Positions 1 to 64,000 of a stretch of 64,000 bases of DNA are shown here, piece by piece. This DNA is from Candidatus Pacearchaeota archaeon (GTDB lineage: Archaea; Nanobdellota; Nanobdellia; Pacearchaeales; GW2011-AR1). The notes beneath the pieces are model-generated. The model did no database searches and was not told the origin of the DNA. It was given only the letters and a program-made list of their open reading frames with translations. A program made the translations under genes and the position numbers. Within the stretch, counting starts at the first letter, position 1. Each line of letters opens with the position of its first letter. Location: contig CAXNIJ010000005.1 of NCBI GenBank assembly GCA_964202455.1, positions 18,171 through 82,170 on the forward strand, written 5' to 3'.

Positions 1-1
1 T

Positions 2-499
2 ACTATTCAACATATTGATCTTGCAGTGCAGACTTATTATCCTTTAGTTTATTCTGAATTTTATTCTACTACTCGTAGACTAGATGGAAGAAGATATGGA
101 AAAAAGATTGAAGATTTTTGTGGTAAAGAAGTTTTACGAAGAATTTTAGGAGGAAGTGAAATTACGAAAGCGGAATTTGCAGGTGCATATTATCGGAAGG
201 CTTTGGAGGTCAAAGAATTGATTGCCGATGAGTTTGCGAAGGCATTTGAGAAAGTTGATTGTATTGTTTTGCCCGTTGTTCCAGTATTGCCTTGGAAAAT
301 TGGAGAGGGGAAGAAAATGAGTATTGAAGAGGTATATGCTTCCGATGCTTTGACTATTCCAGCGAATCTAGCTGGAATTTGTGCGATAAGTGTGCCTGCT
401 GGGAAAGTTGATGGAATTCCCATAGGGATGCAGGTGATGTGTGCGCGGGGAGAAGATAGGAAAATGCTGGAGATTGCGGGGAAGATGGAGAAAAAATAG
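2..499 (+). CDS. gatA: Glu-tRNA(Gln) amidotransferase subunit A, C-terminal fragment (gene starts upstream of the window)
   Basis: The frame is open from base 2 with no upstream stop. Amidase/GatA-like C-terminus (YYPLVYSEFYSTTRRLDGRRYG, DALTIPANLAGICAISVP, IGMQVM). The track start at 26 is an internal GTG. Confidence 0.8.
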   Translation, partial: TIQHIDLAVQTYYPLVYSEFYSTTRRLDGRRYGKKIEDFCGKEVLRRILGGSEITKAEFAGAYYRKALEVKELIADEFAKAFEKVDCIVLPVVPVLPWKIGEGKKMSIEEVYASDALTIPANLAGICAISVPAGKVDGIPIGMQVMCARGEDRKMLEIAGKMEKK

Positions 500-586
500 T
501 ATGGTGCTCCATAGATAAGTTTGCAAAAGCCCAAACTTCGCTTTGAGAACCAGAAACCTTTTAAGGTAAAATTGGTCAGGATAGTT

Positions 587-1258
587 ATGGAAGTAAGGCA
601 CGTTAATATTGATTATTTAGGGCATGATGGGTTTTTAATCACTGAAAAAAATGGAAGAAAAATCGCAATTGATCCATATAATGTTTCTGACTCTGTGGGA
701 AAAGTAGATTTTATTTTAATTACTCATGGGCATTCTGATCATTGCAGTATAAAAGACATTGCTAAAATTGCAAGAGAAGGAACGGTTATTATACTGCCTG
801 CTGATGCACAAAGTAAGATTACAAAAATAGATGGAGTACAGATGCAGATTATGGAAGTTGGAGATGAATTAAGTTTAGAGGGGTTAAAAATTGAAGCAGT
901 TTCTGCATATAATGTTGGAAAAGATTTTCACCCTAAGTCTGAGAAATGGCTAGGATATTTATTGAAATTTTCTGAAGTTATTATTTATCACGCGGGGGAT
1001 ACAGATAATATTCCTGAAATGGAAAAATTGACCGGATATGGAAAACAAGGAAATACATTCGTCGCTTTATTGCCAGTATCTGGAACTTATGTGATGACTG
1101 CAGAAGAAGCAGTACAAGTTGCTAAATTACTTAATGTTAGTATAGCAATTCCTATGCATTATGGGGCAGGGGTTGTAGGTACCATTGAAGATGCACAACG
1201 GTTCTTGACATTATGTCAAGAATCTGGAATTGTAGCAAGAATATTGGAGAAAATTTAA
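587..1258 (+). CDS. Metallo-beta-lactamase-fold metal-dependent hydrolase
   Basis: HxHxDH motif (ITHGHSDHC), later YHAGDT and PMHYG. ATG at 587 preferred over the TTG at 521. The stop overlaps the next start (TAATG). Confidence 0.75.
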   Translation: MEVRHVNIDYLGHDGFLITEKNGRKIAIDPYNVSDSVGKVDFILITHGHSDHCSIKDIAKIAREGTVIILPADAQSKITKIDGVQMQIMEVGDELSLEGLKIEAVSAYNVGKDFHPKSEKWLGYLLKFSEVIIYHAGDTDNIPEMEKLTGYGKQGNTFVALLPVSGTYVMTAEEAVQVAKLLNVSIAIPMHYGAGVVGTIEDAQRFLTLCQESGIVARILEKI

Positions 1259-2292
1259 TGGAGAAACCTAAATGGATTGCTGGAAATGAGAACAAATTTA
1301 GTGAGTTTATAGATTCTTTAAATGAGGAAGATTTAATTGCAATTGTAAGTCATAAAGCAGATTTAGATGGAATTATTTCTGCAAAAGTTGTAAGCAAGGT
1401 TGTTCAATTTAGTGAGGTATTTTTGGTAGATTACAACGATTTGAATAAAAAATTTATAACACTATTAAAAAATAAAGGATTTACTAAAATAATTATTACA
1501 GATATGAATTTTAAAAATAAAGAAGATATTAACTTGATTGAAGCATTTGCCAAACTACTTATTATCGATCATCATCAATTTAAAGAAGATTTTAATTCTG
1601 AGAAAACGGTCTTTATGAACGCTCAAGGAATGTGCGCAGCTTATCTTTCCTATAGTCTTTTTTCAGAATTTAAAAATCTTAAAGATTTGGAATGGGCAGT
1701 TGCTTGTGCATCCTTATCTGATTGGGCTTGGAAACAAAATGGAGATTTTTTATCTGATGTTTTTTCTGAATACGGGGATAAATTTGTTGGAACTGAGGAG
1801 GACGTAAAGAAAAATAAGTTTTGGGAGTTTCAATATTCATTATATCTCGCTTTGATTTATTATAAAAATAATATTATGGAATTTTATGAGATGTTTCCTG
1901 AAAAATTTGAAGAAATTGGAATTTTATCAGAGCATACTTTAGAAGTACAAAAAGAATTAAATGAAGTGTTGATTTTTTTTGACAATGAAAGGAAAATGGT
2001 CAATAAAAGAATATTTTGGGAATTCCATGGGAAATTTTCATTACGTGAGCTATTAATTAATATTAAAAGTCATGAAGAGAAAAATAAAACTTTTGTGATT
2101 TGTGAAAAATCTAGTGGAATTTACAAATGTTCTTTTAGAAGACAAGATGCTGAAGAAGATGTTTCTATTCTTGCGCAAAAGTTAGTTGAAGTTTTTGAAA
2201 ATTCTGGAGGCGGCGGGCATAAGGCAGCTTCAGGTTGCAGTTTTCCAGAGAAATTTATGTCTGAATTTTTAGAGAGACTAGAAAAATTGTAG
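1258..2292 (+). CDS. DHH/DHHA1-family phosphoesterase (NrnA/RecJ-like)
   Basis: DLDG, IIDHHQ (DHH motif) and C-terminal GGGGHKAASG (DHHA1 GGGH motif). ATG 1258 overlaps the upstream stop. Confidence 0.75.
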   Translation: MEKPKWIAGNENKFSEFIDSLNEEDLIAIVSHKADLDGIISAKVVSKVVQFSEVFLVDYNDLNKKFITLLKNKGFTKIIITDMNFKNKEDINLIEAFAKLLIIDHHQFKEDFNSEKTVFMNAQGMCAAYLSYSLFSEFKNLKDLEWAVACASLSDWAWKQNGDFLSDVFSEYGDKFVGTEEDVKKNKFWEFQYSLYLALIYYKNNIMEFYEMFPEKFEEIGILSEHTLEVQKELNEVLIFFDNERKMVNKRIFWEFHGKFSLRELLINIKSHEEKNKTFVICEKSSGIYKCSFRRQDAEEDVSILAQKLVEVFENSGGGGHKAASGCSFPEKFMSEFLERLEKL

Positions 2293-2412
2293 TTTTCTGA
2301 GTACATTTTATTACTTTTGATTAGTAGTAGTGTTTCGTTCTTGTATTTTGCGGTATAGTCAAGTATAAATACTGAATCGTATTTTGTAAATTGGTAAATT
2401 ATACAAATGAAA

Positions 2413-2418
2413 GGAGGT
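2413..2418 (+). promoter_or_regulatory. Shine-Dalgarno-like GGAGGT, 7 nt upstream of the ftsZ ATG
   Basis: The sequence aaaggaggtaaaatatATG is read directly. Confidence 0.5.
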
Positions 2419-2425
2419 AAAATAT

Positions 2426-3505
2426 ATGGTACTTGATTTTGCAAAAGAGGCAATAAAAAATGCAGAGACACATAGTATTAACTTTGACGAATTACGAGCT
2501 GGAAAAGCTAACATTAAAGTTTTTGGAACTGGAGGAGCAGGAAGCAATATGGCTACTTGGCTTTTTAACAAAGGAATTAATGGGGCGACAATTTACGGGA
2601 TCAACACTGATGCACTTCACTTGAGTATTACCAAAGCTGATGAGAAAATTCTCATTGGTAAGGAGCTTACGAGGGGACTTGGATGTGGAGGTTATCCTGC
2701 TAAAGGACGTGAAGCAGCAAAAGAATCTTTATCAGAACTAAAGAAAGCAGCATCTGGAGCAGATATGGTTTTCGTGCTTACTGGCCTTGGAGGCGGTACT
2801 GGAACTGGATGTGCACCTGTTGTTGCTCAGTTAGCTAAAGAATCTGGAGCAGTGGTTATTGGAGTTGTTACGATGCCATTTGAGTGTGAAAAAGCTAGAC
2901 ATGATAAAGCTGAATTTGGACTACAAGAATTAACTGAAGTTGTTGATACAGTTATCGTTATTGATAACAATCGTTTAGTCGACATTGCAGGTAACTTACC
3001 TATGGAGCAGGCTTTCGCAGTAGCAAACGAGCTAGTCAGTACAATGATCAAAGGCATAGTGGAAACTATTACCTTGCCATCATTGATTAACTTAGACTAT
3101 GCAGACGTTTCGTCTATTATGAAGGGAGGCGACGTAGCAGTTATCGGCGTTGGAGAAAGCGATACAACAGCAAGAGTTGATGAAGCAGTCAGACAAGCTT
3201 TGACGCACCCATTACTTGACGTAGATTATAAGGGCGCTACTGGAGCATTGATTCATATCACATGCGGTCCAGACTTTAAACTCGAGGAATTCGCAGGCGT
3301 AGGTGAACTCGTTACAGAGAATATTAGCCAAGATGCTCAGGTCATTATTGGAGCTCGTGTCAATAAAGAATTTCAAAATCGTGTTCGCGTTATTACAATT
3401 ATGACTGGTGTTAAATCGCCTTATGTCTTAGGTAAGAAAGCGTTCCGACAAGAAGCCTCTATGAAATCTGAGATGTCCGATTTAGGCATTGAAGTTTTTA
3501 GATAA
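2426..3505 (+). CDS. ftsZ: Cell division GTPase FtsZ
   Basis: GTGGAGSN, tubulin signature GLGGGTGTG, NTDALHL. Full-length 359 aa. Confidence 0.95.
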   Translation: MVLDFAKEAIKNAETHSINFDELRAGKANIKVFGTGGAGSNMATWLFNKGINGATIYGINTDALHLSITKADEKILIGKELTRGLGCGGYPAKGREAAKESLSELKKAASGADMVFVLTGLGGGTGTGCAPVVAQLAKESGAVVIGVVTMPFECEKARHDKAEFGLQELTEVVDTVIVIDNNRLVDIAGNLPMEQAFAVANELVSTMIKGIVETITLPSLINLDYADVSSIMKGGDVAVIGVGESDTTARVDEAVRQALTHPLLDVDYKGATGALIHITCGPDFKLEEFAGVGELVTENISQDAQVIIGARVNKEFQNRVRVITIMTGVKSPYVLGKKAFRQEASMKSEMSDLGIEVFR

Positions 3506-3575
3506 GAACTAGAGTTCTTATAACTTTTTTATTTTTTTATTTTCTAAAAGAGGGGCGAAAGCCCCTCTTACTTTT
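3504..3575 (+). terminator. Terminator-like region downstream of ftsZ: two hairpins plus T-tracts
   Basis: Hairpin aagaac/gttctt at 3504-3519 overlaps the stop. A long T-rich run lies at 3525-3544. A GC-rich 9-bp stem aagaggggc-GAAA-gcccctctt at 3548-3569 is followed by cttttc. Confidence 0.45.
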
Positions 3576-3618
3576 CGATCTACGAAAGATTTAATTATTC
3601 TTTTTTTCTGAATAAAGA

Positions 3619-4002
3619 ATGGTTAATACGGGAGGAGTTCATCATATAACTTTAATTGTGAAAGATGTAAAAAAATCTAAGGAGTTTTATCGCGATGTTT
3701 GCGGGATGGAAGTTGTCTTTGATGAAGAAGATGTATGCGGATTGACAGATGGGACGTTTTCACTTTGGTTAGCATTTTCTAGGGAGAAATCGATGAAGGA
3801 GTTTAATCCTGAAGAGACTGGTCTAAATCATTGGGCTTTTAGAGTAGATAGCCGTGAGGAGTTAGGTGAAATTGAAGAAGAACTTAGGAAACTGGAGATT
3901 GAGATGGAAGAAGGAGGAATTACAGATGATGGACATGGTGGAACGGCCATTTTTACGAAAGATCCGGATAACATGAAAGTGGAGTTTCATTTGCAGGAAT
4001 GA
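3619..4002 (+). CDS. VOC-family (glyoxalase/bleomycin-resistance/dioxygenase fold) protein
   Basis: GVHHITLIVKDVKKSKEFY N-terminal module, NHWAFRV, and C-terminal FTKDPDNMKVEF, typical of the VOC fold. Confidence 0.7.
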   Translation: MVNTGGVHHITLIVKDVKKSKEFYRDVCGMEVVFDEEDVCGLTDGTFSLWLAFSREKSMKEFNPEETGLNHWAFRVDSREELGEIEEELRKLEIEMEEGGITDDGHGGTAIFTKDPDNMKVEFHLQE

Positions 4003-4047
4003 GTCTAGAAGAAGTATTTATTAGGTGGAGTCTTTCTGATTTATGTT

Positions 4048-4419
4048 ATGGAATATAGCAATGAAGTTTTAAGAAGAGTTCCAAATAATTTAGTTAGTGG
4101 AATGCGGTCTAAAGAAGAAGTTGCTAAAGATTTATCTGATAGAAAATGTACTTTTCATGTTACGAATTGTAATTTAAATTGTAAAGAATATAGTGCACGT
4201 TGTTTTTTTGATTTTGATAGATCTGTCAATGATACTTGCGAAAAAATTTATGTAGTTATATATCGCTCGGGAGTTATTTTTAGGCGCAATGGAAATTTAT
4301 TTTTAACAAGAGATTTTCAATTATCTGCAGATGCTTTAAAATATCATCTTGAACGTGAAGAAAGTTCTCCGTTATCAAGAGTTATTTTGAAATTATATTC
4401 AGATAGTGCTACTCAATAA
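4048..4419 (+). CDS. Hypothetical protein
   Basis: ORF only; no motif recognised. Confidence 0.35.
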   Translation: MEYSNEVLRRVPNNLVSGMRSKEEVAKDLSDRKCTFHVTNCNLNCKEYSARCFFDFDRSVNDTCEKIYVVIYRSGVIFRRNGNLFLTRDFQLSADALKYHLEREESSPLSRVILKLYSDSATQ

Positions 4420-4987
4420 ATGCAGATTCTGGAGCATCTTCATTGAAAAGAGTGGGTCGTTTTTTGCTACCCCAGGATTCCCAATAAAGTGCATTTTCTA
4501 GGGATTTTTTCCTTTTCTTAGTTGCAGGTTTTACTTTTTCATATCCTATTGGAATAATGGCTTCGAGTTCAATATGGCTCGGGATTTTAAGATGTTGTTT
4601 TATTTGTTCATCGGTGAATAAACCTACCCAACAAGACGCAAGTCCGAGGTCTGTAAGTTTAAGAATAATTGTATTAATTGCAGCTCCCGCTTGCTGACGA
4701 GAATATCTTTTTCCTCTTTCCCCATGAAGGTGTTCGATGTGAGTATCATCTGAACAGACAAGAATAATAGCTTTAGCTTCATTTATCCATAATTGACTAG
4801 CCAGTTCTGCAATTTTGCTAATAGTTTTTTCTTCTTCAATGATGAGAAATTTAAGAGGATTATGGCTGTCTGCAAATGCTCCTTGATTTGCTGCATCGAT
4901 GGATTCTAGAACTAATTTCCAGCTTGCTTTTTTATTTTTGAATGCTCTTACTGAATGTCTTTTTTCTATAACTGTGTCAAATTCCAT
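4409..4987 (-). CDS. Nitroreductase-family protein
   Basis: N-terminal IEKRHSVRAF motif and nitroreductase-like length and layout. Confidence 0.8.
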   Translation of the reverse strand: MEFDTVIEKRHSVRAFKNKKASWKLVLESIDAANQGAFADSHNPLKFLIIEEEKTISKIAELASQLWINEAKAIILVCSDDTHIEHLHGERGKRYSRQQAGAAINTIILKLTDLGLASCWVGLFTDEQIKQHLKIPSHIELEAIIPIGYEKVKPATKKRKKSLENALYWESWGSKKRPTLFNEDAPESAFIE

Positions 4988-5081
4988 ATTTTCTTAAAGT
5001 ATCGGGGATATTTAAACTTGTTTCTGTTGACGATGAGGCAATATACCGAGTATTTTTAAACTCTCAAAACAATTGACTAAT

Positions 5082-5720
5082 ATGAATGCGAAGAGCGGTC
5101 TGAAATATTTTTGGGAATTACGTAGACGTGATGATTGGAAATCGATGATATTTTGGTTTCCAGTAATTATAATTTTGATTAAATTTATAGTTTTTCCTTT
5201 TCTTTCTTTAATTACTGGAACTTCATTACCAATTGTGATTGTTGAATCATGCTCTATGTATCATGGAAATGACTTTAAAAATTGGTGGAGTGTGAATTCA
5301 GATTTATATGCTTTTTATAATACTAGTGAGTCTGAGTTTGGCTCATTTAAATTTGTTAACGGCTTAAATAAAGGAGATATCATTTTTATTTTGGGAAGTT
5401 CATCCTATAAGAAAGGAGACGTTATTGTTTTTAATGCTAATTCTGGTTCTACACAGAGTTATCCAATTATTCATAGGATAGTTCATGATAATCCCACAGG
5501 CACAAAAGGAGACAACAATAATCTTCAGCTTGTTGCAAATTCAGACTTTTCAAATAATAAGGGAAAAGTTGATGAAACAAATATTGATTTTGAAAGAATT
5601 CAAGGAAAGGCAGTGTTTAGAGTTCCTTATCTTGGATGGGTGAAATTATTTTTCTTTGATTTTTTTAAGCCATCAGAAGCTAGAGGATTTTGTCATGAGA
5701 CTACCCAACCAAAGCTTTAA
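5082..5720 (+). CDS. Signal peptidase I, archaeal/eukaryotic Sec11 type
   Basis: N-terminal TM, catalytic-Ser region VESCSMYHG, GDIIFI, IIHRIV, KGDNN box. ATG 5082 preferred over the TTG at 5073; a TATA-like tttttaaa lies about 25 nt upstream. Confidence 0.75.
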   Translation: MNAKSGLKYFWELRRRDDWKSMIFWFPVIIILIKFIVFPFLSLITGTSLPIVIVESCSMYHGNDFKNWWSVNSDLYAFYNTSESEFGSFKFVNGLNKGDIIFILGSSSYKKGDVIVFNANSGSTQSYPIIHRIVHDNPTGTKGDNNNLQLVANSDFSNNKGKVDETNIDFERIQGKAVFRVPYLGWVKLFFFDFFKPSEARGFCHETTQPKL

Positions 5721-5744
5721 AAGTATGAGGGGTGTGAGTATACG

Positions 5745-6053
5745 ATGGACTTTTGTGAAAAATGTGGTGGAATTATGGATATGGTGGAGGGTCACGTAGC
5801 TTGTGTGGCTTGTGGTCACAAGAGTAAGAAGAAAATTAAGATTGAAGTTTCTGAGAAAATACAAAAAAAAGAAGCAATTGCAGTAATTAATGAAGATTCA
5901 GATAATACCTTTCCAGTTATTGACATGACTTGCCCCGAATGTAAAAATAAGAAATCTTATTTTTGGACTATACAGACGCGTTCTAGTGATGAATCTGAGA
6001 CAAAATTCTATAAATGTGTTAAGTGCAAGTATACTTGGAGAAAGTATAGGTAG
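5745..6053 (+). CDS. tfs: Transcription factor S (TFS/RpoM-like, TFIIS C-terminal zinc ribbon)
   Basis: N-terminal CxxC...CxxC ribbon and C-terminal CPECKNKKSYFWTIQTRSSDESETKFYKCVKCKYTW. Confidence 0.85.
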   Translation: MDFCEKCGGIMDMVEGHVACVACGHKSKKKIKIEVSEKIQKKEAIAVINEDSDNTFPVIDMTCPECKNKKSYFWTIQTRSSDESETKFYKCVKCKYTWRKYR

Positions 6054-6088
6054 CAAAAGTTTATATACTGTTTTTTTAACTGGATTTT

Positions 6089-6502
6089 ATGGCAAAACCA
6101 ATTTATCATTTTCTTCATGCAGATGATCAAGTATTTGTTACCTATATGTTCATGAATGTTTTGAATGCAACATGTAAAGATAAACCTTATGAGATTAAGT
6201 GCCAATCTGTGATAAATGGTATGAAATTTTTAGATTTTTGGAAAACCGGAATTTATAGAGCTGGAGTTATTGACTATGATATGGAATCTGATTTTACTGG
6301 ACTTGAAACATTAGAGAGATTAATTGTTGGAGAAAAATATTCCAAAGATAATATCTGTATGTGGAGCTCATGCTTTGATTACCCTAAAATGCAAAGGCTA
6401 AGTGCATTAGGTATACCTCACTTTGAAAAACCCAAATCTGCCGCAGTTATGAGTCATGTAGTTGAAATATTCGATAGGTTTCATTCTAAGGCTATAAACT
6501 AA
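6089..6502 (+). CDS. Hypothetical protein
   Basis: ORF only. Confidence 0.35.
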   Translation: MAKPIYHFLHADDQVFVTYMFMNVLNATCKDKPYEIKCQSVINGMKFLDFWKTGIYRAGVIDYDMESDFTGLETLERLIVGEKYSKDNICMWSSCFDYPKMQRLSALGIPHFEKPKSAAVMSHVVEIFDRFHSKAIN

Positions 6503-6505
6503 ACG

Positions 6506-6514
6506 TTTTTAAAT
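6506..6514 (+). promoter_or_regulatory. TATA-box-like tttttaaat, about 27 nt upstream of tRNA-Lys
   Basis: A comparable ctttTAAAta/TATAAAta box sits at a similar distance before tRNA-Asn and tRNA-Ile. Confidence 0.5.
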
Positions 6515-6536
6515 CGTCGGTTTCTTTCCATCGTAA

Positions 6537-6741
6537 GGCCTCGTAGCTCAGCCCGGTTAGAGTACTGGACTCTTAGTACAGTTTCTTTTTAGCCTGAGAA
6601 ACCATTGCGGTTTCTAGGTCCCAAAGAGCATTGCTCTTTGAGGAAAAAAGAAACTCTAGGTAGGTAGAAAAACTACAATGGTGGTTAGAACCTAAGTTAG
6701 GAGCAATCCAGGTGTCGGGGGTTCAAATCCCCTCGGGGCCA
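6537..6741 (+). tRNA. tRNA-Lys(CUU) with a 130-nt intron at canonical position 37/38 (intron 6576..6705)
   Basis: Hand-folded. Acceptor GGCCTCG/CGGGGCC, D arm GCTC..GAGT, anticodon stem CTGGA/TCCAG, loop CT-CTT-A|intron|A, T arm GGGGG-TTCAAAT-CCCCT, discriminator A, no encoded CCA. BHB-like geometry: helix 6570-6573 (CUCU) with 6700-6703 (GGAG), and 3-nt bulges UA|G and CA|A. Confidence 0.85.
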
Positions 6742-6843
6742 TTTATATTTTTTAATGCTCCGCATCTTGCTGTGGAGATAAAGCGCTTAGTAGTAAGAAA
6801 TAAAATTTAAACTTTAAAGAGCGCCCAGCATTCAATTGAAGAG

Positions 6844-6970
6844 ATCAAAAGCACGATGCGCTACCCCCACTTAAACGTCAGAAACTGAAAGTTTCTGAGC
6901 GCCTCGAAACTCGAAGAGTTTCTTAGCCTCAAAGACATTTATCTTTGACGGCTGGAGTTTTCGTCAAGTT
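6844..6970 (-). repeat. Mosaic hairpin element, copy A (short form, reverse orientation)
   Basis: atcaaaagcacgatgcgctacccccacttaaacg + tcagaaactgaaagtttctga + gaaactcgaagagtttc + tcaaagacatttatctttga + ...cgtcaagtt. It is the reverse complement of the 3' part of copy F. Confidence 0.85.
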
Positions 6971-7102
6971 AATTATCTGTTGTCCTCATCGCTTCAGTGT
7001 CTCTTGACGCCCAATGGTTTTGCTATAGGGTTTTTAACTTTTTAAGAAAGAAGGAATATGTTAGAAAGATGGAGAGTAGATTAAAAATTAGCAAGTCCTT
7101 AA

Positions 7103-7378
7103 TTATCCGACTAAACGTTTGATGTTTTCTATATTATCCGAGATTTCCTGACCTCTCTTCGTGAGTTTGATTAATTTTATTCTGCCTTTCTTTTCGAACA
7201 TAACTAGGCCGAGCCTTTCTAAAGATTGAAGAATTTTTACTGCGTGGCTGTATGTACAGTCAACTTCTTTTGCTAAGACGCTGCCGTAACGAGCTCTAGC
7301 AAGGCGCTTAAGAGCGACTAGGAGCAAGGCGGGTTTTCTTCTAAAGAAGATATCAAAGTTATCGCGTATTTCTGCCAT
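7103..7378 (-). CDS. Small winged-helix transcriptional regulator
   Basis: 91 aa. HTH-like segment GSVLAKEVDCTYSHAVKILQSLERLGLV followed by a wing (KKGRIKLIKLT). Confidence 0.55.
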   Translation of the reverse strand: MAEIRDNFDIFFRRKPALLLVALKRLARARYGSVLAKEVDCTYSHAVKILQSLERLGLVMFEKKGRIKLIKLTKRGQEISDNIENIKRLVG

Positions 7379-7532
7379 AGTATATTCTCGATTGCTATGA
7401 TTGCAATCTATATATTAAACCTGTGGTCTGCTTTTAAACCTTTCTGCAATTTTGTTATCTAGAAGAGTAACAATCAAATAACGATTTAAAATTTCAAGAA
7501 TCTTCGAGGTACTATGATTTTTGACAGTTCTA

Positions 7533-8279
7533 TTAATTATAATCTCTTTTCCACGATAATTCTTGATTAACTGGTAACATAGTGATACTATTTTGGAACG
7601 ACATATTTATCGGAGTGGCGTTACTGAAAATAATTTCTTCTAAACTAGAAACTGGTATCGGCTTATCGATTATTGTTTCTTCATCAATAATAATTGACGG
7701 TGCAGAAGAAATATTTTTTGCTTTCATCATGAGATGTATTGAATCTAGTCCTAAATTTGCAGCTATTGGGATAAGAAGAATTTCATCAGGATGAGCATAT
7801 TTTAAATCAATTAAAACTCTAGAAAAAGCTGTTTGTTCTGCACGAATATCTGGACTATCGGTTGCATAATTGAACATATAGATTACTGTATGAAATTCAG
7901 AAGGGCATTGAGATTTAATTTTTATAGCGTCTTTCCAAATCATTAATCTAAGAAGATCATAACGCTTATGAAGCAAACGCAATTCTTCTTGGCTAAATGT
8001 GCTTGCAAAATCGTATTTTTCTAATTTTACAATTTCATCGTAAACTTTATCTGTAAAGTTAAATATACTTTTTTTTGCATCATCACAATTAATTTTAAAA
8101 TCTTCTAAAACTTGACTTCTCAATTGCTCATCTAAAGAGCTTATTTCTGATTTGCGAAGGTCTAATTGCACTTTATCTATGCGCCAATTTTCCAAATATA
8201 GACCCAGCATCATTCCCAAAAAGAAAATAAATGCACTCATTAAAAGCGCTTGCCAAAAAACGTGTTTGTTATTTACCAT
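7533..8279 (-). CDS. Membrane-anchored hypothetical protein
   Basis: One N-terminal TM helix (ALLMSAFIFFLGMMLGLYL). The start overlaps the GT2 stop, suggesting an operon. Confidence 0.45.
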   Translation of the reverse strand: MVNNKHVFWQALLMSAFIFFLGMMLGLYLENWRIDKVQLDLRKSEISSLDEQLRSQVLEDFKINCDDAKKSIFNFTDKVYDEIVKLEKYDFASTFSQEELRLLHKRYDLLRLMIWKDAIKIKSQCPSEFHTVIYMFNYATDSPDIRAEQTAFSRVLIDLKYAHPDEILLIPIAANLGLDSIHLMMKAKNISSAPSIIIDEETIIDKPIPVSSLEEIIFSNATPINMSFQNSITMLPVNQELSWKRDYN

Positions 8280-9505
8280 GAATAATTTCCTCTCCAGAGT
8301 TTATACAATGCAACTAGTAGTAAGATTGGATAGACTGTGAGGTATACAATATTATAGAATAAGAGGTTAAAAATATTGTGTTTTTGAAGTTTTTGTTCAG
8401 AGAGAGAATTAAGGCAGAATATAGTGAACCAAATACCTAAGAAGAAGAGGGCAATTCCAAAGAAGTTTAAGATTGAAGGTGAGAAACTCAGTTCATCAAA
8501 ACGAATAATTGCAGTTTGAGCAGCAAGAGAATATTTTGTTGAAAGATAAGAAATAAAAATTCCCCTTAATGAAAGATAAGTAAATAGAGTCAATCCTATT
8601 ACTCCTAAGAGAAGTGAAAGACTAAAAAATGGTACGACAAATGCTCCAAGCATACCTTTCTTGAAGAAAAGATGTTTATATTTGAATAATGTTTGTGTTC
8701 CTCCAATGTTCCATCTGATTCTTTGTTTCCACCAAGATTTAATTTTATCAGGAGTTCCAGAACGAACGTATGTTGCCAGACACATACGAGCAGTGTAGCC
8801 ATGTGAAAGAAGTCTCCAGACAATTTCAATATCTTGAGTCATGTTTTTTGTGTCAAATAGACCCACTTTTAAGAGTGCTTCTTTACGATAGAGCGCAAAT
8901 GGACCTGGAGTTACATATACTGCATCTACAAGGTCAAGTAATTTACGTGTGAAACTTACTACCATGTATTCTATGTCTTGCATTTTTTGAATAAATGTCT
9001 TTGTTGATTTAGGTAATATCGAACAAGTCACTGCTCCAACCTTTAAATCTTGTTGTAAGAACCCAATCATTTTTAGTAAGCCATCTGGATGAGGAGTCGA
9101 ATCGCTATCTACTAGAGCAATATATTTACTTTTTGCAGATTTAATTCCTAAATTTGTTGGTTCTGCAGCGCCCCCAGAATTTCTATTGTTTATTATTAAT
9201 TTTATTCTAGGATCTTTTTTCATGTAATTTCTTATTACTTCAATAGAATTATCTGTTGATCTATCGTCGACTACAATAATTTCTATCATTTCCTTAGGAT
9301 AATTAAAATTTAAAACAGAATCTAATGTTGCACCTATACTATCTGATTCGTTGTAGCAAGGAATAATTATACTTACTGGCTCAGGCTTACCTTGAGGATA
9401 ATTAAACAACTCTTTTTTATTATATAAATATAATAGAATAAAAAGACTCATCATGTATAATCCTAAGAAAGTGTAAAAGAAAAAAATGATATCTATCCAA
9501 TTCAT
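8273..9505 (-). CDS. Family-2 glycosyltransferase, processive type (chitin/cellulose/hyaluronan-synthase-like), integral membrane
   Basis: IIIPCYNES, VDDRSTDNS, VDSDS, QRIRWNIGG (QxxRW), flanked by TM helices. Confidence 0.85.
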   Translation of the reverse strand: MNWIDIIFFFYTFLGLYMMSLFILLYLYNKKELFNYPQGKPEPVSIIIPCYNESDSIGATLDSVLNFNYPKEMIEIIVVDDRSTDNSIEVIRNYMKKDPRIKLIINNRNSGGAAEPTNLGIKSAKSKYIALVDSDSTPHPDGLLKMIGFLQQDLKVGAVTCSILPKSTKTFIQKMQDIEYMVVSFTRKLLDLVDAVYVTPGPFALYRKEALLKVGLFDTKNMTQDIEIVWRLLSHGYTARMCLATYVRSGTPDKIKSWWKQRIRWNIGGTQTLFKYKHLFFKKGMLGAFVVPFFSLSLLLGVIGLTLFTYLSLRGIFISYLSTKYSLAAQTAIIRFDELSFSPSILNFFGIALFFLGIWFTIFCLNSLSEQKLQKHNIFNLLFYNIVYLTVYPILLLVALYKLWRGNYSW

Positions 9506-10110
9506 TAAGCACCAATTTCTTTCGATTTATCTTGACTGGGCATGTCTTCCCCTTGAGGAAGATGGAAATATTCGTAGAAATTTCCGCTAAGTGTGAGTTC
9601 TGCAGTATGACCTTGCTTCTTTTTGATTATTAAGCCTATTTCAACGAACTTTTTTATATGGTCGTATGATTTATTTCCACGAATTTTTACTAGAACTGAT
9701 TGCTTCATTGGTTGTTTGTATGCAATGATTGCTAGTGTTTCTTGCTCTGCTTTAGTGAATTCTGAACTACCCGTGGCTAGTTTATTTACCATCCAAGTGT
9801 ATTCTTCTGAGACATCCATTTTCCAGAGATTTTCTTGCTTTATTACTGAAATACCTGAAGTTTTGTATTTATCAAGTAGATCTTCCAGAATTTTTTTTAA
9901 TATTAATGGATTTACTTCCGTAAGAGCTACAAGTTCTTGCAAAGAAAGAAATCTGCCCGAAATAAATAGTGCAGCCTCTACTTTTTTTGTGTTTTCATTA
10001 TCACGTTCTGCATCAATTTCGTCAAGGACTTTTGAAGAAGATTCTTGATGACTTCTGAGATTTTTAGCGGGAATTTTCTCATCTTGCAGACTTTCGTTAT
10101 TTAACTGCAT
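9505..10110 (-). CDS. scpB: Segregation and condensation protein B
   Basis: EAALFISGRFLSLQELV... and a second winged-helix segment (ETLAIIAYKQPMKQSVLVKIRG). The stop abuts the GT2 start. Confidence 0.8.
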   Translation of the reverse strand: MQLNNESLQDEKIPAKNLRSHQESSSKVLDEIDAERDNENTKKVEAALFISGRFLSLQELVALTEVNPLILKKILEDLLDKYKTSGISVIKQENLWKMDVSEEYTWMVNKLATGSSEFTKAEQETLAIIAYKQPMKQSVLVKIRGNKSYDHIKKFVEIGLIIKKKQGHTAELTLSGNFYEYFHLPQGEDMPSQDKSKEIGA

Positions 10111-10159
10111 AGTTCTTGGAGAATCTTTGGGATTTTAAAGGTTGTGAACGCCTCAAAAA

Positions 10160-10762
10160 CTACTTAAGAAAAGTTATGAGTGTGCCTTCTATAAATCCGG
10201 CTATAAGAAGAAGTGGAATTATTATGAACAGAAATGCCTTGAGGGAGCCAATAAGACGACGCTTTAGTTCTTTGCCTTCTTCACTTGTGAAGATGAACAT
10301 TCCCAGTTTTATTCCTAAACCCCAGGAAATAAATAGGGCTGGAAGTTCGAATATTCCGTGGGGAAGTAATCTCCAGAAATGAGTGACTCCACTATCTATC
10401 CAGAGGGCGTGCATTACATATCCAACTAGAGTGCCGTTTAGAATGAGAGTTATTATACTTAATAAACCTAGAAGGATTCCTAAAAAAAGTGAGAAGAATG
10501 CACTTTTTGTGTTGGAAAGAAAAATAGCCATCGAAAGATCATTTCCAGAATATTCAGCCATAGAACTTTTCATTCCAGAAATTATTTCATTAAGAAAAGT
10601 AAGTTGATCTGCAAATACAAATCCTACCCAAATAAAAAAAAAGAATGCGATTGTCGAGGAGAAGATATAATTTTTACTTTCTAAAGTGTATTCCCAACCT
10701 TCACTAGCGAATCTTTTGAGAGTAGAGAAGATATTTTTTGATTTTATTATTTCTTTTTTCAT
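10160..10762 (-). CDS. SpoIIM-like (DUF95) integral membrane protein
   Basis: Multi-TM with the LPHGIFELPA motif typical of that family. Confidence 0.6.
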   Translation of the reverse strand: MKKEIIKSKNIFSTLKRFASEGWEYTLESKNYIFSSTIAFFFFIWVGFVFADQLTFLNEIISGMKSSMAEYSGNDLSMAIFLSNTKSAFFSLFLGILLGLLSIITLILNGTLVGYVMHALWIDSGVTHFWRLLPHGIFELPALFISWGLGIKLGMFIFTSEEGKELKRRLIGSLKAFLFIIIPLLLIAGFIEGTLITFLK

Positions 10763-11601
10763 TTGAAAAATCTCTTGAGTAGTAGCATTTTTTGTGGATA
10801 TTTTAATCTAAGATATAATCCATATATTAAACCTACTATGAGTCCTCCAAGATGTGCGCTGTTTCCTATGGGTAACTCCACTACTAAACTTAGCAAGACT
10901 AGAGGTACAATTGCTACAACTGGAGCAAGCCACATTGGAAGTGCAACAGGTAAAGAAAGTCTGCGCAATTTTTGAGAAGGCAAGAATAATGAAAAGACCA
11001 TAAGAAAAAGAGAGATATTTAAGAGAAGACTTAGAATAAAAATTAAGGGAGATGAAGAGAAAGATTCTAGGAGGGCTATTAAAATAAATACGATTATTGG
11101 TCCGACTATTAGATAGACTCTATAACGTGGAATAAGGAGTGCGAGTATTCCCAGTAATCCAAAAAGTGCTCCGCTAGCTCCGGCAGCTAATGCATCAATA
11201 CTTCCGAAAATTCTAGGGCCTAAAGTAAATTGACTTCCTAATGCTGCACCAACTACGAAGAATATTGCAGCAAAAATTCCTGAAAGAAAATATATCCAGA
11301 GAAATCTTTTTCTTCCTATAAGTTGTTCGCAGAAACTGCCTAGAAAGAAGAGAGAGAACATATTTACGAAAAGATGAAATATTCCTTGATGCATGAACAT
11401 GCTAGTAATTAATGTCCACCAAGCTTGTCCTTGTATTATTTGACTAGACTGTAAAAGAATCGATGTTTGAGAATTTGGGACAATTGCGAATAGAATTGAA
11501 AAAACTATAAAGAAAAAGACATTTAGAATAATTAACCAGATAGTTACCTTTAATTGTGGAAACTTATTCCTTAAACTATTTTTTTGTCTTAACTTGGACA
11601 T
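10759..11601 (-). CDS. Rhomboid-family intramembrane serine protease
   Basis: MHQGIFHLFVNM, catalytic GASGALFGLLG, and the downstream His in AHLGGLIVG. Confidence 0.85.
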   Translation of the reverse strand: MSKLRQKNSLRNKFPQLKVTIWLIILNVFFFIVFSILFAIVPNSQTSILLQSSQIIQGQAWWTLITSMFMHQGIFHLFVNMFSLFFLGSFCEQLIGRKRFLWIYFLSGIFAAIFFVVGAALGSQFTLGPRIFGSIDALAAGASGALFGLLGILALLIPRYRVYLIVGPIIVFILIALLESFSSSPLIFILSLLLNISLFLMVFSLFLPSQKLRRLSLPVALPMWLAPVVAIVPLVLLSLVVELPIGNSAHLGGLIVGLIYGLYLRLKYPQKMLLLKRFFK

Positions 11602-11604
11602 GGA

Positions 11605-12288
11605 TCAACTTGATCTCCGCTTAGCTTTTGGAGATTTTTCTTTTTCCTTTTTAAGTGTTTTCTTTTTCAAAGCATCTCTTTGTTTTTTCTTTATTGCTCT
11701 ATCTGTTTTCTTTTTTAATTCTTCAGCTTTTATTCTTCTAGCTTTAGACTTATTGTCTTGTAGAGTTATAATACTTAATTCTGACTCAATTTCTACTAGT
11801 ATTTTTTCTTGTTTTAAAGATTCTTTTTCTAGAGCGATAATTTCTTTAGAATTATCTTTTAACTCAAAAGTTTGACCACATTCTTGACAAGTATATTGCA
11901 ACGATAATGCTTGTTCTTCTCCAATTTCTATCTGACAATTTTGACAGAAGAAGAAACGAGCTGTTTTCTTTATTTGTACTTGTTGTTTTTCTAATTCAAC
12001 GAGTTTTTTAAGGCGCTCTTTAAATTTGATTAATCCTCTTTCAATGTTTAAAGTCCAAAAATAAGTGTACCATCCACCTTTTTTAGTATCTTTCTTTCTT
12101 ATGAAACTTACAAGACCTTCATCTGCTAATTTATAGAGAATATTTCTAGTTTGATTAATAGTAAGTTTTAATTTTTTTGCTATTAGAAATTCGTTTACAT
12201 TTTTTCTCTCGTGAAGTAAATCTACAATAGCTTTAGATTTTTCACCCGCGACGGATCCAACAATTTCTTTAAGAAGATCAATTTGCAT
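11605..12288 (-). CDS. tfe: Transcription factor E (TFE alpha) with a long Lys-rich C-terminal tail
   Basis: TFIIE-alpha-like winged helix (EFLIAKKLKLTINQTRNILYKLADEGLV..WYTYFW), zinc ribbon CQNC...CQEC, then a K/R-rich tail of about 50 aa. Confidence 0.8.
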   Translation of the reverse strand: MQIDLLKEIVGSVAGEKSKAIVDLLHERKNVNEFLIAKKLKLTINQTRNILYKLADEGLVSFIRKKDTKKGGWYTYFWTLNIERGLIKFKERLKKLVELEKQQVQIKKTARFFFCQNCQIEIGEEQALSLQYTCQECGQTFELKDNSKEIIALEKESLKQEKILVEIESELSIITLQDNKSKARRIKAEELKKKTDRAIKKKQRDALKKKTLKKEKEKSPKAKRRSS

Positions 12289-12359
12289 ATCTCTTGCTGT
12301 AAACTGCTCGTTAAAAATCTTTCTAAAACTCTGTTACTATTTAATAGTTAATCTAAAGC

Positions 12360-12371
12360 TATATAAATAAA
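12360..12371 (+). promoter_or_regulatory. TATA-box-like tatataaataaa, about 24 nt upstream of the ATG at 12389 (probably a leaderless mRNA)
   Basis: Read directly. Similar boxes lie 25-30 nt upstream of the ATGs at 13547, 33590 and 47260. Confidence 0.45.
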
Positions 12372-12388
12372 TTTCAAAGTATATCATT

Positions 12389-13090
12389 ATGTTTTGGGGT
12401 AAAAAAGAGTCATCGCAGTTGCCAGATCTTCCTCCTATGAAATCAGGTTTACAAGGGAGGACTACCATTTCTCCTCCAAGAGTTGGAATAGAACAGGAGC
12501 ATGAAGATGATAGTGAAGACTTTTCTCCTGTAGAAAGACACGGTTTGCCATCTTTTCCTGACTCTCCATTGTCGAAGGGATTTTCACAATCAGCGATTAA
12601 GGACGCAGTGATTAATGATTCGGTTAAAGATGGAGAATTAGTAGGATTTTCTCAAGAACCAAAATCATTTAAAGTTGTAGAAGTTGATGATGAGACTTTA
12701 TCAACTTCTTCCATGTCTGTTTCTTCTCCTTTAAGATCTGTTCTTTCTAGACCTGAGCCTTTAGCTTTACCTGTCGCGACAGTCTCGGCTATGACCTCTC
12801 CAGTGGCTTCTTCAGTACCGGTTGTGCCTTATTCAGTACCGGTTGTGCCTTATTCTCCCATGCCTTCAAGAGGAGGAGATGTTTTCGTTAAAATTGATCG
12901 TTTCAATTCTGCTAGGAAAGCTCTTAATACTGTTTCTACTCAGTTAGAGGGAGTTGATTCACTCTTGAAGAAAATTAGAGAAACTAAGATGCGCGAAGAG
13001 CAAGAGTTTTCTGCCTGGGAAAAAGATATGGCTCTGGCTAAATCTAAAATTGAAGAAATTACTAAAGCAATTTTTGAGAAGACCGATTAA
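12389..13090 (+). CDS. Hypothetical protein: disordered Ser/Pro-rich N-terminal half, coiled-coil C-terminus
   Basis: ORF. Internal SVPVVPY x2 repeat. The C-terminal heptad-like segment starts at GDVFVKIDRFNSARKAL. Confidence 0.5.
   Translation: MFWGKKESSQLPDLPPMKSGLQGRTTISPPRVGIEQEHEDDSEDFSPVERHGLPSFPDSPLSKGFSQSAIKDAVINDSVKDGELVGFSQEPKSFKVVEVDDETLSTSSMSVSSPLRSVLSRPEPLALPVATVSAMTSPVASSVPVVPYSVPVVPYSPMPSRGGDVFVKIDRFNSARKALNTVSTQLEGVDSLLKKIRETKMREEQEFSAWEKDMALAKSKIEEITKAIFEKTD
12811..12852 (+). repeat. Perfect 21-bp tandem duplication (ttcagtaccggttgtgcctta x2), in frame
   Basis: Read directly; encodes SVPVVPY twice. Confidence 0.9.
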
Positions 13091-13091
13091 T

Positions 13092-13433
13092 ATGGCTCTA
13101 GAGTATGTTAGGTTAAATTCGCAAGAACTTTTGTATGGGAAAAAGTCTTTTTTGGAAGCGCAGCTTTCTTTACTAAATTCTACAAAACATCTTAATGAAT
13201 ATAAAAAACTTCGAAAGGAAGAATTTATGTTAAAGATAGAATTAAAGAAAAGTGCAGATGAAGCACTTGTATCTGTAAATTTACTACAATCACTTCTTCC
13301 TAAAACAGTTATTAAAGAAGAAAAACATCATAAAACAGTTGTTCACCATTTTTCTACAGTAATTGATGACAAGAATGCTTCTTTAGAACAAGAAATTGAT
13401 AAAATTAAGCAGAAATTGGCCGCTTTACGATAA
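13092..13433 (+). CDS. Hypothetical coiled-coil protein
   Basis: ATG at 13092, immediately after the upstream stop, is preferred over the track start at 13050. Heptad-rich sequence. Confidence 0.45.
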   Translation: MALEYVRLNSQELLYGKKSFLEAQLSLLNSTKHLNEYKKLRKEEFMLKIELKKSADEALVSVNLLQSLLPKTVIKEEKHHKTVVHHFSTVIDDKNASLEQEIDKIKQKLAALR

Positions 13434-13546
13434 ATTTCAAATTATTTTTAAGTATTATAAGAAATCAACCTGAAAAATAAGATTAGTTCTTTGACTCGTC
13501 AAGTGGCGAAGTCAGGGTATAAATACTTCATTACCTATGTAAAAAC

Positions 13547-15940
13547 ATGGCAGTTGAAGCGTTTTTAAAACCCAGTGATTCGAAAATGACCGTTGAAAAG
13601 GCAGTTAGACAGAGGCCCAGCATAGCAGAGCTTACGACTATCGAGTCCCCTGGAAGACCAACACCTGCTTCAATGCTTGAAGAAGAGCCTCCTAAAAAGA
13701 AAGCGACTAGGAAAAAAAGGACAGAAAGGGTTGAGCCTAGCGAAGTGAGAGCTGTGAAAAGAGATTCTTTATTAATTATTACTGAAAAACCTCAGGCTGC
13801 TGCGAAGATTGCTCAAGCAATAGGTTCTCCAAGGAAGTTAACTGAGCAGGGAGTGTCTTATTATGAACTTGAAGTTGGAGGGAAGAAAGTTATTGTGGCT
13901 TCTGCAGTAGGACATTTGTTTAATTTAACTTATGTTGCGGGGCAGAAAGGATGGCCCATTTTTAATCTAGAATGGCAGCCTTCTTATTTATCTAAATCTG
14001 CTGCTTTTACTAAAAGGTATTTTGATGTTTTAAAGAAATTATCCAGAAGTGCCTCTGAGTTAATGGTTGCAACAGACTTTGATGTAGAAGGAGAAGTTAT
14101 TGGATGGAATGTTTTAAGATTTATATGTAAGCAGAAGACCGCTAAGAGAATGAAGTATTCTACTTTGACTGCTGATGAATTAAAAAGCTCATTTGAGAAT
14201 CCTCTCCCAGAGCCTAATTGGGGAAATGCATATGCTGGAGAGACAAGACATATTCTTGATTGGCTTTATGGAATAAATTTATCTCGTGCTTTGATGTCTG
14301 CAATAAAAACTACAGGTTCTTTTAAGATTCTTTCAATTGGAAGAGTGCAGGGTCCGGCGCTAAAGATGATTGTAGATAGGGAAAAAGAAATTGCTAAATT
14401 TAAATCAGTTCCATATTGGCAGGCTTTTGCTAAGACAAATGGAATCGAATTGAAACATCCAGCAGATATATTTGATAAGAATATTCTAGATAAATTTAAG
14501 GATATTAAAGATGGAATTGCAGAAACAAAAAAGAGTCAGGAGAAAACTCCTCCACCAGTTCCTTTTGATTTAACTACGTTACAAAGAGAGGCGTATAGAT
14601 TGTTTAAGATTTCTCCTTCAGGAACTTTACAGATTGCTCAGAGATTGTATCTTGATGGATTGATTTCTTATCCTAGAACTTCTAGTCAGAAAATTCCAAA
14701 AGAGATTCAACCTAAAAAGATTTTGAAGGAACTTGAGAAGCATTATCCAGAAGCGAAAAATGCAATACGGGCTTTTCCTATGGAAGGTAAAAAGTCTGAC
14801 CCTGCGCATCCGTCAATTTATCCAACTGGAGAACGTGCAGCTCTCAAGGAAGGAGATGAGAAGTTATATGATCTCATTGTTAAAAGATTTATTGCGGCAT
14901 TTTCTGCAGATGTTGTGACTGCGAATACCCGAATATCTGTTGTAGGTGTTGATAAGAAAAGCACTCCACTGACTTATGTTCCTGCGCCGATGCCTGTGAG
15001 TTCTAGTTTAGCCGATGAAGATGAAGATGAAGAGGAGAAGAGTAAAGAGGAAGAGATTAAAGAGCAGAAAAAAGTAATCAATTTTACTGCCTCTGGATTC
15101 ACGCTCATTGAGAAGGGATGGAGTCTTGTTTATCCTATTGCTTTTGAAGAAAATTCTCTTCCAGAATTAAAAGGAAAAGTTTCAATTGATTCTATTAGAA
15201 CTATTGAAAAAGAGACTCAACCGCCTAATAGATATAGCCCAACATCTCTTGTTTCACTTTTGGAAAAGAAAAATCTTGGGACTAAAGCTACTCGTTCTAT
15301 GATTGTAGATACTCTTTTTGATAGAGGATATCTTGATGGAAGAAGCATTACTGCTACTAGATTAGGAATGCAACTTATTGAGGCACTTGAAAAATATTCT
15401 CCAATCATTATTGATGAAAATTTAACTCGTCAGCTTGAAGATGAACTTGGAAAAATTCAGGAAAGCAAAAGTAATTTTGAATTTATGGAGAAAGAAGTTT
15501 TGGATAAAGCTAAGAGACTAATTACAGATATTTCAAAAGAATTCAAAGTGAAAGAGAAAGAGATTGGAAAAGAATTATTGAAAGGGATAGTAGAGATGAG
15601 AGCAGATCAGCAAGTTGCAAATACAATTATGCCTTGCCCCCAATGTAAAGTGGGCGAATTAAGGATAATGTATTCTAAGAAAACAAGAAGATACTTTATT
15701 GGGTGTTCTAAATATCCAGATTGCAAACAGACTTTTTCATTACCTCCTAATGCACTGATTAAAAGAGCTGAGACGCAATGTTCTGCAGATCAATATCCAA
15801 AATTACTCGCTATTCGAAAGGCTAAAAGGCCCTGGGAATTTTGTTTTAATCCTAATTGTCCAATTGAAACTGCTAAAAGACAAGAAAGAGATAATAAGTA
15901 TGCGAAGAAGAATAATGAAACTGAAGATAGTGCTACTTAA
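13547..15940 (+). CDS. topA: DNA topoisomerase, type IA (TopA/Topo III-like) with C-terminal zinc ribbons
   Basis: Toprim (LLIITEKPQAA, ATDFDVEGE), the YPRTSSQ active-site Tyr region, and C-terminal CPQC..C..C zinc ribbons. It also has an acidic insert DEDEDEEE and a basic N-terminal extension. Confidence 0.9.
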   Translation: MAVEAFLKPSDSKMTVEKAVRQRPSIAELTTIESPGRPTPASMLEEEPPKKKATRKKRTERVEPSEVRAVKRDSLLIITEKPQAAAKIAQAIGSPRKLTEQGVSYYELEVGGKKVIVASAVGHLFNLTYVAGQKGWPIFNLEWQPSYLSKSAAFTKRYFDVLKKLSRSASELMVATDFDVEGEVIGWNVLRFICKQKTAKRMKYSTLTADELKSSFENPLPEPNWGNAYAGETRHILDWLYGINLSRALMSAIKTTGSFKILSIGRVQGPALKMIVDREKEIAKFKSVPYWQAFAKTNGIELKHPADIFDKNILDKFKDIKDGIAETKKSQEKTPPPVPFDLTTLQREAYRLFKISPSGTLQIAQRLYLDGLISYPRTSSQKIPKEIQPKKILKELEKHYPEAKNAIRAFPMEGKKSDPAHPSIYPTGERAALKEGDEKLYDLIVKRFIAAFSADVVTANTRISVVGVDKKSTPLTYVPAPMPVSSSLADEDEDEEEKSKEEEIKEQKKVINFTASGFTLIEKGWSLVYPIAFEENSLPELKGKVSIDSIRTIEKETQPPNRYSPTSLVSLLEKKNLGTKATRSMIVDTLFDRGYLDGRSITATRLGMQLIEALEKYSPIIIDENLTRQLEDELGKIQESKSNFEFMEKEVLDKAKRLITDISKEFKVKEKEIGKELLKGIVEMRADQQVANTIMPCPQCKVGELRIMYSKKTRRYFIGCSKYPDCKQTFSLPPNALIKRAETQCSADQYPKLLAIRKAKRPWEFCFNPNCPIETAKRQERDNKYAKKNNETEDSAT

Positions 15941-16092
15941 TCATCAGGCAGGTCTTCGAATTTGATTTTCCATTGATCATCCCACATTTTCTTTCTTTTA
16001 GTACCACATTTTAAACAATATTTTCTTACATAACGAGCATTGAGATTGACTTCAAAATCTTCTTTACAATCAAAACATTTCTTCTTCTTCAT
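15937..16092 (-). CDS. Small zinc-ribbon protein (51 aa), not in the ORF track
   Basis: Hand translation: MKKKKCFDCKEDFEVNLNARYVRKYCLKCGTKRKKMWDDQWKIKFEDLPDD. Two CxxC pairs. It fills the topA-nadK gap. Confidence 0.45.
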   Translation of the reverse strand: MKKKKCFDCKEDFEVNLNARYVRKYCLKCGTKRKKMWDDQWKIKFEDLPDD

Positions 16093-16114
16093 GTAGAAAT
16101 TAGAGAAAGTGGGC

Positions 16115-16891
16115 TTAAAAAGCTACCTGAATTACGTTTAGAGGTTTATCTGATAATTCTATTTCTACTAGATCTCCATCGTTAAAATCGTATGTTGAAT
16201 CATTAATTGTAATAATTCCTCCAGAATGGCGTTTTGATTCGATTATTAGTTTTTCTCCATTGTGAATATTTCCCTTTATGATGGTTGGTTTGAACACGCG
16301 CTTTCCGAAATAAGGTTCTCTAATAATAAAAGAAAGTTTTTCTTCTTCGTGACTAAATATTTCCCCTCCTGCAGAATAAAACCAAGCAGCCGAGCCCGTA
16401 CCTGTTGAAATTATAACTCCAGAACTGCGTTGTTCTTCAGTTTTATTGTTAAATGAAATTATATATCTAGAACTATGAAATTGAGAATGTGCCCCTACAT
16501 AAACTTCATTAATTGCATGCTCTTCTAAAATTTTGCTATTAAGAATAACTTTTGCTCTATGGCGTAAAATTATTTTATATTTTCCTAGAAAGATGTTTTC
16601 TAATTTATGGATTTCTCGAACAGTGATGCTTGTTAACGCGCCTTCACTGGTTTTGGGTTCTGCATTTATGCCTAAAATTGGAATATTTTCTATGAGATTT
16701 GCTGCTTTTACAAATGTTCCATCTCCTCCAAAAGTAATAATTAAGTCTTTTTTTTCAAAGTCTTTTTTTTGAAGAGTTTCGAAAGGCAGATTTTGTATTT
16801 CTGTTTTGTTTGTGAGAGATTTTATTTTTTCTATAATTTCTGAGTCAAGATGTAATCCTCGCTTTATCACAATTCCGATATTTTTGAACAT
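16115..16891 (-). CDS. nadK: NAD kinase
   Basis: ITFGGDGTF, NEVYV, ISTGTGSAAW motifs. Confidence 0.85.
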   Translation of the reverse strand: MFKNIGIVIKRGLHLDSEIIEKIKSLTNKTEIQNLPFETLQKKDFEKKDLIITFGGDGTFVKAANLIENIPILGINAEPKTSEGALTSITVREIHKLENIFLGKYKIILRHRAKVILNSKILEEHAINEVYVGAHSQFHSSRYIISFNNKTEEQRSSGVIISTGTGSAAWFYSAGGEIFSHEEEKLSFIIREPYFGKRVFKPTIIKGNIHNGEKLIIESKRHSGGIITINDSTYDFNDGDLVEIELSDKPLNVIQVAF

Positions 16892-16969
16892 GGTATTTTA
16901 AGTATTAATATATGATATATAGTGCAATGGGCGAAGTGAATTAACTTGTTTAGATTAGAGCGTTTAAAG

Positions 16970-17542
16970 TTATTTACCGCTTCTTCCCCAAGCACGTTGA
17001 CTTGGTCTTACTTTCATATTTCTACTCTTTGTTCTTAGACCTCTGGATTTTTTGGCCGCACTTGTCAAACCACGCTCTGCACGTCTACGATTCTTTGAGC
17101 TACAAATCCAATTAATTACTGGATCGTTTTTGATTTCCGGTTTAGAAGGATCTACTAAAATAACTTCATAGAAATATGATTTTCCGTCTTTTCCTAGAGG
17201 ATAGGAGTTTAAGACTTCTAAAGTTGTATATTTACGTGCCGCTCGCATTTCTGCAACCCAACGATAGTTCATCTTTAGAATCTTTCTTACGTGCTGTTTA
17301 CGGCTCTTTCTTCCGTGTTTATGTCTAGATCTTTGACGGCCTCCACGCTTTACCCTTACTCTAAGGACAATAAATCCTACTTTTGCTTTGTACCCCAATG
17401 CTCGAGCACGATCTAGTCTTTGAGGTTTATCAACAACAACGGCAGCTTCTCCAGCTCTCCATTGAATCATCCTAGTATGAATCATCTCTCTAGAAGGTTT
17501 TTTCCACGCTTCTCTAATGTGATGATATAATCCTTTCGCCAT
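16970..17542 (-). CDS. rpl15e: Ribosomal protein L15e
   Basis: MAKGLYHHIREAWKKP... with a highly basic L15e-type sequence throughout. Confidence 0.95.
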   Translation of the reverse strand: MAKGLYHHIREAWKKPSREMIHTRMIQWRAGEAAVVVDKPQRLDRARALGYKAKVGFIVLRVRVKRGGRQRSRHKHGRKSRKQHVRKILKMNYRWVAEMRAARKYTTLEVLNSYPLGKDGKSYFYEVILVDPSKPEIKNDPVINWICSSKNRRRAERGLTSAAKKSRGLRTKSRNMKVRPSQRAWGRSGK

Positions 17543-17638
17543 GCTTTCTGGAGCGAAAAGTGGTTTTTAAATGTGTCGAAAACCGTAGGTTTTAGAATAT
17601 CTTTAGATAATAGATTAGATAATAGGGAATCGCGATCT

Positions 17639-18157
17639 TTAAGATATATTTGGAGGAAATGAATATGGATCTGGAACTCTTCCATTGTCTAGAAATTTTT
17701 CATGGCAATATAAAAGTAAATGTCTTTCAAAATCACGCGGCTTTGAAATAAGACTATCAACATTATATGTAACAAATACTCTTTTGACAAAATCGTTATC
17801 TGCAGCGTTTAATAGTTCAATTCTTCTTAAATCAGTCCTTTGATCGATTGTTTTTCTTTTCTTGTTATACTTGATATCAATTCTACTAAATGTAGTCAGT
17901 ACTAGTCCATTAGGATAAGCAAGATGATTATTTATACGAACAAATGGAAACCTCTGTATACTACCACTATGTTCCCAAAATTTTATCTTGCCCAATACAA
18001 AATCATTTTTTAATTTTGAAAATATGCCGTCTTCTTTAACAGATCCAGTAAATATGGGCAAATCTAAATCAAATTGACCGTAATATTCTAAATTAGGATC
18101 AGCAAGTTGCGAGAATTTTTCTATATCTTTTCCAGATAACCACACTCGAATGGACAT
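17639..18157 (-). CDS. Hypothetical protein, downstream of the sigma-70 homologue
   Basis: ORF only. Co-directional, 60 nt after the sigma stop. Confidence 0.45.
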   Translation of the reverse strand: MSIRVWLSGKDIEKFSQLADPNLEYYGQFDLDLPIFTGSVKEDGIFSKLKNDFVLGKIKFWEHSGSIQRFPFVRINNHLAYPNGLVLTTFSRIDIKYNKKRKTIDQRTDLRRIELLNAADNDFVKRVFVTYNVDSLISKPRDFERHLLLYCHEKFLDNGRVPDPYSFPPNIS

Positions 18158-18217
18158 AAAAATTCATATTTTTAGCGTTTTTAAGGATTTAGGTTACTTG
18201 AAGAGTAATCCAAATAT

Positions 18218-19717
18218 CTAATCTAAAAGCTCTTCTCGACTTGCTTGTAATATTTTTAATCTAGTGGGATGTCTAAATTTTTTAAGAACTATCATTTCAA
18301 TTTGTCTAATACGCTCTCGAGTAACGCGATATATTTCTCCTATTTCTGCAAGAGTGCGAGGAGATTCCCCATCAAGACCATATCTTAAAGTGATAATTTT
18401 TCTCTCTTGCGGTTTTAATGTGTCTAGTAAATCTCTAATATTATCTCCTACTAAAGAGTTATGTGCCCCTTCATAGGGTTTTAATTGTGAAGTATCTTCA
18501 ATTTGATTATATAGGTTCGTATCAGTATTCTCTCCAATTTGAGAATCAAGATATATTTTTTCTTTTCCAGCATTTAAAGTTCTTTTTATTGTATTTTCAT
18601 TAAATCCGGTAGCGCTTGCAATATCTTCTATTGTTGGGGTGTATCGTAATTCATCTTCTTGATGTTCTTCATATAAATTTTTTATGGCTAAATTAATCTT
18701 AGAGAGATCTTCTTGCACATGTATTGGGATACGGATACCTGAACTAGATTCTTGAAATTCTCTTCTAACTGCCTGTTTTATCCACCAGAGACCATATGTT
18801 GAAAACTTATAACCTCTGTCTACATCAAACTTTTCTATCCCCCTCATTAGTCCTATGTTGCCCATAGAGTGAAGATCTTCAATTGAAACAAATGTACCTC
18901 CTAGCTTCAATTCGAATTTTCTGGCGTAATAATAAACAAGACGTTGATTACGTTTCATTATTTCTTCCCTATTTTGATAGTAAATTGCTCGATGTCTTAA
19001 AATATCTTTTAAAATATCTGTAAGTGTTTCTGGAACAATGCCCAATTCTGCGGCAATAGCGTTATAAATTTGGATCTGTCTAGAATGAGAAAATTCGTCT
19101 CTTTTAGAAAAATCTTGCCAACTTTCTATTTTTGAAGCATATTCTATAAGTCCTGGAATATGTTCTTCCCCTTCTAATCTATTCTCTAGATTTTGCACGT
19201 TAGCATTCCAAGGAATCAGTGTTTTAGATTGCTCAAGACTATTTTTCTCTATAATTTTTGAAATGGAGGGATTGTATTTTCCTGAATTAGCCAATAATGC
19301 CCTATTTGAATAAACTAATTCATAGACTTCTGGAACAACTGAATTTGCACTATCTATTATTTCTTGAGGTTCTTTATTAAAACTGCGTCTAATCATCGTT
19401 TGAGACATTTGTGAAGAAATTCCATTTGCTCCTAATTGAGCTACACGAAATGCAGCTAGACCTACAAGAAGAGTATTTTCTGTCCAACTCTTATATGCAC
19501 TTTTAAGACTTAAAAATAAATCTCTTTCTTCTTTTGGAGTTAATATGGAATGAGCCAATAGTTTGTTCAAATAGGGAATATTTCTAACTTCTTCATCTTT
19601 TGGAATATAAACAGTATCAGATTCATATTCTTTTAATTCTTGAGATGGGGGTTCTGCAAGATCCTCAAGTAAGTAAGGGGTTTTTGGTTGATTTTCTGAA
19701 TTATCTAATTGGTTCAT
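18218..19717 (-). CDS. Bacterial-type RNA polymerase sigma-70 family protein (regions 1.2, 2, 3, 4 recognisable)
   Basis: Region 1.2-like YLNKLLAHSILTPKEERDLF. Region 2: NQRLVYYYARKF...GNIGLMRGIEKFDVDRGYKFSTYGLWWIKQAVRREF. Region 3: IRIPIHVQEDLSKIN. Region 4: ERKIITLRYGLDGESPRTLAEIGEIYRVTRERIRQIEMIVLKKFRHP. Confidence 0.9.
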   Translation of the reverse strand: MNQLDNSENQPKTPYLLEDLAEPPSQELKEYESDTVYIPKDEEVRNIPYLNKLLAHSILTPKEERDLFLSLKSAYKSWTENTLLVGLAAFRVAQLGANGISSQMSQTMIRRSFNKEPQEIIDSANSVVPEVYELVYSNRALLANSGKYNPSISKIIEKNSLEQSKTLIPWNANVQNLENRLEGEEHIPGLIEYASKIESWQDFSKRDEFSHSRQIQIYNAIAAELGIVPETLTDILKDILRHRAIYYQNREEIMKRNQRLVYYYARKFELKLGGTFVSIEDLHSMGNIGLMRGIEKFDVDRGYKFSTYGLWWIKQAVRREFQESSSGIRIPIHVQEDLSKINLAIKNLYEEHQEDELRYTPTIEDIASATGFNENTIKRTLNAGKEKIYLDSQIGENTDTNLYNQIEDTSQLKPYEGAHNSLVGDNIRDLLDTLKPQERKIITLRYGLDGESPRTLAEIGEIYRVTRERIRQIEMIVLKKFRHPTRLKILQASREELLD

Positions 19718-20558
19718 TAGGTTGTTTCAAGCGATATTTATTTCCCTCTTCACCATTCCATTTGTCAACAAGAAGAGGAAGATTTTCAGGCCTATAGGTT
19801 TTTTCTCCAGCATTTCCCGTTTGAACATCTAATAAGTTCTCTGAACCTATAAGAAATTGTTCTGGAACATTAACTCTTTCAGATATGCGAACAACACTAT
19901 AAGGGGCCCTTATTCCATCATTAGTTTTTTTATCAATTGTAGAAATATCTATCCCTTCTTTTTGTGTGTTTTTTTGTTCATTTAGTTTATCAGTTTTTGG
20001 AACAGAAACATTATTTTTTCTTTTAGAGTTGTAAACCTGAATAATTCCATCTATTGCCTCTCTTACCAGAGGAGTATTTTTATATTGATATCCTCTATGT
20101 GATTTTTTAGAATTATTTAACAAAATTGTATTTTCTCTAGCCAATTGAATAAAATTCACATAACTATTGTGAGGTATACCTCTTACCAGCATATAATGTC
20201 TTAACCCATAATACTCATTTTCGGAAAGTTGTGTTTGAATTGTATTTTGAGTATTGACCGGTTGAGGAGGTGAACATAATTGAGGAATATTGTTTGAAAT
20301 ATTATTTGCCGATGTGCTAATTTCAGAAGGAATTAGCTTTTGTTCAAGAGTGCTTAATTCAATCTTCATTGTCTCGGCTAAATCTTTTAATTTAGGTAAA
20401 ACTGTTTGATAGTATTGCAATCTGGATAGATTTTCGTTAGAATTATTTCCTGAACTTACGATTCGAAATAAATCTATGGCTGCACGCATAGAAGCACGAG
20501 TAATACTTTCGCTCAAATCGTGTTCGAATTCATTCGGGTTTAATTTTTTCACGCTCAT
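19701..20558 (-). CDS. Hypothetical protein, upstream of and overlapping the sigma-70 homologue by 17 nt
   Basis: ORF only; no motif recognised. Confidence 0.45.
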   Translation of the reverse strand: MSVKKLNPNEFEHDLSESITRASMRAAIDLFRIVSSGNNSNENLSRLQYYQTVLPKLKDLAETMKIELSTLEQKLIPSEISTSANNISNNIPQLCSPPQPVNTQNTIQTQLSENEYYGLRHYMLVRGIPHNSYVNFIQLARENTILLNNSKKSHRGYQYKNTPLVREAIDGIIQVYNSKRKNNVSVPKTDKLNEQKNTQKEGIDISTIDKKTNDGIRAPYSVVRISERVNVPEQFLIGSENLLDVQTGNAGEKTYRPENLPLLVDKWNGEEGNKYRLKQPNEPIR

Positions 20559-20674
20559 AATTGCAGAAAATCCTTACTTTTAAAGATTAAGGTGATAAAT
20601 ATATCTGTTTTAAGAAATTAATTAGACTATTATTTTGAATACAATAATCCATATAAACTCTAACTATGTTAATG

Positions 20675-20937
20675 AACTTGACGACTGAGAAAACTTTCAG
20701 TCATCGAAAATTTCTTATTTTCTAGTGCATCCAAGAATTCACTAAAGAATTCTCGGTGTCTTGAGGCGTTCAGGAATCTAAGATTCCTGACAAAACCGCA
20801 CCATTCAAATATTTACAATTCTTGACGACCATCAAGAACAGCAGTTCTTGAGGCTGAGAAACTCTTCGAGTTTCGAGGCGATCAGAAACTTTCAGTTTCT
20901 GACGTTTTAAGTTAAGGTAGCGCATCGTTTTTATGAT
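20675..20937 (+). repeat. Mosaic hairpin element, copy B
   Basis: Head aacttgacgactgagaaaac. About 8 hairpin modules (e.g. tcaggaatctaagattcctga, tcaagaacagcagttcttga, gaaactcttcgagtttc, tcagaaactttcagtttctga). Tail cgttttaagttaaggtagcgcatcgtttttatgat. Confidence 0.85.
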
Positions 20938-21026
20938 ATAATTGCAATTTATTTTTAAATGAACATTTTATGAAAGTGGCAGTCAAGCATAGTCATATTT
21001 AAGTATGGGCCCATCTTTGTTTTTTT

Positions 21027-21404
21027 ATGAATCGTGCAACTATTCCATTTTTTACACCCTCTTCAGCAAGTTTACTTGCTCGGTTAGAAAATTCAGAATG
21101 TTCATTTTGGAAAGATCTTGAACGCAGTCAATTTGAAGTTTTGTCTGAACAAGATGTTCCTGGATGGAAGATTGAACAGCAGACTAATGGAGACACATAT
21201 CTTATAGTGGCTCGAAGAAAAGATGTTGGACAAACAAAATCCTATTATGTGACTGTTTTTGACTTAAATGTTAAAAAACAAAAAGAGGATTCACAAAATA
21301 CCTTGCTAGATATTCCAAATTATATGCTAGATACTTATACTGCAAGAGATTTTGCTGATGCATTCACAACTTATTTAGCAGCGATTAAACATTTCAATAA
21401 ATAA
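21027..21404 (+). CDS. Hypothetical protein
   Basis: ORF only. Confidence 0.4.
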   Translation: MNRATIPFFTPSSASLLARLENSECSFWKDLERSQFEVLSEQDVPGWKIEQQTNGDTYLIVARRKDVGQTKSYYVTVFDLNVKKQKEDSQNTLLDIPNYMLDTYTARDFADAFTTYLAAIKHFNK

Positions 21405-21529
21405 AAATTATAAACGTATTACTTATGAGCTGCTATTTTAAGAAGATTTAAATAGCCTCAAATCAATTCAAAATTACAAATCGTTCTCTTTAAGGATTAG
21501 TTTCTTTTTTAGTGCGTTTTTAATTCATA

Positions 21530-21709
21530 ATGTATAAACCCAATAGTTCAAGAGGGCGCACACCATATAAGGAACCAGATAGACATTGTTCTTGCGGCGG
21601 AATTGTTAAATTAAAAAAAAGACGTAATTTTCCACATGGTCGAGCGTCAGATAGTAGAACTATTCAATATAGAGTTTGTAGTTCTTGTCAGAAGAAAACT
21701 GCAGCTTAA
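21530..21709 (+). CDS. Small Cys-containing protein (59 aa), not in the ORF track
   Basis: Hand translation: MYKPNSSRGRTPYKEPDRHCSCGGIVKLKKRRNFPHGRASDSRTIQYRVCSSCQKKTAA. CxC...CxxC suggests a zinc ribbon. Confidence 0.4.
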   Translation: MYKPNSSRGRTPYKEPDRHCSCGGIVKLKKRRNFPHGRASDSRTIQYRVCSSCQKKTAA

Positions 21710-21726
21710 CTGAATACTCGTTCGAT

Positions 21727-21769
21727 GTGAATCTTTGATTCACGACATGCTCAGGAAATCTGTTCCTGA
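21727..21769 (+). repeat. Two hairpin modules related to the mosaic family (fragment G, no conserved termini)
   Basis: gtgaatctttgattcac shares gaatctttgattc with copy F. tcaggaaatctgttcctga resembles tcaggaatctaagattcctga in copy B. Confidence 0.45.
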
Positions 21770-21858
21770 CAATCCCTCGTAAACTTGGAATTATTCAAAC
21801 TTCTCTACAGAAAAAACAACATAAACAGCTTTTTATACCTCTTTGTTATATTATCGCC

Positions 21859-23769
21859 ATGGTAAACAAAAAAACATTTTACGTTACAACTCCAATATAT
21901 TATCCTGATGATGTGCCCCATATAGGGCACGCATATACAACTTTAGCTGGAGATGTGCTTACGCGCTGGAATAAATTACAAGGAAAAGAAGTTTTCTTTC
22001 TTACTGGAACGGATGAACATGGTAAGAAAATAGAAGAAGCTGCTGCAAAGGCAGGGAAGACATCAAAGACTTTCGTAGATAGTTTAATTCCTGAATTTAA
22101 AGATGCTTGGAAAAAATTAAACCTACATTATGATCGGTTTATAAGAACTACTGATGCAGACCATGAACAAGTTGTCCAGACAATTTTATCAGAAGTTCAT
22201 AAGAAGGGAGATATTTATGAAGGATATTATGAGGGATATTATTGCAATGCTTGCGAGAGATATTTTACTGATAAAGATGCGCCTGATAAAATATGTCCAA
22301 TTCATAATAAATTGCTAGATCATTTAAAAGAAGAAACTTATTTCTTTAAACTTTCTAAATATCAAAATAAACTTCTTGAATTTTATAAGAAAAATCCAGA
22401 TTTTATTATGCCAGAAAATAGAAAGAAAGAAATTGTAAATCGAGTTAAGGAAGGTTTGCAAGATTTGAGTATTACTCGAACATCATTTGATTGGGGAATC
22501 CGCGTTCCGTTTGATAAAGGCCATATTTGTTATGTTTGGTTTGATGCACTTGCTAATTATTTAACTGGAATTGGATATTTGGAAAGAAAAGAACAATTTA
22601 AAAAATTCTGGCCTGCTGATGTGCATTTAGTTGGAAAAGATATTCTATGGTTTCATGCAGTTATATGGCCTGCAATGCTTTTTTCTATTGGAATCGTTCC
22701 TCCAAAGAAGATATTTGCACATGGATGGTGGACAGTTAATGGTGAGAAAATGGGGAAATCTGCAGGTAATGCTGTGAAAGTTGATCAATTGACTAATCTT
22801 GCTGGAGTGGATAGTGCAAGATATTTTTTACTACGTGCCGCGCCATTTGGAGATGATGGAGACTTTTCTCAGAATGCACTAATTGAGAGACATAATAATG
22901 AGTTAGCCAATAAACTAGGGAACCTTGTGAGCAGACTTTCTACACTCGCTGAACAAAATGGTTTAAAGAAAGATAAAATTCCTAGTGTTTTAGAATCGAA
23001 GAAGCTTATTAAAAGTGTAAATGCCCATTTTGAAGAGTTAGCGTTTGATAAAATACTAAATGAGATATTTGGTTTTATTGATTCCATTAATACTTTCTTA
23101 CAAGATAAGAAACCTTGGAAAACAAAAGATTCAAAAGTGCTTTACCAAGCAGTTAGTGCACTGAAAGATGCAGCTATTCTTCTTTCGCCATTTATGCCTG
23201 AAACGACTGAGAAGATTGCAAATACTTTTCATTTTGAAATATCTAATGATGCGCTTAAAACTTCTCTAGACATCAGTAAGATTAAAAAGTCAGATATACT
23301 TTTTAAGAAGATAGATACTATGACATTTCCACCTTTCAAGAAGCAAGATAATATCGTGAGTAAAACGGTTGTAGCTAAAGCTCCTGTTCAACAAATGCAG
23401 AAGGCAGACTTGAAGATGCATGCTCTTGAAGGCGTTGCAAATATCGTTGATTTTGCTCATTGGGATAAAATTGATTTACGAGTTGCAAAGATTGAGAAAG
23501 CGGAGGATATTGAAGGAGCAGATAAATTGTATAAATTAAGTATTTCTTTGGGAAGTGAAAAAAGAACTATTTGTGCAGGATTAAAGAAGTTTTATTCTAA
23601 GAATGAACTAGAAGGGAAAAAATGCATTGTTATTGCAAATCTTGCTCCAAGAGTGATGAAAGGTGTTGTTTCTCAGGGAATGATACTTGCAGCTGTAAGT
23701 GAAGATGATAGTCAAGTTGTTATTCTTGTGCCTGAAAAAGATATTAAAGAAGGAAGTAAAGTTAGGTAG
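21859..23769 (+). CDS. metG: Methionyl-tRNA synthetase with a C-terminal tRNA-binding (EMAP/Trbp111-like) domain
   Basis: HIGHAYT, KMGKSAGN, zinc knuckle CNACERY..CPIH, and C-terminal DLRVAKIEKAEDIEGADKLYKLSISLG. Confidence 0.95.
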   Translation: MVNKKTFYVTTPIYYPDDVPHIGHAYTTLAGDVLTRWNKLQGKEVFFLTGTDEHGKKIEEAAAKAGKTSKTFVDSLIPEFKDAWKKLNLHYDRFIRTTDADHEQVVQTILSEVHKKGDIYEGYYEGYYCNACERYFTDKDAPDKICPIHNKLLDHLKEETYFFKLSKYQNKLLEFYKKNPDFIMPENRKKEIVNRVKEGLQDLSITRTSFDWGIRVPFDKGHICYVWFDALANYLTGIGYLERKEQFKKFWPADVHLVGKDILWFHAVIWPAMLFSIGIVPPKKIFAHGWWTVNGEKMGKSAGNAVKVDQLTNLAGVDSARYFLLRAAPFGDDGDFSQNALIERHNNELANKLGNLVSRLSTLAEQNGLKKDKIPSVLESKKLIKSVNAHFEELAFDKILNEIFGFIDSINTFLQDKKPWKTKDSKVLYQAVSALKDAAILLSPFMPETTEKIANTFHFEISNDALKTSLDISKIKKSDILFKKIDTMTFPPFKKQDNIVSKTVVAKAPVQQMQKADLKMHALEGVANIVDFAHWDKIDLRVAKIEKAEDIEGADKLYKLSISLGSEKRTICAGLKKFYSKNELEGKKCIVIANLAPRVMKGVVSQGMILAAVSEDDSQVVILVPEKDIKEGSKVR

Positions 23770-23842
23770 ATTTTCTTGAGACAGATGTCTTAACAATTTA
23801 CAACACAACAATCTTTAAAAATAACAAGAAAGAATAAAAAGA

Positions 23843-24337
23843 ATGAAATATATGAATAGCCGAGGTGTCGAGGTCCATTTTATTGATGAAGCAATCGTTT
23901 TTGGTTCGAACAATTCTAATTCCCTTCTTGATGCTTTTTCCGGAGAAAGAGAAACTCCCATTTTAAAAGCAAATACCAATCACCCATATGTCATGATCTA
24001 TCGCGTTTGTGGACCTTTGACAATGATCCCAAATATGTCTCATTGTCTTGACTTGCCTTCTGAACTTGTTGGAGAAAGATCGGCTTTACGAATGACTAGA
24101 CCAGAAGCAATACAAATAGAATGGCCCATGTGGCCGCAACCTTTCAAGATTCTTACGCCCAGAGTAAACTTCTATGATCTAGCTCCTAATTGGGGAAATA
24201 TTGCGAAAGAATATCTTGTTCTTACTGCACCACATTTTCATTTTGAACAGGGATATTGTATTGTTGGATCGGAACTTTGCAGAAAGCAATTAGAATTGTG
24301 GAATGTCAAAGATTCATCAATAGAATTTCTTCTCTGA
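23843..24337 (+). CDS. Hypothetical protein
   Basis: ORF only. Confidence 0.4.
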   Translation: MKYMNSRGVEVHFIDEAIVFGSNNSNSLLDAFSGERETPILKANTNHPYVMIYRVCGPLTMIPNMSHCLDLPSELVGERSALRMTRPEAIQIEWPMWPQPFKILTPRVNFYDLAPNWGNIAKEYLVLTAPHFHFEQGYCIVGSELCRKQLELWNVKDSSIEFLL

Positions 24338-24438
24338 TGTCTAGGAACTTGATGACTGAGAAAACATTTGGTTTTCGAGGCGTTCTGGAATAGTAGATTC
24401 CTGATGTTTCAAGGTTAGGTGACGTATCGTGCTTTGAT
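24338..24438 (+). repeat. Mosaic hairpin element, copy C (short, diverged)
   Basis: tgtctaggaacttgatgactgagaaaac...ctggaatagtagattcctga...ggttaggtgacgtatcgtgctttgat. It starts 1 nt after the stop codon at 24335-24337. Confidence 0.75.
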
Positions 24439-24498
24439 AGATTTATTTTGTCAAAGAGATATAAATTCTTGAATTAGCAAGATATCTGAATTTTTTCT

Positions 24499-25407
24499 TC
24501 AACATTTACGAGAAAAGCGAGGCTCTGAGATAAGGCAGGTTTTTATGGGAAAACGATTTTCGGGGGTTGAAACTCGGGCAATTTGTTCAGCAGAGAATGT
24601 GATCACCCCTTGATAGTAAGGAGAGTAAGCAAGGTTTTTCTTTTTTAAGGTCGTTATTTTTAAATTTCTTTGAGCAGAAGCTTCAAATTCAGGATAAAGC
24701 AAATTTATCGTAGATGTTAAAAAATTTGCATCTTCTTCTATTTCAACTTTGGAATGCTTACTTGTTAAACTTAATAAACAAGTAAAATTATCTTCAGAAA
24801 ATGAGCTACATGCATCAAAATAGACAGTTATTAAATCATGTAATAATCTTCTTGCGATTCTATGGTTAGAGATATTTAATGATTTGTAATTTTCTTTTAA
24901 GAAAGTTAGATAATTTGGTATTTTCGTGCCTCTTTCAGATTTAGAATTTCTGTGAAATTTTGGTAGATTTTCTCTTTCTTCTGGAAGACTAGTTGAAAAT
25001 CCTAAAAGATATAATAACCTTGCATATTGGCCTCCGTTTTCACCAAAGCGATGGTCTTTTTCTGCACTATGAAATGTGAGACCTAAATCTTTTTTACATC
25101 TTTGAATCAAAGTGGGCTGTTGTCTGCTGCGATTTCCCAGCGTGCCATTAAAACCAAGGGGTTTGCCTTCTGAATTATAGTCTTTTGCATAAAGTGTTCC
25201 TGAAAGTTGAGTATATAAGCCAACAATTGAAATTAATGGAAGATTTGGATTGTCGTATCTTATTGCATCTTTTTTACCTCTGAAAATTTCGTGCGAATCT
25301 AAAACTTCTGCTTCTCGCTCTCCGCGCCATGGATAACTATAACTTTGAGTAAATTCTTCTCTAGTGAGTAAGACTTCATTTTTGAGAGAAGCATTCTTTA
25401 TTGACAT
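24499..25407 (-). CDS. Hypothetical protein
   Basis: ORF. ATG at 25407 preferred over the TTG at 25416. No motif recognised. Confidence 0.4.
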   Translation of the reverse strand: MSIKNASLKNEVLLTREEFTQSYSYPWRGEREAEVLDSHEIFRGKKDAIRYDNPNLPLISIVGLYTQLSGTLYAKDYNSEGKPLGFNGTLGNRSRQQPTLIQRCKKDLGLTFHSAEKDHRFGENGGQYARLLYLLGFSTSLPEERENLPKFHRNSKSERGTKIPNYLTFLKENYKSLNISNHRIARRLLHDLITVYFDACSSFSEDNFTCLLSLTSKHSKVEIEEDANFLTSTINLLYPEFEASAQRNLKITTLKKKNLAYSPYYQGVITFSAEQIARVSTPENRFPIKTCLISEPRFSRKC

Positions 25408-25463
25408 AAAAATCAAGTTAAATAGAAGTTTATAAACTTAAGCTTAAATATTTATGAGTGAGA

Positions 25464-26216
25464 TTATCCAAATAATCTTTCAAAAATAGTATAATCTTCT
25501 TTGTAACTGTTGTTGCCTATTATTCTTGCGGCAATATGACGATAGGCACGAGCAGCTTTACTTTTTGGATGTGTATGAAGTATTGCATCTTTCATTACTA
25601 AAGCAGATTGCATATTCTTATCTTCAGGAACAACACCCAATATGGGTAGTTCAAGCATATCTTTTACATTTGCAATAGGCATTTCTGTTTTTTGTCCCCT
25701 TACTCTTGTGATAATAACTCCCCTTATTTGTTTTCCTAACTCTTCTATTACTTTACTAGCTTTTAAGGCGTCAGTAACTGCAGGAATTTCTGGATTTGTC
25801 ACCAGTATTATTTCGTCGCATGCCTCCATGGCAGCTATTGCTTCTTCACCTAGACCTGCAGCAGAATCATAGATAATATAATCTGCCATCTTTCTAAGCT
25901 TTTTTCCCACATCTTTAAGTTTTCCATGATTGAGTCTTCTTAATTCTCTTACCGATAGAGAGCTAGGTATAATTTTCAGGCCAGATTCATGTTCATATAG
26001 TGCATCAGAAATTTTCGCCTTGCCCAATAGAACATGATTAAGACTAATGGGCACTATGGGTGCTCCCAAGTGTAATCCTATATTCGGAGTTGTTAAATTT
26101 GCGTCTAGAACGATTACCTCTTTACCAAAAGCATTTAATGCTGCACCTAAGTTAATTGCAGTTGTCGTTTTTCCGACCCCACCCTTTCCTGAAGTAATTG
26201 TAATAAGTTTCGTCAT
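25464..26216 (-). CDS. minD: MinD/ParA-family P-loop ATPase
   Basis: Deviant Walker A SGKGGVGKTT, IVLDAN, IIYDSAAG. ATG at 26216 preferred over the GTG at 26228. Confidence 0.85.
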   Translation of the reverse strand: MTKLITITSGKGGVGKTTTAINLGAALNAFGKEVIVLDANLTTPNIGLHLGAPIVPISLNHVLLGKAKISDALYEHESGLKIIPSSLSVRELRRLNHGKLKDVGKKLRKMADYIIYDSAAGLGEEAIAAMEACDEIILVTNPEIPAVTDALKASKVIEELGKQIRGVIITRVRGQKTEMPIANVKDMLELPILGVVPEDKNMQSALVMKDAILHTHPKSKAARAYRHIAARIIGNNSYKEDYTIFERLFG

Positions 26217-26321
26217 GATATTTTCCACCGAAAATTAAAGAACCCTCGCTAGAGTAATCTTTAAGCCTCAAAATGGGAAATATATTCTTCCGGGTTGAGT
26301 AATCGATTGGAACAAAGAAAG

Positions 26322-26747
26322 TTATTTAAGGGCACTTATAAACCTTTCTAAAGTTGCAGCATATTCCTTTAATTTTTCGAGATTAATATTAGTTATTTGT
26401 CCCTTATATGTAACTCTTAGGTTTACGCCTTTTCTAAATTCATTTTCTCTTACTTTTTCTAATTGTTCTATGTCTCTAAAGAGTTCGTATAGTTTAAGCG
26501 CTTCACTTACTTCTTTGTTATTTGTATAAATATTTTTGAGTTGAATTAATTTTGCACGAGGAGCATCCGGAGTAGGTTTCCATTTCTTTTGTTTTTTTGC
26601 TTTTTCTACTAGATAGTCCATGCCTAGTTCTATCATCATTTTCCATCTAAGTAGAAGATTGATTATAACATCGCAAGTTTTAGTATATTTTAGGCTAACA
26701 TACAACAAATGATCTGCACTAATCTTTTCTTTTATTATAAGCTCCAT
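26322..26747 (-). CDS. Hypothetical protein
   Basis: ORF only. Confidence 0.4.
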   Translation of the reverse strand: MELIIKEKISADHLLYVSLKYTKTCDVIINLLLRWKMMIELGMDYLVEKAKKQKKWKPTPDAPRAKLIQLKNIYTNNKEVSEALKLYELFRDIEQLEKVRENEFRKGVNLRVTYKGQITNINLEKLKEYAATLERFISALK

Positions 26748-26789
26748 AAGTAATAAATTGGGTATTCCTGTACAAGGGATAGATCCCTT

Positions 26790-27302
26790 TTATACCTTTC
26801 TGGAGGCTATAATTCGGCTTTTTAGAGATTTTAAGAGTTTATTAATAACTAAAATTCCAGATCTAATTGTTTGGAGAGAAACTTCATCTAAAGTTCCATC
26901 ATCGTTGAGTATTCGTGCTTTTTGATTTTGAGAGAAAGTGCATCCACTTTTTTGATAGTTCTTTCCCAGTTCTAATATTCTTTGTAAGATTTTTATTTGT
27001 GTTTTAGTCAAAGAGTAGGTTTTTGGTGAAATTTTGAAGAAAAGTTCTTTATTTTTTTCAGGATTTATAGAAAGTTTGATGTTTCCGGAGATATATTCTA
27101 ATTTGAGTGAGAGAGAAATTAGGGTTAACTCGGCTTTTGCCAATTGTTCTAGCGCCCTAAGTAGAATTTTTGAGTCTTCTAGTTGAGAGTAGATTTTTTC
27201 TGCTAAGTTATTCGCGCTTAAAATTTGTTTTTCAGATTCAATTATTGATTTTTGAATTTCTTTTTGGATAGAATAATTTGACACTCGATTAACTTCTAGC
27301 AT
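26790..27302 (-). CDS. Hypothetical protein
   Basis: ORF only. The start overlaps the NAC stop by 14 nt. Confidence 0.4.
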   Translation of the reverse strand: MLEVNRVSNYSIQKEIQKSIIESEKQILSANNLAEKIYSQLEDSKILLRALEQLAKAELTLISLSLKLEYISGNIKLSINPEKNKELFFKISPKTYSLTKTQIKILQRILELGKNYQKSGCTFSQNQKARILNDDGTLDEVSLQTIRSGILVINKLLKSLKSRIIASRKV

Positions 27303-27621
27303 TTATAATGGCCTCTGCAATATCTCCATTTGCATCTTCTAGTGCTTTTTTAGCTATATCTTTTGATACTGAAGCTTTTATTGAGACCATTTCTATATCT
27401 TCTTCTGAAATGCCAGATTCCTTTGTTTCTTCTCTTGCTTCACCAGTGATTTGGTAGCTTTCTTGACCTTGCATGACTATTTTTTGAACATTAGCTGGTT
27501 GGATAATAATTTTTTTATCAGTGCATTCTAGAATGACTCTCTCTACTTCTATTTCTTCTTGCTTGATGCCCATTTGTTTCATCATAGCTTGCATTTTTTT
27601 AGGATCTATTCCGCCAAACAT
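27289..27621 (-). CDS. nac: Nascent polypeptide-associated complex protein (NAC domain + UBA)
   Basis: MQAMMKQMGIKQEEI..., NAC beta-barrel segment, and C-terminal UBA-like DIAKKALEDANGDIAEAI. Confidence 0.85.
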   Translation of the reverse strand: MFGGIDPKKMQAMMKQMGIKQEEIEVERVILECTDKKIIIQPANVQKIVMQGQESYQITGEAREETKESGISEEDIEMVSIKASVSKDIAKKALEDANGDIAEAIINARS

Positions 27622-27691
27622 AACTCTGCGAGAAAATTATGCTATAAATACTTTTGCAAAACTTTAAATTCTAGTTTTTCTATTCATTTAG

Positions 27692-28519
27692 ATGTTTAAA
27701 ACATATGGACTTGTGGGAATTGCTTTGATTATTTTGATGGAAGTTAATTTCTTTACAAAAATTGAGCCGTTTGCAAGTTGGTATTTTCCAATTATTTGGT
27801 CAGGGTATATTTTGGTGATTGATGCTTTAGTATTCAAGTTGCGAGGAAAATCTTTGATTAGCAATCAATTTTACACTTTTATTGGAATGGTGGTTATTTC
27901 GGCATTGTTTTGGTGGATATTTGAGTTTGTAAATTTAGTTATTTCTAATTGGAATTATCAGGGCACAGGTAAATTAGGAATATTAAAGAACTTATTTGGA
28001 ACTCTTTCTTTTGCAACAGTATTACCTGCATTTTTTGAAACTGTTGAACTTATTAGAAGTATTCATTTATTTGACACTAAAAAGCTTAAGAAAAAACATA
28101 AAATCACAAAGAGTTTGTTACATACAATGGTTGCATTGGGAGTTGTATGTTTTATTGTCCCACTTGTTTTACCCTCTTTTACTTTTCCCCTTGTCTGGCT
28201 AAGTTTCTTTTTATTTCTTGATCCAATTAATTATTTACATGGACAACCAAGCATTATAGGGCATTTGAAAGATAGAAAATTGGTTATTCCCCTTTCATTA
28301 TTAGTTGCAGGAATAATCATGGGGTTCTTTTGGGAGTTTTGGAATTATTGGGCCTTGCCTAAATGGACGTATAACATTCCGTTTGTTGGATTTTTTAAAA
28401 TCTTTGAAATGCCGATTTTAGGGTATTTGGGATATTTTCCATTTGCATTTGAACTTTATTCTATGTACTGGTTTACTCGTTCTTTATTTGTTCATAAGGA
28501 GCATTTGCTTGAAAATTAG
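27692..28519 (+). CDS. Integral membrane protein, unknown function
   Basis: Multiple hydrophobic helices, rich in Trp/Phe/Tyr. Confidence 0.5.
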   Translation: MFKTYGLVGIALIILMEVNFFTKIEPFASWYFPIIWSGYILVIDALVFKLRGKSLISNQFYTFIGMVVISALFWWIFEFVNLVISNWNYQGTGKLGILKNLFGTLSFATVLPAFFETVELIRSIHLFDTKKLKKKHKITKSLLHTMVALGVVCFIVPLVLPSFTFPLVWLSFFLFLDPINYLHGQPSIIGHLKDRKLVIPLSLLVAGIIMGFFWEFWNYWALPKWTYNIPFVGFFKIFEMPILGYLGYFPFAFELYSMYWFTRSLFVHKEHLLEN

Positions 28520-28622
28520 ATCATAAAAATGATGCGCTACCCCAACTTAAAACGTCAAAAACTGAACGTTCTCGATATTAGAGAATCCTTGACGGGTGGT
28601 GTTTACGTCAAGTTTCTTGACA
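28520..28622 (-). repeat. Mosaic hairpin element, copy D (short, reverse orientation)
   Basis: atcataaaaatgatgcgctaccccaacttaaaacg...cgtcaagtttcttgaca. It fills the whole convergent gap and overlaps the last ~20 nt of CDS 28603..29427. Confidence 0.8.
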
Positions 28623-29427
28623 TCATTAGTTTTGACTTTGCTATTTCTACGTCCGATGAGTAGGTAATTCCAATCCATCTTTCTTGTGCAGGAAGTACTC
28701 TAAATTTTGCTTTTTTTTCAACAATAAGTTCGTTCATAATTTCTGGAAGTAAACATTCTACATTTCTATTATTTTCATTTTCTTTCTTGAATTGTTCTAC
28801 TTTTTTTTGAATTTCTGAAAGTAGACGGGGTTGTAATCCAAAAATATTCATACTGCATAGAGAATTACCTTGAAATTCACTATTTTCTATTTTTTCAAGA
28901 GTTATATCAAATACTTCTTTTACTTGCGAGATTATTCCTTTTGAATCTGCATGAATTATTGCTCGATTTACTTTTCCTTCGTTAGGCAAGACCTCTTTTA
29001 GTTCGTATCCAATCATAATATTTTCTTCTGTCTGTCTAAGAAAATTTGTTGATTGTTCAAAAGATAATTGGCCGTAAAGGTCGTCACCATTACAGATAAC
29101 AAAAGGTGTTGAAAGAAAAGGTATCGCCACGTTTAACGCATCTGCAGTTCCCCAGGGTTTGTCTCTTTTTGTAGAATCATGAGTTTGAAGAGCATAGGTT
29201 ATAGGTATGCCTTTGTAATTAAATCCAAATTGTTTTTGGTAAGCTTCAATTGTTGTGGGGCCAACAATAAAAATTATTTTTGTAAAGCTTGATGAGGTTG
29301 CTTGTCTAAGAGAAATTTCCAATAATGGTTCTTTGTTTATTCCAACTGAAGCGAGAGATTTTATTCCTCCGCCGAAGCGCTTTGAAATTCCTCCAAGAAG
29401 ATAAACAAGAGTAATGTCTTTTTTCAT
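28603..29427 (-). CDS. Sugar-phosphate nucleotidyltransferase-family protein
   Basis: N-terminal LLGGISKRFGG (GxG(T/S)R-like), GTADAL, and CNGDDLY motifs of the NTP-transferase fold. Confidence 0.65.
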   Translation of the reverse strand: MKKDITLVYLLGGISKRFGGGIKSLASVGINKEPLLEISLRQATSSSFTKIIFIVGPTTIEAYQKQFGFNYKGIPITYALQTHDSTKRDKPWGTADALNVAIPFLSTPFVICNGDDLYGQLSFEQSTNFLRQTEENIMIGYELKEVLPNEGKVNRAIIHADSKGIISQVKEVFDITLEKIENSEFQGNSLCSMNIFGLQPRLLSEIQKKVEQFKKENENNRNVECLLPEIMNELIVEKKAKFRVLPAQERWIGITYSSDVEIAKSKLMMSRNLT

Positions 29428-29493
29428 AGATATTGAAAGAATATCTGTTTTTAAAGTGTAATGAAAGTCAAATCTAGATTTATCTTTCTTAAA

Positions 29494-29652
29494 TTATCCC
29501 ATGATTTTTAGAATTATAACAAAAATAACTAACCCTATAATGAACCCTATAACTTGTCCCGGACTGATTTTAAATTTACTTTCATATTCGTCATCGTATC
29601 TCATTAGTCCGCCGAATGTTCCAGGCATGCTCATCCTATTATCATTTGACAT
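29494..29652 (-). CDS. Preprotein translocase subunit Sec61-beta (52 aa), not in the ORF track
   Basis: Hand translation: MSNDNRMSMPGTFGGLMRYDDEYESKFKISPGQVIGFIIGLVIFVIILKIMG. Has the GGLMRYxDE motif plus a C-terminal TM. Confidence 0.7.
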   Translation of the reverse strand: MSNDNRMSMPGTFGGLMRYDDEYESKFKISPGQVIGFIIGLVIFVIILKIMG

Positions 29653-29682
29653 ATTGTAGTGATGTAAATTGAATATAAAAAG

Positions 29683-30297
29683 CTATCTTTTTAGACTTTC
29701 TAAAAGTTTTTTTCTATCTCTCCCAGGCACTTCTTTGCCCCATAACACAAAAATCCGATTAATTTTGCTCCAATAAGATTTTGGTGCTACTTTTTGTAAG
29801 GAAAGTTCAGTTTGGTGAGGAGTTTTTGTTTTGACTAGTCCTAAAACGTTGCTTAAACGGTGAACGTGTGTGTCTACGCAAATAGAGTCTTTTGAATGGA
29901 TTTCGGATAATACAAGGTTTGCTGTTTTTCTCCCTACACCGGGGATTTCTGTGAGCTTTTCGATTGTGTTTGGAACTATGCCATTATAGTGGGTGATGAG
30001 ATGCTGTGCTGCGGCGATAACATGTTTTGTTTTTGTGCGATTGTAGTTCATGCTTTTAAGAATATGAAGAACATTTTCATAACTTGCCCTAGAAAGTTTT
30101 TCCAAGGAAGGATAATTTTTGAAGAGGTTATCGGCTATGGGGATTGTGGTTTCATCTCTTGATTGTGCAGACATGATGGTTGTGATGAGCGTTTGCCAAT
30201 CTTCTGGCCAAGCTTCTCCAGCTAGGCGATATTTGCTTTGACCGTATTTTACTTGGGCTTTTTTGAAGACTTGGAGAAAGAGATCTTTTTTGTTCAT
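29683..30297 (-). CDS. nth: Endonuclease III-family HhH-GPD DNA glycosylase
   Basis: HhH LTEIPGVGRKTANLVL, catalytic region VDTHVHR. No C-terminal 4-Cys cluster is visible. Confidence 0.8.
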   Translation of the reverse strand: MNKKDLFLQVFKKAQVKYGQSKYRLAGEAWPEDWQTLITTIMSAQSRDETTIPIADNLFKNYPSLEKLSRASYENVLHILKSMNYNRTKTKHVIAAAQHLITHYNGIVPNTIEKLTEIPGVGRKTANLVLSEIHSKDSICVDTHVHRLSNVLGLVKTKTPHQTELSLQKVAPKSYWSKINRIFVLWGKEVPGRDRKKLLESLKR

Positions 30298-30349
30298 TGC
30301 TTTTTGAGGAAGTGAAGATTTTTAACCCCTTCTCTCCTTCCTGTCAGAT

Positions 30350-32689
30350 ATGGCTGAACTCGATTTTAAAGCAATGGAACAGAAGTGGAAGGAATATTGG
30401 GAAAAGGAGAAAATATTTGCTTTTAATCCTAAAAGCAAGAAAAAAATATATTCAATAGATACTCCTCCCCCCACTGTTTCGGGAAATATGCATTTGGGAC
30501 ACGCGTTTTCGTATTCTCAACAAGATTTCATTGCGAGATATAGGAGAATGGCAGGATATGAGGTTTTTTATCCATTTGGAACAGATGATAATGGATTGCC
30601 TACTGAGAGACTCGTTGAGAAACTTAAGAACGTGAAGAGTAAGAATATGTCTCGTGGAGATTTTATTAAATTATGTTTGAACACACTTAAAGAAATAACT
30701 CCCGCGTTTATTGCTGATTGGAAAGACATCGGAGTATCTGCAGATTATTCAATGTATTATTCTACTATTAATGAGCATTGCCAGAAAATTTCTCAGAAGT
30801 CGTTTATTGATTTATATAAAAAAGGATTTGTTTATCGCGAAGAATTTCCAACAATTTATTGTAGTGAATGTCAGACTCCAATTGCACAGGCAGAACTTGA
30901 AGACTGCGAGAAAGATACATTTTTTACAACGCTTAAATTTTTATCTGGGGAGAAGACTATTCCCATTGCAACGACTCGACCAGAATTACTTGGGGCGTGT
31001 GTGGCAGTTTTTGTAAATCATAAAGATAAAAGATACGAGTCTTTTGTTGGAAAGAAAGCTAAAGTTCCATTATTTAATCATGAAGTTCCAATAATTGCAG
31101 ATAATTCTGCTCAAATTGACAAGGGAACTGGAGTATTAATGATCTGTTCTTATGGAGATAAATATGATGTTGATGCAATTAAACGTCATAAGCTTGAGCC
31201 CAAGGTTGTGCTTACTAAACAGGGAAAGTTATCTGTTGCACCTTATGAAGGATTTACCATTAAAGATGCTAGAAAAAAGATACTTGCTGATTTGAAAGCA
31301 CAAGATCTAATTATTGAACAAAAATCTATAAAGCACATAGTTAATGTACATGATAAATGTGGAACTCCGATAGAATTTCTTCCAGTTCCTCAATGGTTTA
31401 TTAAAATACTTGAAAATAAAAATAAATTGATTGAGCAAGCTAAAAAAATTAATTGGCATCCTGAATATATGTTCAAGAGATATGAAAATTGGGTAAATGG
31501 GTTAGAATGGGATTGGTCAATTTCTCGTGAGAGGCACTTTGGAATTCCAATACCTGTTTGGCATTGTGAAAAATGTAATGAATTTATTCTTCCCGAAGAT
31601 AAAGAGTTGCCTATCGATCCATTGCAAATATCTAAGAATTGTAAAAAGTGTAAGTCAAAAGCAATTCCAGAAGATAAAGTGCTAGATACTTGGGCAACTT
31701 CTTCCCTTACTCCTCAGATTGCTTCATCTCTGACTTCGAGAGTGAAAGTGCCTTTTTCTTTAAGGCCCCAAGCACACGATATTATTCGCACTTGGGCGTT
31801 TTATACAATCGTTAAATCGATGTATCATGAGAAAAATATTCCCTGGGAAACAATTGCTATTTCAGGAAATGTTACTATGAGTGGAGAGAAGATGTCAAAA
31901 TCTAAAGGAAATGGAATAGAGCCTAAAGTGGTACTTACGCAATATGGTGCTGACGCTTTGAGATATTGGGCTTCTTCTTCAAAATTGGGCGAAGACTTAG
32001 ATTATCAGGAAAAAGACTTAGTTACAGGTAGAAAATTAGTAACTAAACTTCTAAATGCTGCAAATTTTGTTTTTATGAATATTTCTTCCATGTTGCCTAT
32101 AAAAATACCTTCTAAATTGCATGAGACAGATAGATTATTTATGGGGCAGTTGAATAATTTAGTAGAAGAAGTGACTAAATCATTTGAAGAATATAATTAT
32201 TCAAAAGCTCGACTAGATACGGACCAATTTTTCTGGAAAGTTTTTGCAGATAATTATTTAGAAATTGTTAAAAACAGAGTTTATCAAGGGAATAAAGAAG
32301 AAAAAGAATCTGCGGCTTATACCTTGTACCATTCGCTCTTGACGTTTACTAAATTGTTTGCACCATTTGTTCCTTATATTGCCGAAGAGTTGTATCAAGT
32401 GCATTTTAGGAAATATGAGGAAGAGAAGTCTGTTCATGTTAGTTCTTGGCCAGTTCCTTTGAAACTGAAGAAATTGAAAGACGATGGAGAAGTCTGGAAG
32501 AAGTTTATAGAGGTAATTACGTTTGTGCGTTCTAAAAAATCTGAAGCTCAAAAATCTATGAAGGCAGAGATTATTTTAACTATATCTAAGAGCGATGAGG
32601 GATTGCTTTCTAGTATTTTAGGAGATTTGAAATCTGTGACAAGTGCTAAAGAAATTAGATCTGGAGATTTGAGTGTGGAGTTTGTTTAG
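30350..32689 (+). CDS. valS: Valyl-tRNA synthetase
   Basis: TPPPTVSGNMHLGHA, KMSKSKGN, and a CP1 editing-domain-sized insertion. Confidence 0.9.
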   Translation: MAELDFKAMEQKWKEYWEKEKIFAFNPKSKKKIYSIDTPPPTVSGNMHLGHAFSYSQQDFIARYRRMAGYEVFYPFGTDDNGLPTERLVEKLKNVKSKNMSRGDFIKLCLNTLKEITPAFIADWKDIGVSADYSMYYSTINEHCQKISQKSFIDLYKKGFVYREEFPTIYCSECQTPIAQAELEDCEKDTFFTTLKFLSGEKTIPIATTRPELLGACVAVFVNHKDKRYESFVGKKAKVPLFNHEVPIIADNSAQIDKGTGVLMICSYGDKYDVDAIKRHKLEPKVVLTKQGKLSVAPYEGFTIKDARKKILADLKAQDLIIEQKSIKHIVNVHDKCGTPIEFLPVPQWFIKILENKNKLIEQAKKINWHPEYMFKRYENWVNGLEWDWSISRERHFGIPIPVWHCEKCNEFILPEDKELPIDPLQISKNCKKCKSKAIPEDKVLDTWATSSLTPQIASSLTSRVKVPFSLRPQAHDIIRTWAFYTIVKSMYHEKNIPWETIAISGNVTMSGEKMSKSKGNGIEPKVVLTQYGADALRYWASSSKLGEDLDYQEKDLVTGRKLVTKLLNAANFVFMNISSMLPIKIPSKLHETDRLFMGQLNNLVEEVTKSFEEYNYSKARLDTDQFFWKVFADNYLEIVKNRVYQGNKEEKESAAYTLYHSLLTFTKLFAPFVPYIAEELYQVHFRKYEEEKSVHVSSWPVPLKLKKLKDDGEVWKKFIEVITFVRSKKSEAQKSMKAEIILTISKSDEGLLSSILGDLKSVTSAKEIRSGDLSVEFV

Positions 32690-33465
32690 TCTTTACTGCA
32701 ATTAAAGAATACGAGACCATGATTGGCATCATCATGGGCTTTTTCAAAGAGATCCCTATTATCAAGTGCGCTGTCAGTTACAAAATATGCCAAATCCCCT
32801 CCCACGCGATATTGTGATGAAGAGTTAAGCTTTAATCCGATAGATGCTGTGACAAGAGCACCGCAAGTAGGTTGGCGACAACGTAGAGGTATATATCCAA
32901 GCAAGTTATCAAAACCCTTCTTCACGATTTCTTCTATAATCAACTGGAACTCTCCAGAACAGCCCAGATCAGTTCCTTTTCTTTGTATAAATTCTTCTCG
33001 ATAGAGATGTTCTTGAAATACGGGTTTTCCGTTCTTAGCAACAAATAAGTCGTTTTCCTCAAGACCATAACTGTTCAAAATTGAAGTAAATTTTTTAGGA
33101 AGTTGAAAGTCTTTAAAGTATTTTTCAACAGCTGTACGAATTTCTAAAGAAGCAGAATCGCTTTGAGCATACCATGTACGCGGGTTCATTAAGGAATGAT
33201 CATCTACTAATAACGATAGTTTGCAATTTTTCCCTCGTGATTTACCAAAGGCAATTAACTGTGAAGCATAATCTAGGGTGACTAATGGAAATATTCCAAA
33301 TCGGTCATCTTCTTCTATCCCAGCTCTTACTTCTAATTTATTTTGGAAATATTGTGGTTCGAGAGCAAAGTGCCCGCCTATTATTGCAGTCGAATTTGAT
33401 TTTTCAATGCGTTCTCTAAAGTACTTTTGCATTTGAGCGATACTTTCAAATTTACTATAGACCAT
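32686..33465 (-). CDS. Hypothetical protein
   Basis: ORF only. Convergent 4-nt overlap with valS. Confidence 0.4.
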   Translation of the reverse strand: MVYSKFESIAQMQKYFRERIEKSNSTAIIGGHFALEPQYFQNKLEVRAGIEEDDRFGIFPLVTLDYASQLIAFGKSRGKNCKLSLLVDDHSLMNPRTWYAQSDSASLEIRTAVEKYFKDFQLPKKFTSILNSYGLEENDLFVAKNGKPVFQEHLYREEFIQRKGTDLGCSGEFQLIIEEIVKKGFDNLLGYIPLRCRQPTCGALVTASIGLKLNSSSQYRVGGDLAYFVTDSALDNRDLFEKAHDDANHGLVFFNCSKD

Positions 33466-33589
33466 GGTTCTTTCCTATTGAAGTGTTTTTCATAAAAAGG
33501 GCATCAAAGATGAATAGATAAGGCTTTTGCCTCTAAAATGGTAATTAAATGGAAAAATATATAAAGAAAGTCAACTATTTACTAAAAAC

Positions 33590-34555
33590 ATGGTTGAAAT
33601 TGACGCAATAGATAGAAGAATACTTTTCGAATTAGATAGAAATGCACGTATACCTGAAGTACAGATAGCTAAAAAAATAGGAAAGAGTAAAGAAGCAGTG
33701 AGATATAGAATAAAGAAATTAGTTGATTCAGGAATTATTCTAAGATTTACAACTTGGATTGACCCCATTAAAATCGGATATCAAACTGCAAAAATGTATC
33801 TGCATCTTGCAAATATTCCTTCAAAAAAGAAAGAATTTATTGAATATGTAAAGAAAGATAAAAGACTTTTTTGGCTAGGAATTGCAGAAGGTGTTTGGAA
33901 TGTGGGGCTTACATTTTTTGTAAAATCGAATGAGGAATTTTTTCAACTGAAAAATTCTCTTTTTTCTAAATTCAAAGACCTAATTATTGAAAGCAAGACT
34001 GCATCCGTTATCGCAATATATTATCATAATAAGACTTTTCTCCATAATGAAAAAAGTGAATGGAAGAGTATGTTCGATTCACAAAGTTTTTATGAATTAG
34101 ATGGAATGAGTAAGAAAGTTTTGAGATCGTTTTTCAAAAATTCTCGAGAGAACATTGCGACTATTGCACATAATAATAAGACTAGTGTGGACATAGTAAG
34201 AAATAGAATGAGAAAGCTAGAAGAACAAAGAATTATTGAAAAATATACGATTATCCTAAATTACGAAAAACTAGGATATGAGTTTTACAAGACGTTCCTT
34301 TACTTTAAGAGTTTAAATGAACAGGAATTATTTAGATTTATGAAATATGCAATGGAGAATCCAAATATAATTAATTTCATTAAACAAATATCCGCTTGGG
34401 ATATAGAATTAGAAATAATGTGTAAGAGCTTTGTAGAATATAATGAGATAATCTCTAAATTGACTGAAGAATTTTCTAAAAGTATTCAAAAAGTTGAGAC
34501 TGCAATAATGAAAGAAGATCATGTTTTTCCTGCAGAGAAAATGGTGTTTGAGTGA
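33590..34555 (+). CDS. Lrp/AsnC-family regulator with two tandem HTH + effector modules
   Basis: IDAIDRRILFELDRNARIPEVQIAKKIGKSKEAVRYRIKKLVDSGII, and a second LDGMSKKVLRSFFKNSRENIATIAHNNKTSVDIVRNRMRKLEEQRII. Confidence 0.75.
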   Translation: MVEIDAIDRRILFELDRNARIPEVQIAKKIGKSKEAVRYRIKKLVDSGIILRFTTWIDPIKIGYQTAKMYLHLANIPSKKKEFIEYVKKDKRLFWLGIAEGVWNVGLTFFVKSNEEFFQLKNSLFSKFKDLIIESKTASVIAIYYHNKTFLHNEKSEWKSMFDSQSFYELDGMSKKVLRSFFKNSRENIATIAHNNKTSVDIVRNRMRKLEEQRIIEKYTIILNYEKLGYEFYKTFLYFKSLNEQELFRFMKYAMENPNIINFIKQISAWDIELEIMCKSFVEYNEIISKLTEEFSKSIQKVETAIMKEDHVFPAEKMVFE

Positions 34556-34592
34556 AGCAAACACATAAAAACTAGGAACTTCTTTATATCTT

Positions 34593-34949
34593 ATGGCGTT
34601 ATTTACTAAATCGATCCAAGATAGGGCGACCAAGATAGATGGCGTGAGAATATGTATCATGAGAGATCCTGGAAAGTATAAGCATTACGATGCATGGATG
34701 CAATTACTTTCTCCTTCTGCGAAACTTGATGCAGAAGTAAAAAAAGGTTTGAAATGGGGAGCGTTTAAGAAGAAATTCCAAAGAGAGTTAAAGCAGAATA
34801 AATATACACTCCAATTGCTTGCGGCGATTGCAAAAAAACAAAATGTTACGCTTTTGGGATTTGGAAAAGAGGGAGCATCTTGTCATAGGAGTCTTGTTGT
34901 TGAGGCCGTTAGAAAGATAGATTCTAAAGTGAAAATTGTTATTCACTAA
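34593..34949 (+). CDS. DUF488 (YeaO-like) protein
   Basis: The pattern YDAWMQLLSPSAKL ... W..F...F..EL ... VTLL ... CHRSLV matches my recollection of YeaO-type DUF488. Confidence 0.65.
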   Translation: MALFTKSIQDRATKIDGVRICIMRDPGKYKHYDAWMQLLSPSAKLDAEVKKGLKWGAFKKKFQRELKQNKYTLQLLAAIAKKQNVTLLGFGKEGASCHRSLVVEAVRKIDSKVKIVIH

Positions 34950-35006
34950 ATGATGCGGACGTTACTTAGTTATACTTATTAACCCTCCTTTCATAGATTT
35001 CTTAAC

Positions 35007-36125
35007 ATGGCGGGAAAAATTTCACCAGAGATAACTGATAAACAAAAACAAGAATTGGAAGAGCTCGTTACTTTACTTAATGGAATTCGTGGAGTACATA
35101 CTGAGCTGGTGACCGTGCTTATTCCTGCTGGAACAAATATACATCAAGTGTCTACACAGTTGACTTCTGAATCTGGAACTGCAGAGAACATTAAATCTAA
35201 ACAGACTAGAACTGCAGTTGTTACGGCTTTAGAAACAATTATTAGAGAAATAAAAAATTATAAGCAGACTCCGAAGAACGGTTTGGCTTTATTTTGTGGA
35301 AATGTTTCTGAGAAAGAAGGCGGACAAGACGTTCAAATTTGGGCGTATGAACCACCTAAGCCCCTTAATGTGAGAATGTATCGGTGCGATAAGACATTTG
35401 TACTTGAGCCTTTGAAAGAAATGTTACAGGTAACTGAGGTTTATGGATTACTTGCAATAGATAGACAGCAAGCAACAATTGGAGTTCTCGAGGGAAAACA
35501 GATTAAATTACTTAGAACAATGACTAGTGGAGTTCCTGGAAAAGTTAGGGCTGGAGGACAATCATCTCAACGTTACCATAGAGTTACTGAAGGCCTTGCT
35601 AAAGAATTTTTTAGAAGAGTTGCTGAAGCAATGAAAGAGATATTTTTCGATTTACCAAAATTGAGTGGAATTTTAGTTGGTGGACCCATTCCAACTAAAG
35701 ATGAATTCTTGGAAGAAGGAGATTTGGTAACTAAACTTAAGGAGAAAGTTGTTGCAATTAAAGATATTGGATATACCGATGAACATGGACTAAAATTACT
35801 AGTTGAGGCATCTTATGAAGATATATCTCAACAGGAATTTATTAAAGAGAAAAAAATTATTCAGAACTTTTTCGAGACTCTTGGTAAAAAGAGAGAGAAG
35901 GCCACTTATGGAATTGATAGGGTGAGACTAGCTTTGGAAAGAGGGGCTGTTGAAAGATTGTTAATTTCTAAAGATTTTCCCAAGGCTGAAATGCAGGAAT
36001 TAGAGAAAAAAGCTGAAAATATTGGAGCCGAAGTTATTTTGATAAGTAATGAGAATCAGGAAGGGGAGCAATTCTGGAATTTAACTAAAGGTGTTGGAGC
36101 TATTTTAAGATTTGCTCTGGAATAA
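35007..36125 (+). CDS. prf1: Peptide chain release factor aRF1
   Basis: NIKS motif (TAENIKSKQTR) and GGQ motif (RAGGQSSQRY). Confidence 0.9.
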   Translation: MAGKISPEITDKQKQELEELVTLLNGIRGVHTELVTVLIPAGTNIHQVSTQLTSESGTAENIKSKQTRTAVVTALETIIREIKNYKQTPKNGLALFCGNVSEKEGGQDVQIWAYEPPKPLNVRMYRCDKTFVLEPLKEMLQVTEVYGLLAIDRQQATIGVLEGKQIKLLRTMTSGVPGKVRAGGQSSQRYHRVTEGLAKEFFRRVAEAMKEIFFDLPKLSGILVGGPIPTKDEFLEEGDLVTKLKEKVVAIKDIGYTDEHGLKLLVEASYEDISQQEFIKEKKIIQNFFETLGKKREKATYGIDRVRLALERGAVERLLISKDFPKAEMQELEKKAENIGAEVILISNENQEGEQFWNLTKGVGAILRFALE

Positions 36126-36507
36126 ATGTAAAATAATGTTGTTTTTCAGACTTTGATCTACTAGTTTCTTTAGACTCTTTCTCTACAGGTATTGCTTTTA
36201 CTACGATTTCTAGAGGTATACGAATCTGAGAAATGTGCCCTTTAAACATTGCAGTTTCTAGAGCCTTTTCGATTGCATTTTTCTGTCTCCTTTGGAGGGA
36301 ATGCATCTCTGCAATGGATTCTAGAGGCAATGCTTGTAACACTATTTTTGGAATTAGTGCAGATTTTTTAAGAATAGATAGTACTTGGTAGCATTGTCCA
36401 AGATATACTATCCCTCTTCCAACTCTACTTGGCATCTCTGATGGATGAAGCTTATAGAAAAAATATACACTTTTATTCTCATATTGCGAGATTTCTAGTT
36501 TGTTCAT
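36100..36507 (-). CDS. Hypothetical protein
   Basis: ORF only. Convergent 26-nt overlap with aRF1. Confidence 0.35.
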   Translation of the reverse strand: MNKLEISQYENKSVYFFYKLHPSEMPSRVGRGIVYLGQCYQVLSILKKSALIPKIVLQALPLESIAEMHSLQRRQKNAIEKALETAMFKGHISQIRIPLEIVVKAIPVEKESKETSRSKSEKQHYFTFIPEQILK

Positions 36508-36650
36508 AACTCCTCACGATAGTAGTTTATAAAAATAAGTGGGTGATTCGATATAACTATTGAGGAAGAAAAGTCTATATACCCGGGTTTTCTTTTCTTT
36601 TTAACAACCCCATTTTTCTTTGCTTTGTATATTTGATAAGAGAATTTTAA

Positions 36651-36862
36651 TGTCGCGGAGCTTTACGACTGAGAGAACATTCAGTCGTCGAAAATCTCTA
36701 ATTTTCGAGTGCATCCAAGAATACGAAGAAAGAGTATTCTTGATGTCTTGAGTGCCGTCAAAGACATTAGTCTTTGAGACTAAGAAACTCTTTGAGTTTC
36801 GAGGCGATCAGAAACTGAAAGTTTCTGACGTTTAAGTTAGGGTAGCGCATCGTGCTTTTGAT
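36651..36862 (+). repeat. Mosaic hairpin element, copy E
   Basis: tgtcgcggagctttacgactgagagaac... tcaagaatacgaagaaagagtattcttga, tcaaagacattagtctttga, gaaactctttgagtttc, tcagaaactgaaagtttctga, tail cgtttaagttagggtagcgcatcgtgcttttgat. Confidence 0.85.
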
Positions 36863-36937
36863 ATTAGTCATTGAGATATTCTAGATGTTTGTGAATAGCA
36901 CAACAAATCATATAAAGGAAGATTGCGCTAAGGTATT

Positions 36938-38962
36938 ATGGATAAAAAGAAGAAACAAGAAGAACTACTGCTTGAGGCAAAGAACTTTTTTGATGCACAT
37001 AAAAAAGAATTAGCTTCGAATATTCGTTCCGAACAAAGAGTTATCAATTTGAGTTTTCAACAACTTAGTGAATTTTCTCCGACTCTTTCTCAGAGTGTTC
37101 TTGAGACTCCAGAACAGACGATTGCAGTACTTGAGACTGCTCTGGATGAATCTGAACTTTTGAGAAATCCCAGAGTAAGGTTTTCCGATGTTTCTCGTGA
37201 TGCATTTGTCAAAGTAAGAGAAATTCGCGCTAAACATCTCGATTTATTTATTTGGATTGAAGGAATAGTTAGATTGGCCTCTGATGTTCGACCACAAGTT
37301 GTGAATGCTAAATTTGAATGTCCTAATTGTGGGGCAACATTATCTGTCTTGCAAATTGAGAAGAAATTTCGCGAGCCGAGCAGATGTACTTGTGGATGGA
37401 AAAGTTCATTTAAATTGCTTTCTAAGGAGATGGTCGATACTCAGAGACTCGTTATTGAAGAATCTCCAGACTCTATGGATGGAGGAGAACAACCAAGAAG
37501 AATAAATGTATTTCTTAAGGAAGATTTAGTTGATCCTCGTATGGAAGAAAGAACTACTCCTGGAAGTAAAGTTAAAGTATTTGGAGTTTTGAAAGAAGTT
37601 CCGGTTCCACTTCAAACAGGAGCCATATCTACGAGATATGACATTGCTATTGAAGCAAATAACATAATTCCACTTGAGGAATCTTTTGAAAACTTAAATG
37701 TTACAGATGAAGAAGTTGAACAAATAATTGAACTAAGTGCCGATCCAAAAATACTTGATAAACTTACAAAAAGCATAGCTCCAAGTATCTATGGTACTCC
37801 CGTTTTTGATAGAATTAAAGAAGCAGTATTGCTTCAGCTATTTGGAGGAGTGAAGAAAGTTAAATCTGACAAAGGATCTACAAGAGGAGATATACACATT
37901 CTTCTTGTCGGAGATCCTGGAGTAGCTAAGTCAGTGTTACTTAAATTTACATCACTTATTGCTCCTAAAGGGAGATATGTTTCTGGTAAAGCGGCAACTG
38001 CTGCAGGATTGACTGCTGCAGTAGTTAAAGATGAATTTTTGAGGGGATGGTCATTAGAAGCAGGAGCGATGGTTCTCGCCAATAGGGGAATGGTGTGTAT
38101 TGATGAGATAGAAAAAATGAATGAACAGGATAGAAGTGCGATGCATGAAGCAATGGAACAACAGACGGTGACTATTGCTAAAGCAAATATTCATGCAACT
38201 CTACGTTCTGAAACTACGGTACTTGCTGCGGGAAATCCAAAGTTAGGAAGATTCGATCCATATACACCAATTCCTCAACAAATTGATATTTCTCCAGCAC
38301 TTTTAAGCAGGTTTGATGTTATTTTTGTGATAAAAGATATTCCAAATAAAGCACAAGATGAAGCTATTGCTTCTCACGTTCTTGAAGAACATCAACAGCG
38401 AGTTGTTCGTGATATTATTGAACCAAAATTATTAAGAAAATACGTTTCTTATGCGAAACAAAAATATAAACCGAAGTTAACTGATGAAGCTGTTGAAGAA
38501 ATAAAAGAGTTTTATGTTAAATTAAGAAATCAATCAGTTAATGTGGACTCTGCTGTGAAACCTATTCCAATTACCGCGCGTCAACTTGAAGGAATTGTTC
38601 GTTTATCTGAAGCGCATGCTAAAATGAGATTGAGTAGCGAAGTAAAAAGATCAGATGCGAGGAAAGCAATAGATTTACTTAAGATGTCATTGACTCAGGT
38701 AGGATACGATGAAGAGACGAAGACTTTTGATATAGATAGAGTAACTACCGGAATTAGTTCTTCAAAGCGTGGGAAAATTATCAATGTGAAGGAGGCAATT
38801 GCGCAACTAGAGTCTAGACTAGGGAAACTGATTCCTCTTGAAGAACTAGAGAAAACTTTAGAGGGAAAAGTGAGTAAGATTGAAATTGAGGAGTCTTTAG
38901 AGCAATTAGTTAAATCTGGAGATTTGTTTAGACCGAAGAAAGGGTTTATTCAGAAGATATAA
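36938..38962 (+). CDS. mcm: Replicative helicase MCM
   Basis: Zinc motif CPNCG...CTCG, Walker A GDPGVAKS, Walker B CIDEIEKM, SRFD arginine finger, C-terminal winged helix. No intein. Confidence 0.95.
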   Translation: MDKKKKQEELLLEAKNFFDAHKKELASNIRSEQRVINLSFQQLSEFSPTLSQSVLETPEQTIAVLETALDESELLRNPRVRFSDVSRDAFVKVREIRAKHLDLFIWIEGIVRLASDVRPQVVNAKFECPNCGATLSVLQIEKKFREPSRCTCGWKSSFKLLSKEMVDTQRLVIEESPDSMDGGEQPRRINVFLKEDLVDPRMEERTTPGSKVKVFGVLKEVPVPLQTGAISTRYDIAIEANNIIPLEESFENLNVTDEEVEQIIELSADPKILDKLTKSIAPSIYGTPVFDRIKEAVLLQLFGGVKKVKSDKGSTRGDIHILLVGDPGVAKSVLLKFTSLIAPKGRYVSGKAATAAGLTAAVVKDEFLRGWSLEAGAMVLANRGMVCIDEIEKMNEQDRSAMHEAMEQQTVTIAKANIHATLRSETTVLAAGNPKLGRFDPYTPIPQQIDISPALLSRFDVIFVIKDIPNKAQDEAIASHVLEEHQQRVVRDIIEPKLLRKYVSYAKQKYKPKLTDEAVEEIKEFYVKLRNQSVNVDSAVKPIPITARQLEGIVRLSEAHAKMRLSSEVKRSDARKAIDLLKMSLTQVGYDEETKTFDIDRVTTGISSSKRGKIINVKEAIAQLESRLGKLIPLEELEKTLEGKVSKIEIEESLEQLVKSGDLFRPKKGFIQKI

Positions 38963-38963
38963 A

Positions 38964-39617
38964 ATGATTCAAAAAGAATTTTTCACTCGTGATCGTGATT
39001 CTTCCTATGTAAAGAAATGGTATTCTGTTAATTCTGCTTCTAAAAGAGATTCAACAATTAATGAATATTTTGGAAAAGTTGGAAATAATTATTTCTGCAT
39101 TCAAGAGAAGACAAATCAAATATCTCTATCTAGAGTATTCGGAAAATTAGTTCTATTTTGGAGATTTTTTTTAGATGGTCGTATTAATAACATTTCTTTT
39201 AAACTAATGGATCAAAATAGATTTTTTTCTGGAATACAAGTTTACGACGTAGATGCTTTATCATATTGGAATAAGGGAAAAGCATCTTATAGAGATCCCC
39301 CTCAAGAATCTAATGCGATACTTACAAAGATAGCGCATTTATCTACCCTAGATAAATATAAATTTCTTCTTTCGAGAATGCAAGGAGATATGATCTCTTA
39401 TCTAGCAACGTCTCAAGAAATAGAAAGTGATACCAGACTTAAACCACATCAACTCCCATTGAAAGAAATTCTTTTAAATAATCGTGTAAAACACTCTTTG
39501 GAACTTTCTGTACGATTAAGCCCTGAATTTGAAATTATTAACCCTTCAACAGTTATGATTTATTATTCTTCTGAGAGAAAAAGTTTAGACGAATCTTCAT
39601 CTATTTTTGAAACTTAA
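38964..39617 (+). CDS. Hypothetical protein, tightly coupled to mcm
   Basis: The ATG lies 1 nt after the mcm stop. No motif recognised. Confidence 0.45.
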   Translation: MIQKEFFTRDRDSSYVKKWYSVNSASKRDSTINEYFGKVGNNYFCIQEKTNQISLSRVFGKLVLFWRFFLDGRINNISFKLMDQNRFFSGIQVYDVDALSYWNKGKASYRDPPQESNAILTKIAHLSTLDKYKFLLSRMQGDMISYLATSQEIESDTRLKPHQLPLKEILLNNRVKHSLELSVRLSPEFEIINPSTVMIYYSSERKSLDESSSIFET

Positions 39618-39699
39618 GAGATTGCATTATTTGAGGTCAAAGAATTTGACATAAAAATAGCACATAAAAACTTAAAAGGGATGGATTGTAAATAAATAA

Positions 39700-40323
39700 A
39701 TGGAACAACAAACACAACAAAATTTTAAAAGAAATATTGCTTACAAATATCATATTAGTTCGATTGTATCTGGGAAGCCTGTGATGGAGAATGAGAGAAT
39801 AAAGTTTCTCGAGATTGGAGCTCAAAATGTTGTGCGAGTGAATGTTATCGCCAATATAGTAGATAAGTATATTCAGGAAGGAGAGAAGAAATTTGGCTCT
39901 TTAACACTTGATGATGCAACTGGACAGATTAAAGTAAAGACTTTTGGAGAAGATGTTGAAAAATTTAGTATATTTAATCAGGGAGATACTATTTTAGTTA
40001 TTGGAATGCTTCGCTCGTGGAATAATGAGATCTATTTAACTCCAGATATTGTGAAGAAGAAAGACCCTTCTTTTTTACTTGTAAGGAAATTGGAGATTGA
40101 ATCTGTGAAGCCAAAGACTCACGACACTACCCAATTACGTGCTTTGAAAGATAAAGTTCTTGAAATGGTGAAAAACGCTGAGAAAGATGGAGGAGTCGAT
40201 ATTGAGAAAATTATTATTGAATCTAAAGAATCTGCACAGGTTATAAATGATGAAATAAAGAAACTTCTTGAAGATGGGCTTGTTTATGAGCCGAGGCCTG
40301 GGAAGCTTAGATGGTTAGGTTAG
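39700..40323 (+). CDS. OB-fold ssDNA-binding protein with C-terminal winged helix (RPA32-like)
   Basis: OB-fold-like VRVNVIANIVDKY...LTLDDATGQIKVKTF...ILVIGMLR and a C-terminal WH (KKLLEDGLVYEPRPGKLRWL). Confidence 0.6.
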   Translation: MEQQTQQNFKRNIAYKYHISSIVSGKPVMENERIKFLEIGAQNVVRVNVIANIVDKYIQEGEKKFGSLTLDDATGQIKVKTFGEDVEKFSIFNQGDTILVIGMLRSWNNEIYLTPDIVKKKDPSFLLVRKLEIESVKPKTHDTTQLRALKDKVLEMVKNAEKDGGVDIEKIIIESKESAQVINDEIKKLLEDGLVYEPRPGKLRWLG

Positions 40324-40552
40324 TTTCTCTTTTTGCAGAAATAATCTAAGAATTTTTTTTTCCAGGGAGAGGAACATGCCACGTTTAATAATACCAAAGT
40401 CTTGTTGAAGGAGCAATTTAATCTCTTTGTCAGTATAATAGAAAACTATCTTTGACTGCCTTTTTTGAATTGGACGAAATTCTCATGTGTTCTTTCTTTA
40501 ATGAAAGAAAAATATAACTGTTATTCAGTCTGCAACTACTAGAATTATTTTA

Positions 40553-40860
40553 TGTCAAGAAACTTGACGCAAACTCCAGCCGTCAAGAATTCTTTAATTC
40601 TTGAGCGCCATCAGAAACCAAGAGTTTCTGAGGTCCAAAGCACGAGCGCTTATTCAAACCCCAACTCATCAAAAATCTTCAATCGTCAAGAATCTTTGAT
40701 TCTTGAGCGCACTCAAGAATACGAAGAAAGAGTATTCTTGATGTCTTGAGTGCCGTCAAAGATAAATGTCTTTGAGGCTAAGAAACTCTTCGAGTTTCGA
40801 GGCGATCAGAAACTTTCAGTTTCTGACGTTTAAGTTGGGGTAGCGCATCGTGCTTTTGAT
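40553..40860 (+). repeat. Mosaic hairpin element, copy F (longest, composite)
   Basis: Head tgtcaagaaacttgacg. About 9 hairpin modules. An internal inverted copy of the tail lies around 40626-40690. Tail cgtttaagttggggtagcgcatcgtgcttttgat. Confidence 0.9.
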
Positions 40861-40947
40861 TCTCTTTTTCTTTGAAGATGAAATAATCTTCTTCTGGATG
40901 GTTAATGTGAGAATATTTTAGATTTTCTAAAGTGAATGCGACAATTT

Positions 40948-41532
40948 TCATTTACGATTCTTTTCTACTTTTTTGTTAATTTTAAGAGTTATCCAGATGA
41001 GAAATACTAGGGCTAGAAGGAGAAGAAGAAAACGCCAAATGTCCGAGAGATTATCCCAGTTTCTTGTAGAGCCGTAAAATATGGCTCCAATGCCTGAGGC
41101 GATGAGAGCACTACTTACAGGATCTACGGATAGAATACCATATCCAATGAGTAAGGTGATAATGCCAATGATAAGTGCAATTATGAATACTGTTTTGTCA
41201 TGAGGTCTTCTTGCATCTTCAAAGTTTTTGTTGCAAAAGTTACATTCTTTTATAGATGAAGTGCAACCAGAATTATCGTAATCATAAATTGGAAATCCTT
41301 GACTAGCATAACATTTATCTGTTTGTTCTTGAAGAGTTTTGGAAAATGTGCAATTTACTGAGTTTATATCTGATATTTTCATAGGTGCAGTTACTGGATA
41401 TTTTCCCATGCCCTCAGTTTTACAGAAGTCTTGGTATTGCGGAGAAGGATAGAAAGCTTCGAGACCATAATTTAACATTAGGATGTAGATGATGAAGATA
41501 CCGATACCTAAGACTAGATTTTTTATATTCAT
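40948..41532 (-). CDS. Membrane protein with a Cys-rich extracytoplasmic domain
   Basis: N-terminal TM, a segment with 7 Cys, then three C-terminal TM helices. Confidence 0.45.
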   Translation of the reverse strand: MNIKNLVLGIGIFIIYILMLNYGLEAFYPSPQYQDFCKTEGMGKYPVTAPMKISDINSVNCTFSKTLQEQTDKCYASQGFPIYDYDNSGCTSSIKECNFCNKNFEDARRPHDKTVFIIALIIGIITLLIGYGILSVDPVSSALIASGIGAIFYGSTRNWDNLSDIWRFLLLLLALVFLIWITLKINKKVEKNRK

Positions 41533-41582
41533 TTTTTTAAAAAGAGGCTCAACTTTATAAACCCTTGTCGACCTTTTTTATT

Positions 41583-41993
41583 ATGGAAAGTTATGACCTA
41601 TTACTTGCACGCGCGTATGATAAGATTAAAGTTGTTTCTGGCACCGGAGAGAGATTTGAAATTCCAAAGATAGCTGGAATTGTGTCTGGAAAGAATACAA
41701 TCATCACAAATATAGGGGCCATTGCAGGATATTTGAGAAGACCTGTAGAACATCTCGCTAAATTTCTGCAGAAATCTCTTGCTACTCCGGGGAAAATCGA
41801 TGGAGATAGGCTTATTTTGAATACTAAATTAAGTTCTTTGAAAGTGAGCGACAAGATAACAATATATGCTAAAGAGTTTGTTCTTTGTGGACAATGTGGG
41901 AAGCCAGATACCGAAGTTATTTCTGAGAAAGGGATAAAATTTAAACATTGCTTGGCTTGCGGAGCAAAGTCGTCAATAAAACATTCCATATAA
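41583..41993 (+). CDS. Translation initiation factor aIF2 beta
   Basis: eIF2-beta/eIF5-type core and C-terminal zinc ribbon CGQCGKPDT...CLACGA. ATG 41583 preferred over the TTG at 41565; the TATA-like ctttataaa lies about 27 nt upstream. Confidence 0.9.
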   Translation: MESYDLLLARAYDKIKVVSGTGERFEIPKIAGIVSGKNTIITNIGAIAGYLRRPVEHLAKFLQKSLATPGKIDGDRLILNTKLSSLKVSDKITIYAKEFVLCGQCGKPDTEVISEKGIKFKHCLACGAKSSIKHSI

Positions 41994-42289
41994 TGCTTCT
42001 TAAAATTCATAAGTCTTACAGAGGTGTTGTTGCTCTAGTAGATTCTTCATTACTTGGGAAAAGATTTGAAGAAGGGAAAAGACAACTAGATATTAAAGAG
42101 CATTTTTTTAAGGGAGAAGAAGTTGATCGCGAGAAAGCGATATTTATTCTTCAAAGTCAACTTCGTGAAGATGCAACATTTTATATTGTTGGACAGGAGG
42201 CGATTAAATGCTCCATAGAGGCAGAAGTTATTGATGAAGGAGATGTGATAACTATTCAAGGCGTGCCATTTGCGCTTAAATTGTTCTAA
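41993..42289 (+). CDS. DUF424-like small archaeal protein
   Basis: MLLKIHKSYRGVVALVDSSLLGKRFEEG resembles the DUF424 N-terminus. The start overlaps the aIF2-beta stop. Confidence 0.55.
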   Translation: MLLKIHKSYRGVVALVDSSLLGKRFEEGKRQLDIKEHFFKGEEVDREKAIFILQSQLREDATFYIVGQEAIKCSIEAEVIDEGDVITIQGVPFALKLF

Positions 42290-42326
42290 CCGTTACTTTA
42301 AATAACCCCAATTTCTTTATTTTATC

Positions 42327-42821
42327 ATGGAAACTATGTATTTTCCCAGAATAATTGAATTACGAAGAGAGAAAGAAATGCTTGAGCGAAAGCTAGGAGT
42401 AAAGATTATAATTGAAGGGAAGAAAGCTATCGTTGATGGAGAAGCCCTTAAAGAGTATGAGGCAGTGCTTGTTCTTGAGGCAATGCAGTTTGGATTTTCT
42501 GCTAAGAAAGCAATACTATTAAAGAGCGAGAACTTAATTTTTAGAAAATTACATATAAAGAGTTTTACAAGAAGGAAAGATCTTTCTATTGTGCGCGGGA
42601 GAGTTATTGGAAAAGAAGGAAAAACTAAAAATGCTTTAGAAAATATCTCTGGATGTGAAATTATGGTTAAAGATGATTCAGTAGGATTGATTGGATCTGC
42701 GGAGTCAATTGAAGAAGCTACGACTGCATTAACTAACTTGATCAGAGGGTCGAAACAATCGAACGTTTACAGATTTCTAGAAAGAATGAATGCTGCTAAA
42801 AAGCAGATGGGAAATGAATAG
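42327..42821 (+). CDS. KH-domain RNA-binding protein (Pno1/Dim2-like)
   Basis: Two KH-like segments, including RVIGKEGKTKNALENISGCEI (GxxG loop). Confidence 0.6.
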   Translation: METMYFPRIIELRREKEMLERKLGVKIIIEGKKAIVDGEALKEYEAVLVLEAMQFGFSAKKAILLKSENLIFRKLHIKSFTRRKDLSIVRGRVIGKEGKTKNALENISGCEIMVKDDSVGLIGSAESIEEATTALTNLIRGSKQSNVYRFLERMNAAKKQMGNE

Positions 42822-43155
42822 AAAAATTAAAATGGTTTTTGAAGATCAAAAAGAAATTATTATTTCTTTTTTTTCTTAGTTATAGTTTTTCTTTTTGCAG
42901 CCATTTTGTTTCCTTTGTATATTTAATATGTACAACTTATATATAAACATATGCCGAATTTTTCTAAAAATAAGAAATTTAAAAACTACTGAAGTTATTT
43001 ATCGACGGAGAAAATTTATTAAGATTTTTAGAATTTTTTCAATATTAAGAAACTAAATATAAAAAAAATCTTAATTTTTTTGGCTCTAAAAAACCTTTTA
43101 GGTTTTTGGGACCAGAAAAGCTCTGCTTTTCTTGGTTTAAAAGTCAGAATAGGAA

Positions 43156-43166
43156 CTTTTAAATAA
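43156..43166 (+). promoter_or_regulatory. TATA-box-like cttttaaataa, about 28 nt upstream of tRNA-Asn
   Basis: Read directly. Confidence 0.5.
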
Positions 43167-43188
43167 CAATCTTCTTATTCTTTTTTAA

Positions 43189-43261
43189 GTCCCCTTAGCT
43201 CAGCCGGTAGAGCATCTGACTGTTAATCAGAGGGTCGGAGGTTCGAGTCCTCCAGGGGACG
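43189..43261 (+). tRNA. tRNA-Asn(GUU)
   Basis: Hand-folded. GTCCCCT/AGGGGAC acceptor, GCTC..GAGC D stem, TCTGA-CTGTTAA-TCAGA, GGAGG-TTCGAGT-CCTCC. No CCA. Confidence 0.9.
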
Positions 43262-43265
43262 TTTC

Positions 43266-43481
43266 TTATTTAAGGAAGAAGTAAAGAGCCACAATGATTA
43301 ATAGCGCAAATGTTATTCCAGATATCCAAATCAATCTTTTTATCGCTCTTTCTTTTCTTTTCCGTTCATCTGATTTTTGATATGCGAGTTCTATTTCTTT
43401 TTTTTCTTTATCACCCAGTTTAGCTTGCTCTCCAGAGTAACGAAAGCGCATCAAACCGCCAGTTTCTACTTCTTCTACCAT
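43266..43481 (-). CDS. Small protein with a C-terminal TM helix
   Basis: ORF; the WISGITFALLIIVALYFFL hydrophobic segment. Confidence 0.4.
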   Translation of the reverse strand: MVEEVETGGLMRFRYSGEQAKLGDKEKKEIELAYQKSDERKRKERAIKRLIWISGITFALLIIVALYFFLK

Positions 43482-43531
43482 GTTTTTATGTGGATAAAAA
43501 CATACTTAAAGTTTGTGTAAGAATAAATTAT

Positions 43532-44620
43532 ATGAAATCTAAAGAAACAGTTGTACTTGGACTCTCAGGAGGAGTAGATTCGAGTGTGGCTGGACTATTA
43601 CTTAAGAAGAAAGGATACAATGTAATTGGAGTGTTTCTCAAATTGTATTCAGATACGAAGCATCCTTTGACAGGGGAATGTGCATATCTTGAAGATTTGA
43701 AAATGGCGAAGAAAATTGCTTTGCTGTTAGACATTAAATTATATGTTTTGGATTTTGAGAAAGAGTATAAGAAACTTGTGCTAGAACCCATGTTCGAAAA
43801 ATATAGAAAAGGAAAAACTCCGAATCCAGATATTTTGTGTAATAAACTGATGAAATTTCCTCTACTGATAAAATCAGCTGGGAAGTATAATGCCGATTTT
43901 ATTGCCACGGGACATTATGCTAGGATAAAAAAAACGTCCAAAGGAATTCAGCTTTTTACCGGAAAAGATAAAACCAAAGATCAATCTTATTTTTTGGCAG
44001 ATTTATCAATCAAAGAATTGAAAAAAGCAATTTTTCCTTTGGGAGAACTTACTAAAAAAGAAGTTAGAGAAATAGCTAAAGAAAATGGATTTCCAAATTG
44101 GAATAAACATGGGACTACAGGGATTTGTTTTGTTGGACAAGATAATATGCAAGAATTACTTAGAGAGAATATTAAAGTGAAGATGGGAGAGGTGTTTGAT
44201 GATACTGGAAGAAAAATTGGAATACATCAAGGCGTTGCTTATTATACGATAGGTCAGAAAGCTTTGCCCAGTATAGGTATTGAAATTAAGAAACCGTCAG
44301 GATTTGAACAGCAAAGGTTATATGTTGCGCAGAAAGACTTAAAGAGAAATAAATTGATTGTTACTTCTGAAGAAAGTTTGCTTTTGAAGAAGAAAGAAAT
44401 TAGACTGAAAAACTTACATTTTATTAACAAAGAGAGAATGATTCTGTCAGGACTTAAGGCACGTTTAAGGCATTTAGGTCAATATTACAATGGCAAAATT
44501 ATTAAGAGTAAAAATAATTATTCTTTTGTTTTTAATCGCCCTGTTTCATCTATTGCCTCGGGACAGATAGCTGTTTTTTATCTAGGCGAACATGTTGCAG
44601 GATGTGGGGAAATAGTTTAA
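43532..44620 (+). CDS. mnmA: tRNA-specific 2-thiouridylase MnmA (bacterial type)
   Basis: PP-loop LGLSGGVDSSV, NPDILCNKLMKF, ATGHYAR, KDQSYFL. ATG 43532 preferred. Confidence 0.9.
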   Translation: MKSKETVVLGLSGGVDSSVAGLLLKKKGYNVIGVFLKLYSDTKHPLTGECAYLEDLKMAKKIALLLDIKLYVLDFEKEYKKLVLEPMFEKYRKGKTPNPDILCNKLMKFPLLIKSAGKYNADFIATGHYARIKKTSKGIQLFTGKDKTKDQSYFLADLSIKELKKAIFPLGELTKKEVREIAKENGFPNWNKHGTTGICFVGQDNMQELLRENIKVKMGEVFDDTGRKIGIHQGVAYYTIGQKALPSIGIEIKKPSGFEQQRLYVAQKDLKRNKLIVTSEESLLLKKKEIRLKNLHFINKERMILSGLKARLRHLGQYYNGKIIKSKNNYSFVFNRPVSSIASGQIAVFYLGEHVAGCGEIV

Positions 44621-44644
44621 ATAGTCTAAAAATGCAAGAATTTT

Positions 44645-45079
44645 ATGGATTATATTGTTCGTTCACCCGAAAGCATTTATGAATGGAGTGCTTATTTTCA
44701 ATTACGTTGGCAAAATTTAAGACAACCTTGGGGACAACCTTTAGGGAGTGAACAAGATAATTTTGAAGGAGAATCTTTTCATTTGATGGCTATAAGGGGA
44801 GAAGAGATGCTAGGTGTTGGTCGCATTCATTTAGTTTCTTCTTTTCAAGCACAAGTGAGATATATGGCTGTTAAACCCGAATCTAGGGGTATGAATGTTG
44901 GTAAAAGTATACTTCAGGGATTAGAAAATTATGCTAGTAAAGTAAGTACTAGAATGATAGTTCTCAATGCACGAGAAGAAGCTCTGAAATTTTATAAGAA
45001 AAATGGATATTTTGTGACTGGAGAAGGGGAAACTCTTTTTGAAAGTATTAGACATTGGAAGATGCAGAAAAATTTGTAG
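44645..45079 (+). CDS. GNAT-family N-acetyltransferase
   Basis: RYMAVKPESRGMNVGKSIL (acetyl-CoA-binding R/QxxGxG/A-like) and the C-terminal FYKKNGY. Confidence 0.8.
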   Translation: MDYIVRSPESIYEWSAYFQLRWQNLRQPWGQPLGSEQDNFEGESFHLMAIRGEEMLGVGRIHLVSSFQAQVRYMAVKPESRGMNVGKSILQGLENYASKVSTRMIVLNAREEALKFYKKNGYFVTGEGETLFESIRHWKMQKNL

Positions 45080-45137
45080 TCTTTTTTTAGTTATAACTAC
45101 GATTTATAAAGACAATCTCATTTGTTTTTTTGTTGTC

Positions 45138-47228
45138 ATGGTTAGTCAAAAAGAAGAGGTGGTTGAACAAATCAATGGATTTTCTGTTTTTTTTGTTGTG
45201 TCGTTAGTGTTAATTACGATTGTATTTTTTTCTTTTGTTACTGGACTTAGTTTTGTCACAGTTTCTCCTAGCGTTGGAGTTAATAATGTTACTGGGCCTA
45301 TTACAGAAGATGTGAATTGGAGTATTAATATTACGGTAAATAATACTGCTCTTATTGGCGCTATTGATTCGAATATTACTCAAGTGAATGTTACGCTTCC
45401 TTCGAGCTTTACTTTTCTAAATGGGACGAATGCGACTAATATATCTACAAGCGGAAATGGAATTACCTTTATCAATCAATCTTCTGCAATTGTATCGCTT
45501 CCATCCTGGGCGGGAACGATCCTTTCTTGGAACGCAACTTTGACTGCTGGAGCAGGTGCGCGAGGCCTTCTTACTAATGGAACTGTGGGAAACTTTTGGT
45601 TTTTGTTTAATGCTTCTACACCAGGTAATTATAATATTACCGTGACCACTATGAATTTATCTGGTTTTCAAAATAGTACTAATATCTCTGTTACGGTGAA
45701 TGATACTACAATACCCGGAGCAATATCTTTTCAGGGAGCTACTCCCGCTAATGGTTCTTATGTTGGTGCTGGAAGTATTTCTATTAATGTGAGTGTACTA
45801 GATAATGGTGCAATTCAAACGATTCGGGTAGTTTTAGTAAATTCTACAGGGGCAGTTCTCAATTTGACTGGAGCAAATTATTCTGTATCTACATCTAATT
45901 ATTCTAATATTACCACTTTCTCGAATATTTCTCAGGAAATTAAATTACAGACCAATTTTAGCTTAAACTTTACTAATCTCATAGATGGAATTTATTTTTT
46001 CAATGTTAGTGTGAATGACACATTTGGTAATGTAAATACTACTGCATTTACTAGTAGAGTGACAGTTGATACTGTCTTTCCAGTGCCCCTATATGCAGTC
46101 GGTACCGAAGTTAGTGGTATTTTTGTTTCCAGAAACTTTATTGTTGTGAATGTCAGTGCGACTGATGCAAACTTTAATTCTACAAATATCAGTTTAATGA
46201 ATAGTACTGGAGCAGTTCTTCGCAATAATATTACTTTTAATAACGTGGCTGTGAATGCAACTAATGCTTCTGTATTTTATATTAACTTTACCGGATTAGC
46301 AGATGGTAATTATTCATTCAATGTTACGACTAATGACAGCGCAGGAAATGTGAATCTTTCATTACCTACCCGTACTGTTGTGATCGATACAGTTGCTCCG
46401 GCGGTTTCTTTGGGAGAGACTACATCTACAGATTCGACTATTAATGTCCCGATCACTATTGGAGAATCCACTTCCACCATTAATGGTAGTTGTACTGTCA
46501 ATAGAGCTGGAGCAAGTGTTAGTGGAACTGGAGGGTCACAGACTCTTTCTGAATCAAGTCTTACGTGCAGTACGACATATACTTATGTCGTGACTTGTTT
46601 AGATCAAGCTGGAAACGCGGGATCTTCTACAAAGGATATTACTACCCTTGGATGTAGTGGAGGAGGTGGAGGAAGTTCTTCTACGGCAACGACTACAACG
46701 CCAGTCTTTAAAACGGTTCAAACTGTAACTGAATCTCAGATTGTACAAGGAGTTGTAAGTTCTTTGGGAGTTAATGAAAAAGTAAGTGTTCCAGTTGCAG
46801 GAGTTAGTCACAGCGTAGGCGTTGTTAGTTTTAGTGTTGTTTCTGGACAAGCTACTATTGAAGTTGCTTCTACTCCTATAAGGGCGACTTTGAAAGTTGG
46901 ACAGACTCAACAATTTAATGTAGATAATGACACTTATTATGACCTCAATGTTACTTTGAACAGTGTTAGCGCTAGCAAGGTCAATGTGACGATTATGAAA
47001 GTTCGCGAGTTGTTGCCTTCGGTTATTGATGGGTCTAAGCCACAAACTTCTTCTGCTTCCGATCCTGGATCTTTACAGGATAGTAAAGGAACAAGTTTGA
47101 CTGCATCAGATACTTCATCAAATGCAACAAATAAGAAAAGTTTTATGAATGGATATGTTTATTTAATCATGGTAATTATTGCGATTATAATTATCTTCCT
47201 CATATTCCAGCGTCGTTTGCGTAGATAA
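45138..47228 (+). CDS. Large surface (S-layer/adhesin-like) glycoprotein, paralogue 1
   Basis: ATG 45138 with a TATA-like gatttataaag about 30 nt upstream. N-terminal hydrophobic signal/anchor, dozens of N-x-S/T sequons, repeated modules (VNDTTIP.., VIDTVAPAVSL), a poly-G/S/T linker, and a C-terminal TM plus basic tail RRLRR. Confidence 0.75.
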   Translation: MVSQKEEVVEQINGFSVFFVVSLVLITIVFFSFVTGLSFVTVSPSVGVNNVTGPITEDVNWSINITVNNTALIGAIDSNITQVNVTLPSSFTFLNGTNATNISTSGNGITFINQSSAIVSLPSWAGTILSWNATLTAGAGARGLLTNGTVGNFWFLFNASTPGNYNITVTTMNLSGFQNSTNISVTVNDTTIPGAISFQGATPANGSYVGAGSISINVSVLDNGAIQTIRVVLVNSTGAVLNLTGANYSVSTSNYSNITTFSNISQEIKLQTNFSLNFTNLIDGIYFFNVSVNDTFGNVNTTAFTSRVTVDTVFPVPLYAVGTEVSGIFVSRNFIVVNVSATDANFNSTNISLMNSTGAVLRNNITFNNVAVNATNASVFYINFTGLADGNYSFNVTTNDSAGNVNLSLPTRTVVIDTVAPAVSLGETTSTDSTINVPITIGESTSTINGSCTVNRAGASVSGTGGSQTLSESSLTCSTTYTYVVTCLDQAGNAGSSTKDITTLGCSGGGGGSSSTATTTTPVFKTVQTVTESQIVQGVVSSLGVNEKVSVPVAGVSHSVGVVSFSVVSGQATIEVASTPIRATLKVGQTQQFNVDNDTYYDLNVTLNSVSASKVNVTIMKVRELLPSVIDGSKPQTSSASDPGSLQDSKGTSLTASDTSSNATNKKSFMNGYVYLIMVIIAIIIIFLIFQRRLRR

Positions 47229-47259
47229 CATTTATAAAAGTCCTTTTCCTTTTTAAACT

Positions 47260-48885
47260 ATGAAAAGAGGAGTCTCTAATATTCAAGTAGGCTTCGCATT
47301 AGTTGTTTTAATTGTTTTATTTCTTTCAATTACGCAAGCAATGCATATTGTTAAAACATATAATGATGGAACTTTTTTTTCAGTTAATGAAGATGTTTCT
47401 TTTCTGTATAATTTTTCAATAAATAATACTGGATTAACTGCTTACGAGAATATAACTGAGATAAATATAACACTTCCAACAGGTTTTTCATTTGTTACAT
47501 CAAGTAATGGAATTAATATAACTAGCGGAGTTTCTTTTTCTAGTACCTCCTCTCTTCTTAGGTGGTATGAAAGTTCTCCAGGAATGGGTGTTGTTGCGAA
47601 CAGCAGTAAAATCAATTTATGGTTTAACGCCACCGCAACTACCCCAGGCAATTATAATTTCACTATTACTACTTTAAATGCAAGTGGTCCGTTTAATACT
47701 ACTCTTGTAGCAATAAATGTAAATGATACGACCGTACCTTCAGCTTTTGTATTTAATTCACCCACAAATGCGTCCGGAGTCAATATATCCACTAATTATC
47801 TTTCTGTTAATGTAAGTATTACAGATAATGGAAATTTACAATCAATTATACTCTATTTATCTAACTCAAGCGGAGGAATATTAAATTCAAGCACTAATGC
47901 ATCTTCTCCATTTTATTTTAATTTTACAGGGCTTACACCTGGAATTTATCGTATAAATGTGACTGCAAATGACAGTTTCGGTAATCGTAACTGGAGTGAA
48001 ACTCGAGTGATTATTTTAGACACTACTGCGCCAACTGTAACTTTAGCAACAGTGGAACTAACTTCTTCGTCTATTGCAGTAAATATAACTCTTAGTGATG
48101 CTTCTGCAGGAATTAGCAAAGCATGTAGCGTAGATAGAAGCGGAGCTAGCGTTTCAAGTACTAATACTTCTCAAAGATTAAGCGAAAGCAGTTTAACTTG
48201 TAATTCTAATTATAACTATACTTTAAATTGTTTTGATACAGCAGGAAATATTAAACAACAAAATGCTTCATATACTACTTCTGCTTGTACTAGTAGTGAT
48301 TCTGGATCTTCATCAGGTAGTGCAACGTCCTCTAGTGTTTGGAAAACTGCTTTTACTGCAGATACAACTCAAATAAGCACGACCGGATATACAAAAGAAA
48401 TTGCAGTGTCCGAAGCAATTAAAGTTAAAGTTAATAATGAAGACCATTTTGTTGGAATTATTAGCTTATCTGTTCTTGGAGCAACAATAAATATTTCTTC
48501 AAAGCCGCAGCAAGCAATTTTTGTAGTTGGACAGACTAGACAGTTTGATGTAGATGAAGATCAATTTTACGATTTAAATGTTACTTTAAGAAGTATAAGT
48601 GCTACTAAAGCAAATGTTACGGTTTTGGCCGTGCATGAAGGTTTACTTTTACAAACTGGAAGTGGAAGTGCTAATGCTGCTAATGCTGCAAAAACTACAA
48701 CTACTGCTTCATCTAATTTGACAGGCAATAATACTTTAAAATCTCAAGCTGAAAAAAAGTCAAATGCTGGAATTGCATACTGGGTCGTTTTAATCGCGAT
48801 TATTTCTTTAGTTATAGTTATAATTGGTTTTCTAATTGGTTCTTATATGAAAAAATCTGGAAGACAAAGTGCGCAAGAATGGTAA
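47260..48885 (+). CDS. Large surface glycoprotein, paralogue 2
   Basis: Collinear with paralogue 1 (VNDTTVPSAF, ILDTTAPTVTL, CSVDRSGASVS..SESSLTC, YDLNVTLRSISATKANVTV). N-terminal MKRG + hydrophobic segment, C-terminal TM. Confidence 0.75.
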   Translation: MKRGVSNIQVGFALVVLIVLFLSITQAMHIVKTYNDGTFFSVNEDVSFLYNFSINNTGLTAYENITEINITLPTGFSFVTSSNGINITSGVSFSSTSSLLRWYESSPGMGVVANSSKINLWFNATATTPGNYNFTITTLNASGPFNTTLVAINVNDTTVPSAFVFNSPTNASGVNISTNYLSVNVSITDNGNLQSIILYLSNSSGGILNSSTNASSPFYFNFTGLTPGIYRINVTANDSFGNRNWSETRVIILDTTAPTVTLATVELTSSSIAVNITLSDASAGISKACSVDRSGASVSSTNTSQRLSESSLTCNSNYNYTLNCFDTAGNIKQQNASYTTSACTSSDSGSSSGSATSSSVWKTAFTADTTQISTTGYTKEIAVSEAIKVKVNNEDHFVGIISLSVLGATINISSKPQQAIFVVGQTRQFDVDEDQFYDLNVTLRSISATKANVTVLAVHEGLLLQTGSGSANAANAAKTTTTASSNLTGNNTLKSQAEKKSNAGIAYWVVLIAIISLVIVIIGFLIGSYMKKSGRQSAQEW

Positions 48886-48908
48886 GTTTCTGTTTTAGAA
48901 TTTATACC

Positions 48909-49027
48909 TGAAAGTAATTCTTCCCGCACGAAATGCAGCGTGCGGTTCTCGCAGAGCATAGCTCCGCGGAACTATTCAACTCTTGCGAGTTGAAAGTAAT
49001 TCTTCCCGCACGAAATGCAGCGTGCGG
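48909..49027 (-). repeat. 37-bp direct repeat x2 (48909-48945 and 48991-49027) containing the 3' end of tRNA-Gly plus its trailer
   Basis: tgaaagtaattcttcccgcacgaaatgcagcgtgcgg occurs twice, 82 bp apart. The 45-bp spacer is itself palindromic (ctcgcagag...ctcttgcgag, tccgcgga). Confidence 0.9.
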
Positions 49028-49086
49028 GAATCGAACCCGCGCGACAAGCTTGGGAAGCTTGCATACTACCACTATACAAACGCTGC
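49016..49086 (-). tRNA. tRNA-Gly(CCC)
   Basis: Hand-folded on the minus strand. GCAGCGT/ACGCTGC acceptor, CAAGC-TTCCCAA-GCTTG anticodon arm, GCGGG-TTCGATT-CCCGC T arm, 4-nt variable loop. No CCA. Confidence 0.8.
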
Positions 49087-49147
49087 TTTCATATGCTAAT
49101 TTTTAAGATATTAAGAATGTTTCTCTCTTAATTTTATGGACTGATAA

Positions 49148-49160
49148 CTTTATAAATAAA
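49148..49160 (+). promoter_or_regulatory. TATA-box-like ctttataaataaa, about 24 nt upstream of tRNA-Ile
   Basis: Read directly. Confidence 0.5.
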
Positions 49161-49177
49161 AAAAACTCTGCATTTAC

Positions 49178-49251
49178 GATCCCGTAGCTCAGCTGGTTAG
49201 AGCGCTGCTCTGATACGGCAGAGGTCCCAGGTTCAAATCCTGGCGGGATCA
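49178..49251 (+). tRNA. tRNA-Ile(GAU)
   Basis: Hand-folded. GATCCCG/CGGGATC acceptor, GCTC..GAGC, CTGCT-CTGATAC-GGCAG, CCAGG-TTCAAAT-CCTGG. No CCA. Confidence 0.9.
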
Positions 49252-49342
49252 CTTCTTATCTTTCAGGATTTGAACACTGAGAAACTCGAAGAGTTTCACG
49301 GCCTTCGGTTTCCTCACCAAAGGAATCCTGGCGGGATCACTT
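49236..49342 (+). repeat. 19-bp direct repeat of the tRNA-Ile 3' end (49236-49254 and 49324-49342) flanking a 69-bp hairpin-rich insert
   Basis: aatcctggcgggatcactt occurs twice. The insert starts with an inverted copy of the T-arm (caggatttgaac, 49264-49275) and contains gaaactcgaagagtttc, which is identical to a module of mosaic copy A. Confidence 0.9.
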
Positions 49343-49498
49343 TGGCTGGTTTTTTATAAACCATTCAATTGCGTGATCAAGTTTCTCATCGTTAGATTCA
49401 CCATCTCTAAACATTGCCTGCCAATCTTTGTCTTGATTGTCTCCGACTTTAATGCTCTTGAAGTGAAGGGCTAAAAGTCCCCCAAAATATGCTTACCC

Positions 49499-49738
49499 TT
49501 AAGTATTTTTTAAAGATACGTAAGGTGATTCTTTCCAATTAAGTTGACTTAGTTTTTCCTCGAGTAATGTTCGAGCATTAAGTATTTCTGGCTGAAGAAG
49601 ATGCATCTGTTCATGTCCTCGAACTAAGAGATTTAAAGGATTTTTATCTCTAATTGAGACATTGATATAATAGTGGACGTATCTTGTGTTTATATCTCTT
49701 TTTTCATTTTCATATCCCATATACCCTCCATATTCCAT
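49499..49738 (-). CDS. Small hypothetical protein with an HExxH motif (possibly a gene remnant)
   Basis: 79 aa, GHEQMH. The downstream sequence has further open stretches in other frames. Confidence 0.3.
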   Translation of the reverse strand: MEYGGYMGYENEKRDINTRYVHYYINVSIRDKNPLNLLVRGHEQMHLLQPEILNARTLLEEKLSQLNWKESPYVSLKNT

Positions 49739-49955
49739 GAGATAAGAGAGATTTACGATTTCTCTTATTGTTAAAAGATTTTTCTGAGAAAGAGAGTGTG
49801 TCTTACCCTAAAAATCCGGCGGAGTAAGATATCCTTCGTCGTGAATTTTTAAATTTTCCGGTAGAAGCACTTCTAATTTGAGAGCATCAAGAACGACAGT
49901 CATTTGAGACATTATTAGAAATGAAAAATAGTGTTTTTAAAGATTATTGTGTTAT

Positions 49956-50612
49956 CTATCTCTGCGTTTTAAATTCTACAATGAGTTTGTTATCTTGGAG
50001 GGAAAAACTTTGCAATGGAAGATTTACTGGAATGCTATTTACATAGACTTTCTTCTCCCCTATTGCTTTTATTTCATATCCAGATTCTATTTTTGCGAGA
50101 AGAACATCATCAGTAGAAGCAATTCCAGGCGTTGTTAGTTCGTAAACTAATTTATTGCCTAATCTTTTCATCTTCATTTTAGCCTCTGTTCTAGGAAGAC
50201 CGGACATTTTCTTTAGTTGTTCATCTGTAATAGCTTTCATTTGTTGCTCCACAGGTTGAGGGTTTCTATTTCCTTGTGCAGGCATCCCTATTTTTATTTT
50301 TATTCCATTTGGATATGCAGTAACTTCAGATTTTTCTTGACTTTCGTTCATTTGCTGATTTAAGTTTTTAATGAGCATATTAAAGACTGAGGCAAAAAGC
50401 TTTTCTGCAATTCCGCCTTGAGGAGAATTTTGAGGTAAAAATCCTTCGTTAATTAAGTCATTTCTTCCTAAAATTCCGAAGTCTCTTATTTCTTCTTCTG
50501 GGTCTACGAGATTGTCTCCACAGTAAGGACAGAAGATAAAATTTTCTTCAATTTTAGTTTCGCAATTAATACAACGAACTTTTTCTTTTCCAGATTTTTT
50601 CTTAAAGAACAT
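49956..50612 (-). CDS. Zinc-ribbon protein with an Hsp20/alpha-crystallin-like C-terminal domain
   Basis: N-terminal CINC...CPYC. The C-terminal beta-rich segment VYELTTPGIASTDDVLLAKIESGYEIKAIG...NKLIVEF resembles an ACD. Confidence 0.45.
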   Translation of the reverse strand: MFFKKKSGKEKVRCINCETKIEENFIFCPYCGDNLVDPEEEIRDFGILGRNDLINEGFLPQNSPQGGIAEKLFASVFNMLIKNLNQQMNESQEKSEVTAYPNGIKIKIGMPAQGNRNPQPVEQQMKAITDEQLKKMSGLPRTEAKMKMKRLGNKLVYELTTPGIASTDDVLLAKIESGYEIKAIGEKKVYVNSIPVNLPLQSFSLQDNKLIVEFKTQR

Positions 50613-50636
50613 ATTTATTGAAAGAATAAAGAACTT

Positions 50637-51527
50637 TTAAACTTTTCTATGGTAAAAGCTCTGTAGAAAGTAAACCTCTCTAATGCAGAGGTTTACCAAT
50701 TTCTCTGCATTATATGCGATGAATCTGAAGAGCAATTCATTCTTCTGTGAATCAAACTTCTTACTGTAAATTCTATATCCAAATCTTCTCTTTACAGCAG
50801 AGAAAATACTTTCAACAATTACTCTCTGTCTGTAAATCTCCGACGGAAAATTACGTCTTAGTTTCTTTCTATGAATTCCATGCGTTCTATAAACTGGAAC
50901 ATTCTTCCATCGAAGAGGTGTAATCAATCGTGTTCCTATTGCAGAAGCTAATTCATGATTCTTCTCAGAATCATACGCTTTATCAGCCAAGAAAGCAGTT
51001 ATAGGTAACTGCTTTGATGATTCCATCATCAAATGAGGAACATCAATATTTTCATTCCTTTTCTTACGTCGTAATCTCACAGCAATTATCAATCTTCGTT
51101 TTACTTCGACTGCAACGTTCGTCTGCATAAAACGATTGCGTTCTCCCGCAATCGTGCAGAAGTATGGACTTCTGCTGTTTAAATTGAAGCCAGTTCTATC
51201 AATCGCTACAAGACTTGCATTATTACTCCTTACCATTTTAGCAATAATTGCCTCAAGAAAGGTTTGCTTTACTCTCAAAGCAAACTTATTTATCGTCGTA
51301 AAATGGATAGCTCTCGCTAGGTGTAACTCATTTTGGACGAGCGAAAGAAACGAGGGCATATCCCTCAGCTTTTTACCTTCCAACTGCATCAGCACTTGGA
51401 TAACAATGTGTTGCTCGTTGGAGAACACATTGTTTTTCTTCTTGCTAAAGCTTCTCGGTATGCGAGAAGCTCTAACTCCAGATTTTACCCTCTGGATAAG
51501 TTTTTTATATCTATCCTCTTTGTTCAT
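50637..51527 (-). CDS. DDE transposase (IS4/IS5 superfamily)
   Basis: D (VAIDRTGF), D (FLADKAYDS), E...K (VIVESIFSAVKRRFG). The ORF reads through the left inverted repeat and stops 20 nt outside it. ATG 51527 or GTG 51536. Confidence 0.85.
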   Translation of the reverse strand: MNKEDRYKKLIQRVKSGVRASRIPRSFSKKKNNVFSNEQHIVIQVLMQLEGKKLRDMPSFLSLVQNELHLARAIHFTTINKFALRVKQTFLEAIIAKMVRSNNASLVAIDRTGFNLNSRSPYFCTIAGERNRFMQTNVAVEVKRRLIIAVRLRRKKRNENIDVPHLMMESSKQLPITAFLADKAYDSEKNHELASAIGTRLITPLRWKNVPVYRTHGIHRKKLRRNFPSEIYRQRVIVESIFSAVKRRFGYRIYSKKFDSQKNELLFRFIAYNAEKLVNLCIREVYFLQSFYHRKV

Positions 51528-51597
51528 ATTGACCACCTCCCTTTGATGTCAATAGTTAAATGGGGTGGTCACTTCTTTAGAAACTTTCTACAGAGCT
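50657..51597 (-). mobile_element. Intact insertion sequence (IS4/IS5-superfamily DDE transposase), 941 bp
   Basis: Perfect 15-bp terminal inverted repeats agctctgtagaaagt (50657-50671; reverse complement at 51583-51597). Flanked by the 9-bp direct repeat tatggtaaa (50648-50656 and 51598-51606). Confidence 0.85.
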
Positions 51598-51768
51598 TAT
51601 GGTAAATTTAATTAGATTTTGAAGGAAATTTGGCGTTAATTATCTGTTAACCCAAATTCTCTTCTGCGGTGTTTAGCTATTATCATTATGATTATTGATT
51701 GCGACACGAGGTTATGTCGAAGGAGAAAGATTTAAATAGAAAAATTGATTGGATATGTTAGAAAAAGA

Positions 51769-52020
51769 ATGATAATAAAAATTGTTGGATATGTATTTGC
51801 AGTTATTGGCGTAATTGGACTTGCATTTGCTGTGATGCCTCCTCTAAGAGCATTTTTTTCTCTGCCTGTTAGTTTTTCTGGTAATATGCTTACGACTATC
51901 AGTCTATTGATTGTTGTTGTTGGAGCAGTTTTAATTTATTTATCTGGAAAGAATGAAAGTAAAGGAAAAGAAGTTCCTATTTATGAAGGAAAGAAAGTTG
52001 TAGGTTATAGAAGGATTTAA
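51769..52020 (+). CDS. Small membrane protein (2 TM)
   Basis: ATG 51769 preferred over the TTG at 51745; the TATA-like gatttaaatag lies about 30 nt upstream. Confidence 0.4.
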   Translation: MIIKIVGYVFAVIGVIGLAFAVMPPLRAFFSLPVSFSGNMLTTISLLIVVVGAVLIYLSGKNESKGKEVPIYEGKKVVGYRRI

Positions 52021-52111
52021 TTTTTAATTGTTTTTTAACCTTTTTAGATATATATTTTATTTGTTTGAGAATCTTTGGTCAGAAAGTTTCTACTCGATAG
52101 AGCGTTTTTTG

Positions 52112-52900
52112 TTATTTGATACGACTCATTTGCTTGATTGCTTTATCTCTATCTTTTTCAAGAGGTTTTACCGCCTTATTTATGTCAGCAATTGGGATGC
52201 TTGTCATTGATCGTATTTTATTAATTCTCTCGTCTAGTGCGGCGATATGTTCGATTATACTATTTTTCCCAGCACGAGCAATATCTTGTCTTACTAAATA
52301 ACTTTGTATGCTATTGTCAAACAAAAGAACTACTAAAGCACCAACCATTGTCCAGAAGTAGATTTCTGAATAACTATTTTCTGGCGCTGTTGACCAGAGA
52401 CCGAAATAGACTGCTATGAAAAATATCCAACCTATTTTTCTGATAAGTCCAAATTCTTCTCCGATTTTCTGGAGGAAGAAGAAATATAAGATAAATGGTA
52501 AGATTCCTGCAAGAGCTATTGCAAGCAATTGATATTGAAATATAATTGCAGTGATCCAGTTATGGTCTAAATAGCGGACTCCAATGAGGGGGACGATTAA
52601 TGCAATTATCTTAATAATACCTTTTGATCCACTTAATGCTGGAATGGATTCAAGAGCAATATATACTAGTGAGACTAGCAAGATGAAGAGGAGTAGTTTC
52701 TCGAAGAGCATTGCACTGTCCCAGCTAGTTCCTCCGAATATTGCTTGCAATATGGGCTCTACAATGCCTACAAATGCGTCTACACCCTTTTGTACATATC
52801 CTCTAATGTCGGTGTATGCTGAAACTAATGAGATAGAAAGAATAAATAGGGAACAGAAAAGTAGTGTTATAAAAAGTGATGAAATAATATTACGATTCAT
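52112..52900 (-). CDS. Polytopic membrane protein, paralogue of 52933..53724
   Basis: Signal-like N-terminus, about 5 TM, and a C-terminal soluble helical tail. Shared motifs GILPFILYFF / WIFFIAVYFGLW. Confidence 0.5.
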   Translation of the reverse strand: MNRNIISSLFITLLFCSLFILSISLVSAYTDIRGYVQKGVDAFVGIVEPILQAIFGGTSWDSAMLFEKLLLFILLVSLVYIALESIPALSGSKGIIKIIALIVPLIGVRYLDHNWITAIIFQYQLLAIALAGILPFILYFFFLQKIGEEFGLIRKIGWIFFIAVYFGLWSTAPENSYSEIYFWTMVGALVVLLFDNSIQSYLVRQDIARAGKNSIIEHIAALDERINKIRSMTSIPIADINKAVKPLEKDRDKAIKQMSRIK

Positions 52901-52932
52901 AGTCTATTAATAAAAAGGAAGTTTATAAAGAT

Positions 52933-53724
52933 TTATGAAAGTGCAGTTATTGCTCTTCTAATTCGTCTTACTTCTGTATGATAATCTCGAACAGGCAGTG
53001 TTCCTGCTGCAAGTCTTGTATCAGCAAGTGCCAATTCATCTTGCAAAACACGAATCTGTCTTGTTTTCGATATATTGCTCGCTCGGTCTATACTCATGTT
53101 ATTTCTCCACTTTTGTATTGTTCCATCAAAGATCATCATCAACAAAGCTAATAAGGCCGTAATTGGATAGATATAAAGGGCGAAGGGATCTGCAGCCGCA
53201 GAGATGCTATCGTATCGTGAAATCCATAAGCCTATAAATATAACTGCAAAGAAAATCCAAGCAGTGTTACGTGCTGCTCTTGCCCAAGTATTAAATTCTA
53301 CAATCATAAAGTAAACTACAAAAGGAATGCCTGCGGTGAGGGCGATGCCGAGAGTTTGTGAAGGAAGCAAAATTGTTTCAAGGAGAGTTTGGTCTACTAT
53401 TCCACGCATTCCTAGAATTGAGACTACTGCACCGACAATGAATAAAACCCAAGTTTTATCCTGAAAGAAAGTAATTGTGCCTAGAACAGAATATATAATT
53501 GAAAACAGTAGTATGAGTAAAAGCACTCTGGCGAAAAAGTATTCATTTCCCTCAGATTTATCTTTGCCTAAAATATTTTCAAAAATAGGTCTAAAGACAT
53601 CAGTAACTCCATTAATTACTTTATTGATGTCTTCAGGTATAGATCGTGCTGAAGCAAAGTTAGACATTAAAAGAACCGAGAGTATTAATACGAAGAAAAC
53701 TCCGAACACCTGTGCCTTTTTCAT
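52933..53724 (-). CDS. Polytopic membrane protein, paralogue of 52112..52900
   Basis: Same architecture. Motifs AGIPFVVYFM / WIFFAVIFIGLW. Confidence 0.5.
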   Translation of the reverse strand: MKKAQVFGVFFVLILSVLLMSNFASARSIPEDINKVINGVTDVFRPIFENILGKDKSEGNEYFFARVLLLILLFSIIYSVLGTITFFQDKTWVLFIVGAVVSILGMRGIVDQTLLETILLPSQTLGIALTAGIPFVVYFMIVEFNTWARAARNTAWIFFAVIFIGLWISRYDSISAAADPFALYIYPITALLALLMMIFDGTIQKWRNNMSIDRASNISKTRQIRVLQDELALADTRLAAGTLPVRDYHTEVRRIRRAITALS

Positions 53725-54001
53725 AGATAGGTTAATTCTTTGAGGTATTTAAACATTTCGCGAATCTTGAAGACTATAACTCTGGTGTTCGCGCTCAATT
53801 TTTAAAATCCTAGGCTGTAGAAGAAAAATATGTTTGAGCAACAAAAGAAAAGAAAATGTTTCATGAAGCAAGGTTGAAATTCTGGGTTTACAATCAAATT
53901 AAGCAATCATGTAGGAAGAACTGTGTCGATTATGACAAGTCATGTAACAAGGCTATTTGGATTCCCGAAATCCTTATTAAGCAAGAAAATAACTCTAGAC
54001 T

Positions 54002-54655
54002 ATGTGGAGCCTGAAATTTAAGGTACTAAATAAAGATAGTATTTATACACTTCTCACTACAGAGTATAAAGTAACTGACTTTCTCTATCCGGTTGATTAT
54101 TTCAAAAAAAATGGAAAAATCAATATTTTAAGTATTCATGTGCTAGAGGGAGAAGAGAATGAGAAAAGAAAGTTTATTAGGGCTATGAAAAAGAATAAAA
54201 AAGTGAAGAAGATAGAAGAAAATGGAGATCGTATTATCACGCTTATTGCTGAAGAAGAGCATTTTTATGAACTGCTTTTTGCAGCCGAGCTATATCATCC
54301 TTCACCAGTTGTTATTAAAGCAGGTTATGAAGAATGGCACGTCAGTTCATTCAATAGGAAAATTCTTGAGAGTATAATACGAGAGATTGAAAAATGGAAG
54401 AATAAATTTCCCGAATTTATGTTTTATGCACTTACTAAAACAAAGATCGATGAAATTTATTTTCCAAAGATAAGACCTAGACTACCTGGAAAGCAAAAGC
54501 AAGCATTTGATCTTGCTTTGAAACTAGGATATTATACATGGCCTAGAAAAGTTGATTTAGGCGATCTTGCAAAAGAGATGAAAGTTTCTGTCGCTACGTT
54601 TCATGAAAACTTGAGAAAAGCAGAGGAGAAACTGCTGCCGTTCTTTGTGAAGTGA
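54002..54655 (+). CDS. HTH_10 (bacterio-opsin-activator-type HTH) DNA-binding protein
   Basis: C-terminal LPGKQKQAFDLALKLGYYTWPRKVDLGDLAKEMKVSVATFHENLRKAEEKLL. Confidence 0.7.
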   Translation: MWSLKFKVLNKDSIYTLLTTEYKVTDFLYPVDYFKKNGKINILSIHVLEGEENEKRKFIRAMKKNKKVKKIEENGDRIITLIAEEEHFYELLFAAELYHPSPVVIKAGYEEWHVSSFNRKILESIIREIEKWKNKFPEFMFYALTKTKIDEIYFPKIRPRLPGKQKQAFDLALKLGYYTWPRKVDLGDLAKEMKVSVATFHENLRKAEEKLLPFFVK

Positions 54656-54667
54656 ATACTTAAGATA

Positions 54668-56158
54668 TTATTTGACCTTTTTACGTGTAGTCTTCGAAGG
54701 TTTCGCGACAGAGTTCATCAGATACTCTTCAGGTTTCACTGCAACAAATCCTTCTCCTTGTCTGAATCGATAGAGAGGAACACTCCTCTTATTTGCTTCT
54801 TGTGCTACTCTTGCAACAATTGCGGGTTCATAGATAGAACTTTCATGTGTTTGATATCTAGGATGCCCTTCTAATTGTCTCGACAGATGTCCCCAGCCAT
54901 GATGATTTTCTACGAAGTAGAGTCCTCCAATTTCGTAATTGTCTCCGATGATGACTTCGTTGTGTGTTTGAGGAGGAACTGTTGCTACTTCTTTCAATCT
55001 TTCGGAAATGTCTCGCGAAGTTTCAAAGCACATAAAGTTCGTCATTCGCACGAAATGAGGCTTTAATTCTCCTTGTGATGCTAAATCTGTTGTACTCGCT
55101 TCATAGATTTTTCCTTCTCTTATAAGAACGCCATAGGGAGAGAAAAATTCTTTTGGTTCTGAATTTTTTCGAATTGCGCTCGTGCTGATATCGGGACGTT
55201 TAGAGAAGATATTTTCAAAAAAGTTCTCGAGTTCCAATTCGTCTGGATTACCATTGCGAGATAGTACTTGTTCGTTCCAGTGAGCGTTGTTGGCGAACTG
55301 AGGATATTTTCCAAAATTATTTTTATAATAAGGTATACCATGTACGATTTTGATGTCATATTTTTTAGAAGCTTCTGAAATGGGGACGGTTCTTGCTTCT
55401 TGTGCATATTTTTCTTTCATCTGTTCAATAATCTGGGCCTTGTCCTTAAACGTCTTGTTGCCCATTCGTAGCCAGCTTGAGGCTCGATCGATGAAAAATG
55501 AAATGCCATCTCCTGAGACTGAGCAGGTATTTGAAGTTACGTAGTTCTCAAGTTCATCTAAGCTTTTCTGTGCTCCCACCATCCCCCTTTTTTCAAGGAA
55601 GGATTCGTAGATATTCCGTGGAAATTGCATATCTACTTCTTTGTATAATTCCCCTAGTTTATCTAATGTTTCGGAGAGGTAGGTTTTTTCAGGAGCAAAC
55701 GAACCTTCTTGGAGTTTCTTTTTGATCTCTTGCATTTGTCCCGAGAGACTTCCTGGGCTTATTCGGATCATGTTTCCCGATGTATCTCTGAGAAGACCGG
55801 AGCGTACTCTTTGTATTGCATTTACCGTTCTTTCGTTTTCTCGGTTTCTTTGATCTTTCTTGAATTGCCATCCAAAGAGTTGGTCTTTTTGCAATTGAAA
55901 GAGTGAGGTTTGATACATGAGCTGAGGTTTTTTTCCTTCGAATGTCTTGGCTTCTTCTTGTTCTTGTGTTCTTTGAGTCTCTTGAAGAGCACGTTCAGAA
56001 TCCTTGGACTTGCGAATGATGAGTCCCCCTATGAGTGCTCTCGCTCCGAAATATAATTTTTCTTTCAAACTTGGTTTTTTATTTTCTAGAAGCTGTAGCG
56101 AAGGTGATGGAGATTTCTTTTCCATCTTCTCAAGCTTCTTTTGTAATGTGTCTTTCAT
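54668..56158 (-). CDS. Hypothetical protein (496 aa)
   Basis: ORF only; no motif recognised. Confidence 0.45.
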   Translation of the reverse strand: MKDTLQKKLEKMEKKSPSPSLQLLENKKPSLKEKLYFGARALIGGLIIRKSKDSERALQETQRTQEQEEAKTFEGKKPQLMYQTSLFQLQKDQLFGWQFKKDQRNRENERTVNAIQRVRSGLLRDTSGNMIRISPGSLSGQMQEIKKKLQEGSFAPEKTYLSETLDKLGELYKEVDMQFPRNIYESFLEKRGMVGAQKSLDELENYVTSNTCSVSGDGISFFIDRASSWLRMGNKTFKDKAQIIEQMKEKYAQEARTVPISEASKKYDIKIVHGIPYYKNNFGKYPQFANNAHWNEQVLSRNGNPDELELENFFENIFSKRPDISTSAIRKNSEPKEFFSPYGVLIREGKIYEASTTDLASQGELKPHFVRMTNFMCFETSRDISERLKEVATVPPQTHNEVIIGDNYEIGGLYFVENHHGWGHLSRQLEGHPRYQTHESSIYEPAIVARVAQEANKRSVPLYRFRQGEGFVAVKPEEYLMNSVAKPSKTTRKKVK

Positions 56159-56276
56159 ATTTTTTAGAGGTATTTTTAGTATTTAAATGTAACTATCTAG
56201 TAGTTACTAAATTGAGTTTATGAGTACCTTAAATATCAGGGTAAAGATAGATAATGGCTGAAAATGCGGGAAGAGT

Positions 56277-57020
56277 ATGAACTCGCAAACAACTACTCAA
56301 GAAATCCGAAAAACACCACAAACAATGATGCAATCAGATAGCCCTTTTGAGAATTGTTCTGAACGTATAAGTATTGAAGTCATGCGACGATTCTATCATG
56401 TGCGTGAGTCTGGAAAAACTGGAGAATATTATTTGTCTTGTGGAATAAAACAGTTCGTTCTAGAGCAGAAAGGCATGGCTCAGTTTATTTCTGTTTCGAG
56501 CAATACTAATTTAGAGAATTTAGTCAATTTATTTCCCGACACTGGAGCATTTAATGTACTTGAACAAGAGTATCATGATATGAAACAGAGTTCAACGTTC
56601 TTTGGCGAGAAATATCAAAGAGACCACTTTCTTATCTTGGAAGGAACAGGTGAAGAACTTGCGATGGCAGAGCAGTTCTTTTCTGGAAATGGATATCGAT
56701 ATATTGACGCTAAGATATGCGAGCGTGAAGAGAAACTTAAACAGTATTTAATGAATATGCAGCCGTTTCATGTTGAGAGTGTTCCAAGTATCTATACTCA
56801 GTTTTTTACGAAGACGGCAGTAATGAAGAAGCACATGACTTCTCATCTAAATAATCAGTCAGAGCTTTATTTTGGATTAGGAGTCATTATAGGATTAGTG
56901 TTTGGAGCTTATACCTTTCTCAATCTCGCGCGCGCATCTTCCGATGAACAAGGTCGAGGCGTTGTCCGAATCATGCATGATGACTTCTTTGGTAGAAAGA
57001 CATCGGAGATTGGGAAATGA
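56277..57020 (+). CDS. Hypothetical protein with one C-terminal TM helix
   Basis: ORF; the LYFGLGVIIGLVFGAYTFLNL segment. Confidence 0.4.
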   Translation: MNSQTTTQEIRKTPQTMMQSDSPFENCSERISIEVMRRFYHVRESGKTGEYYLSCGIKQFVLEQKGMAQFISVSSNTNLENLVNLFPDTGAFNVLEQEYHDMKQSSTFFGEKYQRDHFLILEGTGEELAMAEQFFSGNGYRYIDAKICEREEKLKQYLMNMQPFHVESVPSIYTQFFTKTAVMKKHMTSHLNNQSELYFGLGVIIGLVFGAYTFLNLARASSDEQGRGVVRIMHDDFFGRKTSEIGK

Positions 57021-57574
57021 GCTTTCTTGAAACTCTTACTCGAATATTCTCTCCGAGTTTGCACAAATCCATTAGGGAAAAACGTGAGGAGCAGCGCGAG
57101 AAAAAACATATTGATGAGTATGTCTTAGAGATTCTTAAAGAGCATGGCTATCGCGATTATTATTATACTGGGAATGAAAAAGATTGGGATGGTAACCATA
57201 AAAAATATCCGGTGATGTTCACGCCTAATTTTAAGCAAAGACTCGATGGATATCATCAATTTGATGCAATATCCGTTACGTGTCATAACACGTATTATCG
57301 TCATGTGACTGTTGAACTCTTGCTCGTTGATAGAAGAGAGAAAAAACTGTATAGTGCATTTAACAGTGGACAAAGGGGAATTCATTATGAAGGCAATTTA
57401 TTTGTTACGCCTCTCTCCATCAGAGAGAACGAAAAACATCAGCATGTATCTGTTGCGTATCAGATTGAACAAACCAGGAGAAGAAGTCTCAAAGAGAGGA
57501 ATGTATGTATTGCAGAGGTCGATGTGAGCGAGAAATCAGCATATAAACTTCCGAGAGCGAGAAAAGATTTATAA
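57017..57574 (+). CDS. Hypothetical protein
   Basis: ORF; 4-nt overlap with the upstream gene. Confidence 0.4.
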   Translation: MSFLETLTRIFSPSLHKSIREKREEQREKKHIDEYVLEILKEHGYRDYYYTGNEKDWDGNHKKYPVMFTPNFKQRLDGYHQFDAISVTCHNTYYRHVTVELLLVDRREKKLYSAFNSGQRGIHYEGNLFVTPLSIRENEKHQHVSVAYQIEQTRRRSLKERNVCIAEVDVSEKSAYKLPRARKDL

Positions 57575-57646
57575 CTTCTATAACGAGTGTATTTTTATGG
57601 AAGTTACTGACGAAGAATATATAAAATTGAAAATTCGTGTTTCTTT

Positions 57647-58651
57647 ATGATTTTTGAAGCAGTTCATCAATTTCTCCTCTCTTTGGATGCAGAGAAAGCA
57701 CATAATATTGGGAAAAAGTTAATGCGAGTGCCATTTCTATCTCCTGGAAGATATATTACTCCCAAATCTGAAGTAAAAATATTTGGATTTAAACTTGATA
57801 ATTCTCTTGGACTTGCTGCAGGTTTTGACAAAAATGGGGAACTAGTTAATTCAGCTCACAATCATGGTTTTGGATGGACTGAAATTGGAAGTGTGACTTA
57901 TATGGGCGGGCAAGGTAATCAGCAACCGCGCCTGTTTCGTTTGAAAGAAGAAAGAAGTCTATTGAATCGTATGGGTCTTAATGGTGATCCAGCCGAAGTT
58001 GTTGCGCAAAGATTGAAACGTTATAATTCTTCGCGATTTGCAGTGAATATTGCTAAGACACATAATCCTGAAATTATTGGAGATAAGGCAATTGAAGATG
58101 TAAGACAATCTTATATTTTACTTAAAAATCTTGGAATTTATACAGTTTTAAATCTTAGTTGTCCTAATACTGCTGAGGGAAAGACTTTTGAAGACCCAAA
58201 ATGCTTAGAGGAACTTCTATCTGCAGTTACTCGAACTGGAAGGGGCAGACCACTCCTTGTTAAACTATCTCCTGACCTTACAGAAAAAGATCTTGATAAG
58301 ATGATGGAAGTTGCCGAAGGGAAAGTTCAGGGATATGTTTGCACTAATACATTTCCCTCAGTTACTTTTTCAGATCAGAAGTACTTTGCTACTTATGGTA
58401 AAGGTGGAATAAGTGGTGGATTAATTAAAACTTCTTCACTTTCTGCAATTGCTAATGTGAAAAAGCGTACAAATAAAGTAATTATTGGTGTTGGAGGGCT
58501 TGAAACTGGAGCAGATGCATATTCTATGAAAAAACAAGGTGCAGACCTTTACCAAGCTTATAGTGGATTTGTTTATGGTGGAAGAGATTTTGCACATAAT
58601 GTTAATAATGAATTGGCCGAACTTGACAGGAAAGATGAAAAATGTATATAG
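57647..58651 (+). CDS. pyrD: Dihydroorotate dehydrogenase (class 2-like)
   Basis: LGLAAGFDKNGE, GWTEIGSVT, NRMGLNG, NLSCPNT, GGISG. Confidence 0.85.
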   Translation: MIFEAVHQFLLSLDAEKAHNIGKKLMRVPFLSPGRYITPKSEVKIFGFKLDNSLGLAAGFDKNGELVNSAHNHGFGWTEIGSVTYMGGQGNQQPRLFRLKEERSLLNRMGLNGDPAEVVAQRLKRYNSSRFAVNIAKTHNPEIIGDKAIEDVRQSYILLKNLGIYTVLNLSCPNTAEGKTFEDPKCLEELLSAVTRTGRGRPLLVKLSPDLTEKDLDKMMEVAEGKVQGYVCTNTFPSVTFSDQKYFATYGKGGISGGLIKTSSLSAIANVKKRTNKVIIGVGGLETGADAYSMKKQGADLYQAYSGFVYGGRDFAHNVNNELAELDRKDEKCI

Positions 58652-59706
58652 ATTGTCACGTTCATTGTAGAGATGAAGAGCAGAGTTATAAAGAGACGAT
58701 TGCGCACGCACTTGAAGTTGCGCGCGACTCCGGAATTGATGCTATTTTTGATATGCCTAATCCTTTTCGTCCAGTATTTAATGAACAAAGAGTTAAAGAG
58801 CGTCTTGCATTAGCACAACAAGCAAATGTTCACGGAGTTCTTTATAAAGTATTTCTAGGATTGACAAAAAATAGAGAGCAAATTAAGAGAGCGGTTGAAA
58901 TTTATGATACTTTTTTTCCTAAAGTTATTGGCATGAAATTATATGCTGGGCATTCAACTGGAGAACTGGGAGTTATAGGTGTAGAAGATCAGGCAACTGT
59001 TTATCTGACTCTTTCACAGGAGAGATATAATGGAGTTCTCTTTGTTCATGCTGAAAAAGAAAAAGAAATGAATGAACATATTGGCGCCAAATTTAATCCG
59101 AGTATACCAATTAGTCATTGTCTTTCGCGCCCATGGCGAGCTGAAGTGGAATCAATTAAGGATCAAATTAATCTTGCAAAGCAGTATAATTTTAAGGGAA
59201 AATTACATATTGCACACATATCTCATCCGAAGTCAGTTGATTTGGTTTTTGAGGCGAGAAAAGAACTTGATATTTCGTGCGGTGTTTGTCCCCATCACTT
59301 ATTTTATGATTGGAATCAGATGTTTACTGAACAAGGGATAATGTGGAAAATGAATCCTCCACTTCGTTCTCCCGGAACTAATCTTTCAATGATTGAATAT
59401 CTTCGTCATGGAAAGATTGACTGGATTGAGAGTGATCATGCACCACATGATCCCCAAAAAGATAAACTAAAGCATCCATTTGCATCAGGAATTACTGGAT
59501 TAGCGCACTGGCCTTTATTTGCAGAACTTCTAAGATATAATAATTTTAGTGAAGAAAAAATTCGCAATGTCACATTCGATAATATTGCAAATCGTTTCGG
59601 AATAGATATTAAGCATACCTCTCGCCCCATCAAAGATCGTAGAAATGATTATCCTTTTAATTTTTATACTTCACTTGAGAAGAAAATTGAATGGAAAGGC
59701 AATTAG
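58642..59706 (+). CDS. pyrC: Dihydroorotase-like amidohydrolase
   Basis: IDCHVHCRD (HxH), HAEKE, IAHISH, ESDHAPH. Overlaps pyrD by 10 nt. Confidence 0.7.
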   Translation: MYIDCHVHCRDEEQSYKETIAHALEVARDSGIDAIFDMPNPFRPVFNEQRVKERLALAQQANVHGVLYKVFLGLTKNREQIKRAVEIYDTFFPKVIGMKLYAGHSTGELGVIGVEDQATVYLTLSQERYNGVLFVHAEKEKEMNEHIGAKFNPSIPISHCLSRPWRAEVESIKDQINLAKQYNFKGKLHIAHISHPKSVDLVFEARKELDISCGVCPHHLFYDWNQMFTEQGIMWKMNPPLRSPGTNLSMIEYLRHGKIDWIESDHAPHDPQKDKLKHPFASGITGLAHWPLFAELLRYNNFSEEKIRNVTFDNIANRFGIDIKHTSRPIKDRRNDYPFNFYTSLEKKIEWKGN

Positions 59707-59742
59707 CACTAGACTTATAAAAGTGTATTTGTTAATCAATAT

Positions 59743-60687
59743 ATGAAAGAGTTGCGTATTGGGAATGTTAGAATTACACATGGACTTATTCTCGCACCGA
59801 TGGTTGATGTTACGGATGTTGCTTATAGATTGATTTGCAGGAAAGCTGGGGCAGCTATAGGATATACGGAGATGCTGAATATCGGCGCTATACTTCATAC
59901 AAATCGGAAAACTCAGAATTTGATGAAAATTGGAGAAGGAGAGAAACCAGTAGGAATTCAGATTACTGGACCGACAATTAAAGATTTTCGAAAAGTCGTT
60001 CCTTATTTAAAAGATTTTGATATAGTAGATATAAATTGCGGATGTCCCTCAATTAGAATTATGGATAATAAGTCTGGATCTTTTTTGATGAAATCACCAG
60101 TAAAAATTGCAAAATATATCCGAGTTTTGAAAGAAGCAGGATATAATGCTACAGCTAAAATTAGATTGGGTTTTAAAAATAATAATGTAATCGAACTTGC
60201 TAAGACAATTGAGAAAGCCGGAGCAGATGCTATAACTCTACATGCGCGTCTTGCGCACGATTCATATAAATTGCCTGCAGATTGGAAATGGATTGCAAAA
60301 GTTAAGGAAAGTGTTGGAATACCTGTAATTGGTAATGGCGATATTATGAATGGAAAACATGCTAGCGAGATGCTGGATATTGCTGATGGGGCAATGATTG
60401 CTCGCGCGGCGATTGGAGATCCTCTTGTGTTTTCTAGAATGCAAAAATATTTACGGACTGGGAAAGAAGAGGAAGTTGATGTTAGAGGAAATTTGGAATT
60501 ATTTGAAGAATATTTGGAAATTGCAAAAGAGTATGACATTGTAGATATGCCCCGTATTAAATCGTTAGGGGCAAATTTTCTTAGAGGATTTAAGGGTGCT
60601 AGTGAATCTCGAGCAGAACTAATGAAACTTAAAACTGTTGAAGAGATAAAAGAATTTATTGGAGGGCGGAAAGATAAAATAGACTAA
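59743..60687 (+). CDS. dus: tRNA-dihydrouridine synthase
   Basis: LAPMVDVTDVAYRLI, DINCGCP, ITLHARL, IGNGDI. Confidence 0.85.
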   Translation: MKELRIGNVRITHGLILAPMVDVTDVAYRLICRKAGAAIGYTEMLNIGAILHTNRKTQNLMKIGEGEKPVGIQITGPTIKDFRKVVPYLKDFDIVDINCGCPSIRIMDNKSGSFLMKSPVKIAKYIRVLKEAGYNATAKIRLGFKNNNVIELAKTIEKAGADAITLHARLAHDSYKLPADWKWIAKVKESVGIPVIGNGDIMNGKHASEMLDIADGAMIARAAIGDPLVFSRMQKYLRTGKEEEVDVRGNLELFEEYLEIAKEYDIVDMPRIKSLGANFLRGFKGASESRAELMKLKTVEEIKEFIGGRKDKID

Positions 60688-60793
60688 TGCTATAAATTTA
60701 GAAAACTGGACAGAATAATTATCTGTTGTCTAAATCTACTTCAGATTTATTTTTAGGCGTTAAAGTTTGGTTAGAGTGCTTTTTTAAACAAAA

Positions 60794-62176
60794 TTATCTT
60801 CTTCCGTAACTTCTTCCTGAACTTCTAGAGCTAGAACCTCTTCCGCCACGACTTTCCCCGCCGCCATAAGATCTTCTTCCGTGATCCGAACTTCCAGCTC
60901 GATTTCCGAATGAACGTCTTTCTCCTCCGAAATTTCTTCCTCCAGACCGTTCTCCACCGCCGTAGCTTCTTCCCCCACTATTCGAGCTTCCTGGGCGACT
61001 TGCAAATCTGCTGCTTCCTCCAAAACTACTTCTATCTCGATTATCCATAACTGTGAAAATGACTCGCGCCATTCCTTCTGGAAGTTTTACTTCTTCTATG
61101 TTCAAATCAGGATCACGAAGAACGTTTCTGAAATTATCATAATCTCTTTGAGAGACAAGACTTATTGCAATTCCTTCTTTTCCTGCTCTGGCTGTTCGGC
61201 CTATACGGTGAACATACTCTTTGCTACTTGGGGGCGTGTCATAATTGTAGACGTGAGATACTCCTTTAATGTCAAGACCTCTTGCTGCAACGTCTGTGCA
61301 GACAAGAACGAAAACTTTTCCCGTGTGAAATTTTTCAAGAATAAGATTTCTTCTTTGTTGAGTAAGGCCGCCATGAATTGAAGTTGCTTCAATTCCGTTT
61401 TGGTAGAGATTACGTGCGACTATGTCCGTATTACGACGAGTATTACAGAAAACCATTACTAGACCGGTTTGTTCTTTTTTTAAGAGATGTGCAAGAAGAG
61501 AGAATTTCTGTTCTTTTGGAACGTCATAATATTGCTGTTTTAGAAGGGAAGGGTCGACGTAACTGTCTACTGAGACATTTACCGGATTTTCAAGATATTT
61601 TTTTGTGAGGTGTTCGATGTCTGAAGAAATTGTTGCAGAGAATAACATAGTTTGTCTTTCTGTAGGACATTGAGAGATAATTTTATTTACGTCATCTATG
61701 AAACCCATATCAAGCATTCTGTCTGCTTCATCAAGAACGAGAGTTTTAACTTTTTTTAGTGAAAGCGTTCTTTGCTCTAGATGATCAAGAATTCTTCCAG
61801 GCGTGCCTACAACCACATCTGCAGTTTCTATGCCTCTAATTTGAGGGCCGATAGATACTCCACCGTAAACCATTACAATATTTAGAGGTTTATATTTCGA
61901 GAATGCACGAAGACTTTTCCCTACTTGTTCTGCTAGTTCTCGTGTTGGAGTCATTATAAGCGCTTGCACTCCTTGATGCCTAGGAAGGTCTTGAATGATA
62001 CTTGCTCCAAATGCTAAAGTTTTTCCAGAGCCAGTAGCTGCGCCCCCAATTATATCTTTTTTTGCAAGTGCAAGAGGAATTGCTTTTTCCTGAATTTCAG
62101 TAGGTTTTTCGAATTTAGCATCTGCTAAAGCTTTTAAAATTTCTTCTGATAGTCCTAATTTCTTAAATGATTCCAT
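60794..62176 (-). CDS. DEAD-box RNA helicase with a Gly/Arg/Ser-rich C-terminal tail
   Basis: Q-motif region, ATGSGKT, PTRELA, DEAD, SAT, HRIGRTARAG. Tail with repeated GGRSYGGGE. ATG 62176 (MESFKKLGL) preferred. Confidence 0.9.
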   Translation of the reverse strand: MESFKKLGLSEEILKALADAKFEKPTEIQEKAIPLALAKKDIIGGAATGSGKTLAFGASIIQDLPRHQGVQALIMTPTRELAEQVGKSLRAFSKYKPLNIVMVYGGVSIGPQIRGIETADVVVGTPGRILDHLEQRTLSLKKVKTLVLDEADRMLDMGFIDDVNKIISQCPTERQTMLFSATISSDIEHLTKKYLENPVNVSVDSYVDPSLLKQQYYDVPKEQKFSLLAHLLKKEQTGLVMVFCNTRRNTDIVARNLYQNGIEATSIHGGLTQQRRNLILEKFHTGKVFVLVCTDVAARGLDIKGVSHVYNYDTPPSSKEYVHRIGRTARAGKEGIAISLVSQRDYDNFRNVLRDPDLNIEEVKLPEGMARVIFTVMDNRDRSSFGGSSRFASRPGSSNSGGRSYGGGERSGGRNFGGERRSFGNRAGSSDHGRRSYGGGESRGGRGSSSRSSGRSYGRR

Positions 62177-62344
62177 TTTATCTATTGCGCTAAAAGCGCG
62201 AGTACGCATGCCCTGCGATAAGGGAGAACAAGAAATCTGCGGGGCAGGTTTGTTCTCAAACACGAATGGCTTCGATATGAAGCACGCGATGTGTCTATTG
62301 TTAAAAATTGCAGGAAATGAGGGTATTTAAAGTAGCAGGGTGTT

Positions 62345-63493
62345 CTAACGTTGGCTTATTTCTTTAGCGTAAAATAGTCGATATATATCTGTTTGCTCGT
62401 TATAAGGCACCATTTCTCCTTTTATTTTGTGACGTCTGCCTTTTACTATTGATTCTCTTACGATGAGAGGCAAGTTTATTCCTACACGAGGCTCGACATA
62501 AAGGCCTAGAAATGCTGAATAGTCTGTTCCATTATGGCGCATATATTTGATATTTGTAATATTTCTTTTTTCTGTAAACATTAAATTTGCTAGAAGACCA
62601 GTAGTTTCTTTGTCCTTTTGTGATTGAGACAATGTATCAGAATTCTCTATAGGATTTTGAATAGTATAATTTATCATAAGATACTGCAGCATTCCTGCAA
62701 GAGAGATATTGCCAATAAGAGTAAACTTTCTCCCATCCTTTTTTTCTAATCTTCTTTTTTGAAATATCATTTTTTTCTCTCTTTCCTCTAAGTGATTTTT
62801 CTCTATATGTTCTTTGAATTCTTTTACGTATGCGAGATATTCTTCGGCGGTGATATTTGATAAATTCAATTTTGATATCCATGTTGTTAAATTCGTTACA
62901 TTTCCTTCTTTAAATGACATATATCGTCCTCTCAAAGATATACCTGGCAAGTTTGGAGAATATGTCGCCATATTTATTACATTCAATCTTCTGAATTTTT
63001 CTCTGATAATTTCTGCACCTTTTAATCGTTTATTTTCCTGCTCTGCATCCATCAGGGTCGTTCTCGTTATCTGATAGAGTGCTTCAAGTTCTCTCTTCTC
63101 GACTCCGAGGGAAGATATTTCTTTTCGTAATTCATCTACAATTGTTTCTCGAGATTCGAGTGTCGTGCGCATTCTTACTATTGGACTTGTGGCAGTTCCT
63201 ACTGGATCTACTGCGAGATCAAATGCTATGGAGTCAGTTGTTAGAAACGTTACTGCTTGACTTACTGACTGCAGATATTTTTCTCTTCTTTCTTTTTCTC
63301 CAGGATTTTGCGACCTGTCTGGATGAAGTGTGACCTTGAGGAGTTTTTCATATCCGGTTAAGAACTCTTTTCTTCTGTCTTCAGGGATTGAACGTAATAT
63401 CCATCCATCGAGACCAAGAATGTGACCGGGGAGAGTATCGTATTCCTTTGTTTTTCGCTCTAATTCACTTTCTTCTTTAATCATAGATACCAT
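62345..63493 (-). CDS. Hypothetical protein with an N-terminal J-domain-like segment (HPD motif)
   Basis: aa ~45-85: YEKLLKVTLHPDRSQNPGEKERREKYLQSVSQAVTFL fits the J-domain helix II-HPD-helix III pattern. The rest is unrecognised and partly coiled coil. Confidence 0.5.
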   Translation of the reverse strand: MVSMIKEESELERKTKEYDTLPGHILGLDGWILRSIPEDRRKEFLTGYEKLLKVTLHPDRSQNPGEKERREKYLQSVSQAVTFLTTDSIAFDLAVDPVGTATSPIVRMRTTLESRETIVDELRKEISSLGVEKRELEALYQITRTTLMDAEQENKRLKGAEIIREKFRRLNVINMATYSPNLPGISLRGRYMSFKEGNVTNLTTWISKLNLSNITAEEYLAYVKEFKEHIEKNHLEEREKKMIFQKRRLEKKDGRKFTLIGNISLAGMLQYLMINYTIQNPIENSDTLSQSQKDKETTGLLANLMFTEKRNITNIKYMRHNGTDYSAFLGLYVEPRVGINLPLIVRESIVKGRRHKIKGEMVPYNEQTDIYRLFYAKEISQR

Positions 63494-64000
63494 TCACCTA
63501 TTTCGTAGTCTCTCAGAGAATGTTCTTCTCGTTCAGTGTCCCACTCTTCTCCAAAATTCTCTCTTTTAAGTACAAGGCACTCCAGAGATAGAGAAGGGTC
63601 TTTTTTTACCTTTATTGCTGCTTCTCTTATTGCTCTGTGAATTGCAAGAGGAGTCATTCCTTCTTTACGAAGTTCTTGAGCCATTGCCAAATAGTTTTCA
63701 CCATTAATGCCAAGTTCATGATACATGAATGCTTCGTGAAAGGTGATGCTATAATCTTCTCCTTTTAAGATGTCTCGCATTTCACTTGCATCAGTCATAT
63801 CCATTAACATTCTTCTAAATGTGGTGATGCTACTGCTAATTTTTTCTAATTCATCACCATATCTTTCTTGAATTGCTTGAGAAAAGTGCTTCGATCGAGT
63901 TGCCTGTCCTCTTCCTGAAGAGTAGTTAGGACTATAAGCTGCTTGAATTAGCGCTACTGCTTCCGAAGGCTTTAATCCTGAACTGACAAGATCTCTGGCA
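63481..64000 (-). CDS. Hypothetical protein, probably 5'-truncated by the window edge
   Basis: The frame of track ORF 63481..63810 stays open upstream to base 63999, with no stop and no earlier ATG in the window. Confidence 0.4.
   Translation of the reverse strand, partial: ARDLVSSGLKPSEAVALIQAAYSPNYSSGRGQATRSKHFSQAIQERYGDELEKISSSITTFRRMLMDMTDASEMRDILKGEDYSITFHEAFMYHELGINGENYLAMAQELRKEGMTPLAIHRAIREAAIKVKKDPSLSLECLVLKRENFGEEWDTEREEHSLRDYEIGEWYL

Follow-up and report, generated by a model that had tools for sequence, protein, structure and literature searches.

A modular, interspersed family of hairpin repeats with conserved ends in Pacearchaeota genomes

The stretch of Pacearchaeota DNA analyzed here (64 kb; hereafter the window) contains six copies of an interspersed, modular hairpin element with conserved ends, set among syntenic housekeeping genes, e.g. 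those for eRF1, MCM and IleRS. A preliminary description had singled out these copies; both they and the family as such are genuine, with boundaries that shift slightly on re-examination. There is no seventh copy in the window, given that a BLAST search with all copies returned one solitary module only (49281-49297). The copies, the parts of the expanded copy that had been flagged for study and the solitary hairpins are as follows:

40552-40860, + strand: flagged copy, 309 nt, expanded, most of the two-domain scaffold kept; in order, head ATGTCAAGAAACTTGACG, two modules, a complete domain 2 holding six modules, and tail
40554-40568, + strand: head hairpin GTCAAG-aaa-CTTGAC of the flagged copy
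40583-40631, + strand: two P1-like modules of the flagged copy, TCAAGAATT..AATTCTTGA and TCAGAAAC..GTTTCTGA
40637-40666, + strand: 5' half of domain 2 in the MFE structure; the same segments occur in compact copies
40637-40649, + strand: lower-helix strand AAAGCACGAGCGC of domain 2, flagged copy
40650-40658, + strand: conserved internal loop TTATTCAAA of domain 2, flagged copy
40659-40666, + strand: upper-helix arm CCCCAACT of domain 2, flagged copy
40686-40826, + strand: six hairpin modules in the apical loop of domain 2, flagged copy
40833-40860, + strand: 3' half of domain 2 (the tail), including the T-run
36651-36862, + strand: copy whose head is degenerate and in which the 5' half of domain 2 is missing
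20666-20937, + strand: copy of seven hairpins whose head is a variant, ATGTTAATGAACTTGACG, and whose domain 2 is degenerate in its 5' half
6844-6972, - strand: short copy in which the partial head AACTTGACGAAAACTCCAGCC is immediately followed by the final three modules and the tail
24337-24438, + strand: short, decayed copy with head, two degenerate modules and a degenerate tail
28520-28623, - strand: short, decayed copy that occupies exactly the space separating two convergent genes
21727-21769, + strand: solitary hairpins GTGAATC..GATTCAC and TCAGGAA..TTCCTGA, head and tail both absent
49281-49297, - strand: solitary module with the exact sequence of one in the family, GAAACTC-ttc-GAGTTTC, located downstream of tRNA-Ile

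In the flagged copy the head hairpin represents the pairing alternative to P1, the basal helix (TCAAGGAAC/GTTCCTTGA) of the compact unit described below, and it covaries, being GTCGG/CCGAC in type-B copies. The two modules behind it replace the apex and the 3' strand of domain 1, and the insertion in domain 2 opens with CATCA, following the 5' arm, and closes with GACG, ahead of TTTAAG. The tail runs through the upper-helix arm AGTTGGGG, an unpaired TA, the lower-helix strand GCGC-A-TCGTGCTTT, which carries a conserved bulged A, and a terminal TGAT. What had been taken for a weak inverted repeat between the head and the inner tail is no terminal repeat: TTTAAGTTGGGG belongs to a hairpin, in which it forms the 3' arm and CCCCAACT at 40659-40666 the 5' arm. 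The whole copy folds with -125.7 kcal/mol (z = -11.6 versus shuffles). Across the family the hairpins match their earlier description, with perfect 6-10-bp stems and 3-9-nt loops, mostly of the form TCARRAAY...RTTYYTGA, and are joined by GC-rich linkers of 5-6 nt. Their number does vary, from 2 to 8 modules (2-3 in the decayed short copies), and through gain and loss the copies range from 102 to 309 nt; they are also GC-richer than their surroundings (38-43% versus ~34% for the window) and have no reading frame conserved among them. Against a shuffle expectation for the motifs of 0.00-0.14, the window contains four matches to the tail 22-mer (≤3 mismatches), four to the head 18-mer and five to the last module, or nine counted strand-wise. 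A hairpin at 1202-1222 that contains ATGTCAAGAA was set aside as probably a chance occurrence within a coding region.

The remaining copies differ in how much of this organization they retain. Conserved ends are found in the family overall, though not, as first described, in every copy, the head of 36651-36862 and the tail of 24337-24438 being degenerate. The copy at 36651-36862 has its last ~150 nt (five modules and the tail) in common with the flagged copy, with the loop of the last module flipped (gaa versus ttc), and it lies directly upstream of the MCM promoter, a position equivalent to that of L051:9733-9955 in a second Pacearchaeota genome. The copy at 20666-20937 has a T-rich tail variant and is located in a divergent intergenic region, while that at 6844-6972 has a wHTH gene upstream of it and is convergent with an intron-containing tRNA. 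The terminus-less fragment recognized earlier at 21727-21769 indeed consists of two module-type hairpins. The copies are in general intergenic, as had been stated, but the first base of 24337-24438 is the final base of the TGA stop of the upstream gene, and at 28520-28623 the upstream gene runs 21 nt into the head and ends at the TAA of the head, such that the copy covers the last 21 nt of that gene.

A preference for gene ends is apparent, with 11 of the 15 classifiable copies downstream of a co-oriented gene (seven of these 15 lie in convergent, five in tandem and three in divergent regions), and several copies are located 0-10 nt from a stop codon or overlap one. Inspection of the 50 nt upstream of 23 copies revealed no TATA-like box at a fixed distance, the distances varying or the box being absent, and coding sequence directly abuts many of these copies on the upstream side; a few have a TATA-like box centered at ~-26 to -30 (L047:18980 and L001:7126). 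In a scan for bacterial-type promoters and terminators the tail appears as a 5-bp hairpin followed by a T-run. The 5' flank is T-rich, with T at the two positions before ATGTC in 21/23 and 17/23 copies (p = 1e-8 and 9e-5), and in most copies GTC is preceded by TT(T/G/A)AT, which is similar to the TTGAT at the 3' end of the element. With respect to GC skew, orientation agrees at four loci and disagrees at three. A small protein gene starting from the ATG of the head was also considered and rejected: the 34-40-codon frame of type-A compact copies is broken in many (5-30 codons) and shifted in type B, and the differences in the stems are compensatory rather than synonymous.

As related sequences show, two similar hairpin domains make up the ancestral unit, a compact element of 120-122 nt; each domain has a 9-17-bp lower helix, an asymmetric internal loop with ~10 nt on its 5' and 2 nt on its 3' strand, and an upper hairpin of 7-9 bp. 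At the 5' end of the unit stands (TT)ATGTC and at its 3' end an oligo-T run that precedes GAT, and its two-domain fold has z = -8.0. In an alignment of units 96.8% of the paired cells are complementary, as opposed to 35-45% in slid controls. A search for compensatory stem changes, which the preliminary description had called for, found 19 of 44 pairs altered on both sides, with the reservation that much of the covariation so counted is exchange of cassettes among a few subfamilies and not many independent events. The unpaired loops TTGACTAAAA and TTATTCAAA and the bulged A are conserved as well. This compact ~122-nt two-domain scaffold, and not a head and a tail with modules between them as was first thought, is the basic architecture of the family; the modules are secondary expansions within the loops of the scaffold, and the copies of the window are expanded or decayed derivatives of the compact unit, most of them deletion derivatives.

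In form the modules resemble the basal helix P1 of the unit with its linker (TCAAGGAAC...GTTCCTTGA-GCNNNN), having the P1 consensus and GC-rich linkers in common. They accumulate at three permissive places, namely the linker and the apical loops of the two domains, and the same three sites are used in different genomes; the insertion point in domain 2 of the flagged copy, for instance, holds two modules in L001:6956-7126 and L051:9733-9955. Growth consists of short hairpin modules resembling the element's own P1 piling up, and decay of internal deletions that take out parts of the scaffold. Conservation among the window copies is higher on the 3' side than on the 5' side, and the heads are retained, which indicates that the losses are internal deletions and not 5' truncations. 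Hairpins also move between contexts: the ACCACACCT..AGGTGTGGT hairpin, which forms domain 2 in L010, serves as domain 1 in copies of type B, and a chimeric hairpin is present in L051:13725.

The pairing itself is kept strictly in Watson-Crick form. The 618 cells examined include 3 G-U pairs, 9 A-C pairs and 11 other mismatches, the compact copies have 0 G-U pairs, the MFE of the sense and antisense strands differs by less than 7 kcal/mol (by less than 1 in most copies), and exact loop flips are seen between homologous modules. Perfect Watson-Crick stems, loop flips and cassette exchange favor hairpins formed by DNA over a trans-acting RNA, and such hairpins might arise in single-stranded or cruciform DNA, with template switching. 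A structured RNA had been raised as a possibility at the outset. In its explicit form, the copies would be multi-copy genes for a trans-acting structured small RNA of ~120 nt, its internal loops serving as protein- or nucleic-acid-binding pockets, and those in the window would represent pseudogenes or paralogues that have expanded. The scaffold is indeed kept across genomes with compensatory changes, the unpaired loops and the bulged A are conserved and, together with the asymmetry of the internal loops, would also suit an RNA-protein complex, the boundaries are sharp from ATGTC to the T-run, a few copies have the TATA-like box near -26 to -30, and three copies on the window's contig lie in divergent regions, where only a promoter of their own could drive them. 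We nevertheless consider this reading unlikely, in light of the missing fixed-distance promoter in the 23 copies, the coding sequence that extends up to the head in many, the strand-symmetric fold, in which G-U is tolerated no more than A-C, a density (one copy per 3-10 kb) that no RNA gene family comes close to, the decay of many copies and the syntenic loci of close relatives that are without the element. No Rfam family supports it: only tRNAs reach the gathering score in the whole window, a compact copy queried with E up to 10 matched nothing better than E = 3.4, and C/D-box, H/ACA and K-turn motifs are absent from the head, tail and internal loops as examined by eye.

Strand symmetry would also fit arrays of palindromic double-stranded sites for a dimeric chromosomal protein, such as a nucleoid, segregation or transcription factor with the half-site TCAAGRAAY; the modules are perfect palindromes with a common TCARRAAY half-site and their number per locus varies. 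The stem sequences vary widely with complementarity kept (CTCCAGC, CCACACC, CCTCGGC, CTGCGGC and others), which indicates selection for pairing and not for sequence, and the scaffold is directional, with long-range helices that span up to ~190 nt. Protein-site arrays are therefore a highly improbable explanation.

Beyond the window, compact ~120-nt copies were found in the MAG H32-bin084_1, in the second Pacearchaeota genome, on a few metagenome contigs and on the window's own contig (L047:18980-19101). That contig carries 8 copies in ~77 kb and the second Pacearchaeota genome (L051) 7 copies in 22 kb, the density being one per 3-10 kb. Comparison of the conserved gene block from IleRS to Big_13 in the window, L049 and L051 shows that presence of the element differs at 5 of 7 syntenic sites. 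The copy at L049:4841-4962, for example, separates two convergent genes that in the window and in L051 have stop codons overlapping by 4 nt, and the element is absent from the syntenic loci of relatives whose MCM is 78-79% identical. The family is confined to a narrow clade of tiny-genome Pacearchaeota (GTDB Nanoarchaeota, DPANN) and spreads or turns over among intergenic sites at the 3' ends of genes. An exact pair of empty and filled sites was not recovered at the IleRS and eRF1 sites, where the flanks are too diverged for the junctions to be seen, so that insertion is deduced by parsimony. Short-read contigs from Logan break within copies (L018, L044 and L050), and L050 has one partial copy at each end. 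As for viral carriers, the IMG/VR matches to the head and tail patterns were no more than chance ones, and the loci concerned contained no hit to the covariance model.

A further alternative is SINE-like retroposition of a small RNA from one or a few master genes, with copies that would extend from the transcription start to the oligo-T terminator. L010 and L011 differ by 1 nt in 121, with both boundaries sharp and the flanks unrelated, a TATA box is well placed at the window genome's best-preserved copy, and the better conservation of 3' parts is what retroposition would leave. The retained heads and internal losses are not the 5' truncations so predicted, a reverse transcriptase is absent from the loci examined, and the strand-symmetric perfect palindromes and loop flips indicate processes at the level of DNA. 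A SINE-like origin is thus very improbable.

A search for a mobilizing enzyme among the neighbors returned little. In Pfam tables of ~77 kb of the contig and related loci the transposases are two of the DDE type only, with no RAYT/IS200-type or nuclease gene linked to the elements; a phmmer search with E. coli RayT over ~400 kb of archaeal DNA gave no match, and the neighboring ORFs of unassigned function have no transposase-like Pfam match. One of the DDE genes belongs to an IS4/5-type element at 50656-51598 of the window, with a 16-bp TIR AAGCTCTGTAGAAAGT, a 7-bp duplication and ends unlike those of the repeat family; the other is an IS6-type gene (L045) on the same contig just outside the window, around which no inverted repeats match the family. 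Both might be thought to mobilize the elements, whose size is MITE-like, as classical TIR MITEs, in keeping with the MITE analogy drawn earlier. The head and the reverse-complemented tail (ATGTCAAGG... / ...GCTTTTGAT) are not inverted repeats, the flanks of 23 copies contain no direct repeats that would represent target-site duplications, and the ends match neither IS, these two being the only ones compared. The MITE reading is effectively refuted. An integron attC site, whose R''/R' ends pair with each other and which follows the ORFs of mobile cassettes in an array beside intI, was likewise discarded: the ends of the element lie in two separate domains and are not paired together, and its neighbors are the syntenic housekeeping genes.

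Hairpins at both ends on the same strand and the lack of TIRs and target-site duplications would be expected if the elements were PATE-like non-autonomous derivatives of IS200/IS605, with the head domain as left end and the tail domain as right end, moved by the 'peel-and-paste' activity of TnpA, and with the right end perhaps serving as the scaffold of a TnpB guide RNA. The strongly T-rich 5' flank with TT(T/G/A)AT before GTC and the conserved bulged base in the terminal stem are in line with this possibility. Nonetheless, the loci examined contain no full-length element that has tnpA or tnpB and such ends, the first hairpin is preceded by only 2-3 nt, GC skew has no consistent relationship to orientation, and the T-rich flank could be part of the element itself or reflect terminator-rich gene ends. 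Derivation from IS200/IS605 appears doubtful to us.

Together, the above observations suggest that the elements are very probably an interspersed, turnover-prone palindromic repeat, and we propose, as the reading that is on balance probable, that the six elements are non-coding, lineage-specific palindromic repeats of Pacearchaeota, REP/BIME-, REPIN- or BOX-like in kind. Such a selfish repeat would act through DNA hairpins, be co-transcribed in 3' UTRs and bring its own oligo-T, and it would be copied in trans by an enzyme that recognizes the folded single strand. Inserted copies could be tolerated because they lie after stop codons, contain stops in two frames and a 3' oligo-T terminator, and are co-transcribed as stable 3'-UTR hairpins. 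The prime suspect for the copying enzyme is a Y1 (HUH) transposase of the RAYT/IS200 type, a candidate that we put forward tentatively. A 'REP-associated tyrosine transposase' (K07491) has been reported in a complete Pacearchaeales genome, and K07491 is the only transposase KO with strict matches in 256 Nanobdellota proteomes (bioRxiv 10.64898/2026.05.13.725050); we treat the report purely as a lead to the mobilizing enzyme. In its most far-reaching and distinctly speculative form, the proposal is of a first archaeal REP/RAYT-type system, in which folded ssDNA is copied by a domesticated Y1 transposase, and which might have colonized a few percent of some ~1-Mb Pacearchaeota genomes, grown by nesting its own basal hairpin, seeded solitary modules elsewhere, including in a tRNA intron, and supplied terminators or 3'-UTR hairpins to many housekeeping genes.

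The family is undescribed, in agreement with the earlier impression that it belongs to no known archaeal repeat class: it has no Rfam match, literature searches directed at repeats of Pacearchaeota or DPANN turned up no account of it, and REP/BIME- or BOX-like elements are not known to have been described in archaea. DPANN archaea are regarded as extremely streamlined, yet this host carries a non-coding repeat every 3-10 kb that is missing at syntenic loci of close relatives, which offers a datable instance of a minimal genome being invaded by a selfish palindromic element. To our knowledge, REP-like systems and RAYT transposases have so far been studied in bacteria only; were an archaeal counterpart with a self-nesting architecture to prove true, the REP class would be widened and the RAYT-type gene of Pacearchaeales given a function. 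At a practical level, the elements break short-read assemblies, yield spurious internal ORF calls and change the 3' ends of genes, and the covariance model from the present analysis can be used for masking or typing them.

Among known systems, the PATEs are archaeal non-autonomous elements with IS200/IS605 ends (e.g. in Haloquadratum), without TIRs or TSDs and with a hairpin at the 3' end. The present family resembles them in these respects and differs in that the loci examined contain no parent IS with the same ends; we also know of no description of PATEs growing by the addition of modules. Rickettsia palindromic elements (RPEs) and CGTC-tagged REPs (Di Nocera et al. 2013, PMC3733652), whose stems measure 8-9 bp and whose loops measure 4-5 nt, are similar to it as palindromic repeats that proliferate in small reduced genomes and reach into coding ends, with no dedicated transposase known. 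Several family modules even begin with CGTCA. In the CGTC REPs, however, the tag is unpaired and followed by a CCA-like tail, whereas in the family the TC of CGTC is paired in the stem and the tail is different; moreover, RPEs often lie in-frame inside genes and the family stays at gene ends.

The BOX elements of Streptococcus pneumoniae are built as boxA-(boxB)n-boxC, and the likeness to them is an analogy of architecture, with no relation in sequence: both have a conserved head and tail, variable internal modules, strong folding, an intergenic location and lengths that vary by gain and loss of modules. They differ in host and presumed mobilization, and the internal modules of the family are single perfect hairpins derived from its own basal helix and placed inside the loops of a larger fold.

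The REP/BIME analogy, proposed from the start, is the best available. The differences are several: the host of the family is archaeal (DPANN) and REPs are bacterial; its unit is a directional 122-nt two-domain scaffold as opposed to a 20-40-nt palindrome; and its hairpins stand in head-to-tail series and do not alternate in orientation, the two domains being direct repeats of one architecture. REPs are defined by an unpaired GTAG or CGTC tetranucleotide at the end of the palindrome (PMC3733652), and the family has no clean unpaired tag of either kind, its modules being flanked by GCNN-TCA...TGA-GSNC; each element has a single GTAG, located in the tail (GGTAGCGC) and varying to GTGG or GTGA. 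Bacterial REP/BIME/REPIN elements are mobilized by RAYT (Y1 HUH), the product of a cognate single-copy gene that the repeats usually flank, and the family's loci examined contain no cognate RAYT. Against this, the family has in common with these elements short, high-copy, extragenic palindromes that mostly follow genes and separate convergent or unidirectional ORFs, mosaics with conserved linkers and stems kept complementary, the lack of TIRs and TSDs, and a lineage-specific, patchy distribution.

The six copies of the element claimed in the preliminary description are present in the window, with slightly corrected coordinates, along with solitary modules (the short hairpins that lie between the conserved ends of a copy):

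6844-6972 (-), family copy
20666-20937 (+), family copy
21727-21769, solitary modules
24337-24438 (+), family copy
28520-28623 (-), family copy
36651-36862 (+), family copy
40552-40860 (+), family copy, the flagged one
49281-49297, solitary module

The tail 22-mer, head 18-mer and last hairpin recur far more often than expected by chance (0.00-0.14 matches in shuffles). Searching the window by BLAST with every known copy recovered no seventh copy, and only one solitary module (49281-49297). The hairpins are as first described, with perfect stems of 6-10 bp and loops of 3-9 nt; most modules fit TCARRAAY...RTTYYTGA and are joined by GC-rich linkers of 5-6 nt (e.g. GCGCCA, GGCGA and CTGCCA). The flagged copy has a folding energy of -125.7 kcal/mol (z = -11.6). 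Enrichment in GC (38-43% in copies, 34% in the window) and absence of a conserved reading frame among copies, both noted earlier, also hold. Three public gene calls, in loci overlapping the window, fall mostly within copies and are probably spurious ORFs made by the repeat:

L043:8912-9067 = window 20770-20925, 51-aa gene call
L043:16671-16805 = window 28529-28663, 44-aa gene call
L017:11079-11252 = window 40778-40951, 57-aa gene call

A scan with the tail, using one genome per species, gave real matches only in the MAG 'Nanoarchaeota archaeon H32-bin084_1', and a metagenome scan added six AT-rich contigs. The element in these takes a compact form of 119-122 nt: ATG-TCAAGGAAC-TTGACTAAAA-CTCCAGC-TTTTAA-GCTGGAG-TY-GTTCCTTGA-GC-ATCCAAAGCACGAGCGC-TTATTCAAA-CCCCAAC-TTTTAA-GTTGGGG-TA-GCGC-A-TCGTGCTTTTGAT. 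It consists of two domains of the same design, in which a lower helix and an upper hairpin of 7-9 bp are separated by an asymmetric internal loop, with about 10 nt on one strand against 2 nt on the other; what was first termed the tail corresponds to domain 2's 3' strand. The compact form also occurs on the window's own contig, 4.2 kb past the window end (L047:18980-19101), and this two-domain unit is the ancestor of the copies in the window. The contig itself is a 137-kb metagenome contig (ENA ERZ27280297 k141_904697), whose archaeal genes include MCM, eRF1, TFIIE-alpha, L15e, NAC and Sec61-beta; the nearest homologues of its MCM are annotated as Pacearchaeota or Nanoarchaeota. Amid archaeal housekeeping genes such as L15e and topoisomerase lies a 499-aa ORF (18218-19717, minus strand) in which Pfam recognizes regions 2, 3 and 4 of bacterial sigma-70 (E = 1e-14, 2e-9 and 4e-15), a homologue not expected in DPANN archaea.

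Domain 2 of the flagged copy has two helices: GCACGAGCGC (40640-40649) is the partner of GCGC-A-TCGTGC (40843-40853), and CCCCAACT (40659-40666) that of AGTTGGGG (40833-40840). Because both helices enclose the copy's six modules, the modules are an expansion of the domain-2 apical loop. Other copies use this insertion point too: ...T[CATCA...GAGG or GACG]TTTAAG... accommodates two modules in L001:6956-7126, from another element-bearing locus, and two in L051:9733-9955, from a second Pacearchaeota genome. Linker modules are present in L001:245-416 and L051:9733-9955, and the domain-1 apex of the copy in locus L022 holds a 150-nt AT-rich insert. Every module resembles P1, the basal helix (TCAAGGAAC/GTTCCTTGA), together with its GC-rich linker, and the best explanation for module growth is that this hairpin unit is duplicated or inserted in nested fashion. 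The window's contig has eight copies, of which one is canonical and two (40552 and L045:804-1050) retain most of the scaffold; the other five have lost the domain-2 5' half and/or domain 1 by internal deletion. Since modules also occur singly, and similar hairpins lie in a tRNA intron, the hairpin may spread alone as well.

The tRNA in question (6537-6741, plus strand), with anticodon loop CUU (Lys) and an intron of about 130 nt, was missed by ARAGORN and scores 45 bits with Rfam. Its intron carries two hairpins in the style of the family modules (6595-6643):

6595-6617, tRNA-intron hairpin, ctGAGAAAC..GTTTCtagg
6621-6643, tRNA-intron hairpin, cCAAAGAGC..GCTCTTTGagg

At 49178-49345 (+), a tRNA-Ile precedes, in this order, sequence complementary to its own T-arm, the module at 49281-49297 and a direct repeat of its 3' end (AATCCTGGCGGGATCAC, 49326-49342), an arrangement that may represent an att-like duplication or what is left of an alternative 3' half. 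The 3' end of tRNA-Gly(CCC), on the minus strand, forms with its flank a 30-nt direct repeat (48918-48947 and 48998-49027, 80 nt apart), which looks like a remnant of integration at the tRNA.

Alignment of 15 distinct copies to a covariance model of the compact unit (R1) gave 96.8% paired cells versus 35-45% in slid controls. Compensatory stem changes, raised in the preliminary description as a check, are present at 19 of 44 pairs altered on both sides, a count that partly reflects few subfamilies rather than many independent events. Non-canonical cells among the 618 comprise 3 G-U, 9 A-C and 11 others, with no G-U pairs in compact copies, and sense and antisense strands fold about equally strongly. 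Homologous modules differ by exact loop inversion (e.g. ttc versus gaa), with 0 mismatches to the reverse complement versus 3 in direct comparison. Whole hairpins are also exchanged: ACCACACCT..AGGTGTGGT forms domain 2 in locus L010 and domain 1 in copies of the 'type-B' subfamily, and a hairpin at L051:13725 is a chimera of two subfamilies. Together these observations point to palindromes maintained or 'corrected' at the DNA level, unlike the wobble-tolerant pattern usual in functional RNAs; such upkeep could involve hairpins or cruciforms, template switching or gene conversion.

Copies are dense: the window's contig carries 8 within about 77 kb, L051 carries 7 within 22 kb, and H32 has 2 within 18 kb and a further 3 within 8 kb. 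The gene order from HhH-GPD to Big_13 is common to the window, L051 and the H32 locus L049, and occupancy differs at 5 of 7 intergenic sites in this block; a copy is shared at just two sites, the one upstream of MCM and the one following the OB-fold gene, and there only between the window and L051. L049:4841-4962 occupies the gap that separates IleRS from a convergent gene; in the other two genomes the stop codons of these genes overlap by 4 nt. Syntenic loci of relatives with 78-79% identical MCM (L054, 22 kb; L056, 13 kb) contain no copies. The family is an interspersed repeat that is restricted to a lineage and is gained and lost from site to site. At 43061-43163 (+), just upstream of tRNA-Asn, the window has a run of four AT-rich perfect hairpins, and the H32-bin084_1 counterpart has a family copy instead (L049:16028-16146). 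Three short-read contigs (L018, L044 and L050) break off within copies. A 13.5-kb JGI contig carries the same copy, with identical upstream flank, at both ends (L052:3-124 and L052:13341-13462), probably an assembly artefact due to the repeat.

A co-oriented gene precedes 11 of the 15 classifiable copies, and 7 of the 15 lie between convergent genes; the distance from stop codon to copy is often 0-10 nt, and three genes terminate within the element head. The palindromes are perfect and strand-symmetric, grow modularly at fixed loop positions and prefer gene 3' ends. No TATA box was found at a fixed distance from copies. The two bases preceding ATGTC are T in 21 and 17 of 23 copies, so that either the unit begins with TT or it lands in T-rich sequence. 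At its 3' end the element has T4-T8 followed by GAT. Oligo-T is a termination signal in archaea; therefore a copy behind a gene supplies an archaeal-type signal, which would terminate transcription here.

We propose that the element may propagate via folded single-stranded DNA recognized in trans, for which, by analogy with bacterial REPs, a RAYT/IS200-type Y1 transposase would be the natural candidate enzyme. No gene for one was found in the DNA examined, which covered about 77 kb of the window's contig and related loci. A REP-associated tyrosine transposase (K07491) has been reported in a complete Pacearchaeales genome, and is the sole transposase KO with strict hits among 256 Nanobdellota proteomes (bioRxiv 10.64898/2026.05.13.725050), offering a lead to the enzyme. 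The window does contain a complete IS (50656-51598), which encodes a 299-aa DDE_Tnp_1 transposase on the minus strand; its 16-bp terminal inverted repeats (AAGCTCTGTAGAAAGT) are perfect, and it has a 7-bp duplication, ATGGTAA. The contig has a second DDE gene, of IS240/IS6 type, at L045:2542-3756, about 2.6 kb before the window begins.

Of the two analogies first offered, REP/BIME fits better than MITE: neither terminal inverted repeats nor target-site duplications were found at copies, which rules out a TIR-type MITE, and the ends of the IS are unrelated to the hairpin family, which rules out a MITE derived from it. An Rfam family is ruled out by lack of a match, and an attC site and a virus-borne element were rejected. 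Literature searches directed at Pacearchaeota/DPANN repeats yielded no description of the family. The preliminary description is accurate and the finding real and non-trivial; to it are added the compact two-domain ancestral unit, the anatomy of expansion within its loops, restriction to a clade, turnover, and DNA-type palindromy. Two of the features that, together with a cognate RAYT, define REPs are absent from the element, namely an unpaired tag (GTAG or CGTC) and units in alternating orientation; it therefore is not to be classed in that family. In behavior it is nevertheless closest to REP/BIME/REPIN, its head-(module)n-tail layout resembles that of pneumococcal BOX elements, and RPE and CGTC-tagged REPs offer a further parallel in reduced genomes (PMC3733652). 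Interspersed palindromic mosaic repeats are an already known kind, and what is new here is their presence in DPANN archaea with a self-nesting architecture.
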